DNA of 11,682 bases, from the NCBI RefSeq assembly GCF_020969955.1, contig NZ_JAHDSX010000060.1, forward strand, positions 1 to 11,682, written 5' to 3'. The position numbers were made by a program, and so were the translations under genes. The notes under the pieces were generated by a model, which did not search any database, was not told the origin of the DNA, and saw nothing but the letters and a program-made list of their open reading frames with translations. How positions within the stretch are numbered: the stretch's first letter is position 1; every line of letters begins with the position of its first letter. The DNA comes from Allobaculum fili (GTDB lineage: Bacteria > Bacillota_I > Bacilli_A > Erysipelotrichales > Erysipelotrichaceae). Below are positions 1 through 11,682 of this stretch, piece by piece.

Positions 1-125
1 GTGTTCGTAAATCGATGTATTTGAAAACTGTCATCTGAGTATGCACTTTCTAGTCCTCCATTACGGAGTACGATACAAGTCAGGTGGCCCAGTTTTCAAA
101 TCCGATTTTCGCTTTTTTGGACCAG

Positions 126-329
126 TTATAAACTACAAAAAACATGCGATCCGCTGGTATAACCGAGATGCGAATCAAGTTCTCCCTGGAGCATCTGTTC
201 AAGGACAGGGCCAAATATTTCCCTGATGAGGTCTGAGGCTTCTTTAAACGTCTTAGGTTTGTATTCCTTAACGATGGTTGAAGCAATCTGTTCCTGAAGG
301 GTTGGTGCAGCTTTAGCTTTACGTGGCAT
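126..329 (-). pseudogene. IS256-family (Mutator-type) transposase, decayed 5' fragment
   Basis: The ORF starts MPRKAKAAPTLQEQIA...FGPVLEQMLQGELDSHLGY. This is the N-terminal pattern (E-x-E-L/M-x-x-HLGY) I recognise from IS256-family transposases. An AAGGAG SD lies upstream of the ATG at 329. The frame closes after 67 codons and no frame in 1-125 continues into a DDE core, so only a broken N-terminus remains. Confidence 0.6.
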
Positions 330-391
330 AAGTGGTCTCCTTGTATAAATTTGTCAGGCTCAAGCTGATTGTATCAGTCTGATGCCTTGAT

Positions 392-420
392 GGAATTTAC
401 ACAAAAGACCTTACACTCTC
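392..420 (-). mobile_element. Candidate terminal inverted repeat / left end of the IS256-like element
   Basis: The minus strand reads GAGAGTGTAAGGTCTTTTGTGTAAATTCC about 65-90 nt upstream of the transposase ATG. It contains TTGTGTAAA, as in the IS256 IRL as I recall it. The exact boundary was not determined. Confidence 0.35.
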
Positions 421-422
421 AG

Positions 423-453
423 GGCTGGCTCCATGTGAGGGTGGAGTCAGTCC
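423..453. terminator. Imperfect hairpin between the hsdR 3' end and the IS end (possible weak terminator)
   Basis: GGCTGGCTCCA (423-433) pairs with TGGAGTCAGTCC (442-453): 11 bp with one G-T wobble and one bulge. Only TTT follows on the plus strand and there is no U-run on the minus strand, so a terminator function is uncertain. Confidence 0.25.
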
Positions 454-535
454 TTTGGTCGTTATTTCGCAAAATCTATCAGACATTCTTTCCTGCAGAA
501 AGGAAAAATACTAATAATATTTCTAATGCACTGGT

Positions 536-3500
536 TTACAAATATTGAGACAAATTGTTCGCCATTAGTTCTGCTTGAGAAAGAACCAGATCAATCGCAC
601 CAGGAATTTCTTCAGGTGGATAATGGTACTTCCTCAAAAGACGTCTAATATTTTTGCGGATTCCGGCTCTGGCACTTTCTTTGCGTTGCCAGTCAATCGA
701 GACACTATGCCGAAGAATATCCGTGAGCTCTTTTGCAATCTGTACCAGTTGGTCGTTTTCATAAAAGTCTTTTACCGCTTCCGGCTTGCAGAGAGCATCA
801 TAGAAAGCGACTTCTTCAATAGATAAACCCAGATCATTTCCTGCCTGACTGGCATTCCTGATATCTTGGGCCATCCGCATCAATTCCTCAATCACTTCTT
901 CATTCGTTATCAACCCATTCACATAGGAATTTAACGCTTTCTTCAAGCGATCAGAAAACTCTTCTGATTTAACAACATTAGTTCTTTTGAAGCCACGGAT
1001 TTCATCATTCAGTAATCTTTTCAGAAGTTCCAGGGACAGATTTTTTCCCTCCATATTTCTGATTTCCTCTAAGAAGTCAGTATCAAAAAGTGAAAATTCT
1101 TCCCCACGATCTGAGAAAAGGCTTACCACACCCTCACTCTTGATCGTCTGTTTCAGAAGTTCATTAATTTGAGCGTTCACTTCTTTCAAAGACAGCCTGC
1201 CCGAAGCACCGGAAGTCGAAATCCGATTTAAAAGCGTTTTTGCAGCGATAAAATAACCCGCTTCTCTTTGTTGTTTATCATCAACCAAACTGCTGCACAG
1301 AGAGAGAGACTGCTTCAAACGCTGGGCTTCCTTGATAAATTTGAACTGTGCTCTTTCTTTTTCTGGAATATTCATTTCTTGATGGGTTAAATCCATGATG
1401 TGATTCACTCCACCAGTGATTGCTCTTCCTTTTTCCAAATCCGTACCTTGCAAAAAGGACTTATAGTCGTACCCTTTGAATAAGTCTCTACAGCTGAATA
1501 GAGCCTCTTCAAATATAGGAAGTGCCTTTTTCTTAATATCTGGGTCACCAAAATTCTTCTGGTCGCTCTTGGTATAGTCCTTCATTGCTTGCTTTAATGC
1601 GGAGGCAATACCAATATAATCGACTACAAGTCCGCCCTCTTTATCCCCGAAGACACGATTCACTCTGGCAATCGCCTGCATCAGGTTATGGCCGCTCATT
1701 GGTTTAAAAACATACATAGTAGCCAAGGATGGAACATCAAAACCCGTGAGCCACATATCACGAACAATCGCGATTTTGAAATCAGACTCATTATCTTTGA
1801 ACTCTTTTGCCAAATCCGCTCGATACTTATCCGTACCCGTATATTCGTGCCACTCTTCTGGATCTTTATTACTTCCAGTCATTACAATCTTGACCTTTTT
1901 ATCCCAGGTAGGTTCAAGCTCCAGCATCTTATGGTAAAGCTTCACAGCAATTTCTCTGGAGTAAGCAACGATCAGCGCTTTCCCAGTCAATAAATTTTCA
2001 CGATTTTCTTTGTAGTGATCAATAATATCTCTTGCTAGAGAGTCAATCGTTTCATCACTGCCAAGAATAGCCTCCATATTGCTAAGTTCTTTTTTGCTTT
2101 TATCAATTGTGATCTCATCTGCCTCAGCAGCCAACATATCGTACGTGTTGTCGATTCTTCGAAGAGTCTCTTCATCGAGTTTAAGCTTCATAACCCGGCT
2201 TTCATAGTAAACCGGTCTGGTCGCACCATCTTCAACAGCTTGAGTCATGTCGTAAATATCAATATAGTCTCCGAACACAGCTCTCGTGTCTTTATCTTCA
2301 GAATCAATTGGCGTTCCAGTGAAGCCGATATAGGTCGCATTTGGAAGACTATCGCGAACTTTTTTGGCTGCCCCAATCACCGTTTTTGCAAGAACATTCC
2401 CGTATTGATCCTTGGTCGTTACAAATTTTTCAGTAAGACCGTATTGACTACGATGGGCCTCATCCGCCATAACAATAATATTTTTCCGTTTAGATAGAGC
2501 TCCCCATTCTTCTTCGAATTTGGCCATAGTGGTAAAGATGATACCGCCACTTTGTCTATTATTTAAAAGCTCATATAGATTTTCTCTAGAGGTGGCCTGA
2601 ACAGGCGTTTGACGCAGGAACTTATGACAATCCGAGAAGGTCTTAAATAGCTGATCGTCAAGATCACGGCGATCAGTAAGGACAACAAAAGTTGGATCAT
2701 CCATTTGCTGGTCTAATAAATGAGTATAGAAAACCATAGACAGCGACTTACCGCTGCCTTGAGTATGCCAAAATACTCCCCCTCGTCCGTCTGTTTTTGA
2801 AGCCAGCATCGTGGAATGAACGGCTTTCTCAACGGCAAAATACTGATGATATCCAGCCAGAGTCTTGATTAGCCGACCACCAGGCGTCATGAATAAAATG
2901 AAGTTTTTCAGAATATTCAGGAAACGATCCTTCTGGAAAATGCCCGTAAAAAAGGTTTCAAAGTTTGCAAACTTCGTGTTTTCATAATTTCCATCTGTCG
3001 TTTTCCAGTCCATATAACGGTCTTCATTGCTCGAGATTGTACCAGCTCGTGAAACCAACATATCGGACATCACGCAAATTTGATTATAGTTAAATAAGCA
3101 GGGGATATCCAGCATATAATTGCGCAGCTGAACATATCCCTCAGAAGCACCTGTTTCATCCCGTGATGGCGATTTGAGCTCGATCACAACTAATGGCATT
3201 CCGTTTACAAACAGGACAAGATCTGGCCTTTTCTTTTTAAATTCTTCTACAGTGAACTGATTCACGATGAGAAAAGAGTTGTTCTGTACATCGTTATAAT
3301 CGATCAAATGAACCAGATCATTTTTCATTTCACCATTTCGATAGTAGGAGACTCTCAGCCCATTCTGCAGATAGTCTGTAAATTGTTCATTCCTGGTTTC
3401 AAGAGAACCGACCTCCAAATTCCGAATTTTGACTACTGCTTCGTCAAAGGCAGCAGCTGGAAGGTCAGGATTACACATTCGTAGTGAATCTCTTAATACC

Positions 3501-3625
3501 TCGAGAAGAAGGGGATCCCTATAATCCCGATCCATATCTGGACCATATTGATATTCATAGCCTAATTCTGACTCGAACAACTGTATCAGAGTCTTTTCAT
3601 AGGAATCTTCAGTGTATTGATTCAT
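536..3625 (-). CDS. hsdR: Type I restriction enzyme, R (restriction/translocase) subunit
   Basis: 1029-aa ORF with an AAAGGAGGG SD upstream of the ATG. It has an N-terminal PD-(D/E)xK-like nuclease motif (RPDLVLFVNGMPLVVIELK). SF2 helicase motifs are present: motif I HTQGSGKSLSM, DEAH box IIVMADEAHRSQ and motif III GFTGTP. Length and the C-terminal helical domain are typical of HsdR. Confidence 0.95.
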   Translation of the reverse strand: MNQYTEDSYEKTLIQLFESELGYEYQYGPDMDRDYRDPLLLEVLRDSLRMCNPDLPAAAFDEAVVKIRNLEVGSLETRNEQFTDYLQNGLRVSYYRNGEMKNDLVHLIDYNDVQNNSFLIVNQFTVEEFKKKRPDLVLFVNGMPLVVIELKSPSRDETGASEGYVQLRNYMLDIPCLFNYNQICVMSDMLVSRAGTISSNEDRYMDWKTTDGNYENTKFANFETFFTGIFQKDRFLNILKNFILFMTPGGRLIKTLAGYHQYFAVEKAVHSTMLASKTDGRGGVFWHTQGSGKSLSMVFYTHLLDQQMDDPTFVVLTDRRDLDDQLFKTFSDCHKFLRQTPVQATSRENLYELLNNRQSGGIIFTTMAKFEEEWGALSKRKNIIVMADEAHRSQYGLTEKFVTTKDQYGNVLAKTVIGAAKKVRDSLPNATYIGFTGTPIDSEDKDTRAVFGDYIDIYDMTQAVEDGATRPVYYESRVMKLKLDEETLRRIDNTYDMLAAEADEITIDKSKKELSNMEAILGSDETIDSLARDIIDHYKENRENLLTGKALIVAYSREIAVKLYHKMLELEPTWDKKVKIVMTGSNKDPEEWHEYTGTDKYRADLAKEFKDNESDFKIAIVRDMWLTGFDVPSLATMYVFKPMSGHNLMQAIARVNRVFGDKEGGLVVDYIGIASALKQAMKDYTKSDQKNFGDPDIKKKALPIFEEALFSCRDLFKGYDYKSFLQGTDLEKGRAITGGVNHIMDLTHQEMNIPEKERAQFKFIKEAQRLKQSLSLCSSLVDDKQQREAGYFIAAKTLLNRISTSGASGRLSLKEVNAQINELLKQTIKSEGVVSLFSDRGEEFSLFDTDFLEEIRNMEGKNLSLELLKRLLNDEIRGFKRTNVVKSEEFSDRLKKALNSYVNGLITNEEVIEELMRMAQDIRNASQAGNDLGLSIEEVAFYDALCKPEAVKDFYENDQLVQIAKELTDILRHSVSIDWQRKESARAGIRKNIRRLLRKYHYPPEEIPGAIDLVLSQAELMANNLSQYL

Positions 3626-3658
3626 GGAATCCCTCCTTTTCTAGGATTTAGCTGGTGA

Positions 3659-3671
3659 AAACAAGAATTTA
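3659..3671 (+). repeat. Core repeat copy D (AAACAAGAATTTA), intergenic between hsdS and hsdR
   Basis: A 13/14 match to the core found inside the hsdS central regions. It is in plus orientation, 5 nt beyond the hsdS stop, and is non-coding, so codon conservation cannot explain it. It is an inverted partner of copy A. Confidence 0.8.
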
Positions 3672-3676
3672 TTGGC

Positions 3677-4834
3677 TTAGAGCTCAATATTAGATATGTC
3701 AAGTTCACCGGAGAATAGTTTTGGAAGCAAGATATCTCTTAAGTTGGCAAGCTTTAAATTTTCCGCCTGATTTGCCCAAATGGTTTCAAAAAGAGGAGAA
3801 ACAACATCTGTAAATGAGTTCATTTCTTCTGCTGTTGGCACGACTATTTCTGTTTTCTGAAAATCAGGAACTGTAAGCTGTTGTTGCGTAGTCCCAGTTC
3901 CGAGAATTTTGGAGTTCCTTAACCACAGATAAAGATATTTCGCAGATACTATTTCTTTTTTCGGGACTAAGGTGATAAGCCGGACTATCGGGGTATATGG
4001 TCGATGGCGCAAGCAAACATAACCAATAGTTCCTCTCGCGGAGACCGTAATGCTTTCATCCTCAATTTTGTACCCACTTGAAAATCCATAAAGGCCTTCG
4101 TCTCTAATGCCATTAGAATAAATTGGATATGGATATTCTGTGGTTTGAACGGCAGATACAGTTTTTGGTTTATCTCCCCCAGCTCCTATTAGGGATACAT
4201 CCGCGAGAGTGGTCTTTTTCCATCCATCTCGTGATGGTCCTGGTGTGAGGAATCGACTTCTGAAAATTTCCTGTATTTGCTGTTCTAAATTCTTGTTTAT
4301 CTGATTATTGAGATCGATTTTCGCTTGCATTCGCTCAATCAAATTTATCTGCTTTTTCTGAAATTCCAAGGAAGGTAAATCAATTTCAATGTTTTTAAAG
4401 TTCTTCAATGGTTGTGCCAAAGCTGGAACACCAGTCTGGTTTTTAAATGCCAAAATTTTCGATTGCCCTTCTCTGGTGTGGAAATAATAAACAAGGTATG
4501 GAACGTATACTTGATCTTCATCAAAAGAGACGCGGAATTGTCTCTGCGAGACTAAGTATTCATTGTATTTAGAGTCTTTCGGGATATAGGCTATCTGCCC
4601 AACAGTTCCGCTAATAGTAACAACAACATCACCTTTTTTGGCGATAGATCGGCTTAATGATCGCGCCTTCTCTTCCGAAACAAATTTCGTTATATTGTCA
4701 GTCACCTTAACTCCCTTGAGATTAGCTCCATCTACGATGGGGAAACCGGATGAAGTGAAGCATTCAACTTTTAAATTCGAACCAAAAGGTCCTGCCGCGA
4801 TATCTTTAATTACCTCGTCTAATTTAATTATCAT
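3677..4834 (-). CDS. hsdS: Type I R-M specificity subunit, full length (TRD1-alpha, central helix, TRD2-alpha)
   Basis: Two TRDs are separated by the central conserved helix (...QKKQINLIERMQAKIDLNNQINKNLEQQIQEIF...). The C-terminal conserved region is RDILLPKLFSGELD. The best start is the ATG at 4834 (MIIKLDEVIKDIAAGPFG), with SD AGGAGGTG 8 nt upstream. That ATG overlaps the recombinase stop as ATGA. The GTG at 4843 given in the ORF track lies inside the SD. Confidence 0.9.
   Translation of the reverse strand: MIIKLDEVIKDIAAGPFGSNLKVECFTSSGFPIVDGANLKGVKVTDNITKFVSEEKARSLSRSIAKKGDVVVTISGTVGQIAYIPKDSKYNEYLVSQRQFRVSFDEDQVYVPYLVYYFHTREGQSKILAFKNQTGVPALAQPLKNFKNIEIDLPSLEFQKKQINLIERMQAKIDLNNQINKNLEQQIQEIFRSRFLTPGPSRDGWKKTTLADVSLIGAGGDKPKTVSAVQTTEYPYPIYSNGIRDEGLYGFSSGYKIEDESITVSARGTIGYVCLRHRPYTPIVRLITLVPKKEIVSAKYLYLWLRNSKILGTGTTQQQLTVPDFQKTEIVVPTAEEMNSFTDVVSPLFETIWANQAENLKLANLRDILLPKLFSGELDISNIEL
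4285..4300 (-). repeat. Core repeat copy A (minus strand ATAAACAAGAATTTAG) inside hsdS-alpha
   Basis: Identical over 16 bp to copy C (6459-6474, same orientation). It is the inverted complement of copy B over 15 bp and of copy D over 13 bp. It encodes I-N-K-N-L at the TRD1/TRD2 junction. Confidence 0.9.
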
Positions 4835-5817
4835 CCAATACACCTCCTATGTGAGCTTTTTACATTACTTTGTTTCACCATCGCATATTGCATGGTTGTA
4901 TCAATCCGTTCATGTCCAAGCAATTTTTGCAATTGCTCAACCGGCATACCTTTATCAATGGCTGTTGTAGCCATAGTCCTTCGAAACTTATGGGGATGGA
5001 CTTTGGTGATTCCGGCACCTTCGCCGATAGTCTTTAGTCGTGACTCTACCCCATTTATCGTCAATCTGGCATATGGCTGCTTTAATCCTACGAACAGCGC
5101 TTCTCCTCCATCTACCCGTTCAGACAAATACTTGGAAAGATGGAGCTTAGTGCGCGCATCAAAGTAGACTGGACGTTCTTTATTACCTTTACCAAATACA
5201 ATGCATTCCCTCTCGGTTAAATCAACGTCATCAATGTTAAGTTTGACAAGCTCACCAACACGCATACCTGTGGAGGCAAGCAAATCAATCATTGCCAAAT
5301 CTCTGCTGTTAGACGTTGAATCTCTCATTTTTTCGAGTTCTTCATCAGAGTAAGTGTCTTTGATCACCTTATCTGTTTTAATTTTGTGAATCCTTCTTGC
5401 TGGACTCTTTAGGATATGGTCCTCTTCTTCGAGCCAAGAAAAAAAGCTTGAGATAATTCTTCGGATATTATCGATAGTTACTTTGCTTGATCCATGTAGC
5501 TTCTGATAATCAGATAAATAAGATCGGAGATCATCAGTCATGATTCCAATAACAGGCTTACTAATCTGATCGAGCATCTTTTGAATAGTTTTTCTATAAT
5601 AATCAATCGACTTCTCAGAGCAGCCTTCGACCTGTTTGGCCGATAAAAACAAATCCAAATACTCTTCATTTTGCTTAGAAGGGTCTTCCTGATGATTTTG
5701 AGAAACATCGAACTGCGAAACTACAGCTCGAATAACAGTCTCAATCGTTTTCAACTCTCCGTAACCAAACAAACCACTCAACGCCTGGACAACACTGTTC
5801 ACTAAGATTTCCTGCAT
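4831..5817 (-). CDS. Tyrosine site-specific recombinase (phage integrase / XerC-XerD-like)
   Basis: The R-K-H-R-H-Y catalytic set is recognisable: STGMRVGEL, GKGNKER, HPHKFRRT, LGHERIDTT and TMQYA. The probable start is the ATG at 5817 (MQEILVNS...), with SD GAGGTG 6 nt upstream. The longer ORF reaching 5871 has no SD. Confidence 0.9.
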   Translation of the reverse strand: MQEILVNSVVQALSGLFGYGELKTIETVIRAVVSQFDVSQNHQEDPSKQNEEYLDLFLSAKQVEGCSEKSIDYYRKTIQKMLDQISKPVIGIMTDDLRSYLSDYQKLHGSSKVTIDNIRRIISSFFSWLEEEDHILKSPARRIHKIKTDKVIKDTYSDEELEKMRDSTSNSRDLAMIDLLASTGMRVGELVKLNIDDVDLTERECIVFGKGNKERPVYFDARTKLHLSKYLSERVDGGEALFVGLKQPYARLTINGVESRLKTIGEGAGITKVHPHKFRRTMATTAIDKGMPVEQLQKLLGHERIDTTMQYAMVKQSNVKSSHRRCIG

Positions 5818-5836
5818 AATCTTCACCTCGCCTACA

Positions 5837-6454
5837 GTGAGTATGCAAATATCAGTAGGTGGAGCAAACAAGAATTTAGAGCAGCAGGCGCAGGCTATTT
5901 ACGAAGAACTCTTCATTAAAAAAGCCAACCCGCAGTGGGAAACAGGACTTCTTTCAGATTTGGTAGAGGTTAAATACGGAAAAGATCATAAAAAGCTGGC
6001 TGATGGTGGCTATCCCGTATATGGTTCTGGTGGAATTATGCGTTATGTTGAGCGACCACTCTATTCTGGGGAGTCAGTTTTGATACCTCGTAAGGGTACA
6101 CTCAACAATGTAATGTATGTCAATGGGGCGTTTTGGTCTGTAGATACGATGTTTTACACTAAGATGCAACGCCCTAATGTGGCAAAGTTTGTTTTCCATT
6201 TTATAAAGAGTAAGGATCTTGCTTCGCTGAATGCTGGTTCTGCTGTTCCGAGTATGACAACAAACATTTTGAATGCAATGCAGCTCCGTATCCCATATGA
6301 AAAGACACTCCGAGAGTTTGAAGAACTTGTTTTACCTATGTATAAAGCCATGCAGGAAAACGAAACGCAATCCTCAAGACTGGCCTCAATAAGGGATGCT
6401 CTACTCCCTCGCCTTATGTCCGGCGAGCTGGATGTCTCGGGCATCGACCTCTAA
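5837..6454 (+). CDS. hsdS: Silent hsdS half-gene cassette (central-helix remnant, TRD2-beta, C-terminal conserved region), inverted relative to the operon
   Basis: The translation from the core onward is NKNLEQQAQAIYEELF...TRD...IRDALLPRLMSGELDVSGIDL. This parallels the second half of the 385-aa HsdS. It has no TRD1 and no SD. The nominal GTG start lies in the antisense of the recombinase 5' UTR. Confidence 0.8.
   Translation: MSMQISVGGANKNLEQQAQAIYEELFIKKANPQWETGLLSDLVEVKYGKDHKKLADGGYPVYGSGGIMRYVERPLYSGESVLIPRKGTLNNVMYVNGAFWSVDTMFYTKMQRPNVAKFVFHFIKSKDLASLNAGSAVPSMTTNILNAMQLRIPYEKTLREFEELVLPMYKAMQENETQSSRLASIRDALLPRLMSGELDVSGIDL
5866..5880 (+). repeat. Core repeat copy B (AAACAAGAATTTAGA), 49 bp upstream of the recombinase start codon
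   Basis: A plus-orientation copy at the 5' edge of the silent TRD2-beta cassette. Its codon phase is the same as in copies A and C (AAC AAG AAT TTA G). Confidence 0.9.
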
Positions 6455-6945
6455 GCCGCTAAATTCTTGTTTATGAGAGCATTGTTATCCATTTTCTCAT
6501 CTAGAGAATTCAAGATGCCGGCTATTCTTTTTTGAAGCTGAAGAGGCGGAAGATCAATTTCCTGGTTTTCCATATCTTGCTTTGTTATATGAGCCATCAC
6601 ACTTCCATGTCCGCCAGCTTGCATTCTTCGAACATTGTTTAGAAGCCAGTAATACAAATAGTATTTATCTGCTTTACTGTCATCTACCTGCAGTTTCCAA
6701 ATATGATAGTGATAAATAGATTTTGGTCCGCGATAAATTTTTGGTCCGAATGATGCTGACCAAGCAAACAACAAATCGTCATCCTCACAGTATTTATCTG
6801 ATTCAAGTTCTAAATCTGAATAGAGCATTTCTGAATTGGTAAAAAAATTACCCACTCGAAGAACTTGATATTTTCCTTTCTCTAGTAGTTCGTTTAATTT
6901 ATAGGCACGGCCATTAATCACCCGACAGACATCTTTAAATTTCAT
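6451..6945 (-). CDS. hsdS: Type I R-M specificity subunit, one-TRD (half) form: TRD1-gamma plus central helix only
   Basis: 164 aa counted from the ATG at 6945 (MKFKDVCRVINGRAY...). This start overlaps the hsdM stop by 11 nt. An alternative ATG at 6978 cannot be excluded. The protein ends ...DLPPLQLQKRIAGILNSLDEKMDNNALINKNLAA*, which is exactly at the core repeat where a second TRD would normally follow. Confidence 0.85.
   Translation of the reverse strand: MKFKDVCRVINGRAYKLNELLEKGKYQVLRVGNFFTNSEMLYSDLELESDKYCEDDDLLFAWSASFGPKIYRGPKSIYHYHIWKLQVDDSKADKYYLYYWLLNNVRRMQAGGHGSVMAHITKQDMENQEIDLPPLQLQKRIAGILNSLDEKMDNNALINKNLAA
6459..6474 (-). repeat. Core repeat copy C (minus strand ATAAACAAGAATTTAG) at the 3' end of the hsdM-linked hsdS
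   Basis: A 16-bp direct repeat of copy A and an inverted repeat of copy B. The ORF stops two codons after the core (..NKNL AA TAG). Confidence 0.9.
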
Positions 6946-8452
6946 ACCCAATATTCTCCAGTTGCTTCCTGATTTCATCTTCGAGTTCACGTGATTGTTT
7001 AAACAAATCACCAAGTTCAGAAGTCAGGCGTTTCATTTTTTCGTCGAATGGCTCTCCATCTTCTTTGTCTTCTTCAATTCCTACGTATCTGCCTGGAGTT
7101 AGAATATAGTCCTGTTTTGCGATTTCTTCGGTATCGACTATTGCCCAGTGCCCTGGATTATTCTCAAGGTTACCTTCTTCGTAGGATTGATAAAGTTCAC
7201 CTATCTTTTTAACATCTTCATCGGAAAATTCGCGCAGTTTCCTGGAAACCATGGTTCCCATATCTTTAGCGTCAATAAAAAGCGTCTTTCCTTTTTGCTT
7301 TTTATTCATTGAAAGAAACCAGAGTGAAACAGGGATACCCGTTGAATAGAAGAGCTTTTCAGGCAAAGCTACTATGCAATCAACCAAGTCTGCTTCAATG
7401 ATTTTTTTACGGATTTCGCCCTCACCCTTTGTCTGAGTAGAAAGCGCACCATTTGCCAGGACCATACCGATCTTTCCGTTTCGGTTCAGGTGAGAAATCA
7501 TATGCTCCATCCAGGCAAAGTTTGCGTTTGATTCAGGAGGTGTTCCATAAGCCCATCTCGGGTCATCTTCGAGCGATTTGTGCCACCAGCTTTTATCGTT
7601 GAAAGGAGGATTCGCCATCACAAAATCCATCTTTTCATGAGGGTGAAGATCTTCCAAAAAGGTGTCTGCGTTGTGGGGGCCGAGGTTTGCATCAATTCCT
7701 CTGATCGCCAGGTTCATCTGAGCAAGCTTCCAGGTAGTCGGATTAGATTCCTGCCCAAACACGGAAATATCATTCAGGTGACCTCCATGATTCTCAATGA
7801 ATTTTGCAGACTGCACAAACATTCCGCCGCTACCGCAGCAAGGATCGTAAACACGGCCATGGTAAGGTTTTAAAACCTCAACAAGCGTGCGCACTACAGA
7901 AGAAGGCGTATAGAATTCGCCTGCGTTTTTGCCTTCCTGGGAAGCAAATTTCTGGAGACAATATTCATAGGTTCTTCCGAGAATATCTTTTTCGTTTCCG
8001 TGTTCGTGCATTTTGATATTGGTGAACAAATCGACAACTTCACCTAATCTTCGCTGGTCCATTTCAGGGCGGGCATAGTTTTTTGGTAGAACGCCTTTCA
8101 GTTTTGGGTTCTCTTTCTCGATTTGTTCCATCGCAGAGTCGATGGCTGTTCCAACAGAGTTTGTATGCGCGGAGTTCTTAATCACATCCCATCGAGCACC
8201 TTCCGGAACGAAAAATATGTTTTCAGAAATATACTCATCTTTATCGTCAGGATCAGCATATGGGTCTTTTAAAAGTTCAGCACGTTTTGCTTCGAAAGAA
8301 TCAGAGATATACTTCAAAAAGATTAAGCCGAGAATAACGTGTTTATATTCAGAAGCATCCATGCTACCGCGGAGAACATCGGCTGCACTCCACAGTTCAG
8401 CTTCAAATCCCACATCTGCTTTATTAGATACTCTCTTCTTTGTATTTGCCAT
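6935..8452 (-). CDS. hsdM: Type I R-M N6-adenine DNA methyltransferase subunit
   Basis: 505 aa with SD AGAAGGAG. The HsdM N-terminal motif is LWSAADVLRGSMDASEYKHVILGLIFLKYIS. Motif X is GEFYTP, motif I is VYDPCCGSGGMF and motif IV is MANPPFN. Confidence 0.95.
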   Translation of the reverse strand: MANTKKRVSNKADVGFEAELWSAADVLRGSMDASEYKHVILGLIFLKYISDSFEAKRAELLKDPYADPDDKDEYISENIFFVPEGARWDVIKNSAHTNSVGTAIDSAMEQIEKENPKLKGVLPKNYARPEMDQRRLGEVVDLFTNIKMHEHGNEKDILGRTYEYCLQKFASQEGKNAGEFYTPSSVVRTLVEVLKPYHGRVYDPCCGSGGMFVQSAKFIENHGGHLNDISVFGQESNPTTWKLAQMNLAIRGIDANLGPHNADTFLEDLHPHEKMDFVMANPPFNDKSWWHKSLEDDPRWAYGTPPESNANFAWMEHMISHLNRNGKIGMVLANGALSTQTKGEGEIRKKIIEADLVDCIVALPEKLFYSTGIPVSLWFLSMNKKQKGKTLFIDAKDMGTMVSRKLREFSDEDVKKIGELYQSYEEGNLENNPGHWAIVDTEEIAKQDYILTPGRYVGIEEDKEDGEPFDEKMKRLTSELGDLFKQSRELEDEIRKQLENIGYEI

Positions 8453-8492
8453 AAGTCTCCTTCTTTTGCCTCATGGGCTATGTATTCTTTCA

Positions 8493-8498
8493 TTATAA
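8493..8498 (-). promoter_or_regulatory. Candidate -10 box (TATAAT) for the hsdM operon
   Basis: The minus strand reads ...TTGCAATCCAGGGGTGATTATAATGAAAG, with TATAAT 41 nt upstream of the hsdM ATG. No properly spaced -35 was found (TTGCAA is only 12 nt away). Confidence 0.35.
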
Positions 8499-8528
8499 TC
8501 ACCCCTGGATTGCAAAGGGCTTTCATCG

Positions 8529-8590
8529 AAAAAAAATCAGGCTATCAGTGGCTTCTTACACCGAAAGATCAGCCGCTATTTAAGCCTGAT
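8529..8590 (-). terminator. Intrinsic terminator T2 (minus strand)
   Basis: ATCAGGCT (8583-8590 on the plus strand as AGCCTGAT) pairs with 8536-8543. An inner 7-bp helix pairs 8547-8553 with 8571-8577. On the minus strand the hairpin is followed directly by a T-run (plus-strand A-run at 8529-8536). Confidence 0.6.
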
Positions 8591-8674
8591 ATAAAGATTG
8601 GTTTTCCTGTCCCCTCAATATTGGAAATGGACCAATTTGTTTAGCGATACCATCCTGATAAATCTTTTTTTCGC

Positions 8675-8719
8675 AAAAAGGGGCATAAACCAAATGGTCC
8701 ATTCCATCTTTTATGCCCC
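8675..8719 (-). terminator. Intrinsic terminator T1 (minus strand)
   Basis: A 10-bp stem pairs GGGGCATAAA (8680-8689) with TTTATGCCCC (8710-8719). Extra ATGG/CCAT pairing occurs in the 20-nt loop. On the minus strand TTTTT follows (plus-strand A-run at 8675-8679). No T-run follows on the plus strand. Confidence 0.65.
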
Positions 8720-8725
8720 GACTCC

Positions 8726-8799
8726 CGGCGGATTACCCCGTTCTCTTGGCACGGAAAAGCGGGCGTGTTACGCCCGAATAGCATGGTCGACTTACGCCG
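8726..8799 (-). other. GC-rich structured segment (possible three-way junction RNA) directly 5' of terminator T1
   Basis: The closing helix pairs CGGCG (8795-8799) with CGCCG (8726-8730). It encloses hairpin CGGGCG-TAACA-CGCCCG (8760-8776) and hairpin CCGT-N9-ACGG (8738-8754). The surrounding sequence is AT-rich. I could not assign a known RNA family. Confidence 0.25.
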
Positions 8800-8872
8800 A
8801 TAGATAAATCTAAATATATTAAAAATTACTATATGAAGCTTTAAACTCAAACCTTGGGATTCTGATCTCAGA

Positions 8873-9055
8873 TTTCGGAATTCAGAACCCTAAAATACGA
8901 AATCTCAGTCTGATTTATTGGAATATACATCTAAGGCCTTCTGCAATCGCCCAAATCGAACGATGCAGTTCATTGCGTTCCCGCAGCCTGTTTTCTGTCA
9001 CAATAATTCCTTCTGGCTTTGAAGCTGCACGAGTTTCGTATTTCTTTGCGTTCAT
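8873..9055 (-). pseudogene. Relic of an hsdM-type methyltransferase N-terminus with in-frame stop codons
   Basis: From the ATG at 9055 the frame reads MNAKKYETRAASKPEGIIVTENRLRERNELHRSIWAIAEGLRCIFQ*IRLRFRILGF*IPK. The window's own HsdM reads ...ELWSAADVLRGSMDASEYKHVILGLIFLK. The two share W-x-x-A-x-x-LR, then 11 residues, then ILG-x-x-x-x-K with identical spacing. The relic carries TAA and TGA stops and the homology is lost soon after. Confidence 0.4.
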
Positions 9056-9095
9056 TCGTTACTGGTTCAATACACCATGAGCGCCATTCTTTTGC

Positions 9096-9647
9096 TCAAA
9101 TTTCGTAAAGGTGTCTGAATTTGATTGTTCGTTTCAGAGCCTTGTGAAGACTGTCTTTAGTAATCTTAAGCTCATTATTCACAACAGCTTTAACTAAATT
9201 TGGATATTCTTTTGGGTTCGCCTCAATCATTGAAATAGGACTTGAAGAACCATCTACGCCTTTTCCTTTATGATGAATCGGTCCAATAATGATATCCGAA
9301 TACTCATAATTAAGTTTTAGTTTGCCGTAATTAAATCTCTTGATTTCTTCATTAGTCACGAATTCAATCTGTCTGGGGTCAATTCCAACTTGAGAGGCAA
9401 TTTGATCAATTGCTTTTTTATCGAGGTGCGTAAATCCAATGATCATGACCTTGGCTGTATATCGATTGAAGATCCAGTCGTTTTGGGTTGTTTCTGTATC
9501 CTCATAAAAGCCAATCTTTTTTAGATAAGACTCAAGCCCTCCTGTTCGATTCTCCAGGAGAAGACGATCAGATACGTAGGAACAGACTTCATATGCCAGA
9601 TTGTCAAGGCCCTGTTTATCTAACGCCAAGAGACTCACCACCCTCAT
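9096..9647 (-). CDS. Hypothetical protein, downstream partner of the M-S fusion-like gene
   Basis: The open frame runs 9096-9671. Candidate starts are TTG 9671, ATG 9647 and TTG 9629; the last has a GAGGGTG SD-like run upstream. All of them overlap the end of the upstream gene (stop at 9616). The C-terminal half (KVMIIGF...YSDIIIGPIHHKGKG...LKITKDSLHKAL) has an alternating strand/helix pattern that reminds me of small Rossmann-like domains such as DUF2325. This is unverified. Confidence 0.6.
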   Translation of the reverse strand: MRVVSLLALDKQGLDNLAYEVCSYVSDRLLLENRTGGLESYLKKIGFYEDTETTQNDWIFNRYTAKVMIIGFTHLDKKAIDQIASQVGIDPRQIEFVTNEEIKRFNYGKLKLNYEYSDIIIGPIHHKGKGVDGSSSPISMIEANPKEYPNLVKAVVNNELKITKDSLHKALKRTIKFRHLYEI

Positions 9648-11274
9648 CAAAAAGAGAATCTCGTTTTGCAATAATTCTCTCTACCCGCTGTCTAGCTTCT
9701 TTCAGCCGGTCTTGAAGGATCTTATATCTGGCTCCCATGACTTTCTGCTGCTCCAGATCAAGTTTGGGAATTTCCATATTTTTAAGATCCGGGGTTGTAA
9801 TATTTTTTATAACAGAGCCTTTACTGATGGATTCCAATCTGTTTTTACCGTCGCTCGAAGTGAGGTAAGCCATCAAATACCGAGGATCAATTTTTTGAAG
9901 ATCGGGGCGGATAACAAGAAAGTTGCTGCTAGGAATCACATGCATTTCTCCAATACCTTCCATAAAAGCAATCTGTGGTGCGACCCCTTTGGAAAAGATC
10001 AGAATATCACCATCCATTAAATAAATATCATTTTGAGCTGAAGAATCTTCGCCGATTGTCTCCAATGCGGAGATATCAATCTGCTGATCACGCAGTGCCT
10101 TGGCTGTAAGAAGATAACAATCGCCTTCAGCATTCTCATTCATCTTAGCCAGATTTTTTCCTCTGAATACTTCAGCAACATCCTTAACACAGTATGTATT
10201 CTCAAAGTCTCTCAGACTAGTCTGAGTGTAGTAGCGCTGCGGATATAAAAGGGAGCTGTCAGCTTCTGCCTCTGCAACACTTAAATCGTTAAAGAGGGTC
10301 TCGTGATTACGAATCGTTGACTCTAATCCTTCCAGAAGCTCCTTCTGTTTCTGCAAACTCTTTTTTCGGCCAAGAGAAAAGATACTATTAAGATCACAGA
10401 TTTGAATCTTCGAATTCTCTTTTTTACTCAGAATAAGAAGCACAGGAGAAATAGAAGTATTAGGGAGGATTCCAGCAGGAAGCTGAATGACTTTTTCAAT
10501 AACGCTGCTCTTGATCAATGCATTGACGAACTTCTTTTCGGAGTTAGAGAAGAGGACAGAAGGCGTAGTGACCAAAGCGGCAATTCCATCTTTATCCAAT
10601 GAAATAAGAGCATCATTAACCAACTCAGCCTCGTACGACCGAACGTTGATTTCTTCACCATTAAAAGCGAGGATTGGTGTGCGCTCTACTCGTCTCATTC
10701 CAAATGGAAGTTCTCCAAGAACAAGATCAAATCGGCCTTTTTCTGTTTTATGATTCAAGCGATCGATTCTCACTTCGATGGGCAGGTTAAACACCCTGCT
10801 AACAATTTGCTGAAGCATGCAATGTCTGGGGTTCAGGTCTTCTGAAACAATTCTGGCAGTCGGGAAATCCTGCGCCGCTTTTGCAGTAATATTTCCACGA
10901 CACGAATTCATATTGAGGATTCGCAGCGGTTTTACATCCCCCTCAAAAAGTCGAATCAGATCAGGAAGAATCTTCAGACCGTTTCCGGGTTCCGTAGAAT
11001 CAGTAATCGAAAGAGCATTAATAATGGTACTCTTGATCCCTTCATAATCCAGATCCCGTAAAGCCTCTGTCCATAAAGAGACAGCCTCCTGATTAGCCCC
11101 GTCTACATTGATGTCGCTAATGTCTTTGTTTAATACATGGGCTGCTGCTACAGCCAGATTTAAAATTTCTTCACTTGATTTGACAGCGCTCAGCTCTTTC
11201 ATTGGAGATTCAACTTTTAAAATCTCCAGATCACTAGCAATTCTTTCTTTTGATGTCTTTACTTCTGTTGGCAA
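9616..11274 (-). CDS. HsdM-like methyltransferase-fold domain fused to a single HsdS-type TRD; catalytic and SAM motifs are non-canonical
   Basis: 552 aa with a TTG start and SD AGGAGG 7 nt upstream. Residues 97-290 align by eye with the window's HsdM: GLKILPDLIRLFEGDVKPLRILNMNSCRGN against GEFYTPSSVVRTLVEVLKPYHGRVYDPCCGSGG. SEDLNPRHCMLQQ aligns with QESNPTTWKLAQM, FDLVLGELPFG with DFVMANPPFN, and VIQLPAGILPNTSISPVLLILSKK is the usual post-motif-VIII strand. Residues 362-540 look like one HsdS TRD plus a conserved helix (VKDVAEVFRGKN...NFLVIRP...YLMAYLTS...IPKLDLEQQKVMGARYKILQDRL). Confidence 0.85.
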   Translation of the reverse strand: MPTEVKTSKERIASDLEILKVESPMKELSAVKSSEEILNLAVAAAHVLNKDISDINVDGANQEAVSLWTEALRDLDYEGIKSTIINALSITDSTEPGNGLKILPDLIRLFEGDVKPLRILNMNSCRGNITAKAAQDFPTARIVSEDLNPRHCMLQQIVSRVFNLPIEVRIDRLNHKTEKGRFDLVLGELPFGMRRVERTPILAFNGEEINVRSYEAELVNDALISLDKDGIAALVTTPSVLFSNSEKKFVNALIKSSVIEKVIQLPAGILPNTSISPVLLILSKKENSKIQICDLNSIFSLGRKKSLQKQKELLEGLESTIRNHETLFNDLSVAEAEADSSLLYPQRYYTQTSLRDFENTYCVKDVAEVFRGKNLAKMNENAEGDCYLLTAKALRDQQIDISALETIGEDSSAQNDIYLMDGDILIFSKGVAPQIAFMEGIGEMHVIPSSNFLVIRPDLQKIDPRYLMAYLTSSDGKNRLESISKGSVIKNITTPDLKNMEIPKLDLEQQKVMGARYKILQDRLKEARQRVERIIAKRDSLFDEGGESLGVR

Positions 11275-11287
11275 ATTCGTACCTCCT

Positions 11288-11303
11288 AAGTTTATTTAAA
11301 CTT
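11288..11303. promoter_or_regulatory. Operator-like near-palindrome AAGTTTATTTAAACTT abutting the SD of the 552-aa gene
   Basis: A 16-bp dyad with one central asymmetry, immediately adjacent to the SD complement CCTCCT (11282-11287). It repeats the 11348-11363 site with one mismatch. Confidence 0.45.
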
Positions 11304-11347
11304 TTTTCCTTGAGCTTATTCTGGCATTAATCCGACCAAAATTCAAG

Positions 11348-11363
11348 AAGTTTATATAAACTT
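11348..11363. promoter_or_regulatory. Operator-like perfect palindrome AAGTTTATATAAACTT
   Basis: A perfect 16-bp palindrome, 60 bp centre-to-centre from the proximal copy. The shared unit AAGTTTATNTAAACTTTTT is 19 nt. On the minus strand it overlaps a possible -10 (TTTATA), with TTGCCA 18 nt upstream. Confidence 0.45.
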
Positions 11364-11578
11364 TTTCATGATTATTTATGGCAATCCAATTATCATGAGG
11401 AATTATTGCCTTTTAACCCTGTGAGACGGAGGAAAACCGAAAAGAAGACATTAGAACGCAAGAAAAAACTGTACAGAATTGTTCTGATCCAGGTTCTGTA
11501 TATGTAAATTCTACTGACTTATTTTTGTCAATTGAAAACTGGTCCAGTCGTAAACTAGAACTTTCCCAATCAGCTAAA

Positions 11579-11680
11579 CTATACGGTCGGATTTTTGCGT
11601 GGACGACCACGTTTCCTTTTGGGCTGGTCTACTGGATCTGGTCGTGGAATCAGATCCAGTTTTTGAAGAATTTCTATCTG
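11579..11680 (-). CDS. 3' end of an unidentified gene entering from the right edge (partial)
   Basis: A minus-strand frame open to the window edge reads ...QIEILQKLDLIPRPDPVDQPKRKRGRPRKNPTV*. It has a basic, AT-hook-like GRPRK tail. A plus-strand frame over the same bases is also open, so the call is tentative. Confidence 0.3.
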   Translation of the reverse strand, partial: QIEILQKLDLIPRPDPVDQPKRKRGRPRKNPTV

Positions 11681-11682
11681 AC

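Follow-up and report, generated by a model that had tools for sequence, protein, structure and literature searches.

A putative recombinase-driven specificity switch with two TRD1 anchors, two TRD2 cassettes and one shared site in an Allobaculum fili restriction-modification locus of Type I

Background

Rearrangement of hsdS genes by site-specific recombinases is a well-documented phenomenon in Type I restriction-modification (R-M) systems. The parts of Huang et al. (2020, Nucleic Acids Res 48:11468; PMC7672463) used here describe 'epigenetic invertons' with clade-2 (TvrR-type) invertases, cataloguing 139 clade-2 loci in REBASE and 458 in NCBI, and report that the clade-2 layout yields truncated HsdS in an 'ON/OFF' manner. 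The pneumococcal tvr/SpnIV locus (TvrR; Kwun et al. 2018, PMC6265443) and the SpnD39III/ivr (cod) locus of Streptococcus pneumoniae are close described systems, and in the latter the 15-bp short repeat depends on the recombinase. An HsdS that contains TRD1 only can dimerise and direct methylation of a palindromic target, as described for half-HsdS proteins, whether engineered or natural (Bower et al. 2018, PMC6158711; NgoAV).

In this study, an R-M locus of A. fili, a mucin-degrading gut bacterium, was analysed in a stretch of 11,682 nt (contig NZ_JAHDSX010000060.1), hereafter the window. On the sequence evidence, restriction and methylation specificity in A. fili would be switched by a recombinase, with consequences for phage defence, for gene-transfer barriers and, possibly, for gene expression that depends on methylation. 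A compact and fully assembled example of a layout common to at least 37 species in several phyla is provided by the window.

Methods

Alternative arrangements (isomers) were compared across public A. fili assemblies, with each isomer deriving from a different sample and not from one clonal culture. Related loci (80 in total) were fetched from other species via relatives of the recombinase. Loci are designated by L numbers where they must be told apart.

Results

Gene content of the locus

All Type I components, namely hsdR, hsdM and hsdS, are encoded in the window according to Pfam, and Methylase_S was detected in three ORFs (Table 1). The order on the minus strand is hsdM, gamma1 (a TRD1-only hsdS), inverted beta2, the recombinase gene, alpha1-alpha2 (a full hsdS encoding a 385-aa HsdS, WP_230268380.1) and hsdR. 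Both TRD1 anchors lie on the coding strand, gamma1 behind hsdM, whose end is overlapped by the gamma1 start, and alpha1 behind the recombinase gene, whose stop is overlapped by the alpha1 start. The beta2 cassette reads in sense along the plus strand, converging on gamma1, and is therefore currently silent. The TRDs are only 22–35% identical to one another, so different specificities are expected. The ORF list of the window contains no ORF between beta2 and the recombinase gene or between the latter and alpha1, and the genes abut or overlap; a promoter and terminator scan found fewer promoter-like sites than in shuffles and was uninformative on transcription of the recombinase gene and alpha1.

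Table 1 Features of the A. fili locus and their positions in the window
Feature	Position	Strand	Evidence
hsdR, 1029 aa, restriction/translocase subunit, final gene of the locus	536..3625	-	Pfam HSDR_N, SWI2_SNF2, ResIII, T1R_D3-like, T1RH-like_C
Core D, non-coding copy of the putative crossover site, alpha2 tail	3659..3671	+	Exact 13-mer
alpha2, TRD2 cassette, stop codon 3677-3679, now joined to alpha1	3672..4285	-	ORF, Pfam Methylase_S
Core A, coding copy (N-K-N-L) within the conserved central helix of alpha1-alpha2	4286..4298	-	Exact 13-mer
alpha1, TRD1 anchor	4299..4834	-	ORF, Pfam Methylase_S
Xer-like tyrosine recombinase, 328 aa	4831..5817	-	Pfam Phage_integrase and Phage_int_SAM_4; NCBIfam NF040815
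Core B, at the head of beta2, upstream of the recombinase gene	5866..5878	+	Exact 13-mer; breakpoint of the L002 flip
beta2, TRD2 cassette, stop codon 6452-6454	5879..6459	+	Pfam Methylase_S
Core C, coding copy closing gamma1 (…INKNL-AA-stop)	6460..6472	-	Exact 13-mer; breakpoint of the L002 flip and L014 junction
gamma1, TRD1-only hsdS, 164 aa, WP_230268383.1	6451..6945	-	ORF, Pfam
hsdM, 505 aa, methyltransferase subunit, first in the locus	6935..8452	-	Pfam HsdM_N and N6_Mtase

The recombinase gene lies between the cassettes, as the original prediction had placed it, and encodes a member of the Phage_integrase family whose length in Table 1 is counted from the ATG; its ribosome-binding site is AGGTGA. 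The match to NF040815 scored 245 bits against the NCBIfam cut-off of 220. XerA and XerD are the best solved relatives, and the alignment with XerA (4a8e) covers the motif region. The segments STGMRVGEL, GKGNKER, HPHKFRRT, LLGH and QYAMV are invariant among four aligned homologues, and we take them to hold the catalytic R-K-H-R-H-Y residues of tyrosine recombinases. The locus-encoded enzyme is the probable catalyst of exchange at the core sites.

Four copies of one core site

The 13-mer AAACAAGAATTTA has exactly four exact matches in the window (cores D, A, B and C), compared with 0.01 expected by chance, and four copies were reached in 0 of 200 shuffles. A 14th base (G) is common to cores A, B and C, and 16 nt (ATAAACAAGAATTTAG) are common to A and C. 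Both cassettes end with ...CTCTAAGCC, followed by 2 nt and TAAATTCTTGTTT. Codons are read in the phase AAC AAG AAT TTA (N-K-N-L) in core A relative to alpha1, in B relative to beta2 and in C relative to gamma1, and core D is non-coding, as it lies in an intergenic stretch of 51 nt bounded by the stop of hsdS (3677) and the start of hsdR (3625). The original prediction of four core copies of 13–16 nt, one layout for both cassettes, one codon phase for A, B and C and an intergenic core D is thus confirmed.

The orientations alternate, D(+), A(-), B(+), C(-), so that D/A, A/B, B/C and D/C form inverted pairs and A/C and D/B direct pairs. Each hsdS cassette is bounded by inverted repeats (13–14 nt exact), D/A around alpha2 and B/C around beta2, with one site copy falling on the codons for N-K-N-L in the central helix of HsdS and the other just past the cassette stop codon.

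Alternative arrangements in A. fili

Natural isomers were detected among the A. fili assemblies. In L002, the beta2 cassette is 100% identical to that of the window over 607 nt, inverted and fused to gamma1, thereby yielding a 353-aa gamma1-beta2 product; the alignments of L002 and the window overlap in exactly the 14-nt core and nowhere else. The alpha2 cassette occurs flipped in the hsdM-proximal slot of L014 and L015 (100% identity over 640 nt), and in L014 this identity starts exactly at core D. The breakpoints thus fall inside the core where this was tested (L002 and L014), the cores behave as the crossover sites they had been proposed to be, and the anticipated BxC flip occurs in nature. 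The predicted alpha1-alone form was also found, as TRD1-only alpha1 beside flipped cassettes in L002, L005 and L009; L009 is likewise rearranged relative to the window in this between-sample comparison. Across L001–L010, alpha1 is joined to alpha2, delta2, epsilon2 or no cassette (truncated, 189 aa). The delta2 cassette is in sense in L001 and L003 and flipped in L002, and epsilon2 occurs in both slots and both orientations. Cassette sets drawn from alpha2, beta2, delta2, epsilon2, zeta2 and eta2 vary among strains.

Exact-protein look-ups in public data matched gamma1-beta2 (353 aa) and gamma1-NKNLLA, and returned no match for alpha1-AA, gamma1-delta2 or gamma1-epsilon2. The window HsdM and HsdR also had no exact match, which a few SNPs explain. 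Searches with gamma1 and alpha1 returned mostly TRD1-only homologues and missed full-length fusions known from the loci, so fusion forms are not countable in this way. No A. fili contig has the recombinase segment inverted, and a search for both orientations within one sample found no case. Contigs of isolate assemblies stop exactly at cores in L026, L038 and L018; no assembler uses a k-mer as short as a core, so reads must extend across the junctions.

The layout in other species

The four-site +,-,+,- layout with flip cassettes was found in 37 of the 80 related loci and represents the norm for a large family. The pair of flip cassettes had been called unusual in the original prediction; this does not hold, given these 37 loci and the precedent in the part of Huang et al. 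used here. Relatives occur in Methanobrevibacter, Bacteroidota, Spirochaetes and Negativicutes. Within each of the 37 loci, the 13 nt of the core are the same in all four copies; between loci only three central positions vary, always together, and no locus departs from the synonymous choices ATA, AAT and TTA. The non-coding copies D and B equal the coding copies in 37/37 loci across phyla and co-vary with them, and the sites always enclose a recombinase gene. L011 and L012 display alternative arrangements in a between-sample comparison. Acidaminococcus massiliensis carries the identical 13-mer in four copies, and between two of its assemblies (99.9% identity) the entire segment from one outer site to the other is inverted. 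A 46-nt BLAST overlap at the ends of this inversion proved to be an extension artefact, the shared sequence being about 15 nt.

Exactly one complete and one truncated hsdS were present in 34 of the 36 evaluable loci; two complete genes occurred in none (0/36) and two truncated genes in one degenerate locus, L032.

Discussion

Proposed switching mechanism

We observed four site copies, a full set of Type I genes with a recombinase, naturally occurring isomers whose breakpoints lie in the core and co-variation of the four copies throughout the family, and we regard it as highly probable that the locus is a recombinase-driven switch comprising two fixed TRD1 anchors, two mobile TRD2 cassettes and one shared site. 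Strand exchange would occur inside the core by the action of the Xer-like tyrosine recombinase, and the site would have a 6-bp centre, CAAGAA, between two invariant arms, ATAAA and TTTA(G). When the cores are read in one direction, each has an anchor on its left (the gamma1 end, the alpha1 end, the recombinase upstream region or the hsdR upstream region) and a cassette end on its right, so crossovers would re-pair anchors with cassette ends in frame. Four inversions are predicted: BxC would flip beta2, AxD alpha2, AxB the recombinase-alpha1 segment and DxC everything. These would yield 16 arrangements and six HsdS products, that is, gamma1 or alpha1, each joined to alpha2, joined to beta2 or ending two codons past the core. 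We infer that switching, at whatever rate, would change the methylation specificity.

The six HsdS forms originally predicted are therefore the right number for the 16 arrangements reachable by inversion; gamma1-alpha2, alpha1-beta2 and alpha1-LA among them had no exact protein in public data. The AxC event, listed as the source of gamma1-alpha2, needs correction: A and C are direct repeats, so instead of an inversion it would release a circle with alpha1, the recombinase gene and beta2. If inversions are the only events, gamma1-alpha2 would be reached through DxC and a subsequent cassette flip. Circles could be excised by both direct pairs, A/C and B/D, as happens at tvr in pneumococci.

Excision and reintegration of this kind could even be the main reaction, with A/C and B/D releasing a circle that bears the recombinase gene and re-enters at another core, shifting cassettes between slots. 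The midpoint and tail-end repeats of tvr share a core of about 11 bp with the same logic, the loci of some recombinase relatives (L059, L074 and L088) have all-direct cores, and cassettes do occur in either slot. Excision between sites 1 and 3 with re-entry at site 4 would turn 'alpha1 complete' into 'gamma1 complete' while skipping the two-complete and two-truncated states, and would thus fit the one-complete rule. However, sites alternate here with inverted pairs as nearest neighbours, L001 and L002 differ by inversion of both cassettes in place with no swap, the A. massiliensis pair represents a simple inversion, and the deletion form hsdM-gamma1-alpha2-hsdR lacking the recombinase gene was not found by exact look-up in public data. 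We therefore consider excision unlikely as the main reaction. A still more distant alternative is that the contigs differ by strain through allelic replacement or homologous recombination, with no switching within a lineage and with cores that are duplicated N-K-N-L coding sequence. Every isomer does come from a separate sample, and cassette sets do differ among strains; nevertheless, this explanation appears very improbable. The non-coding copies match and co-vary with the coding copies across phyla and the synonymous arm positions are invariant, and the cores as mere conserved coding sequence were rejected on these grounds. Cassettes of identical sequence are found either way round, and their breakpoints fall in a core that, at 14 nt, is too short a stretch for RecA-type exchange; RecA-type recombination was accordingly rejected as the source of the isomers. 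The constant presence of a recombinase gene within the sites and the breaks of isolate assemblies exactly at cores also argue against strain difference and for a recombinase-driven switch.

With free and independent flipping of the cassettes in such a switch, it should be common for both hsdS genes of a locus to be complete or both truncated, and the counts speak against this. We tentatively raise the possibility, somewhat doubtful at present, that the family forms a mutually exclusive toggle between two hsdS genes and not a free shufflon. Each stable state would have one TRD1 anchor with a TRD2 cassette, and the other anchor would end two codons past the core at a conserved antisense stop (GYGGCTTAR). 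Exclusivity would result from coupled recombination (for example, excision with re-entry, or inversion of the mid-segment, which would make it automatic) or from selection against cells in which no HsdS is complete or both are. The half-HsdS made alongside may, by analogy, work on a palindromic target in dimeric form. The family allows direct tests of the one-complete-hsdS rule and of the proposed site anatomy, in which the arms are invariant and the 6-bp centre co-varies.

Comparison with known systems

By analogy with the half-HsdS described elsewhere, the 164-aa gamma1 and the alpha1 forms of about 185 aa might likewise dimerise and direct methylation; those earlier half-HsdS (PMC6158711; NgoAV) retain the full central conserved region, whereas those here, as read from the sequence, stop about two thirds along the helix.

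The SpnD39III/ivr locus (PsrA/CreX) resembles the present one in its recombinase-driven hsdS inversions and six HsdS variants. It has one expressed hsdS with silent partial copies and three distinct repeat pairs (85, 333 and 15 bp), and every inversion gives a full-length HsdS; in contrast, the A. fili locus has two expressed TRD1 anchors and one site sequence in four places, and its flips give TRD1-only products.

The tvr/SpnIV locus (PMC6265443) also has TRD segments bounded by midpoint and tail-end repeats that share a short core, a tyrosine recombinase encoded between hsdS pieces and a fixed TRD1 next to hsdM; correspondingly, one 13-mer lies here in the central-helix codons (A and C) and beside the cassettes (D and B). 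The tvr repeats are all direct and shuffling proceeds via excised circles, whereas the sites here alternate, which makes inversion the obvious reaction. The TvrA/TvrT toxin-antitoxin pair of tvr has no candidate ORF between the hsd genes here.

The clade-2 loci of Huang et al. (PMC7672463), as far as the text used here describes them, share the Type I R-M genes, hsdS pieces in mixed orientation, a tyrosine recombinase and a very broad phyletic range with Euryarchaeota among its members, in line with the relatives detected in this study. The phyletic spread, archaea included, would fit a recombinase of clade 2. That portion of the text describes these loci without a single 13-bp core at four junctions, the logic of two anchors and two cassettes or the one-complete rule. 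Our finding mainly adds a clean example to this established phenomenon and no new principle.

Core sites and genes of the locus

A search of the whole 11,682-nt window revealed exactly four exact copies of the 13-mer AAACAAGAATTTA. The mean number of matches expected by chance was 0.01 in dinucleotide-preserving shuffles of the window, and four copies were reached in 0 of 200 shuffles. The 14th base was common to cores A, B and C, and cores A and C had 16 nt in common. Core orientations alternated in the order D+, A−, B+, C−, and A/C and D/B are therefore direct rather than inverted pairs. Both TRD2 cassettes, alpha2 and beta2, terminate as CTCTAAGCC followed by two bases and an inverted core. 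The core copies and cassette layout described in the original prediction were right in every particular checked by window search, ORFs and Pfam.

Genes, cassettes and core sites in the window's Type I restriction-modification locus
Feature	Position	Strand	Remarks
hsdM	8452-6935	-	
gamma1, TRD1-only hsdS, 164 aa	6945-6451	-	C-terminus I-N-K-N-L-A-A-stop
Core C	6460-6472	-	exact 13-mer
beta2, TRD2 cassette	5879-6459	opposite to other locus genes	
Core B	5866-5878	+	exact 13-mer
Tyrosine recombinase, 328 aa	5817-4831	-	
alpha1-alpha2, full hsdS, 385 aa	4834-3677	-	
Core A	4286-4298	-	exact 13-mer
Core D	3659-3671	+	exact 13-mer; between hsdS stop and hsdR start
hsdR	3625-536	-	

The alpha1-alpha2 and gamma1 proteins exactly matched WP_230268380.1 and WP_230268383.1 of Allobaculum fili, respectively. 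The TRDs are mutually just 22-35% identical, and each TRD1-TRD2 combination should therefore have its own recognition target. The recombinase scored 245 bits against NCBIfam NF040815 (cut-off 220), its closest solved structures were XerA and XerD, and it is Xer-like as judged from its sequence. Its motifs, without variation among four aligned homologues, are presumably the tyrosine-recombinase catalytic signature. At least 23 metagenome contigs in public data encode the identical protein.

Several further features were observed. The non-coding anchors upstream of hsdR (3649-3671) and of the recombinase (5856-5878) were identical at 20 of 23 nt, including TAG-TGG-G immediately left of the core; this likeness was not kept in the loci of other species, where the equivalent flanks were unrelated. 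A 552-aa protein with N6_Mtase and Methylase_S (TRD) domains is encoded upstream of hsdM (9616-11274, minus strand), overlapped by an ORF without family match (9096-9671, minus strand; 191 aa from the longest start, called as 177 aa in related contigs). The pair was kept in the A. fili-like contigs L001, L014 and L015, and may represent a second, single-polypeptide methyltransferase/specificity module. A 54-nt stretch close to the 5' end of the window (91-144) recurred at L015:1-54 with 98% identity, in opposite relative orientation and at the contig's far end; a repeated or mobile element may have its edge here, at the boundary of the contig.

Natural isomers in Allobaculum fili

Ten contigs with an identical recombinase were each aligned to the window. 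Contig L002 (ERR13955999) was 99.8-100% identical to the window with beta2 inverted, and the three alignments shared only a 14-nt core on each side. This flip generated a 353-aa gamma1-beta2 gene, the exact protein of which was present in the protein collection. Behind alpha1, the cassette delta2 was in sense orientation in L001 and L003 (400-aa HsdS) and flipped in L002, where alpha1 was cut to 189 aa; epsilon2 was in sense orientation in L007, L008 and L010 and flipped in L005 and L009, and it also occupied the hsdM-proximal slot in L004. The predicted protein gamma1...NKNL-LA, the product expected when gamma1 adjoins the alpha2 tail, was found by exact look-up. It is encoded by L014 and L015, where alpha2 is 100% identical from core to core (640 nt) and lies flipped in the hsdM-proximal slot. 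These junctions are read-spanned and are not repeat assembly artefacts, because the cores (13-16 nt) are shorter than any assembler k-mer. Both hsdS genes were truncated in L009, and single flips therefore do happen. Exact look-up in public protein data gave no match for gamma1-alpha2, alpha1-beta2 or alpha1-LA, and a search for two arrangements inside one sample found no case.

The ends of delta2 (L001/L002), epsilon2 (L009) and zeta2 (L007) differed from those of alpha2 and beta2: the TRD2 frame continued directly into the inverted core, the TAA of which served as stop codon (…IEIQ-TAAATTCTTGTTT), in place of the 2-nt spacer arrangement. A second recombinase allele with a different TRD1 (about 70% nucleotide and 71% protein identity) was observed in some A. 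fili-like contigs. It replaced the window's recombinase-alpha1 segment in L014 (5811-6800) and followed that segment in tandem in L005 (2431-3420), where the array thus comprises six sites or more.

Layout and site anatomy in other organisms

Relatives of the recombinase (56-66% identity in the best aligned segment, one genome per species) numbered at least 289 and were spread over Bacillota, Negativicutes, Bacteroidota, Spirochaetes, Proteobacteria, Thermoguttaceae and Methanobrevibacter, and the loci of 80 were taken for layout analysis. Four cores in +,-,+,- order surrounded the recombinase in 37 of the 80. In Acidaminococcus massiliensis, four copies of the identical 13-mer, ordered and oriented as in the window, surrounded a recombinase 60% identical to the window's. 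Contig L012, from a metagenome, and the isolate assembly L011 agreed at 99.9%, with the entire stretch from one outer site to the other inverted between them.

Where the flank sufficed, the four copies were identical over 13 positions (A AAY NAK AAT TTA) in all 37 four-site loci. Between loci the core varied at three central positions only, and there the four copies of a locus always agreed, the two non-coding copies included. The codons beside this variable centre were Ile ATA, Asn AAT and Leu TTA in essentially every locus, despite synonymous options. From this pattern we infer that the core is a site for a tyrosine recombinase: the protein would recognise the inverted arms ATAAA and TTTA[G], and the 6-bp overlap region (CAAGAA in the window) would need only to match between partner sites.

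Contig ends lay within 0-3 nt of a core in L026, L038, L018, L055, L056, L009 and L005. Three of these, L026 of Caproiciproducens galactitolivorans, L038 of Bariatricus massiliensis and L018 of Faecalibacillus intestinalis, are isolate-genome contigs starting or ending 0-2 nt from a core. Assemblers yield ends of this kind when reads back two continuations past the point, which suggests mixed arrangements in clonal cultures. In an uncultured Lachnospiraceae bacterium with five sites (L077), two cores (7481-7506) lay 13 nt apart at the recombinase-proximal TRD1 end.

Proposed working of the switch

Read in one direction of the core, each site would join a fixed anchor on the left (gamma1 end, alpha1 end, recombinase upstream region or hsdR upstream region) to a cassette end on the right, which is of the head type (GAGCAGCA..., E-Q-Q) or of the tail type (GCGGCTTAGAG, antisense of L-stop). 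Crossover in the core would create a new anchor/cassette-end pairing. Four inversions (BxC, AxD, AxB and DxC) would link 16 arrangements, in which gamma1 or alpha1 either continues in frame into alpha2 or beta2 or ends two codons past N-K-N-L. The count of six HsdS proteins in the original prediction agrees with these products. Its mechanism is largely supported by the natural isomers and the family-wide co-variation, except for AxC, which does not hold as an inversion: A and C being a direct pair, AxC would remove a circle carrying alpha1, the recombinase and beta2, and gamma1-alpha2 would require DxC plus a flip.

One complete hsdS in most four-site loci

In 34 of 36 evaluable four-site loci precisely one hsdS was complete and one was TRD1-only, and none of the 36 had two complete genes. 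The complete gene was hsdM-proximal in 17 of the 34 and recombinase-proximal in 14; the recombinase segment was inverted in the remaining three, a state in which the two anchors look onto one cassette and exclusivity follows of itself. In almost every case the truncated gene ended two codons past the core (N-x-N-L), at the conserved tail GYGGCTTAR, which is the stop codon of the cassette in antisense.

With free and independent flipping of the two cassettes, half of the loci would be expected to have either no complete gene or two. Either selection removes those states, or the common reactions keep the one-complete relation, whether by whole-segment and mid-segment inversion or by excision with re-entry. 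No description of this rule was met in the literature compared on hsdS-shuffling loci.

Comparison with known systems

Recombinase-driven hsdS shuffling is well established in Streptococcus pneumoniae (ivr and tvr), Mycoplasma pulmonis, Bacteroides fragilis, Streptococcus suis and large surveys of gut bacteria. Half-HsdS proteins are able to dimerise and methylate palindromic targets, and the truncated forms here, which as we read the HsdS sequence end about two thirds along the central helix, may therefore be more than an 'off' state. Atack et al. 2020 reported that their survey applied strict criteria to repeat length, and it may thus have missed 13-bp sites.

The closest description is that of loci with 'clade-2' (TvrR-type) invertases in Huang et al. 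2020 (PMC7672463), who listed 139 (REBASE) and 458 (NCBI) of them, noted truncated HsdS among their products and gave them the widest phyletic range, Euryarchaeota included. In pneumococcal tvr (PMC6265443), midpoint and tail-end repeats have a core of about 11 bp in common, all repeats are direct and shuffling proceeds via circles; the window's locus follows the same logic but with alternating site orientation. Among the 80 loci, three or more cores, all of them direct, were observed in L059, L074 and L088, and all-direct cores also in L050 and L057 (example core AAATCAAAATTTG); this tvr-like layout would give excision, not inversion. The flip cassettes, originally called unusual, are the usual layout of a family that is widespread and had been noted before (37/80 loci; Huang et al. 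2020); neither the clean anatomy of the site nor the rule of one complete hsdS was met in the papers compared.

Follow-up and report, generated by a model that had tools for sequence, protein, structure and literature searches.

The stretch of DNA analysed here (the window) is one entire short contig, 11,682 bp long, of a draft assembly of Allobaculum fili, and it carries a Type I restriction locus. From the open reading frames and their Pfam and NCBIfam matches, the order on the minus strand is hsdM, hsdS-gamma, a first cassette, the gene of an Xer-like tyrosine recombinase, hsdS-alpha, a second cassette and hsdR (Table 1), which is the one-strand gene order of the SsuCC20p type. The two hsdS genes differ in completeness, one being whole (alpha-delta, 385 aa) and the other truncated (gamma, 164 aa). 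Scans of the window for promoters and terminators gave counts at or below the level of shuffled sequence, and an exact look-up of the window HsdM in the public protein collection gave no match.

Table 1. Features of the A. fili locus, in order of position in the window
Feature	Position	Strand	Remarks
hsdR	536..3625	-	1029 aa; Pfam HSDR_N, SWI2_SNF2, T1RH-like_C; NCBIfam hsdR
Core D	3659..3671	+	inverted copy just beyond the alpha-delta stop, between hsdS and hsdR
Delta TRD2 cassette	3672..4285	-	fused ('ON') orientation; L001-L003 have the epsilon cassette at the same place
Complete hsdS (alpha TRD1 + delta TRD2)	3677..4834	-	385 aa from ATG 4834; WP_230268380.1
Core A	4286..4298	-	within the central conserved region of the alpha-delta gene
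Xer-like tyrosine recombinase	4831..5817	-	328 aa; Pfam Phage_integrase + SAM-like domain; NCBIfam NF040815 above cut-off
Core B	5866..5879 (13-nt 5866-5878)	+	inverted copy; 49 nt upstream of the recombinase ATG
Beta TRD2 cassette (last third of central helix, TRD2, C-terminal helix, stop)	5880..6458	+	579 bp; inverted relative to the gamma gene
Truncated hsdS gamma (TRD1 arm + first 28 residues of central helix)	6451..6945	-	164 aa; WP_230268383.1, Allobaculum fili (NCBI)
Core C	6459..6472 (13-nt 6460-6472)	-	in the central conserved region of the gamma gene; encodes N-K-N-L
hsdM	6935..8452	-	505 aa; Pfam HsdM_N + N6_Mtase

The start of gamma overlaps the end of hsdM (ATG at 6945-6943, hsdM stop at 6937-6935), with GGAG 10 nt upstream. 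The gamma product contains one Methylase_S domain (residues 2-160, E 2e-29), and its frame closes with ..ALINKNL-AA-TAG; the first-pass annotation had described it correctly as a one-TRD form that stops two codons past core C (..INKNL-AA-TAG). The same annotation had placed the missing half on the opposite strand of the adjoining segment, 5880-6458, and the plus strand indeed reads, from 5866, NKNL-EQQAQAIYEELF...SGELDVSGIDL-stop. Inversion of this segment in silico yields an uninterrupted ORF of 353 aa, close to the two-TRD fusion of about 360 aa that had been expected from recombination between cores B and C. The flip product is also found in nature, being identical over its full length (100% identity, 100% coverage) to a protein of the public collection, P0001.

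The boundaries of the cassettes coincide with short repeats. The 13-nt core AAACAAGAATTTA occurs exactly four times in the window, in the orientations + - + -, compared with 0.01 copies expected by chance, and four copies were reached in 0 of 200 shuffles. Cores B and C have 14 nt in common, AAACAAGAATTTAG, and the repeats form two sets of identical inverted copies of about 14 nt, each set enclosing one C-terminal TRD cassette. Each of the four cores encodes N-K-N-L, at a point two-thirds along the central helix. Core D, absent from the first-pass annotation, adjoins the complete downstream hsdS and shows that this gene, too, is built from an arm and a cassette, here set in the opposite state. 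The flanks of the cores follow a regular scheme. A coding arm, the central conserved region, is common to A and C, and a non-coding arm is common to B and D (the B arm, TAGGTGGAGC, resembles that of D); on the cassette side, the head sequence GARCAGCA is common to A and B and the tail sequence GGCTTAGAG to C and D. Arm and cassette-end sequences thus pair across the four sites as predicted.

The recombinase is homologous to the XerD of SsuCC20p: over residues 1-328 it shares 60% identity with the enzyme of a Streptococcus suis 10581 locus (L062) that carries the published SsuCC20p inverted repeat, TAAATCATCATTTA. The best identity in a GTDB scan is 62%, and in the index of the public collection the identical recombinase turns up in 30 blocks, from which 23 contigs were read. 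Directly behind it, the start of alpha-delta overlaps the recombinase TGA in an ATGA and has an AGGAGG ribosome-binding site ahead; its S. suis equivalent is transcribed and methylates the genome (PMC10790761). These signals and this analogy agree with the first-pass view that a complete S subunit may be made from the downstream position. Alpha-delta is probably expressed, and the motif for methylation and restriction in this phase is most likely the one that it specifies.

Alternative states of the locus are present in other assemblies of the species. P0001 is encoded on a contig (L001) that matches the window at 99.8% except that 5866-6472 is inverted; both joints of this inversion fall inside the 14-nt cores B and C, and the beta cassette, in the opposite orientation, is 100% identical. 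When L001 is compared with two further contigs (L002 and L003), the second cassette, epsilon, is found in both orientations between identical flanks, and both cassettes of L001 are flipped relative to L002 and L003. Since the second cassette is flipped as well, the downstream (alpha) gene is truncated in L001, which has the opposite phase with gamma-beta complete. Across public assemblies the gamma arm is joined, directly after NKNL, to two different heads (in P0001 and P0130) and also to at least four different tails, so that natural alternative alleles exist with the same flanks and with joints at the repeats. The differences between these assemblies of near-identical strains suggest that switching may take place within a single A. 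fili culture. At least six cassette types occur on same-species contigs, and one of them, zeta, stands at position 1 in contig L004 and at position 2 elsewhere, the sole evidence for exchange between positions. Exact look-ups of the swap proteins gamma-delta, alpha-beta, gamma-epsilon, gamma-zeta, gamma-eta and alpha-eta found none of them, nor alpha-zeta, which was expected from contig L007; these absences are weak negative evidence because an exact look-up fails on a single residue difference. JGI metagenome contigs gave 0 matches when scanned for any TRD1-arm|core|head junction and 0 when scanned for the recombinase-leader|core junction.

In its anatomy, its in-frame junctions, its natural isomers jointed at the cores and its conservation across a family, the A. 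fili locus is an SsuCC20p-type phase-variable Type I restriction specificity shufflon, caught in one phase. The two fragments named 'restriction endonuclease subunit S' are the current phase of a switch, not pseudogenes or separate genes. The states described above would arise if each core joins an arm (TRD1-gamma, TRD1-alpha or one of two non-coding arms) to the head or the tail of a cassette, and if the recombinase swaps partners at the four cores. A TRD1 arm joined to a head would give a complete HsdS, and the same arm joined to a tail would reach a stop two codons on. The window would then represent a phase in which alpha-delta is the sole complete specificity gene and the hsdM-linked gamma is truncated, the other assembly being its reverse. 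By homology to S. suis, the exchange is expected to depend on the recombinase, both positions are expected to be expressed, and the switch would be one of specificity. A four-site shufflon of this kind, with alpha-delta as the active specificity here and the 164-aa product most likely an inactive or weakly active by-product, is the reading in which we have considerable confidence. Within such a scheme, a rule confining exchange to like sites (head with head, tail with tail) was rejected because it would keep gamma off permanently, and L001 and P0130 show gamma complete.

That the half gene is a pseudogene beside a dead remnant, or the product of misassembly across a repeat, is a reading that the status of the window as a whole 11,682-bp draft contig might invite. 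It is effectively refuted: the same arrangement was assembled independently in several samples (L002, L003 and L006), the joints are exactly in frame in both orientations, and all parts are intact ORFs in an architecture conserved in about 40 species.

The architecture recurs in about 40 further species, mostly Bacillota. The four-core arrangement was read in 39 loci from species other than A. fili, and every one of them has a core sequence of its own on the pattern AAYNNNNNTTTA. Exactly one arm-head fusion is present in 35 of these 39 loci, hsdM-linked in 17 and recombinase-linked in 18; one locus has no complete hsdS. The state with two complete hsdS genes was met neither in the 39 four-site loci of other species nor in 11 loci of A. 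fili (window included). The first-pass annotation had framed the locus as a one-gene ON/OFF switch. Its in-frame flip stands, whereas its scope does not, since the flip is part of a shufflon that has four sites, two TRD1 arms and two TRD2 cassettes: a lone exchange between B and C would give two complete hsdS genes, the state never seen. It is quite unlikely that the locus is a simple inverton, in which B and C alone would switch the hsdM-linked gene from one TRD to two and back, whatever the state of the downstream gene. Cores B and C do bound the beta cassette alone as inverted repeats, and two same-species metagenome contigs (L004 and L009), in which both hsdS genes are truncated, require single-cassette flips unless they are chimeric. 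Yet independent flips predict zero or two complete genes in half of the loci, against the 35 with one, 1 with none and 0 with two that were counted (one-sided binomial probability about 5e-10 by our own arithmetic), and independent flipping of the two cassettes was rejected on these counts. Moreover, both cassettes are flipped in L001 relative to L002 and L003, and in S. suis neither two complete genes nor only truncated ones were ever seen by long reads and PCR, the doubly complete state being absent from its assemblies as well (PMC10790761). L004 and L009 were assembled with MEGAHIT and may be chimeras of two phases; if they are not, single-cassette flips do occur in A. fili, in contrast to S. 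suis.

The inverted beta cassette could also be considered as a gene in its own right. Gene callers list a plus-strand ORF at 5837-6454 as a 203-aa S protein, and its product (205 aa in our reading) might reassemble non-covalently with the gamma half into a gamma-beta specificity. The frame is uninterrupted, offers GTG and ATG starts and has been predicted as a gene in related contigs; for EcoDXXI, co-expression of the N- and C-terminal halves restored wild-type activity (PMC3874165). Against this, there is no Shine-Dalgarno sequence ahead of either GTG 5837 or ATG 5843, codons 1-10 read the recombinase leader, which is the non-coding arm, in antisense, a promoter-like site was sought upstream on the plus strand and none was found, and the split needed for reassembly would sit, in the structural model, inside the central helix and not between domains. 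With its N-terminus antisense to a leader and no ribosome-binding site, this ORF is very unlikely to be a real gene.

The truncated product of gamma raises another possibility, put forward in the first-pass annotation: the half could homodimerise, bind HsdM and HsdR and recognise a palindromic site, with alpha-delta and gamma-gamma competing for one M/R pool. There is precedent for such an enzyme. EcoR124I delta-50, EcoDXXI delta-C and NgoAV recognise palindromes (PMC3874165), and in Lactococcus, S subunits cut short ahead of TRD2 direct methylation of palindromes and increase resistance to phage (PMC12418389). The gamma gene itself has a ribosome-binding site and is translationally coupled to hsdM, and its N-terminal TRD is complete, being covered by the Methylase_S match and folded in the AlphaFold model. 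The same model places the dimerisation helix D1 at residues 135-176; the half ends at residue 162 plus two Ala, and so keeps 28 of the 42 residues and lacks the last 14. If the native register were kept, about 19 residues of antiparallel overlap would be left in a half dimer. The validated halves lost C-TRD sequence only, so that D1 should be intact in the EcoR124I, EcoDXXI and NgoAV truncations, and these three are Type IC enzymes in which D1 and D2 are alike (PMC3874165). Here D1 and D2 have 5 identities in 42 positions, with an alignment z of about 1 against shuffles, and are not similar. Evidence from the living system comes from S. suis 861160, whose wild type always has a transcribed truncated hsdS; motifMaker detected two bipartite, non-palindromic motifs only, both of which were lost on hsdS deletion (PMC10790761). 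The active palindromic half therefore finds no support in this locus, its precedent notwithstanding, and we regard it as doubtful. Most likely, the 164-aa protein is a by-product with no activity or, at best, a weak one, as argued from the modelled structure and from the negative result in another species, where the locked S. suis mutants had their silent TRDs deleted.

The tail junctions bear on the same question. Across the family, 71 of 98 stop exactly two codons after the core. Such conservation may mean that a defined half product is being selected for, but it is just as compatible with a tail that forms part of the recombination site. It is similarly doubtful that the truncated HsdS of every phase is functional, either as a palindromic homodimer or as an HsdM-binding competitor that tunes the complete subunit. 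If it were, both the rule of one complete gene plus one half and the two-codon stop would be selected features, and the epigenetic information carried by each phase would exceed what the four alleles counted to date imply.

The survey also changes the picture of where such loci occur. The SsuCC20p design is not confined to streptococci, contrary to the S. suis paper, and is widespread among Bacillota from gut and rumen, as well as in a few other groups, with a species-specific N-x-N-L core. The rule of exactly one complete hsdS, unexplained in S. suis, applies across the family. This widens the mechanistic question of how one tyrosine recombinase, acting on four identical sites, yields double exchanges that look coordinated. 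Since A. fili degrades mucin in the human gut, it may be speculated that a phase-variable methylome in this species could matter for host interaction.

Among known systems the closest is SsuCC20p, first described in S. suis in 2023 and reported as restricted to streptococci, with a single complete hsdS at all times and xerD-dependent switching (PMC10790761). Both loci have the order hsdM, hsdS, xerD-like recombinase, hsdS, hsdR, four TRDs, the same pair of inverted repeats of about 14 nt around both C-terminal cassettes (one repeat lying in frame within the central conserved helix and the other immediately after the stop), and one complete plus one truncated hsdS at any time. The cores are also of the same form (TAAA-N6-TTTA in A. 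fili and the repeat given above in S. suis). The loci differ in host (A. fili belongs to the Erysipelotrichaceae), in core sequence and in TRDs. The S. suis locus includes two hypothetical genes. The six or more cassette types and the two doubly truncated contigs of A. fili are without counterpart in S. suis.

The SpnD39III/ivr (cod) locus of Streptococcus pneumoniae (Manso 2014, PMC4190663; Li 2016) likewise contains a tyrosine recombinase (CreX/PsrA) within a Type I locus, and inversions at hsdS repeats reshuffle its TRDs and the methylome. It has one expressed hsdS, the hsdM-linked gene only, with silent partial copies on the opposite strand, and reaches six alleles by single inversions at three repeat sets (15, 85 and 333 bp). 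A. fili has two identical repeat sets and two putatively expressible hsdS positions, and whatever the phase, one gene is truncated. In SpnIV/tvr of S. pneumoniae (Kwun et al. 2018, PMC6265443), a locus-encoded recombinase also shuffles TRD cassettes at short repeats, but through direct repeats and circular intermediates, under toxin-antitoxin and attenuator control, whereas A. fili has two inverted core pairs. We infer that the change of place by TRDs in A. fili could follow a tvr-like route of excision and reintegration, in which A and C would excise a circle that B and D would reinsert.

Finally, the gamma half resembles the homodimeric single-TRD HsdS proteins (EcoR124I delta-50, EcoDXXI delta-C and NgoAV, PMC3874165; lactococcal, PMC12418389) in consisting of an N-terminal TRD and central helix encoded beside hsdM. 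Those proteins are cut in or just before the C-TRD, so their helix should be whole, whereas that of A. fili is cut at two-thirds; and the E. coli and Neisseria cases are of Type IC with helices alike, while the helices of the A. fili subunit are dissimilar.

The window, identified by exact protein look-up as an entire 11,682-bp contig of Allobaculum fili (Erysipelotrichaceae), carries one Type I restriction-modification locus that reads along the minus strand and whose features are collected in the table below; gamma and alpha denote the TRD1 arms of the hsdM-linked and recombinase-linked hsdS genes, and the other Greek letters denote TRD2 cassettes. The 164-aa hsdS has an ATG overlapping the hsdM stop and a GGAG 10 nt upstream; with its single Methylase_S domain and C-terminus ..ALINKNL-AA-TAG, it is the one-TRD gene, stopping two codons after the core, that the first-pass annotation described. 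The complete gene (alpha-delta) has an AGGAGG site ahead of its start codon, which overlaps the stop of the recombinase as ATGA; the current specificity probably stems from this gene. Upstream of hsdM, a 552-aa protein combines in one chain an N6-adenine methyltransferase domain (residues 176-309) and one S-type TRD (360-526), and its end is overlapped by a 191-aa ORF with no family match; this pair, also carried by the same-species contig L002, appears to be an independent single-chain methyltransferase equipped with a one-TRD reader of its own. Intergenic DNA preceding hsdM contains an inverted repeat of 18 nt (89% complementary, loop of 42 nt) adjoined by a terminator-like hairpin. At the contig edge, a 67-aa ORF ending ..LQGELDSHLGY.. 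gave zero matches in Pfam and NCBIfam; it resembles the N-terminus of IS256/mutator-type transposases, and a truncated IS may be the reason for the contig ending there.

Features of the Allobaculum fili contig, in window coordinates
Feature	Position	Strand	Size	Identification
67-aa ORF	126-329	-	67 aa	
hsdR	536-3625	-		
complete hsdS (alpha-delta)	3677-4834	-	385 aa	WP_230268380.1, exact protein look-up
Xer-like tyrosine recombinase	4831-5817	-	328 aa	
beta segment, second half of an hsdS	5880-6458	+ (coding strand)	579 bp	
truncated hsdS (gamma)	6451-6945	-	164 aa	WP_230268383.1, exact protein look-up
hsdM	6935-8452	-		
inverted repeat	8626-8703		18 nt	
terminator-like hairpin	8776-8760			
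191-aa ORF	9096-9671	-	191 aa	
methyltransferase-TRD protein	9616-11274	-	552 aa	

The 13-mer AAACAAGAATTTA occurs exactly four times in the window, at 3659 (+), 4286 (-), 5866 (+) and 6460 (-), referred to as cores D, A, B and C, respectively; 0.01 copies are expected by chance, and four were reached in 0 of 200 shuffles. Core D (3659-3671), a copy that the first-pass annotation had not mentioned, sits immediately beyond the stop of the downstream complete hsdS. Oriented alike, all four sites read arm, core, cassette end. The arms at A and C are coding (..D-x-N-N-x-I of the central conserved region), while B and D share the non-coding arm TAGSTGGWGMA; the core is followed at A and B by the cassette head GARCAGCA (E-Q-Q..) and at C and D by the cassette tail GGCTTAGAG, which is the stop of the cassette itself in reverse complement. 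This pattern implies the same cassette design in both genes, fused in the downstream one and unfused in the hsdM-linked one. From 5866 the plus strand reads NKNL-EQQAQAIYEELF...SGELDVSGIDL-stop in the phase that matches the 164-aa gene relative to the common core, and the missing half lies in the beta segment on the opposite strand, as had been proposed. The stop is bidirectional (6445-6459 and 3672-3684): the cassette stop CTCTAAGCC is GGCTTAGAG on the opposite strand and yields TAG/TAA in the core's frame, so that the truncated gene ends two codons past NxNL. Among tail junctions of the family loci, 71 of 98 stop exactly two codons after the core, via a conserved GYGGCTTAR, and different species share a conserved 5-nt spacer, GCCRC.

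Inversion of the beta segment in silico produces a single uninterrupted ORF of 353 aa, and this gamma-beta fusion is identical over its full length (100%) to a public protein, P0001. The flip predicted by the first-pass annotation to restore an in-frame two-TRD gene therefore has a natural isomer, encoded by contig L001 (Logan assembly of run ERR13955999). L001 matches the window at 99.8% on either side and carries 5866-6472 inverted and 100% identical, with overlaps between the aligned blocks that correspond exactly to the 14-nt cores. A further public protein, P0130 (368 aa), joins the gamma arm, identical through NKNL, to a second complete cassette, and in public assemblies the same arm also precedes no fewer than four distinct short tails, giving products of 164, 169, 175 and 203 aa. 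Since one arm meets several heads and tails after NKNL, the core is a real recombination joint. In L001, where gamma-beta is complete, the alpha gene ends after NKNL-LDFNVT because its cassette is inverted; both cassettes are thus flipped relative to the window, and the alpha-side cassette is epsilon, different from the window's delta. Ten contigs encoding a recombinase identical to the window's (L001-L010) contain five cassette types (beta, delta, epsilon, zeta and eta), to which P0130 adds a sixth (theta). Epsilon and zeta each occur in both orientations with identical flanks, and zeta at both positions. At least six TRD2 cassettes in near-identical loci that hold two each imply cassette replacement between strains, beyond within-genome shuffling. 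Both hsdS genes are truncated in two MEGAHIT contigs of the species (L004 and L009), which represent either real single-cassette flips in A. fili or two-phase chimeras. In L005 (2431-3922), a metagenomic contig of the same species, cassette 2 is followed by a second recombinase (329 aa, sharing 69% identity with the first) and then by a third TRD1 arm that runs up to the shared NKNL core; a tandem unit lengthens the module there, and hsdR is not directly next.

The first-pass annotation also proposed that the 164-aa product could be an active specificity subunit, dimerizing to recognize a palindromic site. The precedent it invoked is sound: EcoR124I HsdS(delta-50), EcoDXXI delta-C and the naturally occurring NgoAV recognize palindromes as homodimers (PMC3874165), and lactococcal S subunits cut before TRD2 confer palindrome methylation and phage protection (PMC12418389). 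The conserved two-codon tail also speaks for an active half, as it could reflect selection for a defined product, but it could equally belong to the recombination site. The classical homodimers are all Type IC, where the dimerization helices D1 and D2 are alike (PMC3874165), and their truncations fall in the C-TRD, so that D1 should be whole. In an AlphaFold2 model of gamma-beta (pLDDT 89.6, pTM 0.82), D1 is helix 135-176 and D2 helix 303-343. The half stops two alanines after residue 162 and so keeps 28 of 42 D1 residues, and in a homodimer that preserved the native antiparallel register the overlap would be only ~19 residues; D1 and D2 share 5 identities in 42 (z ~1 against shuffles). The core also falls at the equivalent helix position in an alignment with the M. 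jannaschii S subunit (1YF2). Wild-type S. suis invariably carries a truncated hsdS whose TRD is transcribed, yet de novo motif finding returned two bipartite motifs only, both lost upon hsdS deletion (PMC10790761); the locked mutants lack the silent TRDs, so the half was not assayed alone (PMC10790761). An active half is considered unlikely.

Among the 80 top-ranking recombinase relatives (58-62% identity) found in GTDB species genomes, at least 39 loci carry four copies of one core, ordered + - [recombinase] + -. From species to species the core changes, yet it keeps the form AAYNNNNNTTTA throughout and encodes N-x-N-L (e.g. L016, L019, L044 and L062). Hosts are mostly Lachnospiraceae, Oscillospiraceae, Erysipelotrichaceae, Negativicutes and Peptostreptococcaceae, with streptococci and one spirochaete MAG. 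The hsdM-linked gene is complete and the other truncated in 17 of the 39 loci, and the reverse holds in 18 (recombinase-linked gene complete); both are truncated in one (L055), two complete genes occur in none, one (L024) has a flipped orphan cassette and still one complete gene, and two have degenerate cassettes. If orientations were independent, zero or two complete genes would be expected in half of the loci; the observed 35/36 gives a one-sided binomial probability of ~5e-10 by our own arithmetic.

The known system of this kind is SsuCC20p of Streptococcus suis, which comprises hsdM, xerD, hsdR and four TRDs; its two TRD1 and two TRD2 combine into four alleles by xerD-dependent switching, and its hsdS downstream of xerD is transcribed and methylates the genome (PMC5198162; PMC10790761). 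Every assembly and every long read has a single complete hsdS; two complete genes, a truncated-only state and an inverted xerD were never found, and 'coordinated double recombination' was proposed (PMC10790761). Recombination within a cassette (B x C or A x D) would change the count of complete genes, whereas the larger inversions A x B and C x D would leave it at one, as would the paired exchanges (CB)(AD), (CA)(BD) and (CD)(AB). These three double exchanges alone would yield exactly the four published alleles with the recombinase never inverted, a scheme that fits the proposal of the S. suis authors. All sequence statements of the first-pass annotation are borne out, and its reading is partly supported: the geometry and protein product of a B x C inversion stand, but as a lone event it would give two complete hsdS genes, a state absent from the survey and from S. 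suis single molecules. Unlike S. suis, three loci (L033, L046 and L073) have the recombinase/TRD1-alpha segment inverted relative to hsdM and/or hsdR, as probably do L024 and L057; this is what one inversion, A x B or C x D, would be expected to produce, so single large inversions occur or become fixed in some lineages. The maintenance of exactly one complete hsdS and the ever-present half gene are both already visible in the S. suis work. SsuCC20p was described as restricted to streptococci, by near-identity searches (PMC10790761). Scanning genomes with the window's recombinase retrieved S. suis 10581 (L062) at 60% identity, with exactly the published SsuCC20p repeat. The window locus belongs to the SsuCC20p kind, in a new host, and the four-core architecture reaches well outside streptococci.
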